Part shown: positions 1 to 64,000 of the stretch, piece by piece | How the letters are laid out: each line of letters opens with the position of its first letter | Position numbering within the stretch: position 1 is the first letter of the stretch | NCBI GenBank assembly: GCA_964188305.1 | Contig: OZ076885.1 | Strand: one strand, 5' to 3' | Length of the DNA: 64,000 nucleotides | Source: Podarcis bocagei | Lineage: Eukaryota | Notes under the pieces: generated by a model | Database searches by the model: none | What the model was told of the DNA's origin: nothing | Seen by the model: the letters and a program-made list of their open reading frames with translations, nothing else | Position numbers and translations under genes: made by a program

Positions 1-20
1 TTTCTGTGGCCTCTCATTAG

Positions 21-29
21 TGGACAAAG
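21..29 (+). CDS. SHANK2: SHANK2 9-nt microexon, (V)DK, phase 1-1
   Basis: ctctcattAG|TGGACAAAG|GTAAGC. Translates (G)TG GAC AAA G = VDK, matching the ...ELEEL-VDK-ASVRKKK-DKPEEI... segment of vertebrate SHANK2. Confidence 0.88.
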
Positions 30-241
30 GTAAGCTGCTAGCTGTCGTTGTATAAAAGCTGACCCAGAACCAAAGTGTTGTACCTGAAAGGAAACTATCT
101 CTTATTGGTGTTTATTGCCCCCAATCCAGCAAAAGCAATTTGTTAGCTTAAAGCAGGTTTTGGCTCTCAGATGTTCCCTACCATAATTTCAATCTCTCCT
201 CCTGGATTAGGGCCTACCATTATTTATTTATCTATTTGATC

Positions 242-350
242 CAGTGCAATCCTATGGATGTGTACTCAGTGCAATCCTATGGATGTGTACTCAGAAGTAA
301 ATCCCATTGAGTTCAATGGGACTTACTTGCAGGTGTGTGTCTTGCAGCCT
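242..350 (+). mobile_element. Short squamate hairpin-type MITE-like repeat with a 25-bp tandem duplication at its 5' end (242-266/267-291)
   Basis: CAGTGCAATCCTATGGATGTGTACT twice, then the palindromic AAGTAAATCCCATTGAGTTCAATGGGACTTACTT. Confidence 0.65.
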
Positions 351-2939
351 GAATTTGCATGGACAAGAACATTTATTAATCTTTACTTCACCTATTTTTG
401 TGCAGAAAAAAATAGTGCTGTAGTAGTAGTATCCATTTTTGCAATATTCTAGTTAAAATATTTCTGATATAAGTTCTTTTTTATTTAAAGAAAACAGTTC
501 AGCCTTTTCCTACCTTTTAGTAATCAAATATTTGTTACATAGAAAACACTTTAGATATCCTGATGTCTAGTGCTGGATCTAGACACATCAAAGAAGTATT
601 TCAGTTTAAAGCGTAAATTTAAACAGGGAAAACAGGTAGAGAAAAAAAGGGACTCCACATCGACATCTGGTGGCACATTATTGCACATACAACGCATATA
701 AATCACTATTTCTTTACCAGTCTCACTGAGTTCTAGGTAACATTGAGTTTGTTTATTTAACACCTTTAGGGGTATTAAGCGGAAACATTTTAAAATAGAA
801 ATTACAGAGGTTTCTCAAATGAAGAGTTTACTTTTTGTATAATCTTCGTTTAAATTTATTGCTTGATTGTGAATTATCAGCAAGCAATTTGCTGATAATA
901 TGCCTTCCTTTGTGCTATTTCTTGCTTTAAATAACACAACAGACCAGTTGCAATTAATATTGTTTAGGTTTTGGGGGGATTAGGTGGGAAATAGGGGGCT
1001 ATTTTATATGAGAGTTATTGGGTTTTTAAATTTTTTTGCCAACCATAAAATTCCTGTTTCACTTGTTTTGAATATCATGAAGTTATCCTTTTAAACAAAT
1101 TTTTGTATCATAGCACAGTCCTTGTTCATTCGCCATGGAAAAATGGGAAAGGCTCCCTTATGAACCATAAAAATAATGATCTTGTTGGCTAACTAGGACA
1201 TTTTTCTTCAATCTGGACATTGTAAGTTACACCTGAGCAGAGGGAGTAATCACCAGGGTGACCTATTAAAGCTATGAAAATGTGTAGTACTCAGTGTAAT
1301 TGACTTCCTCACCATGCTGCCTTTATAGGTCTTAGCATCCGACTCATGAACCATTTTGAGATTCAGGAAAAAGCTTTCTTTGGGCCACAACTGCACCTTC
1401 CTTCTGAGCTCCTTTCTTTTCCCCAAGAAAATCACACAACTTCAAAGGAATGGCAGTTCTTCGGCAGTAATTTGAAATCAACTGCCGTCAAGGGAAGACT
1501 TGGCCTCCACCATGGGCTTGAGTGAATCACAGCAGCTCAGTCTCACTCGCTTGCATCAGAGGTCATCCTTGGGAACCTGGCAGCTACCTGCAAGAGAAAA
1601 GTTGCTTCTGTCAGGGGCTGAGCAGGTTCCACTCCCTTCCCTCAGAGGAGATGTTGCCTACTAGGCAGTGGTGAAAAGACAATGTCAGCAAAGATGAGAT
1701 CAGGAAATGCCTGAATGATTAATCCTGGAACCATGTGGATATCATGGTTGCTCACCTGCCTTCATCCCTGGCTACCAGGCCGCACTCGCTTGCTGGCCAG
1801 CTGCTGGGGAAGTTCCCCTGGGCCAGCAGTATCAGGGGGTGGTCTTCCTGCCAAGGAGGGCAAATTTGAATGGGAGCTTGAATGATATAAGCTCAACAGG
1901 AAGGTCTAGGTGTGTCTGTAGGAAAACTTGTTCTTTCTTATAGTTCTTGGTAGAATGCTAAGACCTATAAAAGCAACTATGGAGAGAATCAATTGCTACA
2001 CGTTTTAACACTTTAAACAGGTCAGCCTGATAATTACTCTGTCCTGGTGTAACTCTAGTTAGTTCACATTTTCTCTAAAGAAATACAAGAAAAGCTCTTG
2101 CCTTCTGGTTGCACATATTGGGCGTTTTATTTTTGAGAAGGCTATCACTGAAAGGATAGGCATAAATAACCTTAAAGGAGTTGGCAATAAAGAATATGTC
2201 TTCCTGACCATTATAATATAGAAATTTGAGGTTTGTTCGTCCTTCATAATTTTTATATTAAATGGTTATACAATTTTATAGAAAATTAAGTACTTTGCTA
2301 TGATGAAAAATTGTCTTAATAGCTAGAGATATCCACACCAAACGTGATTCAAAGTCCATGAATGCACACAGGAAACTTTGTATGAGTTGGAACTTCCTTA
2401 TTTACTTCCATGACATAATTGTAAGCAAGATTTTCTGGAATTGTGTTGAAGAGAACAGGACCCCCTTGATTATACAGGGAAAGAGTACACAATACTTAAA
2501 ATATTCCTGCATGCCTACCAATGCTGCTAAATATGCAAAGGCTTTAGTCCTCTGCAAACTTAGGAGTAAATACCACTAATGTCATTTGTATGTTCCGCTG
2601 TGTAAACTTGCATAGGATAAGGCTGTAGATGTGATGGTGTCTTTTGAAAGACCACCTACCATTTATAAGAGTATGCAAACGTTCATGCTGCACAGAATAT
2701 GGAGTTGAAAATTATGGAGTTTTAGTCATGGCAAAAGTTTAAATTATTATTGTTGCTGCTGTTGTTACTGTTTTTCGACTTCCTTTCATCAGTGATGTCT
2801 AACAAAAATAGTTCAAAAACTATATCTATTGTGCATATAAATGTTTTATTAACTAGTCTAAATGGCTTTAAAATATTTTTTTTATTTGCCAGTATATAAA
2901 AAAGATAGACTTACAGGAAGCTGCCATAGGAACATAGTA

Positions 2940-3072
2940 CAAATATTTGTCCATATATCCAAAATTGCCTACAATGACTCTCCATGGTTTCAGATGGGAA
3001 TCTTGCCCAGTCCCATCTGGTGATGCCAGGGATTGAATTTGGAACCTTCTGCATGGAAAGCATGTGCTCACT
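2940..3072 (-). mobile_element. tRNA-derived squamate SINE fragment (Squam2-like)
   Basis: GATGCCAGGGATTGAATTTGGAACCTTCTGCATGGAAAGCATGTGCTC is the reverse of a tRNA-like head with a B box. Confidence 0.6.
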
Positions 3073-4390
3073 ATTTATCATTGATAGTGTATTTGTATTG
3101 TCCCTCTTCTTAATGGGTTCCTCTTCCTACTTTTCTCTGTACTCTCTCTTCTTAAACTGGACCAGCCTCCCCCCACTCCACTTTCACAGGGCCATTCATT
3201 CCCCTTGAAAGCAGTGGGGGGATGTTGGTGACTTTTATAGTGCATGGGTGGGAAGCAATCAAAGAACTTTGGAGTCCATGTGGGTCTACACTTCAGTCAT
3301 GAATACTTTATTTTTTTAACAATAGAAAAGCTTTGTTGCCACAGTAAATGACAACAGCCACCATTCCCCACCACCCTCAATAATACCTCTAGGAATAATA
3401 CTACATCATGACACAGCATAATTCTCAGGGGGCATTCCGTACTGAATTACAAAGGAGTGTCAATGCACTGCTCAGGGCAGCCAAGCTGCCACTTGAAACT
3501 TTGGCAGAGTTTTTTATGGTCCTTTACAACTATCCTCTCCCATCCCAGCCTGAAGATAAGCTCACTCCCACCCTAAAGTTCTTTGATTCGGATCTTCAGG
3601 GGCGGGTGTTATTCTTCCCCACCTCGAAAGCAACAATAGTCTGGGCTGAATGTCCAACACTACGATTTTCTTATTTGTGACCAATAATATTTCTTACCTT
3701 GTGGTATTCCAGTGGAATTTCTTTCTTTTCTTTTCTTTTCTTTGAATACATGACAGTGTCCCCCTTCTTGTGAATGAATTGTTTTGTTTAAGAACTCCCC
3801 CTCAGTTTTAAACCAGTTTGCTATTCTGTGTATTAAGGGGCTGCTATTTTTGAGGAAACAGCCCATTGGGTCAAGGAACTAATTTAGTGGTTCTGTGGAG
3901 CTCATGTTCAGCTTTGTGCCCCCTGTAATATTACACGGCTGCTTCCAAATTAGTGTTGCACAAGCTCTAATTCATGTCTGCCCCTCTTTAGAATCTGCAC
4001 TAAGATTGTCAGGAACTAATGGCCTAAGAAATTGTCACAATTCTTTCCCCTTTGAATTCAAACTCTTAAAATATTCCCCGCCACCGCCCCTCCACAATCA
4101 TGCTGATATTTTTAAAAATCTAAATCATGCTGTTTAACTTTTAGGATGAGATCTTCCTTTTCGGCATAGCCATGGTATTCTGCCTTTTAGATTGTATCTT
4201 TTGGAATTAGAGTTTAAACATAGCCTGTGCTAGTTTTGCTAATGCTTATGGTGATTTGAAAAAGGGAAAGCATACCGGTAGTACTGAGTATGCTCAGTGT
4301 TGGTGCTTGAGACTCAAACAGGGATTTATCATTTTAGAATGACCTTCTCTTCACATTTTATTTACCATTCATTCCCTTTCTATTTTCAAG

Positions 4391-4411
4391 CTTCAGTACG
4401 GAAGAAGAAGG
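4391..4411 (+). CDS. SHANK2: SHANK2 21-nt microexon, (A)SVRKKK, phase 1-1
   Basis: ccctttctattttcaAG|CTTCAGTACGGAAGAAGAAGG|GTAAGG. Encodes ASVRKKK(D), the known SHANK2 insert after the PDZ region. Confidence 0.93.
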
Positions 4412-5820
4412 GTAAGGGGAAGCATTTTATCTCTTTTAATTTGTTTTTTCTCCCCTACACCTTTTCATATTAAAGGAGGATACATAGTTGTAAATGGTCC
4501 AGTTTGTCAGTCATAAAAATAATTTATTAATATGTTTTAGCTATTTAGATAATGAACTGAAATCACATAAAATAACCTAATTTCCTTCACATTTGAAATA
4601 GATGATCCCATTTCTTTCTTTTGTCTTGCCTCCTTCATCCCCACTTCCTCTCCCTTTATATGTTTAAGATCCCTTCCCAGTTGTTCCCCAGTCATTATTT
4701 CAAAGTTACTGTGCTAACTGGTGATCACTTAGGGCTATTTCATGCATGGCATGTCCCCAGGTAGGAAAAAAATATGTGCACACACGTCATGTTGTATGTC
4801 TATTCTGCTGTGGTTACCTGTATTTGGAACCACCTGCTGCAGCTTCTGAACATGTGTAACCAAGGCAGAATAAACACTTGTGCCGTTTTCATGCTCAGCA
4901 ATGTATGTGGGTGTACACATATTTTTCTGCACTGAGTTTCCCTTCATGTAGGAAACTCATGAATGAAGCAGCCCTATGAAAAGCAGTGGCAAGTAACAGG
5001 AGTTTGGTGTAGTCCTGCATCACTTATTTCACTTGCCTGCTTAATAGCCAGTCGTTACTTACAAAAACCACACTGCCTCTGTCTCAAAAATAGGCACCTC
5101 ACACACACCTTGAGTCTTTACCTGGAGAACTGCTGCTCTGCATAATTTCAGGTTGAACTTAGCATCTTCCACACTGTCCCGTATGCATGGAATGCCCTCC
5201 CTGAACTGATCCATAAGGTCACAACTCTCCTCTCCTTTATCTCCTTGAGACCCACCTCTGCTGCAATGCCTACTGAGCCTATTGCACAACTTGCAATGAC
5301 AGATTGCTATGTGAAAGGACAGATGGGGATTGTTGACATTTTGTAGTAATACTAATTATATATAAATATATGTATATAAAGGTTGCATATATTTAGCTGC
5401 ATCCCTTTTCTTCCTTACCCTTTGTATGTCACCTGCTTTCTTCAAGGCAGGGAACTTTGTTTTTTTGTATATATGATTGCCTAGCACACTGCTAATCCAT
5501 AGAGGTAGAAGAAATTGAGGATAAGTCATGTGTAGATTACAGAGTTGTGTGAAGCATTAACTTTGATGCTATGTTACAGTGGTGAAGCAAAGTGGCTGGA
5601 GTTAAATTTACTTAATTTTGTTTTTTGTTTTACACTTTTCCCAACTCTCTCGTTTCTCTTCCTTTTGTTGATCATATTAAGAAGAGCTCCAAGTACACCT
5701 ACAGCACTGCCACTCAAATCATTCTACAGAAACCCATATAGAATAAAACCTTGTAACTAGTTGTGAGCCCCAGTGACTTGGAACACTTTGTAGTGTAGAT
5801 GGGTTCTCCAATAAGTATAA

Positions 5821-5824
<4 letters not shown>

Positions 5825-5857
<33 letters not shown>
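5825..5857. repeat. (TG)n microsatellite
   Basis: Seen directly. Confidence 0.95.
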
Positions 5858-5863
<6 letters not shown>

Positions 5864-6474
5864 GCTTTTGTTTCACTGAGGGGGAGGATAAATGCCCTGG
5901 ATATGGCTTTTGAAACCACGCACAGCCAGTGGCTCCACTTCACGTGTTATAACATTTAGTGTATATATGCAGTCCATACTCTCAAACTGACATCCACTGT
6001 GAACGATGTATACGTTGACACAAAAGTCATTACTTGTGCCAGAGAGTCAAGAATTTGTCTCTGCCACATGTACACATACTTTAAAGCATATATGTTTCTT
6101 GTAAAGCAGACCTCACATGTGTAGAATTTCCTTTATGCGAAGTTGCATTGTACTTTGCATGGCATTCTGCATAGGCAGGGGCTGTCCCAATAGCAGGCAT
6201 AGGTTCATATGGATGTATTTGGTGTTTCCCGTGAAATTGAAGACAATAAGGTAGCCCCTTATTACTCTTAATCAGAGCCCCTTATTTACAATGGAGCCAC
6301 TGGATCAGGGCCGTGGTTTAGCAATACAGTTAAGAGATAAAATTCCTTTGTAAGATTAAAATCAAATATTATGTTTTCCGCTACTTTTAACTTTACTTCT
6401 GAATGTTGCATAGTGTTACTAAAAAAACCCAACTTCTCAATCTGTAATACATCTTTTTAGCTTCCAGTTATAGA

Positions 6475-6545
6475 CTCACCTGCCAGTAAGCCTCATTTAA
6501 CTCAATGGAGCTTACTTCTGAGTAGACTTTTACAGGATTGCACTG
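6475..6545 (-). mobile_element. Inverted copy of the same short hairpin repeat family
   Basis: Reverse complement aligns to 267-337 with 13 mismatches in 71 nt (manual alignment). Confidence 0.65.
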
Positions 6546-9500
6546 TTACATTGCTATTTTCCCTTTCATCATCCTTCTCAAACTCAGAACTAAGCCACTC
6601 AACTTTAAAATATGCATTATTTCAACTTGAAAACTGGTCTTATTTCTTTTGGTTTACAATATTTTGAAAAATTAATACAAATTTGACCCAGAAAATACAC
6701 AGTTGAATTTTTAATAAATGAATTAATCTAAATTGTAGGATTTTTTTGGGAGTATCCACTGCTTAGCAAGGTGGCTAGTCTAGACCATGAACTCAATTGG
6801 GGGGGGGGAATCTTAAAATTAGCAAAACAAATAACACAGGGAGATTTTTGCATAATTCAGACAAAACATTTGCATACCTTTTGTATCTCATAGAGTTTTA
6901 GAACAATATATTATATAGCAATATATTTCCTCTGTTTAATGTCTATGCATCCTTGCCCCGATCAAGAGATCACATATACACATGGTAGGTTATGTATATG
7001 TATGTGTATGGTGTCTCCCAATCTTTTTAAGGACTTCTTCATTTTAGCGGATAGACCCAAACTAAGTGTGCCAATGATAGGACATATGGGGATAGGGCAC
7101 CTCCATTGAAATGAACAGAGAATTCCATTAACATGTCTTGGTGAAAACAAGATTTATCAGGGCATGTGATAATGCAATGCCCAACAAATCCCCACTGAAT
7201 CAAACAAAAACATACCCAAACAACAAGCAATATGATTATTTCACCAGTATAAGCACAATATGACTAGAATTTTAAAATTAAATAATTCCAGCCTATTAAT
7301 TCATTTTTTCAAAAATGAAGCAGCAACAAAATAAACCAGCCTATCTATAGATTATTATTTTTTAAAGAAATCATGAGGCAACGATGGCTTACATGACCAG
7401 ATAGCTATGGAATTTGTAGGGGGAGCAGGTTTTGCATAGCTATTTTGGAACACTTTTCTAATTCATAAGTACCAAATTTTATTCTAGCAAATTTGGTGTA
7501 TCAAGCAATGTCAGGTTTCCTTTGATCTTATTTGAGATTTTAAGCTTAGCTAGTTGGTTTTTCCCCCTGAACAGTTTCTAAACTGGATATTGTTCAATTC
7601 TCCATCTATAAGTGCTTCCAAAATGTTAATTTGTGACAAGAATAATCGGATATGCGTTTAGGGGATTTTTACTGCTGAATTGGTGCTAGCCAAATAATAA
7701 TAATTCTGAAACAGGAATATTTTTGCCTTCCTCGATTTTTGTTGATCTTTCTCTTGGGAGTATAAATTTTAATTCTAGAAGAATATTACCATATTACCTG
7801 CAGAAACATTAGGTTAGGTCATAGTGCAATTTAATACGAGATGCAACTCACCTAACAGAACAATGTTTAATAGTGGTATCTTCTAAAAGAAGCGTATCAG
7901 TGGCATTAGTAATAAAAGCAATAATATTTATAGTACATGGTATAGTATCATTTTTTCCCAGAAAAAAGCGTGAAATGATGGCATTTGAAACAATTAAGAC
8001 ATAAATTAAATCCAATACTTGAATTCCAAATGTAATAGGGAACGAAAAGTGGCCTGATGTGAAAAGGCTACACACTGCGATTACAGGTATTTCAGCACTG
8101 TGGAATAGATCATAGGACTTTCACAACCAAGGAATAGTGAAAGCAGACATGGTACCAGCTCTAAAGTGTTCACACCTTCAAATATGATGATAATCTCGGA
8201 AAGATGTTTTGGACAGAATTATTTAAGTCATCAGAAAGAAACCTTGCCGTCAAAGATATGGATATTCCTGATGTTACCAATCTAACATGGATCCTCTGAA
8301 GGATATTTGTGTAAGTATTAATTGCTGACACCAAATGAAAATCTGAGTTAATATTACTATTTCATGGTATGCAGTTTTAAGTTTTGATGGAGATGTGTTG
8401 AATGCACACTTAATCATTTTTAAGGGGTGATATTCCGTCTTCTCTTAGCAAATTTATTAAATATCTGTTCATTTATCCCAATGAGGTAAAGCCATATTTA
8501 TTAGCATAGCAAGGAATCAGACTTCACTTGTTTTCTAATACATATCAGTAAGAATGTTATCTGTTAAAGAGGTACAAAGGAGTTAGTGATGAAAGAAATA
8601 CAAGGGGTGAATTTTTGAGTTCTGTTCAGTACTTTCTGGGAGTTCTCAGAGATAATGAATCCAGGTGCTGAATATTTCTGAAACATTCAGCATGATTTCA
8701 TAATCAGGTGGTGAAAATTAGTAGTGCTTCTGAAAATGTTTGCAGTCCTTAATACATGAGGGCTTTTAAAGCTTCCATGTTGCCATTGTTCTTGCTGTCT
8801 ATTATGAGCAGAATACTCATACAATTATAACTAGTCATGCATCCCCACATGTAAAGCACTTCATTGTCTTTCTTCACTAGAGAAAAGTAATTGAGGGTGA
8901 CTTTGCCATCCCAGTGAGGAAAACATTACAAGAGAAAATAAAGTGATGGAATTGTAAGTATTCAAGAGAATCATATTACTACGGCCATTAGGTGTGAAAT
9001 TTTTCAGCAAAACCCCTGGAAATTGTTGGCTGAAAGATGAGTAAGACTTTATTATATATTTTTAGACAGTTTGTTATTTAAGATTTTCAGAATTTAAAGG
9101 TTGCACATAGAACGCATTTTCAAAGCTTTTAATCTTTTTGTCTTTCAGGTGCTGTAATGCTGCCACTGTGACTTAAACTTCAGTATGCCTTATTTAAGGT
9201 ACCAGAGAGGTGGACAGCATACTCTTCCTTTCTCTCATTCTTTCTTTCCTTTCTTCCTGATTTCCTTCCTTATTTTTTCAAGGCCTTTTCTTCCCATTCC
9301 ACATTGTTTGTTTTTTCAGTTGTTAACAATGTCATGTTGACTCCTAATTAAAACTGTAAAATAAATTACTCTAGGCATCTTGTAGTTTGTTTTCATTTGC
9401 CTTGCTCAGTTCTACAAGCTGGCTCATGTGTTTGCAGAATTGCACCATAACTTACTATAATGTTTGGAAGATTGATTCCCCATCTCCAAATTCCATCTCT

Positions 9501-11502
9501 TCGAATGCTGGCTCAAATCTAGCACATTTTGTTTCCACTTATTTTCTCAATTCTGAAAACCTTCCATGTTTTCAGAATGAAATAACTTTTTTTTTGAAAA
9601 ATAAATACTGTATTTCTAAAATAACTGTTGCTTCTGCAATGTAGAATATCTCTTGTGTTGTAAGATTACAAACATATGGAGCATCTATGCATACATTCAC
9701 ACATAATATTTTTTTTCATCTGCATATGGGGATTTGAGTTGTCATTCCATGTGATGGAGTAAGGTATAATCTAGCATTAGATAACAATGTTATCATGAGG
9801 TTATCTTATCCCTAGCAGCTGGTTGTTTGGAATGACTAATTTAGAATGACTTTTCCTTTGGTTCTTCATTCGATAGAAACCACATTACAGAAAGGAAGGA
9901 TGAGATTGGGGGTCAGTATGTTCATAAAACTTCCCAGTAGAATTAATTCAGCAGCAATATTAGTAAATATTCCCAAAAGGCAGATAGTCTAAAATTTGGC
10001 CAGCAAAGAATTAATGGATCCCTAGATACGATTCAAATGAATATCAAGTGATTCAACCTGTGTGGCTCTGTGTTCCCTAAGTCTTAAACGTTTTTACTAA
10101 AAACTATTCTTGAAGCACAGCATATGTATCTAATATGACCCAGTCATCTCTTATTAGTTTCTGCCCATTGATTATAGTATAATTTATTAATCTATAAATA
10201 TTATCTTTCATGCATTAGAGTGAAATCTGATTACTGAAGCACACATGATATTTTCCAGATACCTTTTTAATTCGCACCTCTTCCAGATAAGAGGTATATA
10301 GGTGTTAAGATGTTAGATGACAGGATTTGTAAATCTGTTGCTTTCGAATTAATATTTGGTATTAGTTTCATATACCATTTTCCCCACCCTGTACAATGAT
10401 TCTATCCTGTACAATGTCTGATTTGAGGTTTGCCAAGACATGCAAGCATCTCCTCCCAGTTCTCTTAAACAGACTACCCATTTTAGAAGCCCTCTTGCAT
10501 AATCTGAAATTGTCAACTTCTTATGTTGGGCTGTACGGTTGCATACTTTACAATACACTGTCTTAATTTCATTTATCTTACAGTTTGGCTTGATTCAGAC
10601 CTCACACCAAAGCATGCTTTGCACTAATTGTAGCTTAGAACCCAAACCATGGTTTGAGCTTCCATATGTAAAGACAAAGCATGAGTTAGAGCTGCTTGTT
10701 TGCTTTTGTTTGCTCTGCTACATCATGTCAGTTCCTTCCCATGTGGAGCAAATATAGGTAATTGCCTAGGTCCAGTGCTCTCAGGGGCCCACACCTTAAC
10801 ACAGCACACATGACTACAGGTCCTGTACACGGACAAAGAGCAGGCCAGTGGCTAGGCAGAAACCATGCATTCAGTCACTCTTTTGTGGCTCCAGGAAATG
10901 CAGGCATGGGGTAGGGGCATGCCTGCATTAAGAGAAAACTATTTCAAATAAACAATGACAGAAAAGTTATTATTTTCCCTCTCCCATGCGGGGTAGGGGG
11001 GGTATTGTTATTTTTTACCCTACTTACTTTGCGTCTCATCCCATGTTGAACTCCAAGAATGTGAGGCAACCACATTCACCTATTTAAACTGCATTTGAGG
11101 CTCGCAAATCCTGAATTCAACTAATTCAATAATATTTACTTGCGTAAAACCAAATATTGTTGTGAGTAATCCTACATAAATGGCATTATACTAAAGACCT
11201 TTACTCTTAATAGTGAAAGTTAATAGTGAAAGTTATTACTAGTACACTCTCTGCTCTTTTCTGTTTCTTGGAGTGGGGGTGGAATTGGACAGAATTTCTT
11301 ACTAAAATCTCGTATGTTGAAACTGTTTTATAAGGCCACATGCTATATTTATAATGTATGAATAATGAAGGTGTAAAAAGAGAATATCAATTCTACATTT
11401 TGCTGTTACTAAAGCTATCTTATAGAGTAAGTGGTTAAGGTGTATGTCCTAGAAATGCTTTGTACAGAGTTCTAGATTCAAACTCAGGCACCTGTCTAAA
11501 AG

Positions 11503-11706
11503 CTTTATTTGATTTATTTTTTACATTTGTATCCCACCTTTCCTCCAAGGTAGAGTACATGATTCCTGCCCTTCCCTTCACAGCAACCCTGTGACATAGG
11601 TTAGGTTGAGAAGCCCTAACTGGCCCAAATATCACCCAGTGAGCTTCTTTCCTCTGTGGATATTTGAACCTGAATCTTCTAGATTCTGCTCTGGTACTAA
11701 CCACTA
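11503..11706 (-). mobile_element. Squam3-like tRNA SINE
   Basis: TTTATTT tail, ATCCCACCTTTCCTCCAAGG, CAACCCTGTGA..TAGGTTAGG, reverse B box ATTTGAACC, and the AACCACTA reverse A-box end. Confidence 0.7.
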
Positions 11707-13175
11707 GCTTTTAGGTGTCTTCCAGATGTTTTCTCAAGACATCCAATTGTGGTTTCTCTACCTCCTGGTTTAGTTGAATTTCACCTGTATAAAAATGTCA
11801 TGGAGGTTAAACAACGTACTTTGTCCTGCATTGTGCACACCCTAGGAAAGACCTCCTATCATGCTAAACCATAATAGCAGAAACCATGGCTTGCAAGACC
11901 AGTTCATACCATGGTTTCTTATATGATTTGCTGGATAATCACAGGCTGTGTGTTGTCAATTCAGGCATCACATCTTGGTTTGATTTGTGTCTGAATTTGA
12001 GTCATTATGTCTGATTCCAGATTTAGATTATTTTATCTTGATACCATCAGTTCATCTTTAGTAGCATTCTTTTCGTAAATTACAGAACTTCTATGTACAA
12101 AATATCAGACTCCCCTGAGATAACATTTTTATGTTATACATTTCACATATGGAGAGAATCTGTGTTTTGTGTCTTAAAATGTCATATAAAATAAGAATAA
12201 TTTGATTGCATTCATTTCTGGCATCTGTAAAAAGCTTGCAAATGTTAAATAAATTAGCCACAAACTGAATATGGTATCAGTGGTTATTTCTTGTGAGCAA
12301 ATGTAATTAACAGTCTGACCCGTAACTATTTTAAGTTTGCTTTATTAAACTTTGTTAGCAAATAAAATTTATGTAATAATAAAAGAGGAAAATTGTTCTT
12401 TTTATAATCAAATAAGTTAATCTTACATACATTTCAAACAGCACTAACATTTCCCCCCTTGCTTTTCCCATTCATGACTATCCTTTTCTGGAACCAATCT
12501 AAAACACTTGGATTTGTGCTTTTTCAATCTTTGAATTAGTCAATGAAACCATACTGGTTGATATGCAAATATTCAAGGTTTACTGGGTTATAGATCAGGC
12601 TATAAAATCCTTTTTCTTAATTTTAAAATTACATCTTAATGCTAGTCAGCTGTTTAAGAGATGCCATGTCTAATACACGTACACAATGCATTGAGAAACT
12701 ATCTCAAGTTACCTGTCAATGTAGACTTTAAGTTAAAGTATATATAGACATGGAATAGATCTATGTTGGACAGCCCCCACAACAAGGTGGGGAGCACTTT
12801 CAAGTGAAGTGAGTTTCCATTTGAAGCTGTCACTTTTATATCTTGCTCTTAAGTACATTGGGTGACTATATTGGGCTGAAATTCAAAATTTCTGCCTTGT
12901 TTCCCTGTGTACACCAAGATTTCCGGTTTCCACATTTCACAGCAGCCTTCGGTGTCTCCCTGAGAAGCCTCTTAGGAAGATTAGACAATTGTCCAGTGCA
13001 GTATCTAGCATAGTGCAAAGGACCGCAGCTGAAAGCAAAACTCAGCAGTATCTCACGTGTTTACAGAAGCACTTCAATCACATCAGCACAGATGTATTTC
13101 GCTCTTGGCCATAATCACTCCAAAGTACCATTACTGTTGTTGGGGTTTTTTGGCCAGTCTTGAAGCCATATTCTG

Positions 13176-13635
13176 ATGATCCCTCGTACCTACGGGACAG
13201 CTTCTCCTGGTATGTCCCACGGAGGAACTTATGATCTTCAAACAAAAACATCTTGGCGGTCCCAGGCCACAGAGAGGTTAGGCTGGCCTCAACCAGAGCC
13301 AGGGCTTTTTTGGCTGTGGCTCCGATCTGGTGGAATGCTCTGCCACAAGAGACTAGGGCCCTGAGGGACTTGACATTTTTCCGCAGGGCCTACAAGACAG
13401 AGCTGTTCCACCAGGCCTTTGGCCAGGGCACAGCCTGACTCCCTCCTTTGGCAATCTTCACAGAACTCTAGCCCAATGGTTGCCATCAATTTGATTTGAA
13501 TTAATTTTATAATTAAATGATTTTAGAATGTTGTATTATTTTATTGTTGTTAGCCGCCCTGAGCCCGGCTTCAGCTGGGGAGGGTGGAATATAAATTAAA
13601 AAATATTATTAGTATTAGTATTAGTATTAGTATTT
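13176..13635 (+). mobile_element. L2-clade LINE 3' end with (TAT/TATTAG)n tail
   Basis: Encodes ...RAFLAVAPIWWNALP...FRRAYKTELF (L2 ORF2 C-terminus), then TTGTTAGCCGCCCTGAGCCCGGCTTCAGCTGGGGAGGG and a simple-repeat tail. Confidence 0.8.
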
Positions 13636-16100
13636 ATTGAAATTATTAACATGAAAATGTTTCAGTTGAGTGAGAGATTTCTTAAGTTTCCTTTGCCTTA
13701 ATGAGAATTAGCAACACCCACAAAATCAAAAATATTAAATTATCATAAATTTAAAATGTCCAAAGAATGTCATGGATACCAGCAGCCACAGCAAAGTAGT
13801 TTTAAGTCCTATTGATTTTAGTGCTTGAATTGAGTACATGTTTAAAATTGTGGTCCTGTGCACAGCTCAAGTAAACTTAGTGGGATTAGCTTCTAAGGAA
13901 GCATGCATATGTTTCCTAGTTGAAATCAGTTGGACTTGAAATTCTTAACTTTGGTTGAAACACGCCACATTATTCCTTTATCACACGCCATATGCCCTCT
14001 TCTTTCCCCCCTGCCATGCCTTTCTCCCTTTCCCTCCTAAAGCTGTTGAGAGACAACTTAACGGTACTTCTTCTGCAGTGTACATGCTCGTGTTTATTGC
14101 TTTGCATCTGCAATGTCTGCCAAAAAGAGTGCTTTCAAAAGCCATCGATAGCTAAATATGCACAGAATTTACAAATGACTTTTTAATGTACATTTATGCT
14201 CTAATATTTAGGCAGGTACCTTTTGTAAGTTTTAGCTTCTTTCAAACACATATTAGATAACATGGAATAGTTTTCTTTTTAATTGCTCTGAATAAGTAGA
14301 AAGCACACTTGAATTGTACTTCGCTTGGGATTTTGCAATCTTACACTGACATGAGACATGTGGTCTAGAACTTGAATGCAGATTCATACAACACCTTTCA
14401 GAATATGCATTTTTGCACTACTGTATGGTAGAATTTATACGAAGCTTTTTCATTTTGTGAATGGCTCCCAGGCCATGGGATCGGCAACCCCTAAAGATTC
14501 AGGTTGTCAGTTGTGTGTCTTTTGGTGGGGAAAATGAACATGTGCTAGAACGCTTCACAAGTTCTACTTTTATATAGATCTCATAGCATGTGATGTATCG
14601 TCCTTTCATTAGTACATTGGGTGGGTATACTGGGAGGAAGAACAACACACATGAAAAATAGTGGTTATGGTTCATTTTCGAAGTTAATAATGTAGTTGAA
14701 GCCACAGTATGAAGGTGCAATGGATGTTGCACCCAGTTTGATGTAACCTATTGTGCATGGCACAGTTTCTATCTGTATCTGTCTTAGGTATTCAGAAACT
14801 TTCATCCTATCTAAAGCAGCTTGAACAGTAAGAAGAAGGGGCATGCTGCAAACATGGGCCTAAGTGCAGAGGAACAATTCACGGCTCCAAGAACTTTCTC
14901 AAGCGTGCTACTATGGCTGCTGCATTGCTAGCTGTATTTAATTGTACCCAAAGAACTTTCCAGTTATCTGGCAACAAAGAAGATCATACCTACTCCTGCA
15001 ATCCAGCTGTTCATATGGGGGGAAAGGAAAGAATATATAAGGAAAAGAAAGCAATCCAGTAGTGGAGATGAAAAATCTGGTGGGATCTCAAAAGGAAGGA
15101 CTCTTTGAGAGCAGCACTTCCCAGGGGAGGGATCAGCTGCCAATACAAGTGGCAGGTAAGACTCAACATGGCCATAAAGAGATAACTATTTTCAGTGAAT
15201 CAATTTAAATATGTTTCTTATAGCTGAAACCTCTGATTATTATAAGTACTGTAGCCTGTGCTCTTTCCATATACTTCCTAGAACTAAGTTGTCCTTGGTG
15301 TTTCTTCTGTAGCTTTTATATCACAAATAACTTGTAAATGGTATCCTACATTCACTGAGAAACTAGAAGCATGATAACCATGTTCAAGGAGCCAGCAGTA
15401 CGCCAGCACCATGATCCTACCCAAGCATCTATGGAGCTGGTGTAGTCCTGACTTCTGGCAACATTTGACAAACATCCTGTCCAAGGCAGCTTATACTTCA
15501 GGGCAGGGAGTAGGCAAACTACGAATAGTGAACACAAAATTATGAGGTGTATCATGCACATGGAGGTGTCAGAACAATACACTGAGGTGTATGACACAGA
15601 TGTACTAAATCACAGAAACGAAGGAGGCATCTGATCACACTGAGGAGAGGGACTGTGAGAAGTCTAACACTGCCTCTTTGCACACAACACTTAAAAAATT
15701 CAGCCAGTTGACAAATAAAATAATGTTATAGGGGAGATGCTGAAAAGAAGCCAAACACACTGTCTGGGGTTTTTTGTTTTTAATTCAGAAACAATAACAC
15801 TATGGAACGAAAAACTAAAAGAGCACCCGGTCCAAAAATTACCAGGCTCTTGGCACAGTCCTCTTGCTTTCCCTTTCTCCGTCTGTTTTCAAATACATCT
15901 TTATAGTTGAGAACTCTGGTAGGCATGCCAGAACAAAATGCAACCAGGTAATATTGATTAAACCATAGTATAGGAAGCCACACATCCACATACCCTATAA
16001 CTCACTGTATGTCTAGAAAGAAAATGATTGAGTTAGCAGCGGTTTAAAAATACATTGTTCGGTTAGGTAGATGTAGTATGTAAGGGTGTTGGGGTCTGAA

Positions 16101-17105
16101 GCAGAGTGCAGACATGATGGTGCTGATTTCTTAACCATGGTTAAGAGAGTGGGAGTTGGTCATGCACAGATACCTTGGGTTGGGTACAGGTTTGCGCAGA
16201 GCAGAATTGCACAAACTGGCAGGGTCGGCCCACCCATGAGGCAAGGCATCTGACTCAGGCGGCAGGATCCACATGGACAGCAGATCCAAATGCAGATATT
16301 TATTCCTCCCCCGTCCTGTTCCTGATGTAGGTTTTCATTCACCCCTCCTTCCCTGGTGGGGAGGGGGCAGCCATGCAAACTGGATGCTCCCACAAATGGA
16401 AGCTGGAACATGATTTTCAATATTTCCTTTCCTCCTGGAGCCTTCTGTGCTCTCCAGAATCTGCTCCAGAGGATTGGGGGGGATCCTCCGGAACAGCATG
16501 GATATGGGTATGGAGGGGGAGAGGGGAACTATCAAAAGTTATCTTCCTCCTCTCACCTACGGGAGCCTCTGCAGGAATTGACTTGCTTTTGTGAATAGAA
16601 GGAGGCCTTTGATTTGTTGAACAGCAGGTCTGAATCTAACCCTCTCTTTCCTCTGTCTCCTTTTGTCTCAGGCATTCTTTCGCCTCTCTTTCTCCTTTGA
16701 ACTTTAATTATATTTATCATTACATCTGCTTTGGTTTATTTGTTCCTATTTTAAATTCATCTCAGAGTCTTACATTTTGTCTGCAATTGTATTAACATGT
16801 TTTTATGTAGTATCAGCTTATGTGCTGGTTTCCTATAGAAAGTCAAATATTTTTGAGAATAATAAATAAATAATCTGCAGTGGTACTAAGCATGGTTAAA
16901 AGCTTGCCTTCACTAAGCATTAATCAGGATTTGAAGCAAGGCTTCAATAAGCTGGCAAACCCTGTAAAGCTGTTGAGCGTTAATCATGGTTAGTGTTAGC
17001 ATTACAGTTAGCTCAGTAAATAACTCCTGCGTGATCTTATGTGCAGCTTATTCCCAGTCTCTTAACCATGAGTAAAAGATCAACAGTGTTGCATCTGCAC
17101 TGGGC
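16101..17105. mobile_element. ~1-kb old non-autonomous DNA transposon with ~50-bp degenerate terminal inverted repeats
   Basis: 16105-16154 AGTGCAGAC...CATGGTTAAGAGAGTGGGA versus the reverse complement of 17052-17101 AGTGCAGAT...CATGGTTAAGAGACTGGGA. Confidence 0.55.
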
Positions 17106-20100
17106 ATAAATAATTGCTTCATTTTCTTTTCATTATTATTATTTCTACATCTCATTGAGCGTAACCCCAAGCTAGTGATTTGTGCCCCTGTAATGAAACC
17201 AAATCAGTAGATGAAAAGTATTTAGAAGATAAATGCAAAATATTTATTTTGTTTACATGTTGATCCTTGCAGTCCAGTTGTTGTATGCTCCTGGTGAAGA
17301 ACTAGGCAACAATGCAAGATCAAGGCACCTAATTCAAGAGAGAAGTTAACTTGCTTTTAATATTTCTAGTCACGTGGTGCAGAAGCGTAAGCCATTTGAT
17401 CATTCAGTCCTGCTGCTGAGCAGCACAGTTTATAGGCACACCAAATTTCCATTGTCTCCATATTACCAAATGCACTTCTTTCACACCACCAACATAGCAC
17501 TGGTGCCATCATCTTAACAACTTCCAAGTCCTGAATTTTATCAGGCCAACTTGCAGACAGCAAGAAAATGACCTTTCAAGCAGAGCCTGATGCATCAACC
17601 ATTATCCCAAGTTGCCACAGTTGCTCTGCATTGAATGAAAATCAGCTTAAGGTTCTCTGTGCCCCATAATAATATTAAATAAAGGCTGTAAATCCTAGTT
17701 ATTAGAGATGCTTGAACTCTTTGTTGTTAATGTTGCCTCTTGATTCAGCCCCTTCATTGTTAATGGCTAGTCTAACAACCCATCTTAACCTCTTTGAATG
17801 TATTCATGATTCATAAGTATTCGACAACAGTGTCAGAATTTAAGTCCATTGATTGTTTATAAACTGTTTACTCAGTTTGTTATTTGTGTGATTGGCCACA
17901 CATGCCAATCTCTCTGATTGGAAGGCTGAAGTTATTTGCTTAGGAAGACGTTGCAGTGAATAAAATGTTTCTGAGCAATAAGGATTTTTTTTTTCAAGTT
18001 AGGAAACTGGATTCACCAGTAAATGGCAAATGAACCATCTACATAAATAACAAACTATGCCAAAATATTATTTTATTTGTATATCAATGTTCACACATCA
18101 GCTGGGGGTGGGATAGGTTATATTTTTCAGATTATTTTATCAGGTCTATTGTTTTCCATTTGGTTCTGTTGTAAATGTTCAGACAAGGAGTTTTAAGATA
18201 TGAAAAATGCCTGGCTTCATATGATCAATGATATCCAATAATAATAATATCCCTTCTTTAGAATGGGATGGCCACCTTCTGCATTATAAGCGTCCACTCA
18301 GTTCTCTAGATTCCATTCCTGGAAGGGGAGTATATTTTGCTGTCCAATTGGACCTTCTCGCAACTAGTCAGAAGTTGTATTCAGCATGACCTAGGAAAAG
18401 CGGCTTCATAGTTATGGTGCATGCGTGCTGGATCATGATTTGGGCTGTTGCATTCAAAACCTGGAGATAGAATCATAGATTTGCACAGCTAACAACGTGA
18501 AAGGCTTCTCACACAACCTTTAAAAAAAATAATTTCCTTTTTATATAAAATGTTATTACTGATTGAAATGTAGCAGGGAGTAAGGCAGATAAAATTATTT
18601 CCTGGGCCACATCTTGCTCATGGGCCTCAGCTGGCAATCCCTGCTCTAGAGATTCAGTTAGAATTTTGAAACAGACATTTGCTCATGTGGTTAAAAACAT
18701 CCCTGTTTTATATGTGTACCCTAGCAGAGAATTCTGGAAAGTGGATTTTGTGGTCCTGCACTATCTATCTAAGGGATATAGGAATCACTGGTTACAGCTG
18801 TCGCTGGGCTGGTGGAGCAAAGGTGGGAATTAAAGTGCAAAAGCAGCAGGTATTACATTTAAATTGTCTCGTGAAGTCCCTTTTCAAAGTATCCATGCAG
18901 TGGAAGATCCAAGGCTTGCTTGCCGCTCTGTCTCCACATCCATTTTCATAAGGAACTCATGCATATTATATACAAACTGTTTCATTCTCACTTTCCATAA
19001 ACATGCAACTGGACAGTCTAAACAAACACAAACAGGTGTGAATACTTTGAATGTGAATACGTTAATTAATAGATGGAGAAATTATTAGCGCTCACAACGT
19101 AATTAATGTTGAGATTAAATATTCAGTTATATTGAATCATGAAATGTACAAGGCCCTTTAAATGAATCTATGGTTGGAGGGGTTCAGGATTTGGAGTGGT
19201 GAGAGAGACCATGGTTTTCTCTAGGAACCACCTCCAAAATCCCACTCCCACTAAAATAAGATGGATGATCTCAAAGGATAAGAAATAATAAGAAGCATTG
19301 TTACAATCAGACACATACATACATACACCCGTGTCCCTCTGGTGCAAATACACAACTCCAAATTAAGTTCATAAGAGCAGCATGTGGTGTGTGTCAATGA
19401 GCAGGAGTGACACCTAACCAAATACAAATTCATTTGGAGATTCTGCAAAGCAGGTGCAAATTACTTAGCACCAACCACACAGAGCAACCAGTTCACCAGG
19501 AATGATTAGTAGTAGTTACTCTTGTTTACTAGGTAGACTTAGTGAGAATCATGCTGTTCACACACAAATCTTGCTTAAGATTGGGAAATGTACTTTGAAT
19601 AAGTGATTATTATGATAATTTGAGAGGACATCTCAGATAAATATGAATGGGTAAATTGTCCCAGAGGCAGAAGGCTTACTTTATTTCCCCCCCCCCAACC
19701 TAGGACATTTTCTCATTCTTCATTAGCCTGCATAATATATATAAATGCATAAAGTAACTGCTTAGTTAGGAAGTGCATGCAATATATAATCATTTTAAAG
19801 TGTTTGGGGATACATTTTCTTAAGAGTAGATGTGAATTTAAATAACATACATGGACAAATGCCCTTATTTAATGCTTGACCTTTCTTTGTAAACTGCATT
19901 GTACACGTGTTATATAACTCTTTATAAAAGTACTCAGGCAAGGAGTCAGCAAGGCAAGTGCAAGGGAAATATTTATCTTCAGACAAACAAAAGGCATCCT
20001 GGTGAACAATGCCGTTGTGCATAATTGGTTTCAGTTTAATATTAACAAAAAGGAAATGAATGCATACAGAAGACCTAAGAGACATTGTTCACAGGATAAA

Positions 20101-20150
20101 TTTGATTGACTGCCACACAGATTTTGTGGCAATAATTCTGGAAGGAGTTT

Positions 20151-20323
20151 AGGGGTGAGATGAAACGCCGGACAAAAGAGAAGATAGCAAGCAGTGCTTC
20201 AAAAGTTGCCACACAAGCCAGTGGTGGAGCACATCTGACACCACAGGAAGCTCAGGTCGCTTGGAAAGTTGACTCCAAGTTCATCACAGAGATTTCTGAC
20301 TGTGACATCACTACAATGCATAG
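20151..20323 (+). pseudogene. Remnant exon of the Harbinger Myb/SANT-like DNA-binding protein gene (C-terminal part of the Myb-like domain)
   Basis: RGEMKRRTKEKIASSASKVATQASGGAHLTPQEAQVAWKVDSKFITEISDCD resembles the W.D.KRRTK.K...TGGG...LTP.E..V...VTGI..D pattern of Harbinger Myb-like/NAIF1/MSANTD proteins. Ends at donor AG|GTGAG; in-frame TAA at 20133 upstream. Confidence 0.7.
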
Positions 20324-20621
20324 GTGAGCTTTTTGCTAGGTTCACAGACATTTACTGTCACAATCACAATAAGGTGTATTGAAAGATGTTGTTTGGGATC
20401 CAGTACAGTTGTATGTGTTATGGGTGCAGCACCGTGTGCATTTTATGAAGTGCCACTTGCACTTTTCAGTCTCTAAATTTTAGTCTGCCCAATTATTTGC
20501 CCAAACACAAACACTCTGGTTTCCCAACTGGCTTCTTTCTGTGTGTTGTCCGATGTATGTAGATTCCTCCATCTGCCTGGCCTCAGATACAGTGGTTGTT
20601 GCTCCTCTATTTGATTGCCAG

Positions 20622-21478
20622 ATGTCACTGGGCAGCAAGATGGGGAGGTTCCTGGATCTTCTGGACAGCCCAGGCACCAGAGAGGAAGTTCACCATCCAC
20701 ACCTGCAGAAGAGCAAGAATCCTCAGTGCCAGCTTCTGATGAAGATTCACCAGCCAGAACTACAGAGAGTTGGCCATGGCCATTGTCATCATCTGAAACA
20801 CACAGCAACCTGGGGGAAGATTTTGAGGGATTTCCAACACCAGAGCGGACTCCGCAGTGTACAATGGACATACAATCTCCTGGGGATCAGTCTCTCAGTA
20901 GGACTCCCCAATATGAGAGTGACTCTCCTGTGGAGGGAAATGATGAAATGAACGAAGAGCACCATGGTGTTCAGCCTGTCCCTAGGGATCGGGGTTGGAG
21001 AGGGCAAACTCAGCTGACAGAGGGAGAGAGGTTATTAATGGAAACCAATAGTAGGATTGTACAGCTGCTGGAAAATATCAAGAGAGAGCATGCACAGTCC
21101 ATGGGTCTCATGTCACAGTCCATGGGCCGGATGGAGCTGCAGCTAGGCATTGTGGCTACATCCACAAGAGCCATCCATAACTACCTGTCTGAGATTTTAG
21201 CTTTCCTCAAACAACCAAGGACACAGGTCCTTGAAACACGTATCTCCCAAAGAGCCACACCTCATGTTGAGTTAACGAGTGCCTCAACGTGGACTGGTGA
21301 GGATGCAGTGGCAATGCCCACTGGATACTTACCAAGGGATGAAGGGATTAATGACTCTCAAGAAACACTGCAAGCCACACTGCCTCGTCGCAGTGGCCGA
21401 ATGCAGAGAGCCATAACAGAAAGGGCCTCGTTGCCCATGCCCATGCGCCAAGCAAAGGGGGGAGGGAAGAAAAAATAA
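20622..21478 (+). CDS. Intact 285-codon exon derived from the Harbinger Myb-like gene C-terminus (acidic S/P-rich region, coiled coil, basic tail GGGKKK*); candidate alternative last exon of SHANK2
   Basis: ORF-track 20615..21478. Opens just after TGA 20612-20614 at acceptor gctcctctatttgattgcCAG|AT GTC (phase 1). Heptad-rich segment LTEGERLLMETNSRIVQLLENIKREHAQSMGLMSQSMGRMELQLGIV. Confidence 0.6.
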
Positions 21479-21885
21479 TTTATCACACTAGTGATAGTAT
21501 TTTTAAGGGTTTTTTTTAATGTGCCTGTCCTTTTAATTCTTAGCCATAAGGCCATGAGTGGCAGAACTTGACCATTTTTACATTTGGCTAACATTGTATT
21601 CTGGCTGACTAGATTAGTCTTACATTTTGTAGTTTATATTTGCATTGTTAACAATGTGTGCTACTGGTATTTGAAGAACATTTGCTTCTGTTCTTTCACT
21701 TCAGCTTCATGAGAGCATTTTTTTACACTGTGCCAGACATTCATTGCTTTTCTTACAAATACAAATCATTTCTGGACACAGTTGTTTTTTGAGTTTTCTT
21801 TTTCCATTATCCCCCCTTCCCCCTTTCCCTCTGAGCAAGCATTCTGGAGTTTTTGGTAAGTATGTGGGTCTTGGCAATATTCGCC

Positions 21886-22850
21886 TCAGAAATTGTGTTC
21901 GATCAGTCTTTGCCTGGTGTTTCTGGCATGCTGGCCTGAGGTGTTGGGATTAGCCTGTAAGTGCCTTTTTTGATAATAATCTTATCCTCTGTGGGTCTGA
22001 CCAGATTAATCTCTTGCCTATTTTGTGGAAATTACATATCTTGGCTGGGTTGTGTAATAAGCAACATGCCAGGACTATATTGCAGCATTTGTGACTTGTA
22101 CAAAAACTGTGCCAGCAAACCTATCTAGGCACATGAACTACACTTTCAAAAGCTCCTTCCTTGTTGAACTGATGGTTTGGCGAGCAACATTGTTATCCCA
22201 TGGGGAAGTTTGGAGATTTAGAAACAGAGGAAAATAGCAATGCATTTATTATATGTGAATCACATAAAGAAATATAATAGGAGAAACTATCCCTAATACG
22301 ATCACAGATACTTACAGATCAAAGCAATCGCCTTCCTTTTAGCCAGACCTTCTCAGAATTTAAGAGTCATAACACGCTGTTGCGTTCTGTGCCACAATGT
22401 CTAAATAACAGCTTTGCATTGCAGACGATATGAAAATCTCTCCTCTTCCTTTAGGCCACCTCATTTACTGATGCTAAGAGTGGTCCTAGCACACTAGGCA
22501 GATAACTAATGCACATGGGTTGGAGAGCATTTTTATTACTGTTGGGACTGCCTCTGTGAGGGTTGGTTAAAAAGCGGGACACAAAAGCATCTAGATGAAT
22601 ATCAGGAATACAGAGTGGCTTCTGAGTGGTACTCGAGATCATCCTGTTTTCACCACCAAACTGGGTTGTGTGGTCGCCACCACTGTTACAGGCACAGTGT
22701 AGGCCCTGCTTCACTTTCCAGTTTCACTTTGGAGCTAAATTCCCTAAAGAGCATATTTATCCAGCCCATATCTAAATCCAAGTTTGTGGCTGTATCTAAA
22801 CAGGCTGTGGACCATGTGGGCCATCTCTTCCACCTACTCTTGTTTCAGAC
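21886..22850 (-). pseudogene. Decayed Harbinger (HARBI1-like) DDE transposase
   Basis: Minus-strand fragments: RYGLDKYAL (~22750-22775), LPSVLG, IVCNAKLLF/DIVAQ...CYDS*ILRRSG (~22345-22430), intron donor GTAAG (22315-22311), LLKV*FMCLDRFAG (~22110-22152), KCCNIVLACCLLHNPA (~22043-22090), ARNTRQRLIEHNF* (stop 21888-21886). Multiple stops, frameshifts and deletions. Confidence 0.85.
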
Positions 22851-23171
22851 GGAAGAAAACCTGAGAGCAAGAAGCATTTTGCTGCAGTACAAACCAGCCA
22901 TAATATGCTTCTTAGTGAAATATTTGCTTGTGGCTGCTTTTTGCTAAGTGACTGGGCTAATGGTGAGATGCAGCTAGTGTGGGCTAAACCCTCATGCAGG
23001 CACAACGTACGGTTCAGGTATCTGTCCTGAGGTGAGCTGCCATGGGTGTGCTGTCTTGACCATAAACTCTAAATGCACCCGGTCTGTCAGGGATGACCTT
23101 TCACACCTGCAAACCACTTGTGCCCCATCTGTGCCTGTTTTATTTCTTGTTTGTTTGTTAAACATAATATA

Positions 23172-23330
23172 CCGAATTTTTCCGTCTATAAGACACCTCC
23201 ATGTATAAGACTATTTTGGGGGACTCAGATTTAAGAAAATGGGGGGAGATGGCCCCATGTATAAGACGCCCCCTCATTTTTGAAATTTTTTTAAGGGAAA
23301 AAACCTAGTCTTATACACGGAAAAATATGG
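23172..23330. mobile_element. Tc1/mariner (pogo/Tigger-like) MITE with TA TSD
   Basis: TIRs CCGAATTTTTCCGTCTATAAGAC / GTCTTATACACGGAAAAATATGG, flanked by TA on both sides. Confidence 0.85.
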
Positions 23331-26300
23331 TATATATAGATGCCTTTATAAATAAATACATTTCAAATTGAAGCATGTAAGAATCATGATGCAAGAATAC
23401 ACATTCTTACAAAATTACATTAAAAAACAACAACCAAGGGGAAGTGTCACAAGCAAGTATGAAACGCAAGTCCAGTCCAATGGATTTTGTTAAGGTTCCA
23501 ATGTAGCTTTCAAAGTCCTAAACAAAAACAAGCTGCAGAGCTCTTTGAAAATTAGCCTTTTATTAATATGTTTGAAAAGGGAAATACATGGAGTTCCACA
23601 AACATCCTGAGATCAGCCTAGATCTACAATATAATGAAGATGTGTTTATTTGCATTATGTCACTCTAAAAGTGTGATGGAATTGGGGAGGGGGGGTATTC
23701 AGAATTTGACAAATATACTACAGTTCAAACATAACCATTGTTGGAAAGTCCAGATTTCCTCTCTAAATTTAATACATTTAATTCATTGGGTTTTACTGCA
23801 TCCCAACTTCACTATGTGATTAAAAAAAAAATCAGCACAAAATTCATTCTTTGCAGTAATATACAAAGCCCCCTTCCCATTCCAACTTGTTTCAGCTATC
23901 TGTGATTAGAAAGGGTTGTAATACCTGCCATTTTGAGTGGAAGAAGCTGTAGGGCAAGGAGAAATGAGCTGACAATAATAAGATCAACAAAAGATAGAGT
24001 TTCCCACTAACCTAATGTGTGGTGGCAATATCAGATTTTGTTAGCGAATACCTGCAAACTGATATTGTAGTCAGATCTAGTGCTTGGATCAGACTTCCAA
24101 TACTGTCTTGCAAAATAATGGAGGTATGCATGGTTTTTATCATTTTCAAAGTGAATATACCCATGCTTTTTTCTTGTATCTGTCAAAGCCTATTCATTAT
24201 TTCCCTGTAGTTCTCATTGTCTGGCTAGAAATATGGCTACGTGTGTCTTTTCAGTTACAAAAGTTATGAGTTTTTATGTGGAATATTACATTACTTGCAG
24301 ACATTGAGTAACAAATACTTCCCATCTTCAAAATCTTTCACTGTTGATCACAAAAGGTTTGTGGCATCATTTACAGGACTAGAGAGGCATAACACAAAAT
24401 CTTCCCTCTTGGTGGTGGATATACCAGCAAACCCAAATGTCAAAGATGAAACCTGTAAGGTTTATGTTTTACTGCAAATTGGAAAGGTTTAGTCATAGTT
24501 TGAAAGACAGAATTCAGATTTCTGCTAAATTGAGTATAAATCTATCACATTTGAATCTTTTAAAAAGCAGGCAAAAAAAAAAAAAGAATACTGAAAGATA
24601 TTGATATTTACAAATAATCTATTGCATTGTCCAGTTCCATGATGTTGGCAGTAGATCTTGAGCCTTCTCAGTGACTTAAGAATCTGCTTTTCCATGACAA
24701 TTTTCTTCACAGGTAGAGAAGTTAACTGTGATGCCTATAAACACCATTGCCCTGATCCAGCTATCCCTTGTGGGCACAAGGGCTCTGATCTCACCCAGCC
24801 ACAGGATCTTCTCCATTCACTTCAGTGGTCGAGGCATCTCTGGTATCACATGCATAGAGATATGCACATAGATCTTTTCCATCCACTGCTGTGATTTGAG
24901 AAACCCACACATGCAGGGGCTCCTTGTGCACATTGCAGCACACACGGGACTCTGGTTCAGGAAGCGTCTCTGCATTTAACTAGATGTGCTACATTAAAAG
25001 CCATTTTCCTTTTCCCATATACCATTCTAAACCACATTATTAAGAGATGAATATGCTCTACATATCTAATTACAATCTCTAATTTCAACACTCTGCATGG
25101 GTGGAATTGTCTGTAGAAAATTATTGAGGTGACTGTATTGAGTTGGTAACTAATGGGCTAGTTTCTCTTTCTTCCTAAAGCAGTTTGCAATGCAGGTATT
25201 TTGTATTTAATTCTAGAAAAATCAGTTGGGAAGTATGATGCCTTTCAGACTTCAGTTGTCGGACATGATGAAAAAAAGAAATTGGTGGGCAATGGAGTCT
25301 CTTCCAGTTGTTACATAACTTTTTATGTATGCATATATGCTGAGTATCCAGGGCCCTGTGGTTAGGATGAATATTTTTCTAACTTTGCTTTGATAATCTA
25401 AATGTTAAAAAAACAGCACTGCATATATATAATCTGACTGCATTCTCTGAACATTGATACTGAAGGTGTGGCAAAGAAAGAATATAGGACTATTTTTTAT
25501 AGTATAAGGTTGGCTCTTATTCCAAGTGTGGAGGATGAATTGATGTGTGATCTTAGATCAGTAAAATGACTCAGTTTCAACATAAATACAAAGGGATGAT
25601 ACCCATTGTATAATGCTATAATCCAGTTGTTGCCTAACTCTAGATTTGAACATTCCTCTTGCATCTTAAAAGGAAATCACTTGTATCGATTGCTTCTATT
25701 TTGGTTTGTGTTTGTAATTTGTCGCATTTTGCATTGTGCCGATTGGATCCAAATTTTCCTGTGCTACAAAGGGTAGAGATAAATTTTGTGTGGTTGGCCT
25801 CTATAGCACACGTAAAACTGAGGGCTGGTTCTCTTCATAACCTTGTCCGTGACGGGCTGCTTTTATTTATCCAGCTCAGATTAGTTTTCCTACCTTTTGT
25901 CCATAGTGAAGTGGTCCTACTATGACTTTGAGATCACAGTTTGATGGCCATCACTCAAACATACTCTTTGAACATTTGTGGCAAACAGTAACACCATCTG
26001 AGTTTGCGGTCAAAATGTTTCATGACTACTTCCTCATAGGCAAATGCAGGAAAATAGTACTCCAGAGTTTAGAAAGTGGTTTGCTACTAACAACGTGGCC
26101 ATGAGAATTAGCCCTGAGATATTAATTGCCAGGCTTATAGCAAAGTTTCTAATGAAGATTTGAAACTTGACTCATTGGACCTAAGTATGATTCATTTAAC
26201 ATTTAGAAGTCCATAGAAAATTAAGTATTTGCATATTTAAGAGACTTTAAAAAGTGATGTTATAACAGTGCCAAATCGTTTTGTCTAATAGCCTGACATC

Positions 26301-26742
26301 AGGAATAGGTTACAAAGTAATAGCATAAAGAGCACTTAAAAATACCTATTATTGTCTAAAATTTCATTAGCATTCTAGTGACTACTGTGTGGAATAGTGC
26401 TCTGCAGGTGTAAAATTTCTAAAGGTTTTCTTTCCATTTCTATATAGATATTTTCCCTTCACATTTTGAAGGTTTGAAGAAGAGGATTGTTTTTCGAGTC
26501 ACACTAAGTAAACATTAAATGCATGCAGGCTTAAAACTAAAGCATGCATGTTACGCAGCAACAATAAAAGTGCTCGGCTTGCACGACTTACGATGCTGAA
26601 GCATTGCCTTGTTAAATTGCCAAAATCCCCTTTTTATTTGCATCTTTAAAAAAAGTTAAACTCTTAATTTCACATTGCATTATTTAGATTTTCAGTCTTT
26701 GGACAAATTAGATTTATTTTAGCAAATATTTCTGTGTTACAG

Positions 26743-26873
26743 ATAAAGTTGATGAAATAGTACCAGTTTCCAAGCCATCAAGAATTCCAGACAATGCAGC
26801 CGTGGACTCAAGAGTGGCAACAATTAAACAACGACCTTCCAGCAGATGCTTTCCCTCGGCTACAGATATGAAT
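26743..26873 (+). CDS. SHANK2: SHANK2 exon (D)KVDEIVPVSKPSRIPDNAAVDSRVATIKQRPSSRCFPSATDMN, 131 nt, phase 1-0
   Basis: gttacAG acceptor, GTGAGT donor. RVATIKQRPSSRCFP is characteristic of SHANK2. Confidence 0.95.
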
Positions 26874-28845
26874 GTGAGTAATGGCTCTTGTAAATGTACT
26901 TAAGAGTTCTGATATTTTGACTAAATTAAGATCTGTCCAGATTCCTAATAGTAGAGGATAATCCCCCAAGCTTTCCTTTTCTTTTTGCACACTTATCCTT
27001 AATTCTTCTGACTTGTGTCCATGATCACCTTCTGGAATGACACTCCTCACTGTAACGGATTAAGATTTATTTCCTGGGAAAATTTACTTGGAAGTTAGTC
27101 CCATTGAAGTAAATGAGAGGCACCTCTAGAAGTGTGATATATTCATTTTCTATAAAATTACACCTTTGTTACACCATATTCTTGAACTGGATCCATAGCA
27201 ATGGTATATTCAAATGCCCTTTTAATAGCTAATTTCCAGAGTTTGAAATCAACATCAAAACCTTTCTCATGATTTATTGTAATGGTGCAATGGGACTGTA
27301 TCTAGATATGAAGTAGATCAAAATATTGAATCAGATCTTGTCCCAGAATCACACATAATGAACTTAAAGGTCTTCCTAACCCCAGAGTCGTCCGCGACTG
27401 GACCTAACGGTCAGCGATCCCTTTACCTTTTTCACAGTGCAGTATGGTGTGTTTCTTTTCCTTCCCATCAGAAATGTTGCTCAGACCAAGAAATATGTTC
27501 TGTCCAGGATGACAAATTTGCCACCTATTTCACAAATACTATCATTCATAGAATTTGATATGACTTTAGAAGCTCTTAGTTCAAATACCACGACTAGTGC
27601 GGAAGGCTCTGCTTTGTACAAGTTGTGTGCATCCGCTACTCTTGATTCCCTACCTACTGAAGCAGAAAGAATTAGGGGAGAAACTGACCTGCTGTTAGTT
27701 GGATTGCTGTGTGTTCTGGTTGGTGATGGACAGCATACAGGAAGTAATGACCTCAGCTGGGTGGAATAATAAATATTCTCCTCCTCAGGGAAGACATGCC
27801 AAAGAAATATGAAACTTCTGATTGTCTTGCTCAGCTCTGGCTTTGATACTTCTAGCTAGTCTAAAGTTTTCCCTTTTTCAGTAAGCTTTTGGGATAGCAG
27901 TTTATTTCAATGTATAAAGATACGGTTTCTGAACTGTATCTCCTTCAATCACAGTTTGCAGGACAAAAGATGGCATTAAATCCTGTGGCTCCTAGTAACA
28001 CTTCAGGAACTTCTGATTCTGTGCTTTTTAGGTGCTTGAGGCAGATGTTTAGCTTTTCCCAGAAAGTAAAGTGCCAGAGGACAGAAGCATAATCTCTTGA
28101 GAATATTTTTGAAGAATTGAGACTGTCCACCTGTCCACCTCAATTTATCATCCCCAACCCATTGTTTAAAAAAAAATCTTTTTAATTTTAAATTTCTTTA
28201 GAAAAGTTATACCCCAGTCTTCAGCCAAAAAGGCTCCTGGAGTGGCTTGCATACAATCAAGATAGTCCCTGTCTGTCAGCTTACAACAAAAAAGAAACAG
28301 CACAGAAGGAAAAGTGTCCAGGGGGTGAAGGGTGGGGAAACTCAGAGGCCAATTCTTAAAGTTTAAATAGTAGTTATTATCATGACAAGGCGGAATGGAA
28401 TCAGTTTAGGGACAGGCAGTGTCTGATAGAGCTGGCCTTTCAGTAAAGCTATGGAATGAACCCCACTTCTTATCTCTCTCACTGTTCATTTGCAAAATAA
28501 TCATTTTCACTTTTATTCTCTATGCACTACTTATGCCTTATAAAATTATTTATGTTATTCAGTGGTCTTGTTGCTTCTCGTGTAAAATTCCAGCTGTTTA
28601 GCATCTGCTTCCTCTAGGAACCTTTTTTTACTTTGGGGGGGGAGTTGGGGAGTGGAGACGGGCTTTCTTCAGATGTGCTGTATTCTTCTTTCAGGAGGAA
28701 AATAGATGCTGATACATGTGCTGCTTTTATTTGTGAGTTTTGTTTTGTTTTTAAAGAAAAGAATTGAGTCTAGGTTCTGGACTGGAGGACAGTCCCAAAT
28801 CTATAATTAAAATGAAAAAAAATGTGAATTTTTGAGTAAAGCTCA

Positions 28846-28885
<40 letters not shown>
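28846..28885. repeat. Compound (GT)n(GA)n microsatellite
   Basis: Seen directly. Confidence 0.9.
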
Positions 28886-29139
28886 AATGAGGAGACAGGT
28901 TGCATTTTAAATTGAAAAGTGCTTGCAAATTCAGGAGTGTGAGCCACTGCAGTGGAAACAAAAGAAACCTCTAGCTGTGTGCATAGTTTTCGCACATACT
29001 TGCACATAAATTTGGTCTTACAAATTGCCTGTTAACTGCTAGTTAGCTGTTGGTGTGCTGCATTCAGCATTTTTCTGAAGGTATCTGTAGTATTGTATGT
29101 GACCCTGGCTCATGTTTTGTCCCACTCCAAATAACAATA

Positions 29140-29369
29140 CTGTGGAACCTTGGGTTACGTACCGTCCTCCTTACGTACACTTCGGGTAATGAGCTCTGGT
29201 AACCCAGAAGTAGGTCTCCTGGTAGCAAACTTTGCCCCAGGATGCGAGTGGAAGTCACGCAGCGGCAGCGGGAGGCCCCATTAGCGAAAGTGCGCCTCAG
29301 GATAAGAACGGTTTTGGGTTCAGAACAGACCTCCAGAACAAATTAAGTTCATAACCAGAGGTACACCAG
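29140..29369. mobile_element. Tigger-like (Tc1/mariner) MITE, TA-flanked
   Basis: TA|CTGTGGAACCTTGGGTTAC ... ATAACCAGAGGTACACCAG|TA degenerate TIRs; CpG-rich interior. Confidence 0.75.
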
Positions 29370-29371
29370 TA

Positions 29372-29599
29372 CAGCCAAAAACATAAGACCCACGCTCGCG
29401 TTGCGAATGTGATCCGTGCAGGAAGCACGTTTGCAACGCACAGCACCGTGTCTGCGCATGCGCAAAGCGCGATTTAGCACTTATGGGCATTCGCAAACGC
29501 CGAAACCTGGAAGTAACCCATTCCGGTACTCCTGGGTTCGGTGCAGTGTGCAACCTGAAATCGCGCAACCCAAAGCGTCTGTAACCCGAGGTATGACTG
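29372..29599. mobile_element. Second Tigger-like MITE abutting the first at a shared TA (left TIR degraded)
   Basis: Right end GTAACCCGAGGTATGACTG|TA; CpG-rich interior with palindromic TGCGCATGCGCA. Confidence 0.65.
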
Positions 29600-29608
29600 T
29601 ATAAAAAA

Positions 29609-29785
29609 CAGTATGGTGTAGTGGTTAAGATCGGGTGACTCGTAATCTGGTGAAGCGGGTTCTCGTCTCCGCTCCTCCACATGCATCTGCTGTGTGACCT
29701 TGGGCTAGTCACACTTCTCTGAATTCTCTCAGCCTCACTCACTTCACAGTGTTTGTGGTGGGGGAGGAAGGGAAAGAAGATTGAG
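29609..29785 (+). mobile_element. Squam3-like tRNA SINE (3'-truncated)
   Basis: A-box TGGTGTAGTGGTTAAG, B-box-like GGGTTCTCGTC, body TGACCTTGGGCTAGTCACAC...CTCAGCCTCAC. Confidence 0.75.
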
Positions 29786-31312
29786 GTCAATGTGTTGTGG
29801 ACTGTTGAGGTCACCTGAGAAGACTAGTGAGGTCTTCTAATAGAAGACGTTATCCTTTCACAGTATACCTTAGGTTGTTATCTCTTTATTACTCCCTGTA
29901 AAAGAACAAGGAAAACAAGTTTCTAGTTCTGTTCTGTGGTTTCTGAATAAATGTGATTGTATTGTATTGTAGAGTGTTTCCTTTTCCTGCTTATTCTTGG
30001 GTGCACTGCTAAACTTCCTTAGTCCGGGAGCTCTGACTCTTTGCTTGATGTCAACACAAGTGGCACATACCAAGGTGCAGACAAGAAACTGTCATGCAGG
30101 CCTAGTATAAGAAGAGACCCTTGGAGGGACACATTCTGCGGTCTTGTGCTATACTCTTGTCCAACAGTTTGTACCACCTGGCCAGTCCTCTGTGGATATG
30201 ACCTCAATTCCCATACCTTTTCCTTAAGGAACCATGTATATCAAGGCATCACGGGGACTTAACAATATGCTTCTGTTTCTTCCGGGGGGGGGGGGAGATT
30301 GTTCATACCAGAGCTGAATACTAGCACATTGTGGCTGTAGACCTGTTGATTTCTGGATAGCATGTTATGGCTTACTTATTTATATTCCTTTTCCTACCTT
30401 GAGATGTTTAGGAGAGGTGTGCAGGATAATTGATCTAATAATTGATCTCAGACACAAGTCAGGGTTTTGAAAGGTGCCTTACCTGCTCTACATTAATGGC
30501 TTCTACTCTCAGTTCTTACTTTGCAATATTCTGGTCACCTATGTGTACGGTAGCACATACCACCATTTGAAGAAGATAACAATCATTTCCTATAAGTGCT
30601 TTTCTTCAAAGGGGATGTCTGTTCTTAGACATACTGTAGTCCAAAAATCCATTTGGTACCATTAGCCAGGTTTTCCTTCATCCCAGTTGTCCGGTTCTGA
30701 ATAGATCCTTCCCCTACCTATGTTTAACTTTGCTACTGCAAGTGACTGAGGGAGGGCCTCTTGCAACACCTGATGCCACTATGAAAGGTTTTGTGAGCCA
30801 TCATATGTGGCAGACAGGTATGGACAGCTCTGGAAGAAGATCAGTTGTAAGAAATAAACTTGTGATCCATAGAAATGGCTTTCTCTTTTGCCAGTTGAGT
30901 ACAAATATAAAACCTTCCATAGCAAAAGCTCATAGTTCACTAGTTTATCAAACCTTCCTTTTTGTGCTGCCGTTTTCCTGTGTAATATAGAAATAATCTG
31001 CTCAATTTCCCAAATATCCAATGAAACAAATATTTTGGATTTCTCAAAATAATGGCCAAATTGTGTAGAGTATAATGTATTTTTTCCAAATTGTCACTTA
31101 CTATTTGCAGTGAATAGCAAAGCTATGGCCAAGTTGACATGTTTCTTTGAATTGTAGCATGTATTTTGCCACTACCTCCTGTAAATGTTACCGTTCTGCA
31201 CCAGTAACATATAATTCATCTGCCTAGGCCAAATTACATCATTACCAACCACACTATTCACATCTGCCCCAATCACCAGCATGCAATCTGTCCCTCTTGA
31301 CATGGTCAGGAA

Positions 31313-31347
31313 TAGAGATAGATATAGAGATAAAGATAGAGATAGAT

Positions 31348-31394
<47 letters not shown>

Positions 31395-31400
31395 GATAGA
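31313..31400. repeat. (GATA)n tetranucleotide microsatellite
   Basis: Seen directly. Confidence 0.95.
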
Positions 31401-31531
31401 ATGGCATGAAAGTGACAATGAAGACATGGAACCATACTGCCCAAGGTATTGTGTAAACCAGGCCTATATGTGAGAATGAAACAGAACTTTAAATTATGGT
31501 ACAATTATTTTTTCTTTTTGTTTTTTTGTAG

Positions 31532-31643
31532 TCTATGTATGAGAGACAAGGGATTGCTGTGATGCCACCAACAGTCCCTGGGAGTTCCCAAGGCCCGTTT
31601 CTGGGTGTACCACGAGGTACCGTGAGAAGACAAAAATCAATAG
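31532..31643 (+). CDS. SHANK2: SHANK2 exon SMYERQGIAVMPPTVPGSSQGPFLGVPRGTVRRQKSI(G), 112 nt, phase 0-1
   Basis: Long polypyrimidine tract plus TAG acceptor, GTAAAA donor. Homologous to SHANK2 SVYERQGIAVMTPTVPGSP...RRQKSI. Confidence 0.95.
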
Positions 31644-31772
31644 GTAAAATGAAACTTTCTACAAGTGACGTTTCATTATTTTCAACAATTGTTTACAGTG
31701 TTTGTTTCAAATGCATTTGTTCATGGGTTGATTTTGAGTCTTGATCAAATAGCCATTGCGTGAGAACATACT

Positions 31773-32190
31773 GGCCCGTTCACATGTCATACTGAACCAT
31801 AAAATAAGCTGTACTTTAATGTGAGAGAGTAGCATGCAAATGCATGTTTGAGAAATGGCAGGTATTTTGCTCCTCCCCCACTGCTCCTGCTGCTGCCGCA
31901 TTGCTGTGAAACAAGATGTGGTTTTGCTTCTCAAGTTCATGGTTTATTTTTATCCAAACAAACCATGAGCAGAAGCCAAGGTTTGTTATTGGCTTACCAC
32001 TTTGGGGAAAACAAATTATGAGTCCAGGTTTAGACAACATGACATACCAGACCATGGCTTGTTTCGCGGAAGCACAGCATGAGCAGCGGAAGAGCAAAGC
32101 ATCTCTGCTTTTTAGAAGCATGCAGCAGCACATTCACATTAAACCATAGCTAGTTGTAACTAAGATATCATGTGACATGTGAACCAGGCC
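31773..32190. mobile_element. MITE with TIR GGCC-(G)TTCACATGTCA (possibly PIF/Harbinger-type)
   Basis: GGCCCGTTCACATGTCA ... TGACATGTGAACCAGGCC inverted termini. Confidence 0.6.
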
Positions 32191-32193
32191 AGT

Positions 32194-32700
32194 CAGTGGC
32201 AGAGGAAGCTGCTCGGGCACTCGGAGCGGCAAACATGATGTGCACCCGGGGGCGGGGCGTCGCCACATAGCACACATGTGCGGCATCGCTACGTACGACG
32301 CATGCGCCCTACGTAGCGACACCGCACAAGCGCACTACGTAGCAGTTTGCTGGCGGCAGGGTCCCGGGATCCTCTGCTCGCGGCTGCAGCCGCGAACGGA
32401 GGATCCTCTACATGCGGCTGCAGCCGCCACAGAGGATCCCGGCCAGCAAAGCGCTAGGTGCCGCCACAAAACCGCTACATAGCACACATGTGCGCAAGCG
32501 CACTACATAGCGGTTTGCCGGCAGCACAGTGTCGGGATCCTCTGCTCGTGGCTGCAGCCGCATGTAGAAGGTCCTTCATTCGCAGCTGCAGCAGCGTGAT
32601 GGCTGCTTGCGCCGCCACGGTGGGGCACTGCCTTGTCACCCCTGGAGACGTGGCACCGGGAGCACACCGCCCCCACTGCTCCCCCATTGCGACACCGCTG
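32194..32700. mobile_element. Young GC/CpG-rich hAT non-autonomous element with exact 8-bp TSD AGGCCAGT
   Basis: AGGCCAGT at 32186-32193 and 32701-32708; termini CAGTGGC.../...ACCGCTG; internal direct and inverted repeats. Confidence 0.9.
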
Positions 32701-34375
32701 AGGCCAGTGTCTGTCAATAACATTGGCTGAATATTGCAACTGGAATTTGTGCTCTTTGAAATATACAATTTCTTAAGTAATTCATATTTTTTTTAGCTTG
32801 TTTATTTCAAATATTTATTTACTGCTTAATATCAGAATTTCTTAGCATACAAAATGCATTTATAAATTAATAAGTAACAAAGTAACCAACAGCAGACAAT
32901 CCCTATAAAGTATGGTAAAATCCAAACCAAATTTAATACGCATTTAAATTTTATGTTTATTGAATCAAAAGCATCTACTTTTGCACATTTGAAAATGTTT
33001 TAGCATTCTGATTTCCATGTGTAGAATTTTGTATATATCACAATGCCAAATTCGTACTACAAAAAGAACAATAATTTTTAAAAAGACTATATTGGTAAAA
33101 GTTACTCAGAAGTTAGTTTTAAATGCAATCATTCTTCTTTGCTTTATAATTGTGTTTTATAATCTGTGTATATGTGATAAGATGGTATTTTTGTTTAAAA
33201 TAATTACAGAAAGCTTTAGTAAAATATATATTAATTGGTCCATTTTGCTGTAGAAGTATTTGGTTGTACAATGAGGAAGTTAAACAGAGTCAACATATGT
33301 TTTATGGAAATGTATTTTTCTGCAAAATGATGTTGTTTTAGTCATATTGGAAACTTAGTCAAAGGTCTTATTCCCCACAATTTCAATTGCTATTCTTGCT
33401 GTAATAGCAATGGCAAGCAGAGACCGAAAAGATACATTTAACACCAAACTTTAATTAGAGCAGGTTGCAATATGGGAGTTAAAGCTGAGAGGCAACGTTT
33501 TTCTTGTCCTTTCTTCTCCTTTATGTTTGAAGGGATATTCTCTTCCCTGGTGAAATAATGAAGTTATTCTTTGCAACTCTCTACATAAAAATAGTTACGG
33601 GAAATACAGTGAAAGAAATGTATATTATCAACTATTGCAAGGAATAGCAATCAGCCCATAGCTTAGATAGACCCTTTTGCTGCTGTTGTTTCATCCTGAA
33701 CACAAACCAGCAAGCCAGCTATATTAATTATTACTTCAGAGACTTTCTGTGTAAGGAGAGCATCTCTTTGCTCTGTCTGTACCAGGAAGTACCACAAGTA
33801 GCTTGTGAAGCCATTGCCTCATGCTGTGACCTGCCCTGGTTAGTGCTTCACGTCTAGCTTTCCAGCATGAAATCTAGCACCTCATACAACAGGTAGCAAT
33901 CTCACTCCAAAGTTACATATGTTTGTTTGGAAGGTTGTTTCACAATGCCTCTCAATCCACTCTCTTTACCCATGTAGAAACATTGTTTTAGCATGTTTCA
34001 TGCATGGCCACCTATTCACAAATGCCAACATGCATACATTTATTTATTTTTAAGCTTTCCTTTCCTTTCTTCTTCCAGTCTCTCACAGCTTTTGGCTGAT
34101 AACTTCCTTTTATGCACAGTTCATAAAAAACATTAGGGATGCACAATTCTCTGTGCACATATGTAAGAAAATGCTGGAAGATCAGCATAGGGACACTGAG
34201 GCAAGCCAAAATGTAAACTGAAGATCTAGTTGCAGACATATTCTAAAACCAAACCATGCATAGTAATATATAATACAGTATTTTCTGTACCTGGTTTACT
34301 ATGTCTTTGGTGACAATGGATGATAATTAAAATTCAAGAGCAATTTAAAAATTGTAGCTTGTGATTTTTTTAAAG

Positions 34376-36791
34376 GGATAACAGAGGAAGAACGGCAATT
34401 TTTGGCTCCTCCCATGCTAAAATTTACCAGAAGTCTATCCATGCCAGACACCTCTGAAGATATCCCTCCTCCTCCACAGTCTTTACCTCCATCACCACCA
34501 CCTCCATCTCCTTCTCTTTACAACTCCCCCAAATCTCCAGTGTCTAGAATATATGGGACAATTAAGCCTGCATTTAATCAGAATTCAGGTGCAAAGTTAG
34601 CTATTTCAGGTAGATCTGAAAATATGGGAACGGTGATAAGGGACAAAGGGATATATTACCGGAGAGAGATGGACCGTTATTCTCTAGATTCTGAGGACTT
34701 ATATAGCAGAAATGCCTCAACTCAGGCAAGCTTCAGAAACAAGAGAGGTCAGATGCCGGAGAACCCATACTCTGAAGTTGGAAAAATAGCAAGCAAAGCA
34801 GTGTATGTCCCAGCCAAGCCAGCAAGACGGAAGGGAATGCTAGTGAAACAATCTAATGTTGAGGATAGTCCAGAAAAAACCTGCTCTATTCCAATTCCAA
34901 CTATCATTGTTAAAGAGCCATCTACCAGCAGTAGTGGGAAAAGTAGTCAAGGAAGCAGCATGGAAATTGACCCACAGTCTTCAGAGCAACCAGGACAGCT
35001 CAGACCTGAAGATAACTTGACTGTCAGTAGTCCATTTGCAGCAGCCATTGCAGGGGCAGTGAGGGATAGGGAGAAAAGATTAGAAGCCAGGCGTAACTCT
35101 CCAGCTTTCCTTTCCACAGATTTGGGAGATGAGGATGTTGGGCTATCGCCTCCAATGCCACGCTTGAGACAGTCTAAGTTTAGTGATGAGGGAATGTTTG
35201 GTAATGAAGACAACTTTAGGCAACTTGTATCACCATCTCCTATCCCAGCACCTAGAGAGCCTGAAAATATTTTTAATAGCAGTGAATCAAGTAATCAAAG
35301 TGATGCAAGGACACCAAACCCTCCAACCCCAACATCCATGGGTTCAGAAAATAATGTGTTGGCAACTCAGAATGCTGGTATGTCCAGTTTGGATAACTAT
35401 GTTCATCCACTCACAGGGAAATTACTGGATCCAAATTCACCTTTAGCCCTTGCCCTTTCTGCCAGAGATAGAGCCATGAAGGAACAAACCCAGCAAATTC
35501 CAGGGAAAGGAGAATCTGGCAAAGCAGACCTTAATAAACCCCTTTATATAGATACAAAGATGAGGTCCAACATCGAAACTACATTTCCAGTGACAGCTAC
35601 AATTGCTAGGCAAAATACGCGTGGTCCACTAAGGCGGCAGGAGACGGAGAACAAATATGAGACAGATACGGGGAAAGAGAGGAGGCCTGAAGAAAAGAAG
35701 AACATGCTGATCAATATTGTGGATACCTCACAGCAGAAGTCCGCTGGTTTGCTCATGGTTCATACGGTAGATACAGCGCAGTCCAATGAGACCCCTGATG
35801 AAAAGGAAGAGGAAAGTGCTGAGATAGATGTGGATACTGAAAAGCCTCCACCAGAGGCGCAGGAAAGTACAGAAACAGCAGAAAGTGGACCAGATGAAGC
35901 TGACATGCCTGAGCTACCTGCATCTCCCTGCAAAACTATTGTAGCAGTTGGCTCCGTTGATGATCCAATCATTTTACCGTTCCGTATCCCTCCACCCCCT
36001 TTAGCATCTGTTGACCTTGATGAAGATTTCATCTTTACTGAGCCATTACCACCGCCTTTAGAATTTGCTAACAGTTTTGATATCCCTGATGACCATTCTG
36101 TCCCAGGCTCTGCACTAACAGACTTGCTCAAACACAGAAAAAATGGAACTCCACCTGCTTCATTCAATCCTACTCAACCCTCAAATTCAATAGACAGTAA
36201 GAAACCAGTGGGTCTTTCAAACTGTTTGCCTGCCTCATTTTTACCACCGCCTGAAAATTTTGATAATGTCACTGACTCTGGGATTGAAGAGGTGGACAGT
36301 CGAAGCAGTAGTGATCATCACCTAGAGACAACCAGCACTATCTCAACTGTGTCCAGCATCTCTACCTTATCCTCTGAAGGTGGTGAGAACTTGGATACTT
36401 GTACAGTCTATGCAGATGGGCAAACATTTCTGGTGGACAAACCCCCAGTACCTCCTAAGCCAAAAATGAAGCCCATAATCAACAAAAGCAATGCACTTTA
36501 CAAGGATGCGCTAATTGAAGAAACTGTAGATAGTTTTGTTATTCCTCCACCTGCCCCACCCCCACCTCCTATCAGCGCACAGCCCGGTATGGCTAAAGTT
36601 GTACAGCAAAGGACCTCTAAGCTATGGGGTGATGTAACGGAGGTTAAAAGCCCAGTTCTCTCAGGCCCAAAGGCTAATGTCATTAGTGAATTGAACTCAA
36701 TACTGCAGCAAATGAACAGAGAGAAATCATCAAAGCCAGGGGAAGGATTGGAGTCACCTCCAGGAATAAAAACAGCAAGTCTTAGTACAAG
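34376..36791 (+). CDS. SHANK2: SHANK2 large proline-rich exon (G)ITEEERQFLAPPMLKFTRSLS...TASLSTR, 2416 nt, phase 1-2
   Basis: ORF-track 34402..36795 (its 'M' is an internal TTG Leu). tttttttaAAG acceptor, GTAAAT donor. Contains the Homer-binding PPLEF (36052-36066) and cortactin-SH3-binding KPPVPPKP (36439-36462) motifs. Confidence 0.98.
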
Positions 36792-38339
36792 GTAAATGCA
36801 ACTAAATTATTTTTTAAGTCTATAGTTTCCGTAAGTTTAAATTGCCTTTGCTTTCATTAATAATGTCTTAAATACCATTTAATCTTATGTTTAAAATGCA
36901 TGGTATTAATGCTCCAGTGTTAATTTTTGACCCTCTTAAAAATCTACAAAATACGTTAATTGCTATTATCATTTTTCACCTTTGCCCTTCTTTGTTTATG
37001 ATATTAACACGTATTGAAACATGCTATCTTTTACTATGCTGCTAGTTAAGAATCAATTTCACCTCTCCCTTCTAGAATCCCTGGTTATGTGTTTTATGGT
37101 TTACCCCTAACTTCTCCACATTTAATGAAAAAGTTTCAAAGTGGCTCTAAGTGACAGCTGACTGGTTATAGTTCTGATTTAATTTCAAGTTGATATTGCT
37201 TCAGCAGTAGCTATCTTATTTAGAATGTGTTGAGTAGTTTTGTGTGTTTTATTTTGCATGATACATATGTTTAGTTTACAATGCAAAGGGCCACATGTGG
37301 CGCTGCATGTATTTGCCAAGGTTTTTCGTCTTCCTGCTGCAATCCATTACAACCTCCAACAAAGCACTCCTGAGAATCCAGTTGGAGGTGGAAGGAAAGA
37401 GAGAAATCAGCAGTCCCACATGCAAATGTAGAAGTGCTTTCTGCTCACACCTTTGGATCCCAGCCAGAATCTCTCTATGCTTTTTTAGTAAATGAAATAA
37501 AAATCTGTCCTTTATTTGATAACAAATATTCTAATGCAACTTTAGAAAAAACCAAAAGTGACACATTTAATCTCAAAAATATTTATTTTATTGCATGGGC
37601 TTCAGTGCATGCAAGAAAGGAGAATGCACTAATGGACCATATTCTGGTTTCATTTTTTAAAATCAAGTTTCCTGCTGGATCATACCAGTTGCTCATTTGG
37701 TCTAGCATCTTGTTCTCACACTGTGCACATTCAGTTACTCCAGTAAAACGATCAAGGTACATTAATGATTTGTTGTTTGAGCTGTTTGGTTTTAATTGTT
37801 GGAAGAAGAGTAGTCACAAAGCCTGTCCTTTAGTCTTTTCTAGGGTGGCCAGAGACAAAGGATACAAGGGCTTTTGCACCTCTCTCAATTGTGGAATTTT
37901 GTTGTGTGCATCTTATCATGCAGGGGTGAAAGCAGCTGCACTTTCAAAAAAATCATTTTCTACACAGCTATTAAAAATGTGAGAGGTCTGTCATCCTCTC
38001 CTCTTCATCAGAGCATACAACTGCCATGGTGAATAATACATTACTTTTCTAAAACTTTTGTAAAAAACATGTTCTCCATGGTGGTAGTATATGGTGGCAG
38101 GGTCAGCTTTGGCATCCCATCTTCAACCACCCTGCCTTACAGCCAGTACCACTGAAAGATTGCATTTGTCAGACATATTTTTAAAGTCAATATTGTGAAA
38201 TTTATTGAGCCTTTGGGTGGATTTGTTGCACTTGCTATGATAGGTTCTAGGACTTTCAACTGAAGGTGGCAACCCATGGTAGCGGAACAGTAGAGTGATG
38301 TATGAAACCCCAAACTCTGAATGTACCATTTTTTACCTG

Positions 38340-38390
38340 TTGTTGAGCCTGGCTTTGGCCGGGGAGGGCAAGATACAAAAAAAAAATCTA

Positions 38391-38447
<57 letters not shown>
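38340..38447 (+). mobile_element. Extreme 3' tip of an L2-type element with long (ATT)n tail
   Basis: TGAGCCTGGCTTTGGCCGGGGAGGGCAAGATA resembles 13560-13592; (ATT)n at 38391-38447. Confidence 0.7.
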
Positions 38448-38449
<2 letters not shown>

Positions 38450-38511
38450 GGACCTGTTTCCTAGCAAAGTTTAAGCTTCAGCTACATGGGGACAGGTTTT
38501 ATGTGGTAGAG

Positions 38512-38698
38512 CAGGGGTGTCCAACAGGTAGATCACGATCTACTGGTAGATTGCGTGGGGTCTGTGGTAGATCGCAGTCGATCGTGGAACCCTCCCCCCC
38601 CCCCAAAAAAAAAGAAAGCTCAACAACTTTGGTAGATCACTGCCAGTTTTTTTTATAGTAAGAGTAGATCTCAGTCTCTTGAAAGTTGGACATGCCTG
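38512..38698. mobile_element. hAT MITE with exact 8-bp TSD TGGTAGAG
   Basis: TIRs CAGGGGTGTCCAAC / GTTGGACATGCCTG; TSD at 38504-38511 and 38699-38706; internal GTAGATC repeats. Confidence 0.92.
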
Positions 38699-40723
38699 TG
38701 GTAGAGAATTGTCATGAGTCTCTCTGCCCATTACCATACATCTTATTGTATAATACAAATGATCCACAGGGATCCTATGTGCACAGACACTCAATTCTTG
38801 TGTCGGTTCTCACTCAAACTAGGGATGACATACCAGTGGGGCAGTGATGAAATTTCTATGTGGAGCTTCCATATCATGTTACTTTATGGGTCGAACGGGT
38901 TTGTGTGCTGTGCTGCTTCTCCAGTATATTAAGTCAAGTGAATATCTAAACCACAAATGGATACCTAAAAATTATACTCCTGTTAGTGAACCTAGCAGTT
39001 CTTATTTGTTCTTCCCTTTCATTTAGCAATCTGATTTACCAGTGAATAGGCAAAGGGTTCATAAGGTGTACTCTTTGTAAAGTATTTATTTTATTTATTT
39101 CACTCCTGCCTTTTTATAAAACATAACTTTTAGGTGTAGGAAGGACACATTACTGATTTTCCCCTTCCCCTTGAAAATATGCTCCAGAAGATTTGTGGAC
39201 CTTCCAGAACAGTGTTGTGGCTATGGGAAGAAGTGGAGTGGGATCATACAAAGGGCCTCAGCCATTTCTTCCAGTTCCAGTAGAAATCTTCTCTGGATCT
39301 CCGTCCTTTCCATATATGGAAGAAGCCCTTCTGTTCAGGAAAGGCCAAATCGGAACCAAACTTGTAATATCAAAAGTACTGCTAAGTTTCTGTTACTCTA
39401 TAAATTACAATGTTCTCCCTGTTCCAGGGGTCTGTTGACACTCAGAGGTGCGCATGGAATTCCAAAAAAATGTTGGTTTCCATTAGTTTCAATGGAGGGA
39501 GCTAAAACACAACAGGATTTACTCTTTCTATTCTTGGCTTAGGTCACACAGTGAGGAAAATCCAAAGGCACGGAGAGTCATATCCACAAGAGCTTGCTAA
39601 CTCATGAAGTTTAAGTAATAATCAAAATGTGGCTAGCTTTCTGCTTGTTGTAGAGATGTGAACAGTATGGTTTGTGTGTCTTCAGTGTGTATTAGCAGTA
39701 TTTGGAAATTATAATATTGGAAAGCGTATGTAGCATTGGCAGCCAAATTTGCCATGACATTTGTGGCTTTCAGTAAGGAAATGTAGCAATCCTAACAGTA
39801 TACTGGAGTGTTGATTCACTTTGCAACTTTCAGTTTAGTATGAAGATTCATTTAATTTTAATAAGCAAATTAAGGTAATTTCTCCCTGTGCTGCATACTT
39901 ATTAAAAATTTGTCCACTCAGCTGGCAGTGGAAGTCCCAATTATAAACCAACTTAAATGTTAAGGTACTTCACAGTAATTGTATCAGTGCGATTCTTTCC
40001 TATGGTGCCAGTACACTCACCTTTTAATCAGATTTCCCTAATGGGGTATAACAAATATAACATAGCTAAAACATATGAATTAAACTAGACAGAATTAAGG
40101 CAGTTTAAAGAAAAAGGATGCCACTCTATATTGACTATGTCATTGTCAATTTTACAAGCTTATCTTGTAGTATCATTTGGATACAGATTTCCCTGAAAAC
40201 TGTTTATTTTTCCGCATTGCTATAGTTTGTAGGTTCTAGAAATAAAAATCTGTATACTTCCATATACTGATATTTGAACAATGGAAGGGTTTTTTCCTTA
40301 TTGACTTTTATGTCATATTTCAAGAAGTAAAAACCAGGACACCCTGAATGTTGTTTCTTCTTTTTTGTTTTTCCAAAAACGCCGGGAACCACGATTTATT
40401 GTATTGATTTAGGCATGGGCATAGTCAAGGGGGGCAGTAAAGCAACAGAATTACTTAACTAGATGGCCAATCACATCGGTTCTGTACCCCCACCCCCACA
40501 AAAGTCCTGGCTACACCCATACATGTGTGCATTAGAAGGCACCATCAGCTGTAGAACAGTGGTTTTCTGAGAGTGTGCAAAGCCTTGAAAATTGCTTTTG
40601 GAGAGTGCTCTCACTAATTTACATTCACACAAACACACACCCAGCAATTCACACATTCAGCAATTGCTTCTTGCTCCTCTTGCTCCAGGCAAGTGTATAA
40701 AGGGCAAAATTAAGAGTGCTCTT

Positions 40724-40724
<1 letters not shown>

Positions 40725-40769
<45 letters not shown>
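40725..40769. repeat. (CA)n microsatellite
   Basis: Seen directly. Confidence 0.95.
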
Positions 40770-40772
<3 letters not shown>

Positions 40773-41682
40773 AAAAGATATAACCAGCCTACCTCCATAC
40801 CAGTCTTAAGAGTTTGGATGTTTCCAAACAAGTTTTCCACCCTTTGGAGTAAAAAAAAAAATTTCAACTACTATGCATTTCAAAGACACATTTGTGTGTG
40901 TGTGTTGAAATTATGCCATCAAAACCAAGTGCATAGTAAAATTGCCAAAATAAAAGAATTAAGTCCTTAGCTGAATTCAATCTGTAAATGACAAGCATAA
41001 AAAATCAGTCCCTGAGCAGATGGGTTAGTTTTTGTTCTTTGTACTCCCATCCTGCTTTAAGCTGTTTATGGGAAGAAATTGGGTGTCCTTGCCACATAAT
41101 CTTTGTTAAATTAATCTTACAAAAAGCAAATTATAAAGACCTCGCAAAAGCCTGTTGATTATCAGAGAGCAGCTGTTTGAGCTCCTTCTCCCAGGCTTTT
41201 ATTATAAACTCTGTACTCCCTACCACCACCACCCATTCATAAATACGCAGGTAAATACATTAGCAAGTAAATAAGCAGGTTAAACTACCTCTGAACCAAA
41301 AAGTTGTATTAAAACACAATGATCAAGTATCCACTGAATAATTACTGTATCAATAGAATAAAGGAGGTAACTGTGAAGAGGGAAAGAAAGGGGCAGGAAG
41401 CATCTTGAACAATTTAGGCTGGAACCAGTATCTGTTATCCTGGAGGTTTATTCTAATCCATAATGATGTTACAATAGTTGCAGGGTTGCCAGCCTGAAAC
41501 TGTTGACTTAATATCTTATTCAGGGAAGATTCTGTTCTTCTGAAACTCTTTTGTACGCTAGTGATATTTTTTACTATGTGTCCTCAGTCCTTCCTGAAGC
41601 CAGGAGGTATTCAAGTGTTTCATTGCCATGCATTAATATACTGAGTTGTAAATGTTTCATTGTTGACACAATTTTGCCCCAG

Positions 41683-41686
41683 ACAG
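41683..41686 (+). CDS. SHANK2: Candidate 4-nt SHANK2 microexon ACAG (frameshifting; removes SAM)
   Basis: tgttgacacaattttgcccCAG|ACAG|GTAAGT: branch-like TTGAC, UGC just upstream of the AG, consensus donor CAG|GTAAGT, YCAY-rich downstream intron. Confidence 0.5.
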
Positions 41687-42633
41687 GTAAGTGAAAAGTA
41701 AATCAAGAAGATGAGTATATGCATTGGCAGATATTGAATTGGTCACCTTTGAACTTCATAACCTTAGAGTTTCATAAATAACCCAACAATCAGAGAGGTG
41801 TTTTTTTAAAAGCTGAACTTCGTTACATCCTTTACTTTCACTTCATCTTGTTAACTGTTTGTCGGCCAATTTTGCAGATGCTTTTGCTTTGTAACTCTAC
41901 AGTGTCTCAGTCATTCCATTTTGTCATTTTATTTGCTCTCATGACTGCCGTTAACAGAAGAGGGGCATTCTGAAGTGCCATGAAGTAAGTGACGACCAAA
42001 GGGGGTTTATTTGGGGGTTGTTTCTTTTTTTAACCCATGCATTGGTTCACATTAGTTACTTTTTGTTCGTTTTTCATTCATAGTTTGGATTAGATATTTC
42101 TCCTATCCAGAAGTGGTAGCCATTCTTTAAAATTCACCATAGGTCTTCAACATTAGACCCTTTCTTACATAAATTTCACTAGTACTCCTGTTAGGTATCA
42201 TTCGTCAAGAAATAGGAAAAGGGTCAGGTAACTTTAAGGACATTTTCTATGAGTTCTGGGTGTGGTTTTCCAGGCTAATTAGGCACAGGTGGTGGTGTGT
42301 ATAAAGAGAAGAAGTTGCAGTTTGCAACTGCCTGCAAAAAGAAAACACCCACATGCTTTGTGTTTGTTGTTTGTATAGCCTTAATGAAACTCTTGTTTGA
42401 GTGTTTTACACCAGTCTTGTGGTTCTGTCATCTGCCGCCAGGGAAAATTTGCCTCCAATAACTCCAACTCTAGAGTTAGTGAAAGTGTGTAGTTAAAAAA
42501 AAATTAAATTATAATATGAGGAATTGAGCCAAAGGATAAAATTCAGCCATGTCTAAGCCTTGTTGAAATCAATGACACAGTCAAATGCTTAATTTATATT
42601 GCATTGTACTTGTAAAGCCTCTTACCTAAGTGT

Positions 42634-42829
42634 CAGTGATGACTGGTGCCCATTGGGAATGATAGGGCAGAAGGCCAGGTGACCAACAGTAGAGAGAGCC
42701 AGAGCCAGTGATTGGCAGAGCCATCCCCTAACTGGTTAAAAGTTGGACGTCAAACAGATATGAGTGCCTGAGAGCAGAATGAGGTTGATGGGGCAATGCC
42801 CATTAACCCCAATGGGCCAATCTCCACTG
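42634..42829. mobile_element. Older hAT-like MITE
   Basis: Termini CAGTGATGACTGG / CCAATCTCCACTG; degenerate 8-bp flanks CTAAGTGT / CCTAGTAT. Confidence 0.5.
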
Positions 42830-44144
42830 CCTAGTATGGTGGCATGAACTATTGGCACGAATGATTAAGTTATTGTTCAGGTTGATGAAAGTTTTCAGTT
42901 CAATTTCTGTGAGGGAAAGGGAGAGTGTCAGTTTGGTTGAGAGTAAGAAGTTGCACGGGGGCAGACTTAGGACTGAAAATAGGTCCTGGGTTGTAGAGAA
43001 GTTATTGGACAGAAAATTTAGAGACAAGGAATCCGAAGGAAGGCTCTGAGGAGGACAATCTTGAAAGTAAAGTAAGCGGAGAATGAAGTAAGGTGCAAAG
43101 ATGACAGAACTGTGGCAAAAGTGGTCTCTGAAGAAACTTCACATAGCTTTTGTCACTCCTGACATATGCTGTAGAAGGAGAGCTGGGTAGGCTAGTTAAG
43201 AAAAATATAGGTAACAAAGTAGCTGTTAGGTCTATAACAGCCTTCATCATACTGGTGCCTTCCATATGTTTTGGACTACAACTCCCATGAGCCCCAGCCA
43301 GCATGGCCAGGTTGGCAAAGACTTATCTAGAATCTAGATACACCAAGAAAATTCTGCCAGTTATTAATTCTGCCTTTAGCGTAGCGTTGTGAACTGGCAA
43401 CAAGTATCAATAAGCAGTGCAGGTGACTGTATTTCACATATTGAGATTTTCTAGGCAGCCATTTCTTCTAGTCTATAATTGTATTGCACATAATTATGAT
43501 GATAGAGAAGCCTCTGGTATTTGTTGGCTGAGCTGGTGCAAACTCATGCACTTTCCCAACTGCCAAGGAAACAGTGTTGTCAGAATATTTTCTGAGGCAA
43601 GGAGGACCTCTGAAGAAATTGCATAATGCTTAAGGACTAGAAGGTCTATAGGGGAAGAGAGAGGAATGTTGTGGAGAATCTGCACATGCAGCAGATTGGC
43701 TAAAGCAGTGGGACAAAGTAGGCAGTGCATTAAAAAGCAGAGGTCTGAGGAAACGATGGGTGGGGAAGGGATGGGAGTTTAAGAAAACAAGAGCCAATGA
43801 AAACTTCAGATGGGGCCTAGGAACAATAGTGGCAAGACAGAAGTCTGAGTGTCACTTCTGGAGGGCTGGAGACTATGCTGGGTTGAAGACTATCAGGTTG
43901 TAATGGAACTGCTATTCATTTAAGAGATACATAGATTGGAATTTGTGTTAGTGGTGGCATCTGCTGACTCCACCTCCCCACTTCCCACCAAAGCTGGGGT
44001 TGCATGGCTTACCAGGTTACATGTCTGTAGCATTGGCTTCCAGGTTCCCCTCCCAGAGAAGTGGTCGCAACCGGCTTCCACCAAAATCTCACCAGAACTC
44101 AGAAGCCTGCACTGCAGCTGCTTCTTCTGCGAGGTGTTCTGGGT

Positions 44145-44962
44145 TCCAGGCACTCTTGGAGGAAACTGATTTTCGAGATCCATTTCAGTCAGCATTTAGG
44201 CCAAGCTTTGGCACAGAAACTACCTTATGATCTCTGTCAGGAAAGAAATGTGTTCCAGTCAATTATCAACTTCTCAGTGGCTTTTGATACCATAAACCAT
44301 GGTATCCTTCTGGAGTGGTTGTTCGAATTAGGGGTGTGTGGTACAGCTTTGTGGTGGTTCTGGTCTTACTTGGATGGTCATTTCCAGAGGGTGATGCAGG
44401 GTTTGCGCTGAATCTTCAATGTAGAGTTCCTTGGGGTTCAATTTTATCCCCTATGCTGTTTAACATCTACATGAAACCCCTGAGTGGAGATACAGAGTTT
44501 TGGAGTATGTCATCAGCAATATGCTGGTGACACATATAGCTCTATCTCTCCTTTGCATCTGCAGGTGTGGCAGTGGATGTGCTGGACTGATGTCTTGCCT
44601 CAGTTATGGACTGGATGAGAGCCAATAAACCGAGGCTCAATCCAGATAAGACAGAGGCACTGTTAGTGGATGGTCCCTGGATCGGATGAATGGGAGATTT
44701 CCTGCTTTTGATGGGGTTACACTCCCTCTGAAAGAGTGGTCTTGGGTGGTCTCAGTGGCGTGGAGTGTCTTCCATCAGCTTCAGCTTGTGGCCCAGCTGC
44801 ACCCCTATCTGGACAGGGATAGCCTAACGTCTGTTGTCTATGCTCTGGTAACCGCTAGGTTAGATTACTGCAACACATTATACGTAGGGCTGCCACTAAA
44901 GACTGTTTGGAAACTTCAGCAGGTGCAGAATTCGGCATCCAGGTTGCTCGCCAGAGCAAGAC
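44145..44962 (+). mobile_element. Decayed L2-clade LINE reverse transcriptase fragment
   Basis: LEETDFRDPFQSAFRPSFGTET, AFDTINHGILL, VPWGSILSPMLFNIYMKPL, QYAGD (YADD), WMRANKPRLNPDKTE, LVTARLDYCN; frameshifted. Confidence 0.9.
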
Positions 44963-45451
44963 AGCTTGAGCTGCAAAATGGCAGCCACTTGAAAGGGGAC
45001 TGATTGCAGAAGTTGGGGGAAGAGACCTTCAACACAAATTCAGGATTTCCTCCCAATGCAAACAGCCGCTTCAAATGTATTATTTTCGTCATGACTCCAG
45101 CAGGGAAATAATGATTTAATCTCTCACTCTCCCCACCCACTGACTGCTGCAATCTTGATCATTATAAGCCCCACACCAGGTAGCTATTATTTGAATTATT
45201 TAAAATGCATATTAAAATAAAGATGAACATCATGTACAGTTTGGCTCTACATCCTGTGGTCCTTAGTTCACTTGCTAAATAGCAAATTCCATTGAATTCA
45301 TGAGAACTTTCTTGTGAGTAAACATACATCTTAAAAAGTACATCTTAAAAAGATGTTTGGGCAACAGTTTGGCATATAAATAACTCTTGTGTCCATGTAG
45401 TTCATTTTAGCAGGAAAAAAACCACCTTGTATATTGAAGCTTTCTGCTAGT

Positions 45452-45715
45452 TAGGGCTGGGCAATGTCTGGTTTTCAACATCGTGATATATCACCAGCTA
45501 AACATCACAATATACTGATATATCACAATGTCTGAAACAAGGATGGAGCTATGTAGAGGCATTGGCTGGCTTCATGGTTTTTCCCATACTGTAATTTTTT
45601 CATAGCATGCATGCGCACACACACATATTGTGATTCACGATACATTGCCAGGTCAAAAATTATGAAACTGATATCACTATATGAATTGGGCATGTTGATA
45701 TATCGCCCATTCCTA
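45452..45715. mobile_element. hAT MITE (TIR TAGGGCTGGGC...) with exact 8-bp TSD CTGCTAGT
   Basis: TAGGGCTGGGCAAT ... ATCGCCCATTCCTA; TSD at 45444-45451 and 45716-45723. Confidence 0.9.
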
Positions 45716-48700
45716 CTGCTAGTAAACGTTTATTTAAAATGTAGTACTATATTTAAATCCTATTAAAATGGCTCAAAATAACTTTAATAGGAATTCATGC
45801 CTACAGACTGCTTTTCCTGGGAAAATTCAGTGATGTGACACAGTAATTACATATTGTGAAATAATCTAAGACAACATAATGTGTATTGCAATCAGAGGAA
45901 TCAAAGGAAGTGAATATTTGCAACAAAATATCACTGTATGCTTATTCCTAATAGAGCCAGCTTTTCATATATATATTCCTGACAATATAAAAAGCCATAT
46001 TAGAAAAGTAAATTTGGTTGGAAAGAATTGTCTCTAGTCTAATAACCGCTTATTGACAATTTACAGAAAAGGGTATAGTCCGAAGTTGCTAACGGATACT
46101 TTATTTCTCACAGCTATGGATGTGGATGTGTTTGATATTTCTAGAAGAAACTCTTTCCCCCCTTCCAGCAATCAATATTTTAAACAGCTCAGTTTAGTGG
46201 TTTTTTATTTCTGAAAGACTTTTTTTAAATCCCTAACTGCTCTATCTTAAATAAAATGCACAGCTTTGGTCTGGATGCCATTTAATGTAATTTTTTAAAT
46301 ATAAATCATTATTTTGGGTAAATTTTCAGGTCCTTTGTGTTTGAATTACAAATCAATAACCTTTGACCAATGTTTCTCTCACTGTGATTGTAAAATAATT
46401 ATCACAAATTCAAAGAAACTGTTTAGACATGCTGGGAATTGTAAGCGCTGGTGATTCGTATTTGACGTTTTTCCTGCAGCACTTCTGTCAAAGAGAGAAG
46501 CTACTTTTTAAACTTAACAGATGTTTCCAACTTGGCAGTGGAAAGTGCAGCATTAAATACTTCCGAGTTGTCTTCTTCCTCCCATTCACCTAAATAGCTT
46601 CATGGGCAAAGTCTCCTCAGGGTACATTTTTAAGTCTGAGACATGTTTTTCTTTGTACCAGAGAATATGGTACAAACCAACCCAGACCCCATTGGCCTGT
46701 TTGTTAGCATGCCATCAAAGGCATGTTGTCACTATAGACATGCAGTTTGGTATGTGATAAGGCCAGAAGCAATGCACAGAAAGGAAGAAAGGAGCCTGCA
46801 TGTGCTGTGCACATTTTGACCCTTCTCCTTAGTCTTTGTATTCTCTGAGATAACAATCTGCTAAGGATATAAAACAAGATGTTAGAGACTGAAGGCCTGT
46901 CCACACTTTTGCTTGTCCCATGCCTAGAAAGCACAGTACCCAGAGGGTTTTTTTTCTTGCCCTGAAAAAACAGTTTACTGCTGAATTGGAACACATGGCA
47001 ATCTGTAGAAAGCCCAATTGCCACTTGTTCCAGTTCAGTATTAAACCATGGGTTTTCCCAGGGGAAAGTGAGGGGGAAATCGGAAGTGTGGACAAGCTCT
47101 AAGCATCAACATTCTAGAATCCACAGTAATTTTTAAATTATTTTTTACCCACTGTAATTTACAGTGATTTCTGCAGAAATTGAATACTGACCTTAGAAAA
47201 TCTTTTCTTTAGTTACAAATAACATTTTTTGCATTCTTGTTAATTCTTTACTGCCATGTTGGGAAGATTCACTGTTTGATTCCCTTTATCCATACAGAGA
47301 GCTATTAATACTAGCCCATCCATGCTGCACTTTAAATCGCTCCTTCTGCTCCTCTGTATAGGAATTTGACATTTCTGATGTCCCATACATTAGTTGTTGT
47401 ACTACTACTACGTAAATTGTGCCACAAATGAACTTTTGAACTCCCTTTTATGACCACACCAGAGATGGAAGGGGGAAGCATGCAAACCTGGGGCAGGCAA
47501 GACTTGTTTCCGTCCATTGACCTGCATAATGCTAAGCCAAACTTTATCTCATTCCAGACAAAGTGTGATCTGTTAGCAAAGATTTATATGGTTTACCACA
47601 CATGGTTTGTCTGGGGGAGATAAACTGTGACCAAGGCTGGCCCAAGACATTTTGACACCTGAGGTCTCATTATCATTTGGTGTAGAAGTTGATTTCGTTT
47701 TTAACTGAAAATAATGTTAGAATACAACTAATCAACTCTGTGTTGATAATTTAAAATGCACAGATTATGGCCCAAATCCCAGGAACTGTGCAACTTGCTT
47801 TACATATTCAAGAGAGTTTGTGCTTGTGTTTTTTTACCCATTGCATGCCAAACGTATTTTGAAAACGAAGGGGTATTCAGAAGTAGTTTGTAATGTGATA
47901 TGTGTCTCTGCTGTATGAAGGAAAAAAGTAAAATTCTCACTTGACATACCTGAAGTACCTATTTAGATCCAAGCCTATATTTTTATACTTAAAAGTTATT
48001 CACACAACAATCTTAAAAAGCACCAGAAAGGCACAGTTCTCACTCAAATCAAAAACAGATTAAAGATGGATTGGGAGTTGTGGAAGGAGGGGCAATGAGT
48101 GCAGCTGAGCGGATAGATGCTAAGATATTGAAAATGTGCATGTGCTGTGACTTGGAGTGGACACTAACACCTGTTATATCCCCTCTGATTAGTCAGGCTT
48201 GCATTGCTAAGACTTCCTTGGATCTGTTGCTCCATCTTGATGCCCCAATTACAGTTGTAGGTAGAAGTCCTCTTTGCCAAGTTTACTGCAACCTGTTATT
48301 TCAGTTTTGTTTTAGTTACCAATTATTTATGCTTCGTGACCTCAAGGCTAGATTCATGTAATTGTCAGAGATCAGAGACCTCCTACCTGCATGGTAAACT
48401 TTCTTCCTTTGAACGTGGAAGGCTAGCAGTGTTACTAGCTTCAGATTTCCCCAGGTTAAAAGAGCCTTCAAATGAGCTGGATCTGTAATAGAATCTTGCT
48501 TCGACAAATAAAAACAGGGGCTGCTCTTATTTTTATCCTTTAAAAAAATAAAAATGCATTATTTTGTATATTAATAAAACAGGATGCATCAGAAATGCCA
48601 GAAGTAAGGATGAATAAAAATCTATAGTCCATACACATTCATTTACTCTTAGTCCCAGGACTCCGCTAGACTGGTAAAGAAAAAGCGATTTATATGTGTT

Positions 48701-49184
48701 GTATGTGCAATATAACATTGTGTCACCAGATAGCGATGTGGAGTCCCATTTTTCTCTACTTGTTTTCCCTGTTTAAATTTACACCGCTTTAAACTGCAAT
48801 TCTTCTTTGATGTGTCTAGAGCCATCCCTGATCATAACATTAAAACAGCCAGGCAGATCTTCAGAGCAATTGATACATAATGTGTGTCTTTCATCCTTTA
48901 GTTACCTATTGATAAACCCCTCTTGCTTTCCACCCTGCCTAAGCATAGACCTTAGGGTTACTTGTCAGGAACCAAAGCATGTCAACAAGACCATCTCCAA
49001 GCTAAAACTCTCTCAAAACGTTTTTTTTGAGTGAAGTTTCTGTTCACCAAATTCGATTCACTTGGTGCAAAATGTATTTCCTCAGGATTTTTTGGAGACT
49101 TCAGCTCTCTTTGATTTACTATGTGGGTATGCAAATATCTACCCCACCTCTGGACACTGTCACTTAATATACTGTACATAGGAC

Positions 49185-49542
49185 CAGGGGCGGAGGAAGG
49201 GGTGTGTGCTGGGGTGGGTCGCCCCAGGTGTCACCACTAAGGGGGGTGACAAAACGCTGAGCGGCACTCACCGCGGGGCCTGCAGCACGCCCGAGCCATG
49301 CATCTCGTCTGGGAATGACACGGTGGCTGGGGCGCCTGCAGGCTCTGCGCTGCCCCAAACAGTCCACCCGCCTCCTCCCCGTCAGCTGTAGGGCGGCTGA
49401 GTGGGAGGAGGCAGGCAGATTCCTCGGAGGCCCCGCAGAGCCTCCTGTCCTGGTTCGCCCCGCCCCATAGGCGGCTGGCTCTGCCCCTGGGTGCAGGGCA
49501 CGCATGCCACCCCAGGCGCCCAATTGGCTTGCTCTGCCAATG
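49185..49542. mobile_element. GC-rich hAT non-autonomous element, TSD CATAGGAC/CGTAGGAC
   Basis: Termini CAGGGGCGGAGG / GCTCTGCCAATG; 7/8 TSD match, the mismatch being a CpG transition. Confidence 0.8.
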
Positions 49543-50154
49543 CGTAGGACTACCCCTGATGAGCCAGGTCACTGTACTAAGAGCATTCAGCTAGTTCAAA
49601 ACACAATGGCCTGCCTCCTGAAGGTGAAGTTCCCAAGCATCAGAACTGGGTTCTTCTAGGATTCTGGCCTGTGCTTAGCAAGACAGGTTTCAGCATGTAA
49701 CTTACCTTGGGAACTGCCTCCTCTTCTGTACCCTGTACCCTTCTGTCTTCTGATCTCTTAGATGTAATTTCCTTAGTGCATCATCTGTGCAACGAATTAG
49801 AACAATGACACAGAGAAGCATCCTTGGTTGTTTTGTCCAGTTTTGGAACTCTCTTGTGAGATTCACCACACTTAAATGCCTTCTGCTACCATAATGCTCT
49901 TTGGGACAATGATTCAGTGGCTAGAGTTAATTTTTAGCAGCATATTTGAGATTGTCTTTGACTTTTAAAATATTTGTAAAGCTTGCTCATAGTTTTCTGC
50001 CACTATTGTTTTCATAAAGTCGTATGGTATCTCTTTGGCATTTATATATATCTTTAATACGTAATCGTGTCATAAGTTAGCAATGAGCTGATTTGTATTT
50101 TTAATACGTGGAGAGTCTGAATATTTCCTGTTCATTTTTATTTGTTTATTTCAG

Positions 50155-50728
50155 GGGCACAGAAGTCATGAGCACTGTCTCAGGTACTCGAAGTTCAACC
50201 ATCACTTTTACTGTCCGGCCTGGAACTAGCCAGCCAATCACACTGCAGAGCAGATCCCCAGACTATGATAGTAGGACACCAGGAGCAAGACATGCTCCAA
50301 GCCCAGTGGTTTCACCAACAGAAATAAGTAAGGACATCATGCCAGCTCCTCTGACTGCTGCTGCTCCAGTTGCATCTCCTTCTCCAACACTTTCTGATGT
50401 TTTTAGCCTACCCAGCCAGCCTCCTTCGGGGGACCTCTTCGCTTTGAACACAGGGCGCAGCAGGTCTCCTTCTCCCTCAATCTTGCAACAGCCAATATCA
50501 AATAAGCCTTTTACAACTAAGCCTGTCCACCTGTGGACCAAGCCAGATGTGGCAGATTGGTTGGAGAGTTTAAACTTAGGTGAACATAAAGAGACCTTTA
50601 TGGATAATGAAATAGATGGCACTCACTTACCAAACCTTCAGAAGGAAGACTTGATAGACCTTGGAGTGACTAGAGTTGGTCACAGAATGAACATAGAAAG
50701 AGCCTTGAAACAGCTACTGGACAGATAA
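50155..50728 (+). CDS. SHANK2: SHANK2 terminal coding exon with C-terminal SAM domain (...WTKPDVADWLESLNLGEH...RMNIERALKQLLDR*)
   Basis: tttgtttatttCAG acceptor. Phase 2 matches the preceding exon (AG+G=Arg). The SAM sequence is typical of SHANK2. TAA at 50726-50728. Confidence 0.98.
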
Positions 50729-53700
50729 GAATGGCTGCGCTTGCCTCACATACCTTTGTTATAAATAGAGATGGGCTGGTACTGAAACACCCCAAATGCC
50801 TTGGCTCCCCAAGAGTACCACTAAATTGAAGCATCAGTTGGTTGCTATAGTTTTTTATATGCAAGAGTGTAGATTGTAAGTTTGGTGCCCGGGAGCAGCC
50901 CCAAGTAAATGTACGTTATTAAAGGGACTATAGATTTCAAAGAGGAAGGAAGAAAGGGGAGAGAATAAGGAAAGGGGGGAAATGCTAATTTTTATATATA
51001 TATGTGTGTGTGTAAGCTCTGGTCTTACTGAAAATATTTCTAAAATTATTACAGTATTTTTATTTATGGGGCATGGGAATAACATTCATCCTTTGGTATT
51101 CATGAATTGTTTTCCTGCCCTTCAGAAATGCCCTTCTGCCTGAACAATACTGTGCCAGTTTATTTTTGGTTTGAAACATATTGGTGTTTCTCCTTTCACA
51201 ATAAAGTATTATGTCCAGCTCTTTTTGCAATTTCTGCTCTCCCCACCCCCAGTCATTCCACATGCCCATTGCACTCAGTTCCATGGCTCCTCCTATTTTG
51301 ATTCTCACTTCTGCCAATTAAACACCATACTAACATTCACATTTTTTCATAGCACATTTACTGGTTTTAATTAAAAATCAATACATTCGTGGGGTTGTAG
51401 AAGCAGAGATTTCAAAAAAACAAACAAACAACTTTCTGACATCCTTTTGGCTTGTTTATTACATTCCTTGGTTTATCTCTAATGAATTTAGTTCTTGTCA
51501 TCCTTTGTAACTAGTCACATAGCTTTCATTAATTTTTGCCCTCCCACACAGTTAGATTCAGATCTGAATGAGCTGTTCATGCAAAGAAAAGTATTTTTAT
51601 GCACCGATTGCTTTTTCTGTGTCAAAGTGATCACGTGTGGCGAGGGACTCAATTACTGCTATGATCCAAAGTATAAATAAAAGAACAATATATATTGTTT
51701 CTACAGTTCTGCATGTGAATGCCCAAACCTTTGCACAAGCTATGTTCACAACTGTGCATAGGGTAGGATTTTCCATCTCAAAAGATCATCTTTCTGCTCT
51801 TGCTGAATCCACGTGGCACAAAGCCTGTTTTTACATGCAGAAGTGTATCTTTATGTGTTGGCATTAGTCTATGGCACCAGGAAGAGGAAAATCTAAAAGC
51901 GATTGCCTGCAGAAACTGAAACTATAAGCAAGATGCATGGTTTTTTTTTCAGAAACCTGGTGGGCACCTATTATAGATGCAAGGAACAATTTCTAAAAAT
52001 TCAAGTTAGCTTCAGTTCAGAGGCGCCAGGTTGCCCACCAGATTGAGGGGTCCTGGCATGCTTTGTACACGTGTGATGTCTTGCATGGCACACACACGTT
52101 GTGTCACAGGCAATGCGCACTACGACATCACAACACCTGGAGGAGGCCGAGTGCTGTGGAGGAGCCAGCCACTGATACTGCAGCATGCGACCCACTCAAC
52201 ATTGAGAGGGCCCAACCCCATTCCAACAAATATTCAGGGTGCCAAAGACACGTCAGCCACCTAGAGTTGGCACACCGTCAGTTTGACTTTGGCTTCAGTT
52301 TGACTGAAAATCAAAAATCCCAAAGTTCACTTCTGCATTGCTGCATGAACTAGAGCAGCATTGCAGGAGAATATATTTGTTCTCACAACTTGGGTTGAGT
52401 TTATTTGACACTGAGTTGAAAACCAATGAAATGGCTATGAATTGGTTGGAATGCATACTTAGAATGATAGTCTTTATTGTGGGATATATATTTAGAGATT
52501 TCGTAACCTATGGAGATTAGCAGTATTCTCCCACCTTATTCTCTCTCCCACTGTAAGTAATACACATTATGCATTTTGTGGTTCCCGCCTTCCTGAAGAC
52601 TTCAGCCTATAACAGAAGGTTAAATCATATGTGGTTACTCAGTCATCAAACTACTTAACTTTCAGAAGGCCTCATATTTTTGGAAGGCATCTAAATTCTT
52701 TCCTTAATACATCCCAGCCTATCTCTAATTATATTTTCTCACAACGAAGTGTCTAATTAGGTCTAGAACTAGTACATAAAATTTAGCAATTTCAATATCT
52801 TTCTTTACTGCAAGTTTAAATAGTTGTACAGATAGTTTATAAGCACAATATTTTAAGAATATAAGTGGCTGGTCTACTGGGCAGCCTTTGTGCCACTTCA
52901 ATGCTAGAAATTTAAAAAAATAAAATAAAACTTTTGTGGTTTACTACTATTTCTGTGGAATAATTATTAAGTCTTGACCTTTTTAAATCAACCTCATTTG
53001 GATGCATCTGAACCAGCAGAGCTGTGTTATATTTTCTATCTTTGCTAGAACTTCTTCAGAAGATGAGTGTTTCTTCAAACATGGTTACAATTAACAATGC
53101 AGTGGTTAATTATGAAAACTAATATTCATCTCTCTCTTCTCCCCCTTCACTTTCTGCAAAGACTGGTCTTTTGACTTAACATCTGTTGTTGTATCCTTCA
53201 CAGGTTCCTATTTGCATTTGAAAGTTCCAAGTAACCTTATAATTAAAATCTAGTTTAAATGCAAAAGTCCTGAAATTTCCATAATTATATGGATTATGTA
53301 GAGGATGACATTCATATATTCAGTGGCTACAAAAAGCCATCAAATATTTTTTTTTGTGGTGGTGGGGGTGTAAAAAAGGAAATGATAATTCAGCCATCAT
53401 TGTCTTCCATTTGGTGATATTGCTGAATTCAGTAAATAAACCACGAACGCCATGCTCCTTTTTGCTTCTTTGAATGCAGTTGGTGTTACCTCTACAATAT
53501 GTGCCAGGAAATACAAAAGGACACATGGTAGGAAAAGAAAATAGAGAGAATTATTTCTAAGCTGCTGTTAATCATACCCTTTTACTGTTGAATATCTTAT
53601 GATGGTGTACACCGAAGTTACAAGTGATGGTAATCCCTTTCTTAAAAGGGGTCTCTTAGATACGTATCTCTTTCAGTCACTTACATAGTAGGTACAATAG

Positions 53701-54600
53701 AATTAGTAGAAAAGAGATTTAAACATCAAAGAGCTAATGAAATAGTTTATTTTTACATTGTGTCTTATGATTGAAAGAGTAATAGGGCCTACAAGGAACT
53801 GCTTTTATCAATAAAATACACCTTTGCCAAGAGGAAGTAGTCTTTAGTACTGTTTGATGGTTTTATCATAGAAAGCAATAGTAACAGATACAGTTGCCTC
53901 CTAGCATTTTTATCAGTTTTGAAAATGTTGGGAGCAGGAAAGGCCCTTCTAATCTCCTGCTACTATGATGGTGCAAAATAAGGTGTTAGAGATAATCTTG
54001 TTAATGATATTCCAGGTTTTAGGAACAACTTTTGTTTATATACTGTAATTTAAATAAATTGCATTTACATGCCTAGTTTCTGTAATATTTGTGTATACAA
54101 TACCAAAATCACACAAGATGTAAATTGTGTATAACTGCACAGACTCTATTCCCTGGGTGTCTGGGAACATTTTAAGTTTTAATTCATATATTATAAAATG
54201 ACTATATGTGACTGTTGATTTACAGAATTTACATATCACAAAAGCTAACTATTTGTGGTACCTAAGTTAATAAAAGTGATTTTCTGATTCTGAGTTCCTT
54301 TACAAACAAGCATTACCCAGTTGATCTGGCAATGACTCTGTGTATGAGCCTCTAATACTGATAATTTTTCCATTACATTTATTTTATTTTCTAGATAGTA
54401 ATGTTTCTCGCTATAGTTTGTGTAACAACTTGTGTTCATGTTATCTTTGTTGCTGTAATTTTTGTGCTTTAATTCCTCTTATTTCAAATTGATGACAACA
54501 AAATCAAGCTCCTGTAACTTGCACTTTCCCTAATCCTTACTACTCTTGTATGGCAACCAAAATTACTGTAAGAAATAAATATAATATTGCACTAAGGTTG
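50729..54600 (+). other. SHANK2: SHANK2 3'UTR (to the proximal candidate polyA site; may extend to ~56540)
   Basis: Follows the stop codon, AU-rich, no recognisable TE until ~55578, ends at AATAAA plus a GU-rich element. Confidence 0.65.
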
Positions 54601-54608
54601 TGGTTCTG
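54574..54608 (+). terminator. Candidate polyadenylation signal (AATAAA 54574-54579) with downstream GU-rich element GGTTGTGGTTCTG
   Basis: Canonical hexamer followed ~16 nt later by a GU-rich tract. Confidence 0.55.
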
Positions 54609-55577
54609 ATTACAAACAGTAAGAACAGTCTGAATCTTTTGTTTTTGGAAAGAGTTGCCAAAACTTGCTGTTTAATATTTCTTTTTTAAAAACTGTTCCA
54701 GTTACCTTTAATTTAGCTCCCACAAGATATCTGACTACTTATCATTATTGTGGATTCCAAATCCGAATTTCAGATGAGAAATGTGTGTTGTAGAAATATG
54801 AGAGAACACACGTTTATGTAAGGGTGATTTGAGTTCTTGCTTTGATGGATGTTTTTGCAATCTCCCCCCCCCCCCGATTGTAGTGATTTTAGTGTTCTGA
54901 GCTTCCCAAAGGACAATTAGTTGTCATTTCAGATGTTAAATCATTATAGTTTAGTGAAAGGCCCCCATGTTAAGGCACCTTACGAAAGAGACACAAGGGC
55001 TGTGACTCAAAGGTTCTCACGTTCCTCACTGGGCTGCAAATAAGTAGCACCGCCATTGCACAGAAGGCCCACCTCTGCTCTTCCCTCTCAGCGTGCTGAC
55101 CGTGTGGAGGAGGAAGGGACTGCCTGCCCTATTGGACGAGAGATTTAACAGCAGACCATTTTGACGCCTTTATTCCAAACATATCTCCTTTACCGTTTGC
55201 CTGATCCTCTTTAAAAGCCATTCAAGTTGGTGGCTGCCGCTGCCTCCTGCGCGAGAGTATTCCAAAGTTTAACTGTGTGCTGCATGAAGGCATTTTACTA
55301 AATGTGAAGCTAAATGAAGGCCTTTCCCGCTCCCCTTTTGTTCAGCAACCGTTTGTATATACAGAATTATAGTCAGAAAGGGGAATCGGGAAACAGAAGC
55401 TTATTTCCTAACGCAGTTCAGGTGTAAGTGCGTTATGTTTCCATCACTCGTATTCTGCAATTGGAGTTCATCAATTCCTATGGAAGGATTGCATTTCCCT
55501 TTTCACGGGAAGAATGTTGAATATTCTAAGCTTTCTGTTTCTTCCTCTGATTCCTCCCACCTTTTTTTCCTTTAAGT

Positions 55578-55716
55578 CAGATGTGGGGAACCTGAGGCCC
55601 TCCAAAAGATGCTGAACACCAGTTTTCATGATCCTTGACCATGGGCCATGCAAGGTGGGGCTGGTGGAAGTTTGAGGACAAAAACACTTGGGAGGCCACA
55701 GGTTTCCTGTCCTTGG
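55578..55716. mobile_element. Degenerate short hAT-type MITE common in lizards
   Basis: CAGATGTGGGGAACCTGAGGCCCTCCA ... GGAGGCCACAGGTTTCC inverted termini. Confidence 0.55.
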
Positions 55717-56469
55717 TTTAAATTCTGAAGATTCATGGAAGAAAATGCCTTAATGCAGTTATGAAATTTATGTTCCATAATAGATGGGATTTGGCTTTGT
55801 TTGGAGGTTTAGTTTTCTCCCATGCATGGGTTTCTGGTCTATGTCCATTGTGTCTGATATTCAAAGGATTCTGTAGCTTTGTTTTCTTCAGTGTTTAATT
55901 GTATTCAGTTATTCTAACTGCCAAGATACATGGATATCTTTATCTAGCTATAGATATGGTTATACCTGCACACATTATTATTTTGTAATAATAATAATAA
56001 TAATAATAATAAAACTAGCCTCACACCATGCTATGGAATTACTAGTGCTGGGTATGGTTCCAGGTAGTAATTTACACATCTTTGTTAAAGCTTTTTCATT
56101 CAGGAAACTGGTTAATTTCAAACATATTGCATTGGCCACCTTTACAGCACAGAGTGAAGACTTGCATCAACAGGATAATACTCAAGAACAGTACCAGCAC
56201 TGACCATGAGTTGTATACTGAAATTGTACATCACAACGCAGTAAATACAAGGATGAAGTGCGGGCTTCGGACACTTTGAACCTGACTTGTACAAATTATG
56301 TTACAAACTGTTGATCTTTTGATGAGAAATACCATTTCAACATCCATGTATTGTAGTTACAGTGCCTTGTATTCTGGATCAAGAAGTCCATCAGTGCACA
56401 GCTTAACAAAAAATTAAATTGCTAAATGTTGGGGGGGGGGAATCAAAACATTATTTTGCAGCCCTCTCT

Positions 56470-56540
56470 AATAAAGCTGTGACTTGATGAGTCACCAAAA
56501 TGAAATAAAAAATTCAAATAAATTTGTGTTTCAGTTGTTT
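56470..56540 (+). terminator. Distal cluster of three AATAAA signals (56470, 56504, 56517) followed by TTTGTGTTTCAGTTGTTT
   Basis: Clustered hexamers with a GU/U-rich downstream element. Confidence 0.45.
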
Positions 56541-58137
56541 CCCAATAACAAATATGTACAACATCTGTTCAGTACGTAGGGATATAATTTCTGTACTTTT
56601 ATGCATCTTAATTTAACAGTGTACACGTCGCTGTTACGTATCAAACTCAAGCTCTTTACAGATAGATACGCTGACTCCTAGTGGCAGTTGTTTGACAAGT
56701 CAGGGAACAATTTATATAAAGTTATCAAACGATAAATTATAAAGGAATCTGGTTTTTAAAAAATAAAAACCACATTTATTTTACTAACCTATTATTTGAA
56801 CATATATATTTTAAAATTTTGTATTTTAATGTAGCATTGAAGTAGGTTTGGAGAATAGTGCCCTAAAAGGCAACAGGTGCGTCTTTTAAATAAATACATT
56901 TGCAAGTTACAGAGCTATCGAAAAGGGGGGGGGGGAGAATTAAAGGCAGACAAATCACCCAGTCCAAAGCCCAGGTGAGCTTGTGGCAACAGAGCAGAAG
57001 GTAGGTCCACATTTTTTCTTTTTTCCCTTCCATCAGCTTTGTGGTTTCCGTGTTGTTGTTTACAGTTTTTGTATTGCTCCCAATGGATGGGAAACAAAGT
57101 AAAGCTGTCCCAGGGCCCCTCTCTTCTGGGGGTGTGCTTGGGAGAAGGAAGGAGCTTTGGAGGGAGCAGATTAAAAGCCTTCCCTTACCCACTCCAGTAA
57201 TGCATTCATTTTGCCCTCTCCATTGTCAGAGTACTAGTGATAGTGGAGGGACAGTTGCAAGAGCTGGAGGAGATCTCTGGGGCATGGCTTCTGCTCAACT
57301 CAGGGCTTTCCATCCACGGAGGGAGAAATCCACAGTGTCCTATGGCCCCTTGGGATGCTGTCCCAGAGACTAATAAGTTTGCAATTTAACTCTAATTGGT
57401 TTCAGTGGTAAGGTCCCAGCATGTGATTAAGAATCTCCTATTTAAATAAGTAGATGTGACATATTTAGAGCAAAATGCAGTTGGGAGCCTACTGATTTGG
57501 GTATATTTTTTAAGAGAACAAGCTGTGCATAGGATTGTGTATGTGTGTGTGTGTGTGACATTTCCTGTTTTATGTTGTGAAAGAGAAGGGATGAAAGTCT
57601 CATTTAATTTTTGTCTCCATTGTAGTAAGTTGGTATGCAGTAGGAAGGCCATTTTGTTTGTGGAAATATAATTTTCCAGAAGGTTGCCTAGGAGCATCAT
57701 GGTGGATGGATTTTTCAGTTGGAAATGGGGAATACTCAGTGGGATCTAGGTACTGCTTAGGGTAATTATGCAAGGGGCTTGTAATACTCTAGCCCAATGT
57801 TTACTTTACTTTGAAGGGAGTTTCAAAACCAGCTTGCTATAGAGCATGGGTGCATAGCAAACTGATTTTGAAGCAGATTGAGAGTCTATGGTTCAAAGCA
57901 AAATAGCCTTTAAAAACTTCTGAGCTGGGTCATTGTTGTTTGTCAGATACAGAATGCAGAGAAGGTGGCTTGGCTTAGGTAAGAATGTGTATGTTTATAA
58001 CACTCCACATGCCCACTTCCTCAGGATCAGATCCATTAATCCAGTATTCAGATATCATAACAAATGGCTTATATTTCAGATGCCATGCTTTCTTTAGGTG
58101 AAATGCTAGGAACATTTTCCCCAACCTATGTGAGCAT

Positions 58138-58248
58138 TTGTTGTTTAGTCATTTAGTTGTGTCCGACTCTTCGTGACCCCGTGGACCAGAGCACGCCAGG
58201 CACTCCTGTCTTCCACTGCCTTCCACAGTTTGATCAAACTCATGCTGG
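58138..58248 (-). mobile_element. RTE-BovB LINE 3' end fragment
   Basis: GTTGTGTCCGACTCTTCGTGACCCCGTGGACCAGAGCACGCCAGGCACTCCTGTC is the reverse complement of the BovB-type 3' terminus. Confidence 0.8.
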
Positions 58249-58431
58249 TCCATGGACAAAGACAACAGTGCCTTTGATACCTTGCCCCTTTTCAATTGAG
58301 GGGGGAACATAGAAAAGAGGGGGATCTTCTTCTGGTGGTGAGCAGAACATGTTGCTTTTTCCTAAAGATTAAGAAAGAGTGGATGAAAAAAAACTAATGA
58401 GATTCTTAGTGGCGACCCTTCTGGTCATTTT

Positions 58432-58552
58432 GATTTGTTTATTTCATTTATTGTATCCTGCCTTTCTTCCAAGAAGCTCAAGGTGGTATACATTTTCTCT
58501 CCTCTCCACAGCCCCCCCCTTCACAAATATTGTGAGGTTGCTTAGGCTGAGA
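58432..58552 (-). mobile_element. Squam3-like SINE 3' fragment
   Basis: TTTATT tail, ATCCTGCCTTTCTTCCAAGAAGCTCAAGGTGG, TGTGAGGTTGCTTAGGCTGAGAG. Confidence 0.6.
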
Positions 58553-58553
58553 G

Positions 58554-58685
58554 TAATAATAATAATAATAATAATAAATTTTATTTATATCCCGCCCTCC
58601 CCAGCCGAAGCCGGGCTCAGGGCGGCTAACAACAATCAAATAATCCAACATTTTAAAAAACATTTCATTATAAAAATTAATTACA
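58554..58685 (-). mobile_element. L2-type 3' end with (AAT)n tail, same family as 13176-13635
   Basis: ATCCCGCCCTCCCCAGCCGAAGCCGGGCTCAGGGCGGCTAACAACAA is nearly the reverse complement of 13545-13592. Confidence 0.8.
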
Positions 58686-59021
58686 AATTAAACCAGGGGT
58701 GGTAGTTGTTGTTTTGTTTTGTTTTTGTTGTTTTGACTAGGACATTATACTTAGTATCACTTATATTTTATAATATAGAATCATAATAAACACTAATGGA
58801 ATATTAGATTAAATTTAAACAATAAGTCAAATGTGTACATAGCGTGTATTTGAACATGCAGTTCCTTTTCCACTGAACAGTTACACTTATAGCAAACTGC
58901 TTCAAGGAGCACATAGCCCTATCTGGAACAGCACATTTGCATATATCTGTAATGTTGGGATATGCTTATGCTGCAAAGTCTGTTTCTTTCTGCTTGTGTG
59001 TATTTTATAGGTGTGCATAGC

Positions 59022-59340
59022 CAGGAGTCAGCAAACTTTTTCAGCAGGGCGCCGGTCCACTGTCCCTCCGACCTTGTGGGGGATCACACTATATTTTGAG
59101 GGGGGGGATGAATGAATTCCTATGCCCCACAAATAACCCAGAGATGCATTTTAGATAAAAGCACATTCTACTCATGTAAAAACACCAGGCAGGCCCCACA
59201 AATAACCCAGAAGTGCATTTTAAATAAAAGGACACATTCTACTCATGTAAAAACATGCTGATTCCCAGACTGTCCGCGGGCCAGACTTAGAAGGCGATTA
59301 GGCTGGATCTGGCCCCCGGGCCTTAGTTTGCCTACCCATG
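59022..59340. mobile_element. hAT (Charlie-like) MITE with an internal ~60-bp duplication
   Basis: Termini CAGGAGTCAGCAAACT / AGTTTGCCTACCCATG; GCCCCACAAATAACCCAGA...CACATTCTACTCATGTAAAAAC occurs at ~59124 and ~59193. Confidence 0.75.
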
Positions 59341-60067
59341 AAATAGTCTATATTTATTTGCATGTATAAGCACATTTGCTCTCCTGGATCTCACTCATTA
59401 GACTAGCAGGAGCAGAAACAATGTTCCAGAATTGTGATTCCCAAACAAGAACTACTACAGTACATATAATCTTACATATAATCAAACTAACCCTATGCGG
59501 ATTTAGATGTGCCCAATCCTCCTGAAATTAAATGCCTGTATAGAATCAGGCAAAAGCACTCAACTTTTAATAAAAACAACAAAATGAATTGTAGCTAATG
59601 CTAGAAGCAATAGCTAAAGAGGCCACAATCCATTAGTGAGAATTTGACTGACAATGGGGCAGATGAGTCCCATCGCTACAGCAATTTGTTCCATCAAAGT
59701 ACAAATTGTAGGGGAAAGTGGAAGAAAGTCTATGAAGTGCCATCCTTGTCCTTTCCAGGAACTACTGGTCTGAGCATTTCAAAACACACCTGAAAACATG
59801 CTGGGCTATTTTTATTCTGCTCTAATTATACAAGGAGATTGGACTGGAACCCATTACACTGTAATTTACAATGAGTTCCCCTCACTTAATCCCATTCATG
59901 AACAAAATTAATCTGAGCTGTAAGCCTGACAGTTTGTTGGTGTTCTGGGTAGCCAATGAACCTGCCTTGCAAGTTTACAATGCTTCCAGTTACCTGAGAA
60001 GGAATTGGCAGCACACCAAACCACAGGGAATGTAGCAACACCAGCTGCTCCCCCAGCAGCCATGCCA

Positions 60068-60210
60068 GTTGTTTGTTTATTTGCTACACTGATATCCTGT
60101 CTTTCCTCCAGAGAGCTCAAGGCTGCATACACGGTTCTCCCTCATTCCATTGTATCCTCAAAAAACCAAACAAACGAAAACCACCACAGTGAGGTAGGAT
60201 AGATGAGACG
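60068..60210 (-). mobile_element. Squam3-like SINE 3' fragment
   Basis: TTTATTT tail, ATCCTGTCTTTCCTCCAGAGAGCTCAAGGCTGC, GTGAGGTAGG. Confidence 0.55.
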
Positions 60211-60657
60211 CAGCAGCTCAGGGAAGGATGCACCATGGGAGAATACCTTCCCACAGCTGTATATGGACAAAAAGAGCTGCACAACCAACCCTGCTGCTTT
60301 GAAACAACATGTTCTGCTTGCAGGAGAACCCACGTGCAAAGCCTGACTATGATTTCCCACTAAGAAAAGGCTGGGAGGTGCTAGAGCACAGGGACTACTG
60401 CATGGACTGATGGCCTGGTTCTCATATCCCCCAGGTTGGCTTTTAAGCATCATTCTAGCTACTCGCCTTGGTGCCTGTGTCCTGCTCCCACTACCAGAGG
60501 TGATAGGCCTCTAAATACGAATTGCTAGGAATTACAACCGGGCAGAATGCTGCTGGGCGTGGTCTTCTGGTTGGCTGCTGGAAGAGCAGGAAGCCGGATT
60601 AGATGGGCCTTTGGCCTGATGTAGCAGGGGGGTTCTTATATAGTTTCTGTCCTATGA

Positions 60658-60736
60658 CTCCTGCACTGCAGGAAGTTAGACAAGATGATCCTCAAGGTCC
60701 CTTCCAACTCTGTATTTCTATGATTCTGCGATTCTA
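60658..60736 (+). mobile_element. CR1 LINE 3' terminus with (ATTCTRTG)n-type tail
   Basis: AGATGATCCTCAAGGTCCCTTCCAACTCTGTATTTCTATGATTCTGCGATTCTA is a canonical CR1 3' end. Confidence 0.8.
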
Positions 60737-63350
60737 TCCAGTCACACCTTTCCTTTCCGATTTGCCTGAACCTGCTGATCGTTGCCCAAACAAACATTGC
60801 TGCCCACAGTCCCCTTCCACCTCATGCCATCTGACTACATCATTCTGCACAGGAGTAGTAACAGATTTGTGAAATTTGTCAAGAGCCTTCCCCCCTACCC
60901 TTTTATTTGTGGGGTGTGTTGGCCTTGCAGCCTCTTGGCAATCCATCAGCAGGGTCTCTGGCTATAGCACATCCAAAATACTCCATCCCTGGAGAGTTAG
61001 AGCAGATCCTAAAGCCTTGCAGACCATGCAACTGAAGCACTGGATTGCACTATAATTCACTTGTCATATTAAATCATCTTAAACCATCTGCTGAGAAGTC
61101 ACTGGTCACATAGCTGTTGATTTAGACAATTCAAAAGCACTTTAACCAATTTTCATCCAGCAGTGCCGTTTATAAATTATTTACTCAACTGGTTAAAAGC
61201 ATAACAGAAATCCGCTAATCATTTGCTATCATTGATTTTAAAAGAGGCCAACATAATCACATTATGGAAGCTCATGTTTCTGCTTGGAAAGGTGGTGGTG
61301 CCGACTATGGCCTTCCCTTCTCTTCCGCTAGCCCTGTTTACACTGTTCATTAGTAACTTTCATGTTAAAATCCAATTTGCTTAATGTGTCTATTTATTGA
61401 ATTAGTTTAGTTTTTCTAAGTGAAACAAAATGGCTTTGAATATGAGCCTGCTTTAACAGGGAGTAATTACTTCTATCCACTGAAACAGAAACATCTGAAG
61501 CAGAAATGGTTGGCTTGGGAAGCATTCGTTGCAGCCCAGTCTCCTGCTGACCAGCCTCAAGGGTTTCACTTCTGAAATCTGAAATTTCTTATTTTCCCTG
61601 GAGGGAAAAGGAAGACTCTGCAAGGGAAAGAAAAGAATGGAGGAGCAAGATGTGCAAACCCACCACTGAGGTAGGTGCAAGCAAGTCTCCAAACCATGAT
61701 TCATTTCTTCCCAGTTCCAAACCACATTTGAAAATTAAACACATTGGGTAATGGATTCCCCAACCCCCACCCCTTAACAATTCTCCTCAGCCTCAAGGCT
61801 TTATATAAAATAAATTGGATGCAAGAACATTCTCCACCATCTCCTTAAATCTTGCCATCTGTGCAAGCTAAAAATAAAGTAGCAGCTTAAAGAGGGGCTT
61901 TATAAAATGCAGCACAGAAATGCCTTAAGATTGGCTGGACTCTCTCAAGAAAAAAAATATTATGCTAGGTTACTCCCAGTGTTGAGCACCACAGCCAAGA
62001 TTGCGCTCTGTTTTTCTTCGCAGGCTATTGAAACCTTCAGGATTTTATTCTGTTAATCTGTAAAGGAGGGTGGGTCAGAGTTAGTGGCTGTACTGGAAGA
62101 ACACAAACAGCAGAGGGAGTTGTATTCACTCTTAACACAGAATGTAACAAAAACCTTTCCCCCAGGGAGTCTTTATTTTATTGGCAGTGCTAGCAAATAA
62201 AAGCAAGTTTGTGTTGAAACAGTTAAAAATTCCAGGGTCTTTACTAGTGTAAAGCCACATTTTTCGGATCTCAGCCTGCTACAGTATGAGATTTATGTCT
62301 TCATAGCACTTTCTTCTATCAGCTAGGTTTTACAGGGTCTGGCTGTTTTCACTGACTATCCTTTCAAGTTTCAGGCTTCTGCAATCTTCAGAAGATACTA
62401 TGTGTTTGTACATTTTAAAGGTAAGAAGAGGAACCTGTAATTGTAAAGATGCCTATCCTCAGAAATACCACCATCATGTCCCAAGAGATCATAATTACAG
62501 CTGTTCCTTTTCTACAGCAAACTGACTAGCTGGAATGCTGGCTAGGGCAAAAGTAACTGGTTAGGGGCCCATCCTGTTTGTTGCAAAAACTGCCCTTAGC
62601 CATGGCTGCTTTGCAGCAGAGAGCAGGAGCCAGAGCTTGAAAAGGTGACTTTGCATGTTAAATGTGTCGTTCTTGGCTTTAAAAAGCTTCCTATCCAGGC
62701 AGAACTATGACAGACGCAACAAGGGAGCATTGTATGTAATGGGTTTATTCTGCACAGCAGCTGCCGCCAACTATCAGTAATATACCACAGACTTTCAAAG
62801 AATAGAGCAAGCTTTTTCAATACAATAATCAGAGGACACAAACACAATCATGTTGTTGGTGGGTGATTCACATTGATTAAGCTGTCTGTAAGCTACCCCG
62901 CTGGGTTCCAAATTATTTATTTTCTCTCTTTCCCCCCCTGCTATCATTAAATCTGACAGAGATGAGAAATTCTCCCAAATAGGCAAAATGGACCCCAGGT
63001 TTTTCACAGAGGCAACATAGGAAGCTTCATCAGGTAGAATGAAATGTATTTACAGCTATACTGCCTTCATCCACCCCACAAAAAAGGTATACCTTTAAAA
63101 TATATTTACACAGGGGGTCTTGAAAATGACTTGACTTTACGCCAAGCACAAATCCTCCATATATACCAGTTGTGAACCATTTCATAAATTACATAACATG
63201 AATGTGTGTGTGTGTGTCCTAGTTGTATCATCAAGTCTGTCAATCCTAGCCCCCTGACAAGTGTACCAGAGTTATAGACTGGAGGGGGTATCACACCAAC
63301 TGGTCAGTTTGTTCAGCCCTTGAGGGCTCTAGGGCCTGCTTCTCCATTTA

Positions 63351-63710
63351 GGTAAGGTAAAGGTAAAGGATGGTCAAGTCTGGTCAAAGGCGACCATGGG
63401 GTTGTGACGCTCATCTCGCTTTCAGGCCAAGGGAGCTGGCGTTTGTCCACAGACAGCTTTCTGGGTCATGTGGCCAGCATGACTAAACCGCTTCTAGTGC
63501 AATGGAATACCGTGCTGGAAACCAGAGCACATGGAAATGCTGTTTACCTTCCTGCTGCAGTGGTACCTACTTATCTACTTAAACTGGTGTGCTTTTGAAC
63601 TGCTAGGTTAGCAGAAGCTGGGACAGAGCAATGGGAGCTCACTCCGTTGCGTGGATTCGAACTGCCGATATGCCAATCAGCAAGACCAAGAGGCTCAGTG
63701 ATTTAGACCA
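63351..63710 (-). mobile_element. Sauria SINE (Squam1-type)
   Basis: (AAAGGT)n reverse tail, GCTCATCTC, GTCATGTGGCCAGCATGACT, GTTTACCTTCC..GGTACCTA..TATCTAC, reverse B box GGATTCGAAC. Confidence 0.9.
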
Positions 63711-64000
63711 GTCCCCTTCACTTTCCCCGTGTCTACACCAAGGCCACTTGCCATCTTAAAAAGCTCTGCTGGCTAACACTGAGCCCACTATGATGTATTA
63801 GCTACATATTTTGCAGAGAAAGCAGTTCATATCCAGGCCAATTTAGTTGCCCTAGTGAATACAGAGCTAGAGATGGGTGGAATTAGCACATTGATTATGT
63901 TGTACCCAAAGATGCAGACAATGTGCTCAAAGGTATAAGGTCTACTGTGTGCTCCTTTGACCTTAGAGTCCTTCCTGGATGGTGAAATCTGCTAGAATTG

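What the first reader, a model, noticed from the sequence alone, without database searches (positions are those of the whole stretch)
20622..21478. Intact Harbinger-derived exon in frame with SHANK2: candidate host-transposon fusion isoform
Seen: an 857-nt stop-free frame starts at a plausible acceptor (gctcctctatttgattgcCAG|AT), with an in-frame TGA at 20612-20614 just before it. The acceptor is phase 1. Both upstream SHANK2 microexons end in phase 1 with G, so splicing gives ...ASVRKKK-D-VTGQQDGE...GGGKKK*, a 285-aa new tail. The adjacent transposase and the Myb exon of the same element carry many stops and frameshifts. Established: Harbinger elements encode a DDE transposase plus a Myb/SANT-like partner, and vertebrate genes such as HARBI1 and NAIF1 derive from them. 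Inference: this exon is under purifying selection and may be an alternative last exon. The product would keep the upstream SHANK2 domains (through PDZ) but replace the Homer/cortactin-binding proline-rich region and SAM with a transposon coiled coil and a basic, NLS-like tail. Alternatively it is an independent intronic gene using an internal ATG (e.g. 20864).
Basis: partly seen in the sequence, partly recalled or inferred. Interest (0 to 1): 0.9.

Follow-up and report, generated by a model that had tools for sequence, protein, structure and literature searches.

The report
Conserved alternative SHANK2 tail exon
An open 857-base exon inside a SHANK2 intron is real, has stayed almost unchanged in lizards, turtles, crocodiles and birds, and is already modelled in some annotations as an alternative C-terminal tail of the synaptic scaffold SHANK2, but nothing tested here shows that it came from a Harbinger transposon.

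Summary
Window 20622-21478 is a stop-free frame. An in-frame TGA lies just upstream, and the splice acceptor is in phase with three upstream phase-1 donors (after 29, 4411 and 15155).

The exon is single-copy and sits in SHANK2, on the same strand, in Komodo dragon, two sea turtles, crocodile and ostrich. It is under strong protein-level purifying selection: dN/dS is 0.07-0.20 and third codon positions vary four times more than first and second. Residues 122-219 are identical in all 29 sauropsid sequences aligned.

Public gene models already join it to SHANK2: chicken and turkey (PDZ...ELEEL|DVTG), crocodile (ASVRKKK|DVTG) and Komodo dragon. In more than 15 birds it is modelled as a separate 312-313 aa protein starting from an internal exon.

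The tail has an acidic disordered segment, one confidently predicted 63-residue amphipathic helix, and a basic end.

The Harbinger origin is not supported. Pfam finds no Myb or DDE transposase signal in the exon or in any flanking reading-frame piece. An exhaustive phmmer search of 1.84 billion representative proteins finds no relative. No terminal inverted repeats flank it. The claimed "decayed transposase" overlaps ultraconserved non-coding sequence.

No counterpart was found outside sauropsids. The 3' end is unresolved: a conserved consensus 5' splice site lies 377 nt after the stop.

The parts
1..29 (+). 3' end of a SHANK2 microexon (..GLSLVDK); donor AAAG|gtaagc, phase 1, last base G
   Evidence: 87% identical to crocodile and ostrich
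4391..4411 (+). SHANK2 microexon ASVRKKK; donor G|gtaagg, phase 1
   Evidence: crocodile model P0022 joins it directly to the tail exon
15068..15155 (+). Exon X: conserved exon with donor GCAG|gtaag in phase 1. It is the first coding exon of the bird 'uncharacterized LOC' models. An ATG is present in squamates and birds and absent in turtles and crocodile. It shows no codon periodicity.
20149..20621 (+). Ultraconserved intronic block upstream of the acceptor (20-92% of columns invariant per 50-nt bin across six species; 74% overall). It contains an ATG-led ORF, 20160-20323, ending at a GTGAGC donor. That ORF is open only in squamates and crocodile, and is out of frame with the tail via this junction.
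20622..21478 (+). Alternative coding exon: 285 codons plus TAA, entered in phase 1. It encodes an acidic S/T/P-rich disordered segment (residues 1-120), a long amphipathic helix (134-196) and a basic C-terminus ending KGGGKKK.
21479..21944 (+). Non-coding flank that is more conserved than the ORF itself (15% variable columns, no periodicity). It is either 3'UTR or intronic regulatory sequence.
21855..21863 (+). Consensus 5' splice site motif G|GTAAGTAT, 377 nt after the stop. It is present in every sauropsid locus that covers this position.
26743..26873 (+). Next constitutive SHANK2 exon (DKVDEIVPVSKPSR...). It also starts with AT in phase 1, so it competes with the tail exon for the same donors.
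   Evidence: a conserved intronic block lies upstream, 26385-26742

Best explanation
Window 20622-21478 is the coding part of an ancient, vertically inherited alternative exon. It lies in the SHANK2 intron between the ASVRKKK microexon and the DKVDEIV exon. When its acceptor is chosen instead of the one at 26742/26743, the SHANK2 frame runs on for 285 codons and stops. The product keeps everything through the PDZ domain. It loses the proline-rich Homer/cortactin-binding region and the SAM domain. In their place it gains an acidic disordered linker, a 63-residue amphipathic (probably coiled-coil) helix and a basic end. The same exon can also be reached from an internal exon (15068-15155), giving a stand-alone protein of about 310 aa in squamates and birds. 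Shown: position, phase, conservation, coding selection, the helix prediction, and the existence of fusion and stand-alone gene models. Inferred: that the fusion is actually made in this species, that the helix oligomerises, and that the isoform acts as a SAM-less, Homer-less variant scaffold. The evolutionary origin of the tail is unknown; it is an orphan sequence.
For: The exon lies in SHANK2 on the same strand, as a single copy, in Komodo dragon, two sea turtles, crocodile and ostrich. Pairwise dN/dS is 0.065-0.20, with dS ordered as the species tree predicts. Variable columns by codon position are 0.10, 0.09 and 0.41, while the flanks show no periodicity. Indels in the ORF are 3 or 6 nt only. 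Residues 122-219 are invariant in 29 sauropsid sequences. The 80 codons before the first Met have omega 0.08-0.17 (Fisher p from 5e-3 to 2e-12). This holds even for crocodile versus turtle, which have no ATG in exon X, so translation must enter from an upstream exon. Public models show the fusion: chicken A0A8V0ZZV9, turkey A0A803YIF5, Komodo dragon KAF7252051 and crocodile XP_019407090, with junctions ELEEL|DVTG and ASVRKKK|DVTG. The acceptor and the 43 nt before it are identical in six species. AlphaFold2 predicts a helix at 134-196 with pLDDT 86-96, and heptad a/d positions are 72% hydrophobic against 33% elsewhere.
Against: No transcript or junction read was seen here. The 10 Logan contigs fetched are all collinear with the genome. 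The fusion models are automatic annotations, and the Komodo dragon one contains doubtful extra exons. Bird annotation mostly treats the ORF as a separate gene. No conserved poly(A) signal follows the stop, and a conserved 5' splice site motif at 21855/21856 may mean the exon is internal. The flanks are as conserved as the ORF, so part of the constraint is not protein-coding.
Confidence: 0.7

Rival explanations
1. The ORF belongs only to an independent gene nested in the SHANK2 intron, with its own promoter and first exon at about 15068-15155. The SHANK2 fusions are annotation artefacts.
For: More than 15 named bird models of 312-313 aa start with MVGFQKEG... from exon X. Exon X has a conserved phase-1 donor, and an ATG in birds and squamates.
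Against: Turtles and crocodile have no ATG in exon X, yet the 80 codons before the first Met are under purifying selection in those lineages too. Exon X shows no codon periodicity. The phase matches both SHANK2 microexons. Independent Ensembl and NCBI models join SHANK2 exons to the tail.
Confidence: 0.2
2. The exon is the domesticated remnant of the Myb-like partner gene of a Harbinger/PIF transposon.
For: Only circumstantial. It is a lineage-restricted orphan coding sequence inside an intron. A short ATG-led ORF (20160-20323) lies upstream and its frame is broken in turtle, ostrich and chicken. Domesticated transposon genes do look like this in general (established knowledge).
Against: Pfam finds no Myb/SANT/MADF or DDE_Tnp_4 in the exon. 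It finds none in 119 stop-free pieces of 35 aa or more from 17500-25500, where the best E of 0.004 is at chance level. It finds none in 35 pieces of 20-34 aa from the claimed Myb and transposase areas, with zero hits at E<=10. phmmer against 1.84 billion representatives returns only the protein's own cluster and a junk repeat. A PDB profile search gives nothing. No flanking inverted repeats were found. The claimed transposase area starts in about 90%-invariant non-coding DNA without periodicity.
Confidence: 0.07
3. The block is mainly a regulatory unit: a long internal 'poison' exon (20622-21855) or a U1-controlled intronic polyadenylation switch. Its inclusion truncates or destabilises SHANK2 mRNA, and the protein tail is secondary.
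For: The flanks are as conserved as the ORF or more so (26% variable columns upstream, 15% downstream, against 20% in the ORF). A perfect GTAAGTAT lies 377 nt after the stop in all species. No conserved AATAAA lies in the conserved block. Synonymous divergence is low (dS 0.34-0.48 between squamates and archosaurs or turtles).
Against: A pure poison exon needs no 285-codon frame kept open with omega near 0.1 and in-frame indels only. A 1.2-kb internal exon would be unusually long. The two roles are not exclusive.
Confidence: 0.25

Closest known systems
Mammalian short SHANK2 isoform AF141901 (alternative 3' end in exon 22b; Leblond et al. 2012, PMC3276563)
   Same: It is also an alternative 3' end after the PDZ domain, giving a SHANK2 protein without the proline-rich region and the SAM domain.
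   Different: It arises by read-through of the exon-22 donor and adds only a few residues. Here a separate exon further upstream in the gene adds a 285-aa, ultraconserved orphan tail that was found only in sauropsids.
Harbinger-derived vertebrate genes HARBI1 and NAIF1
   Same: Single-copy, vertically inherited, strongly conserved coding sequence of lineage-restricted origin.
   Different: HARBI1 keeps a recognisable DDE_Tnp_4 domain and NAIF1 a Myb/trihelix-type domain (established knowledge). Neither is detectable in the tail exon or its flanks, and no sequence relative exists in the searched databases.
Ultraconserved poison exons of splicing-factor genes
   Same: A stop-containing alternative exon embedded in non-coding sequence that is nearly invariant over hundreds of millions of years, with a conserved downstream 5' splice site motif.
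   Different: The long frame before the stop is itself under protein-level selection.
Bird, turtle and crocodile 'uncharacterized protein LOC...' models and the Ensembl chicken/turkey SHANK2 isoforms A0A8V0ZZV9 and A0A803YIF5
   Same: They are orthologues of this exon at 88-96% amino-acid identity.
   Different: They are automatic predictions without a name, domain or publication.

Membership tests
Harbinger/PIF-derived Myb-like gene | Myb/SANT/trihelix DNA-binding domain | tested here: not met
   Pfam on the 285-aa tail gives only a sub-threshold unrelated hit. No Myb family appears among upstream pieces.
Harbinger/PIF-derived Myb-like gene | Neighbouring DDE_Tnp_4 (Harbinger) transposase or a recognisable relic of it | tested here: not met
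   154 stop-free pieces from six frames of the flanks gave no DDE_Tnp_4 or Plant_tran hit. 21886-21944 is about 90% invariant non-coding sequence without periodicity.
Harbinger/PIF-derived Myb-like gene | Sequence similarity to known Harbinger Myb-like proteins or multi-copy relatives | tested here: not met
   Exhaustive phmmer against 1.84e9 representatives found only its own cluster plus a junk repeat at E=4e-4. The word-index search found only five orthologue clusters.
Harbinger/PIF-derived Myb-like gene | Terminal inverted repeats and a target-site duplication | tested here: inconclusive
   No convincing inverted repeats flank the block. They would not be expected to survive in an insertion this old.
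Alternative coding exon of SHANK2 | Lies in a SHANK2 intron on the coding strand, syntenic across species | tested here: met
Alternative coding exon of SHANK2 | Conserved acceptor whose phase matches upstream SHANK2 donors | tested here: met
   The constitutive exon at 26743 also starts with AT in phase 1.
Alternative coding exon of SHANK2 | Transcripts that join SHANK2 exons to it | tested here: inconclusive
   Only gene models show the junction (chicken, turkey, crocodile, Komodo dragon). The 10 assembled contigs examined were unspliced.
Protein-coding sequence under purifying selection | dN/dS well below 1, third-position excess, in-frame indels | tested here: met
Terminal (last) exon | Conserved poly(A) signal and cleavage site downstream of the stop | tested here: inconclusive
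   No AATAAA or ATTAAA in 21479-21944 in five of the six species (Varanus alone has an AATAAA overlapping the stop codon). AATAAA lies near aligned 22252-22267 in three species and near 22525 in birds. The window has none before 23351.
Poison / internal exon | Functional downstream 5' splice site after the stop | tested here: inconclusive
   The motif G|GTAAGTAT is conserved in all loci. Whether it is used is unknown.

The most novel reading that the evidence does not exclude
Sauropsids make a SHANK2 isoform that mammals lack. In it the SAM domain and the Homer/cortactin-binding region are replaced by an orphan coiled-coil module with 98 consecutive residues unchanged from lizards to birds. 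The same module is also made as a stand-alone protein from an internal promoter. This would be a lineage-specific rewiring of a core postsynaptic scaffold. The origin of the module, perhaps a mobile element that is now unrecognisable, remains open.
Probability: 0.45. Interest if true: 0.7.

Novelty: new variant of a known kind. Interest (0 to 1): 0.55.

Why it matters
SHANK2 is a central scaffold of excitatory synapses, and its isoforms have been worked out almost entirely in mammals. A tail exon kept nearly invariant across all major sauropsid lineages, with no relative in 1.84 billion representative proteins, implies an unstudied and strongly selected function. Candidates are a PDZ-plus-coiled-coil scaffold, a stand-alone partner protein, or a splicing/polyadenylation switch that controls SHANK2 dosage. 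It also shows that an "intact ORF next to decayed ORFs" need not be transposon-derived. Here the neighbours are ultraconserved non-coding DNA.

Tried and rejected
- **Pfam on the tail:** nothing.
- **Pfam on flank pieces:** 119 long and 35 short stop-free pieces gave no Myb or transposase hit.
- **Exhaustive phmmer:** no relatives. The one extra hit, P0039, is a tandem-repeat artefact.
- **ESM Atlas feature search:** only unnamed chordate clusters, with scores below 0.9.
- **PDB profile search:** nothing.
- **Junction-spanning search with the chicken fusion:** no non-sauropsid protein carries the tail. The weak Logan hits are single SHANK2 exons read into introns.
- **Logan contigs that carry the ORF:** all 10 are collinear with the genome, and their ends fall at A-runs, so they give no information on splicing or poly(A).
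- **Rfam on 19900-22600:** nothing.
- **Inverted repeats around the block:** nothing convincing.
- **A bat SHANK2 locus (L016):** no match to the block or the tail. The homologous intron holds assembly gaps, which I did not try to fill, so absence in mammals is only suggested. The puma locus was too long to fetch.
- **Literature:** no paper on this exon, on the LOC identifiers, or linking SHANK2 with transposase fusions.
- **Fold search:** not run. The model is a single helix in an otherwise disordered chain (mean pLDDT 55), which would match any long helix.
- **Exon 20160-20323 spliced to 20622:** rejected as part of the frame. It ends in phase 2, and the junction would hit a stop after about 38 codons (and direct reading of the sequence).

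Full report
**1. The observation.**

The sequence is as described. A frame without stops runs from 20615 to the TAA at 21476-21478. It is preceded by an in-frame TGA at 20612-20614. An acceptor...ctctatttgattgccag|AT, lies at 20621/20622.

The window starts inside a SHANK2 microexon that ends at 29 (..GLSLVDK, AAAG|gtaagc). A second microexon, 4391-4411, encodes ASVRKKK and ends G|gtaagg.

The next constitutive SHANK2 exon (26743-26873, DKVDEIVPVSK...) also begins with AT in phase 1. The two acceptors therefore compete for the same donors. Later SHANK2 exons lie at 31532-31650, about 34362-36792 and 50153-50725.

**2. The exon is old, single-copy and syntenic.**

A protein search found only five clusters, at 88-100% identity over the aligned part, and all are sauropsid. 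Their members are "uncharacterized protein LOC..." models from ostrich to passerines, a crocodile and sea turtles. They also include SHANK2-labelled models from chicken (A0A8V0ZZV9), turkey (A0A803YIF5) and Komodo dragon (KAF7252051).

In Crocodylus porosus, Varanus komodoensis, Struthio camelus and two sea turtles the ORF sits once, inside the SHANK2 gene, on the coding strand. The 43 nt before the acceptor, the upstream TGA and the TAA are identical in all of them.

Pairwise dS follows the species tree: turtle-crocodile 0.15, turtle-ostrich 0.24, squamate versus the rest 0.34-0.48. This fits vertical descent from the sauropsid ancestor, about 280 million years ago by established dating. It does not fit a young element.

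**3. It is protein-coding and under strong selection.**

NG86 dN/dS is 0.065 against Varanus and 0.11-0.20 in the other comparisons. Across six species, the fraction of variable columns is 0.10 at first codon positions, 0.09 at second and 0.41 at third. Neither flank shows such periodicity, and the ORF's indels are 3 or 6 nt only. In an alignment of 29 sauropsid sequences, residues 122-219 are invariant.

The 80 codons before the first methionine (MDIQ...) have omega 0.08-0.17. One-sided Fisher p values run from 5e-3 to 2e-12. That part is therefore translated, and translation must enter the exon from an upstream exon.

**4. Where translation can enter.**

Gene models give three routes.

- Chicken and turkey models join ...SKSMTSELEEL directly to DVTG.
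- The crocodile model joins ASVRKKK to DVTG.
- Bird LOC models start with MVGFQKEGFLKSSTSQGRDQLPVQVA and then DVTG.

The last peptide maps to window 15077-15155, a conserved exon ("exon X") with donor GCAG|gtaag, again in phase 1.

In the window and in Varanus, an ATG at 15068 opens this frame. Birds have an ATG three codons further on. Turtles and crocodile have none in the open stretch. Exon X shows no codon periodicity: 8, 6 and 9 variable sites out of 26 per codon position.

The pre-Met codons are constrained in turtles and crocodile too. A SHANK2 fusion is therefore the simplest source of their translation. A stand-alone protein of about 310 aa from an internal promoter is plausible in birds and squamates. 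I could not see reads: the ten assembled contigs that carry the ORF are all collinear with the genome.

**5. What the tail looks like.**

- Residues 1-120 are acidic and rich in Ser, Thr and Pro (net charge -19).
- Residues 121-212 hold the invariant core.
- Residues 213-285 are mildly basic and end in KGGGKKK.

AlphaFold2, run on the 29-sequence alignment, predicts one long helix at 134-196 (pLDDT 86-96) and a short one at 201-208. Everything else has low confidence. In the best heptad register, 72% of a/d positions are hydrophobic against 33% elsewhere. This fits a coiled coil or another helix-helix interface.

Compared with canonical SHANK2, the fusion would lose the proline-rich region with its Homer, dynamin and cortactin sites. 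It would also lose the SAM domain (domain map from PMC3276563). By inference only, the helix could supply a different oligomerisation or partner interface.

**6. The Harbinger claim.**

- Pfam finds nothing in the tail.
- I cut window 17500-25500 into all stop-free pieces of 35 aa or more in six frames (119 pieces). I also cut the two claimed areas into pieces of 20-34 aa: + strand 18500-20620 and - strand 21480-23100 (35 pieces).
- The first set gave 14 unrelated families, one member each, with a best E of 0.004. That is what 119 searches give by chance. The second set gave no hit at E<=10. No Myb, MADF, DDE_Tnp_4 or Plant_tran family appeared.
- An exhaustive phmmer run over 1.84 billion cluster representatives returned the protein's own cluster and a tandem-repeat artefact.
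- A PDB profile search and the ESM Atlas gave nothing usable.
- No inverted repeats bracket the block.
- The sister note s1-345307 places a decayed transposase at 21886-22850. The first 60-100 nt of that interval are about 90% invariant among six species. The interval shows no codon periodicity, and beyond about 22430 conservation is low.

I therefore treat the transposon origin as unsupported, though not disproved. An insertion older than the sauropsid ancestor could have lost every recognisable mark.

**7. The non-coding flanks are the strangest part.**

A block from about 20149 to 21944 is largely invariant in six species. About 74-85% of ungapped columns are invariant overall, and most 50-nt bins lie at 0.56-0.94. 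The 466 nt after the stop vary less (15% of columns) than the ORF (20%), and far less than its third codon positions (41%).

Inside this flank, G|GTAAGTAT at 21855/21856 is a consensus 5' splice site. It is kept in every locus that covers the position.

No AATAAA or ATTAAA lies within 21479-21944 in five of the six species; Varanus alone has one, overlapping its stop codon. Candidate signals lie near aligned position 22252-22267 in Varanus, turtle and crocodile, and near 22525 in birds. The window itself has none before 23351.

The exon may be terminal with a 3'UTR of about 0.8 kb. Alternatively it may be a 1234-nt internal exon whose stop makes the mRNA an NMD target or leaves an intron in the 3'UTR. 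The motif could also be a U1 site that governs intronic polyadenylation. These options are compatible with a coding role, and I could not separate them.

Upstream, 20160-20323 is an ATG-led ORF (MKRRTKEKIASSAS...) that ends at a GTGAGC donor. Squamates and crocodile keep it open to the donor. Turtle, ostrich and chicken break it with 2-, 4- or 5-nt indels and stops, and ostrich and chicken have also lost the ATG. In the window it ends in phase 2 and would not join the tail frame. Rfam finds no known RNA in the block.

**8. Distribution.**

No protein outside sauropsids carries the tail. This holds for the 157-499 aa range, the 252-801 aa range searched with a junction-spanning query, and the exhaustive representative search.

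One mammalian locus could be read. In Myotis brandtii the homologous intron is only about 5.5 kb, and neither the block nor the tail matches. About 2 kb of that intron is assembly gap, so absence in mammals is only suggested.

**9. Literature and novelty.**

Full-text searches found nothing on this exon. The queries were SHANK2 with Harbinger, SHANK2 with chicken or alternative last exon, six LOC identifiers, and host-transposase fusion with SHANK2.

The nearest described thing is the mammalian short isoform AF141901. It ends in exon 22b after the PDZ domain and adds only a few residues (PMC3276563).

The sequence itself is already in public annotation, as an unnamed protein and as an Ensembl SHANK2 isoform. 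What is new is the recognition of a sauropsid-wide, ultraconserved orphan tail module of SHANK2, together with its regulatory block. I class it as a new variant of a known kind: an alternative 3' exon giving a truncated scaffold isoform.

**10. Verdict.**

The in-frame, selected alternative exon holds, and the fusion is probable. The Harbinger origin does not hold, and "last exon" is open.
- Interest is moderate to high for synapse and genome-evolution specialists.

Noticed in passing
window 20160-20323 (+): An ATG-led 54-codon ORF (MKRRTKEKIASSAS...) ends at a conserved ATAG|GTGAGC donor inside the ultraconserved upstream block. It is open in squamates and crocodile. Small indels or stops break the frame in turtle, ostrich and chicken, and ostrich and chicken have lost the ATG. 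It is out of frame with the tail exon. It could be the relic of an older first exon or a regulatory upstream ORF.
   Followed up: partly
window 21855-21863 (+): A consensus 5' splice site motif, G|GTAAGTAT, lies 377 nt after the stop and is invariant in all sauropsid loci examined. The following 90 nt are about 90% invariant.
   Followed up: partly
window 26385-26742 (+): About 360 nt of intron directly upstream of the constitutive exon 26743-26873 are 86-89% identical to crocodile, ostrich and turtle. This suggests regulated choice between this acceptor and the one at 20621.
   Followed up: no
window 14689-15067 (+): A conserved block (66-81% identity to turtles, ostrich and Varanus) lies upstream of exon X and is a possible internal promoter. 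The TATATAAG at about 15034-15041 is squamate-specific.
   Followed up: no
window 31532-31657 (+): This SHANK2 exon ends ...RRQKSI. The frame stays open for a few codons past its donor (GKMKL...). That is the position where the mammalian short isoform AF141901 (exon 22b) arises by read-through.
   Followed up: no
window 23167-23335: A 28-nt inverted repeat, 89% complementary, with arms 113 nt apart. It is a small hairpin or MITE-like element in the poorly conserved part of the intron.
   Followed up: no
window 20622-21478: Synonymous divergence is unusually low for squamate versus archosaur or turtle comparisons (dS 0.34-0.48), so the ORF carries nucleotide-level constraint on top of protein-level constraint.
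   Followed up: partly

What the first reader, a model, noticed from the sequence alone, without database searches (positions are those of the whole stretch)
41661..41692. Candidate 4-nt microexon (ACAG) that would switch off the SAM domain
In the last intron: tgttgacacaattttgcccCAG|ACAG|GTAAGT. It has a branch-like TTGAC, a UGC just upstream of the AG (the SRRM3/4 microexon enhancer position) and a consensus donor. Inclusion gives AG+ACAG+GGGCAC... = ...SLST-RQGHRSHEHCLRYSKFNHHFYCPAWN* with TAG at 50227-50229. The stop lies in the last exon, so it should escape NMD and yield a SHANK2 lacking the SAM oligomerisation/synaptic-targeting domain. SAM-less Shank2 variants are known in mammals; whether they arise from this same microexon is not verified here.
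Basis: partly seen in the sequence, partly recalled or inferred. Interest (0 to 1): 0.75.

Follow-up and report, generated by a model that had tools for sequence, protein, structure and literature searches.

The report
Conserved intronic splice signal in SHANK2
The proposed 4-letter exon in the last intron of the wall-lizard SHANK2 gene exists as a letter pattern, but only its donor half is kept in a gecko and in birds, so it is more likely an old recursive or decoy splice signal next to a deeply conserved stop-carrying exon than a microexon that switches off the SAM domain; its use in RNA could not be tested.

Summary
The motif cag|ACAG|GTAAGT is at 41680-41692, in the 13,363-base last intron of SHANK2 (Podarcis muralis, 100% match to isoform X7). 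The +4 frame does end at TAG 50227-50229. As a bare pattern it occurs at chance frequency.

Comparison with a gecko, three birds and two mammals splits the motif. CAG|GTAAG (41684-41691) is invariant in all five sauropsids, against a background of 13-17% invariant columns. The upstream AG (41681-82), which would make the 4-base exon, and the UGC are found only in Podarcis.

The conserved site lies 206-222 bases upstream of an exon-like block (41903-41984). That block is 82-83 bases long, 86% invariant between lizards and birds, recognisable in mammals, frame-shifting and stop-carrying.

My reading: an old splice element, either a recursive (zero-length-exon) site or the donor of cryptic stop-carrying exons, that belongs to a non-productive splicing module. 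The 4-base exon would be at most a Podarcis-specific by-product.

None of the 252 proteins fetched carries the predicted tail. The known SAM-less SHANK2 form arises elsewhere, by read-through of exon 22. The scan noted a similar conserved tiny splice module in CACNA1A of this genome.

The parts
36700..36791 (+). 3' end of the large proline-rich SHANK2 exon ('exon 24'). It ends ...ACAAG, and its last two bases AG start a split codon. The donor gtaaat begins at 36792.
   Evidence: 100% identical to P. muralis SHANK2 isoform X7.
41588..41686 (+). Candidate squamate-only cryptic exon X (99 bases). Its acceptor-like tcctcag| at 41581-41587 is shared with the gecko. In the SHANK2 frame it hits a stop after three codons.
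   Evidence: No counterpart found in birds. Not tested in RNA.
41661..41683 (+). Pyrimidine-containing stretch with branch-like TTGAC (41663-67) and TGC (41675-77) upstream of the conserved AG.
   Evidence: 35% of columns invariant in four sauropsids. Pyrimidine fraction 0.55 in squamates and 0.60-0.75 in birds, against 0.49 before all AGs of the intron. The TGC is Podarcis-only.
41681..41682 (+). Upstream AG that would be the acceptor of the 4-base exon. Found only in Podarcis: gecko has CAAT, roadrunner and the metagenome bird have CAAA, and the passerine has CAAG, which gives an AG 3 bases upstream instead.
41683..41686 (+). The proposed 4-base exon ACAG.
   Evidence: No RNA or protein support.
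41684..41691 (+). Conserved CAG|GTAAG: a 5' splice-site consensus directly abutting an AG (recursive / zero-length-exon type motif).
   Evidence: 8 of 8 columns invariant in Podarcis, gecko, passerine and roadrunner, and also in a further bird-like contig retrieved without reference to this motif. It sits 206-222 bases upstream of exon Y in every one. A shuffled flank gives such a match in 0.02-0.035% of trials per species.
41831..41902 (+). Conserved intron flank of exon Y, with branch-like GTTAAC and two acceptor-like AGs (41876-77 and 41901-02).
   Evidence: 55% of columns invariant in four sauropsids. The acceptor gcag|TGT is shared with narwhal and desman.
41903..41984 (+). Exon Y: an 82-base exon-like block that is frame-shifting and stop-carrying. 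In the SHANK2 frame it adds SVSVIPFCHFICSHDCR and then a stop 30 bases before its own donor.
   Evidence: 86% of columns invariant between squamates and birds. Found by BLAST in passerine, roadrunner, gecko, narwhal and desman. Lengths are 82-83 bases, 79 in desman. No Rfam match.
41985..41993 (+). Donor of exon Y, GTAAGTG, invariant in all six amniotes compared.
50155..50725 (+). Coding part of the last SHANK2 exon (SAM domain, normal stop at 50723-50725). The +4 frame stops at TAG 50227-50229.

Best explanation
The feature kept by evolution is not a 4-base exon. It is a splice signal, CAG|GTAAG, preceded by a modest pyrimidine stretch. An acceptor AG directly abuts a near-perfect donor, which is the pattern of a recursive (zero-length-exon) splice site. 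It lies roughly mid-intron (4,895 + 8,468 bases) and about 215 bases upstream of a deeply conserved 82-base stop-carrying exon.

Proposed mechanism (inferred, not shown). Exon 24 is first joined to the AG at 41686, which rebuilds a donor (AAG|GTAAGT). That donor is then joined to the last exon and leaves no trace in the mRNA. The rebuilt donor competes with the exon Y donor at 41985. When the latter wins, a stop-carrying segment stays in the mRNA. The stop lies 30-40 bases before the last junction, so the product would be a SHANK2 without its last 190 residues and SAM domain, or an unproductive transcript.

In Podarcis a single change made a second AG four bases upstream. If that AG is chosen in the first step, the same pathway would leave ACAG in the mRNA.
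For: CAG|GTAAG is invariant in five sauropsid sequences, against a background of 13-17% invariant columns. Its spacing to exon Y is fixed at 206-222 bases. It is the only AGGTAAG in the whole intron of both birds tested. A chance match at that position is expected in 0.02-0.035% of shuffles per species. A pyrimidine-rich stretch lies immediately upstream in birds, 0.60-0.75 against a background of 0.49. No acceptor further upstream is shared between birds and squamates. The motif fits the published recursive consensus (Y)nNCAG|GTAAGT, and the model of a recursive site followed by a stop-carrying RS-exon. Lariat data report recursion over a broad range of intron sizes. The exon Y donor and acceptor are conserved across amniotes.
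Against: CAG before GT is also part of the ordinary donor consensus, so the 8-base island alone does not prove acceptor use. The pyrimidine stretch is weak in squamates, 0.55. Extra AGs 3-4 bases upstream in 2 of 5 taxa (passerine, Podarcis) are not what tight selection on a scarless recursive acceptor predicts. The intron is only 13.4 kb, whereas the sawtooth-defined vertebrate recursive sites (Duff 2015, Sibley 2015) sit in introns of about 170 kb or more (Table 1). The site is absent in desman and at best degenerate in narwhal, CACAG|GTGTGAGT without a pyrimidine tract. Exon Y has its own conserved acceptor, so it does not need this site.
Confidence: 0.35

Rival explanations
1. Donor only. 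CAG|GTAAG is the conserved 5' splice site of one or more cryptic, stop-carrying exons whose acceptors differ between lineages (in Podarcis 41588-41686, 99 bases). Alternatively it is an intronic U1-binding decoy that regulates the neighbouring exon Y or retention of the last intron.
For: The whole 8-base island is explained by the donor consensus alone. Podarcis and gecko are alignable at 78% for about 215 bases upstream of the site and share an acceptor-like tcctcag| 99 bases upstream. AGs just upstream of the site come and go, as expected if that position is exon interior. Narwhal has a donor-like CACAG|GTGTGAGT at the matching distance, 197 bases upstream of exon Y, without a pyrimidine tract.
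Against: No upstream acceptor or exon body is conserved between birds and squamates: 13% invariant columns, and none with a good tract in the roadrunner. In birds the sequence just before the site looks like a pyrimidine tract, not an exon end. No annotation includes such an exon.
Confidence: 0.3
2. ACAG is a regulated, neuron-specific 4-base microexon whose inclusion frameshifts SHANK2 and yields a stable SAM-less protein.
For: Both splice signals are present and the donor is a 9-of-9 consensus. The donor is evolutionarily kept, so the spliceosome probably sees this place. The upstream CAG lies 16 bases after a branch-like TTGAC and would be the first AG met. The +4 stop is in the last exon, so by the established rule it should escape nonsense-mediated decay.
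Against: The acceptor AG and the UGC are private to Podarcis among six sauropsid sequences. Known neural microexons are strongly conserved with their flanks and mostly keep the frame. None of 252 fetched SHANK2 proteins, including P. muralis, Pogona and Anolis isoforms, has the tail. The pattern occurs at chance frequency. Four bases between acceptor and donor cannot be bound at both ends at once, so it could only be spliced stepwise.
Confidence: 0.07
3. Alternative acceptor. The AG at 41686 is the 3' splice site of a long form of exon Y (41687-41984, 298 bases), and the GTAAG after it has no donor role.
For: The AG with an upstream pyrimidine stretch is conserved, and a conserved donor follows at 41985. 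298 bases is a normal exon size.
Against: It does not explain why GTAAG is invariant while the next 140 bases are only 17% invariant. The long exon begins with a stop in the SHANK2 frame.
Confidence: 0.08
4. No splicing role. The 8-base island is a conserved protein-binding site in DNA (CAGGTA resembles the ZEB-type box, from my own knowledge), part of an intronic regulatory element around exon Y, or a slow-evolving accident.
For: Nothing shows use in RNA. The island is short. The region 41471-42063 as a whole is constrained in squamates.
Against: The island coincides exactly with the strongest possible donor consensus on the sense strand of the gene. It lies next to a block bounded by conserved acceptor and donor signals on the same strand. 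Enhancers usually show broader blocks of conservation.
Confidence: 0.2

Closest known systems
Recursive splice sites / ratchet points (Drosophila Ubx and others; vertebrate sites with RS-exons, Sibley 2015) and the 'zero-length exon' of rat alpha-tropomyosin (Grellscheid and Smith 2006), as summarised in PMC5126111 and PMC10156609
   Same: Juxtaposed acceptor and donor that fit (Y)nNCAG|GTAAGT. Located mid-intron. Conserved over about 280 million years (my estimate for the bird-lizard split). A conserved downstream donor could define a stop-carrying RS-exon.
   Different: The host intron is 13 kb, not hundreds of kb. The pyrimidine tract is weak in squamates. Extra AGs lie just upstream in two lineages. 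No intermediates, lariats or sawtooth pattern were seen here. The site is lost or degenerate in the two mammals examined.
Neural SRRM4/SRRM3-dependent microexons, including the known 9-base Shank2 microexon (PMC11283458)
   Same: Tiny size, a neuronal synaptic gene, and a UGC close to the acceptor in Podarcis.
   Different: Four bases is not a multiple of three. The acceptor and UGC are not conserved. There is no transcript evidence. The known Shank2 microexon is a different, frame-keeping exon elsewhere in the gene.
SAM-less SHANK2 isoform AF141901 (alternative 3' end in exon 22b; Leblond 2012, PMC3276563)
   Same: The result would also be a SHANK2 without the SAM domain.
   Different: That isoform arises by read-through of the exon 22 donor upstream of the proline-rich exon. 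According to earlier finding s1-345161, in this window it corresponds to the open exon at about 20615-21475, roughly 21 kb upstream of the motif, and no microexon is involved.
Conserved stop-carrying ('poison') cassette exons and decoy exons in retained introns
   Same: Exon Y is more conserved than the neighbouring coding exons. It is frame-shifting, carries a stop, and is bounded by conserved splice signals. One-base length differences between clades change the frame without loss of conservation, so the constraint is on the RNA or DNA rather than on a protein.
   Different: Its stop lies only 30-40 bases before the last exon junction. By the 50-55-base rule it would probably escape decay and give a truncated protein rather than act as a classical poison exon. 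Inclusion in RNA is not shown.

Membership tests
Neural microexon (SRRM3/4 type) | Length 3-27 bases, usually keeping the reading frame | tested here: not met
   Four bases is within the size range but shifts the frame, giving the stop at 50227-50229.
Neural microexon (SRRM3/4 type) | Exon, acceptor and flanking intron conserved across vertebrates | tested here: not met
   The acceptor AG 41681-82 is absent in gecko and three birds. Only the donor half is kept.
Neural microexon (SRRM3/4 type) | UGC-containing enhancer just upstream of the acceptor | tested here: inconclusive
   TGC is present at 41675-77 in Podarcis and absent at the aligned position in the other five sauropsid sequences. Binding was not testable.
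Neural microexon (SRRM3/4 type) | Inclusion in neural mRNA | not testable with these tools
No protein with the tail is among the 252 fetched.
Recursive splice site / zero-length exon | Acceptor directly abutting a donor, (Y)nNCAG|GTAAGT | tested here: met
   ccccagacag|GTAAGT in Podarcis, with the same AG|GTAAG in all five sauropsids. Consensus as cited in PMC5126111. The pyrimidine tract is only moderate.
Recursive splice site / zero-length exon | Evolutionary conservation of the site | tested here: met
   8 of 8 columns invariant from lizards to birds at a fixed distance from exon Y. Not kept in desman and degenerate in narwhal.
Recursive splice site / zero-length exon | Splicing intermediates: upstream exon joined to the site, lariats, sawtooth read depth | not testable with these tools
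Recursive splice site / zero-length exon | Very long host intron (classical vertebrate cases) | tested here: not met
   The intron is 13,363 bases. Lariat-based work reports recursion in a broader size range (PMC10156609), so this feature is not strictly defining.
Recursive splice site / zero-length exon | Downstream donor defining an RS-exon that usually carries a stop | tested here: inconclusive
   The conserved donor at 41985 would give a 298-base stop-carrying RS-exon. However, exon Y has its own conserved acceptor.
Conserved stop-carrying cassette exon (exon Y) | Conserved acceptor and donor, length not a multiple of three or an in-frame stop, nucleotide-level rather than protein-level conservation | tested here: met
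   Lengths are 82, 82, 83, 83, 82 and 79 bases. Stops occur in five of six species. A one-base indel between squamates and birds changes the frame while identity stays at 86% invariant columns.
Conserved stop-carrying cassette exon (exon Y) | Inclusion in mRNA and effect on transcript or protein level | not testable with these tools
   No reads. No fetched protein ends with the predicted tail.

The most novel reading that the evidence does not exclude
An ancient zero-length recursive splice site in the last SHANK2 intron was turned, by one A-to-G change in the Podarcis lineage, into a 4-base exon. Recursive removal of the intron would then leave an ACAG scar that frameshifts SHANK2 and removes the SAM domain. 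This would be an observable birth of a microexon from a recursive site, in the gene of an autism-linked synaptic scaffold.
Probability: 0.1. Interest if true: 0.7.

Novelty: new member of a known kind. Interest (0 to 1): 0.4.

Why it matters
SHANK2 needs its C-terminal SAM domain to reach and build the postsynaptic density (PMC8760046), and loss of SHANK2 function is linked to autism. A splice module in the last intron that has been kept for hundreds of millions of years, and that can end the reading frame just before the SAM-coding exon, would be a built-in way to make SAM-less or unproductive SHANK2 transcripts. I found no paper that describes it. Recursive-type sites in short vertebrate introns are still poorly documented, so a site conserved from lizards to birds would be a clean case for experiments. 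For the scan, the lesson is that the striking 4-base exon is the non-conserved part of the pattern.

Tried and rejected
- **RNA reads.** The look-up of sequencing runs gave bulk and single-cell RNA raw-read runs of a close relative. All later work used 36480 onwards or other species.
- **Protein databases.** I looked for the +4 tail and for an exon Y tail in 120 SHANK2 hits, 120 last-exon hits and cluster members. None was found. The 'longer' last-exon proteins are genomic open frames running into the pyrimidine tract, not transcripts.
- **Odd C-terminal tails in bird and gecko annotations** (Pavo, Columba guinea, C. livia, Sphaerodactylus). They map to other places in the intron, not to this site or to exon Y.
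- **Rfam.** No match on 41300-42300.
- **Consensus folding of exon Y.** Only a weak stem between the exon interior and its donor, without covariation.
- **Cobra locus.** Uninformative: a 1,000-base N gap sits in the intron, and I left it unfilled.
- **Frog.** The intron is only about 1.1 kb and has neither element.
- **Contig look-ups.** Thamnophis, Varanus (twice), Tupaia and Alligator proteins were not on record.
- **Unnamed mammalian Logan contigs.** I did not fetch them, because they could be human.
- **Literature.** Searches for SHANK2 with recursive splicing, poison exon, cryptic exon or nonsense-mediated decay gave nothing relevant.

Full report
**What is there.** The window carries the 3' part of SHANK2 of the common wall lizard. 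The large proline-rich exon translates to a protein 100% identical to Podarcis muralis SHANK2 isoform X7.
- That exon ends ...ACAAG at 36791, followed by gtaaat.
- The last exon starts at 50155 after ttcag and encodes the SAM domain up to the stop at 50723-50725.
- The intron between them is 13,363 bases.
- Joining AG + ACAG + the last exon gives RQGHRSHEHCLRYSKFNHHFYCPAWN and a stop at TAG 50227-50229.

**Chance.** As a pattern it is unremarkable. AGNNNNGTAAGT occurs twice in the window on both strands, against 1.86 expected from dinucleotide-preserving shuffles. AGGTAAGT occurs twice against 2.15 expected. The sequence alone cannot say whether this is a splice element.

**What is known.** The SAM-less SHANK2 of mammals (AF141901) results from an alternative 3' end in exon 22b, that is, read-through of the exon 22 donor upstream of the proline-rich exon (Leblond 2012, PMC3276563; see also PMC6060255). 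Earlier finding s1-345161 places the counterpart of that tail exon at about 20622-21478 of this window. I saw the open frame there but did not re-test it. The published Shank2 microexon is a 9-base, frame-keeping exon elsewhere in the gene (PMC11283458).

**Comparative test.** I fetched the orthologous intron from these sources:
- a gecko, Sphaerodactylus townsendi (L002);
- a Logan contig that is a passerine bird by protein similarity, 95.5% to Turdus and Taeniopygia (L001);
- the roadrunner Geococcyx (L003);
- a frog (L004);
- the narwhal (L005);
- the cobra (L006);
- the desman (L007).

BLAST of the Podarcis intron finds only a few alignable islands. The strongest is at 41827-41998 in both birds, 41471-42063 in the gecko and 41903-41991 in the narwhal. 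The cobra intron has a 1,000-base N gap, which I left alone. The frog intron is about 1.1 kb and lacks the elements.

**The motif splits in two.** In the alignments CAG|GTAAG is identical in Podarcis, the gecko, the passerine and the roadrunner. The four bases before it read CAGA, CAAT, CAAG and CAAA, so the upstream AG that would make the 4-base exon is found only in Podarcis. The TGC is likewise absent elsewhere.

In a four-sauropsid alignment, 41684-41691 is 8 of 8 invariant. The 330 columns upstream are 13% invariant and the 147 downstream are 17% invariant. The site lies 206-222 bases upstream of the next conserved block in every species and is the only AGGTAAG in the whole intron of both birds. 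In shuffled flanks, a CAGGTAAG at that distance appears in 0.02-0.035% of trials per species.

A scan of metagenome contigs used a 24-base word taken only from the downstream block, so it was blind to the site. It returned two contigs of one more bird-like host, and these also carry CACAAACAG|GTAAGG at the expected place.

In the mammals the site is not kept. The desman has no AGGT in the 600 bases upstream. The narwhal has only CACAG|GTGTGAGT, without a pyrimidine tract, 197 bases upstream.

**The neighbour.** The downstream block is exon-like on the same strand.
- Its acceptor is (y)gcag|TGT and its donor is GAA|GTAAGTG. The donor is invariant in all six amniotes.
- In Podarcis it spans 41903-41984 (82 bases). 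It is 82 bases in gecko and narwhal, 83 in birds and 79 in the desman.
- It is 86% invariant between squamates and birds. By pairwise identity it is at least as conserved as the flanking coding exons, which are 76-81% and 88-90% identical.
- Entered from exon 24 it shifts the frame and stops after 14-17 codons in squamates and birds. The stop is 30-40 bases before its own donor.
- A one-base length difference between squamates and birds changes the frame without any loss of nucleotide identity. The constraint is therefore not on a protein.
- By the established 50-55-base rule, such a stop would probably escape nonsense-mediated decay (inference).

Inclusion would thus give a SHANK2 without its last 190 residues and SAM domain. 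There is no Rfam match and no convincing conserved RNA structure.

**Mechanism.** The conserved island equals the recursive-site consensus (Y)nNCAG|GTAAGT (PMC5126111). The arrangement 'site plus downstream conserved donor' matches the RS-exon model and the zero-length exon of alpha-tropomyosin cited there. Lariat work reports recursion over a broad range of intron sizes (PMC10156609). I therefore rank a recursive or zero-length-exon site first (0.35).

The evidence is not clean:
- CAG is also part of the ordinary donor consensus.
- The pyrimidine fraction before the AG is 0.55 in squamates and 0.60-0.75 in birds, against 0.49 for all AGs of the intron.
- Two of the five taxa have an extra AG 3-4 bases upstream, which a strictly scarless acceptor should not tolerate.

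The close rival (0.30) is a donor-only element. Podarcis and the gecko are 78% identical for about 215 bases upstream and share an acceptor-like tcctcag| that would give a 99-base exon, 41588-41686, with an immediate stop. Birds have no counterpart.

In both readings the site belongs to a non-productive splicing module of the last intron. In both, the 4-base exon is only one possible pairing, and it is private to Podarcis. If the site is recursive, the new CAG 16 bases after the branch-like TTGAC could well be chosen first, and the ACAG scar would then be a by-product. That is the novel case (0.1).

**Transcript evidence.** None could be obtained. Of 120 SHANK2 proteins sharing the end of exon 24, 120 sharing the last exon, and cluster members from Podarcis, Pogona and Anolis, none has the RQGH tail or an exon Y tail. 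This is weak evidence, because aligners and gene predictors handle 4-base exons badly.

RNA raw-read runs of a close relative exist. I worked beside them. I also avoided unnamed mammalian contigs that might be human.

**Verdict.** The known SAM-less isoform arises elsewhere. The more interesting object is the pair formed by the conserved AG|GTAAG site and the deeply conserved stop-carrying exon 215 bases downstream. I found no paper that describes it. The scan earlier noted a comparable conserved tiny splice module in the last intron of CACNA1A of this same genome (s1-347486). I did not test that finding.

Noticed in passing
window 41903-41984 (flanks 41831-41993): An 82-base exon-like block with conserved acceptor and donor. 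It is 86% invariant from lizards to birds and recognisable in narwhal and desman. It is frame-shifting and stop-carrying, and would truncate SHANK2 just before the SAM-coding exon. It is in none of the fetched proteins or the searched papers.
   Followed up: partly
window 41471-41686: About 215 bases upstream of the conserved donor are 78% identical between Podarcis and the gecko but not alignable with birds. The stretch includes a shared acceptor-like tcctcag| at 41581-41587 (candidate 99-base cryptic exon).
   Followed up: partly
window 45834-45957: A further short intronic block alignable with both birds (74-78% identity: L001 11226-11308, L003 38657-38719). Function unknown.
   Followed up: no
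window 39867-40077: An intronic block alignable only with the gecko (69% identity, L002 18995-19195).
   Followed up: no
window 49200-49600: A G+C-rich patch (0.64-0.69, CpG observed/expected 0.4-0.6) 550-950 bases upstream of the last exon, in an otherwise 36-46% G+C intron.
   Followed up: no
window 44031-45000: Overlapping open frames with reverse-transcriptase-like wording (for example FDTINH and LFNIYMKPL), probably a decayed LINE copy inside the intron. Not checked against any family library.
   Followed up: no
L005 22505-22579 and L003 35527-35604: A further block shared by narwhal and roadrunner (74% identity over 78 bases), about 0.5-0.7 kb upstream of exon Y. No match was seen in Podarcis.
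   Followed up: no
window 41927-41992: The consensus fold pairs an invariant TTATTTGCT inside exon Y with its own donor AAGTAAGTG (8 pairs, many G-U, no covariation). This is a possible weak donor-masking stem.
   Followed up: partly
L003 31389-31484, 39991-40074, 42120-42194; L002 26667-26708: Unusual C-terminal tails or insertions in Pavo, Columba livia, Columba guinea and Sphaerodactylus SHANK2 gene models map to scattered places in this intron. They look like prediction artefacts, not shared exons.
   Followed up: partly
window 20615-21475: A long open frame inside an upstream SHANK2 intron, already reported by the scan (s1-345161) as a conserved alternative tail exon. It probably corresponds to the exon 22b end of the known SAM-less isoform.
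   Followed up: no
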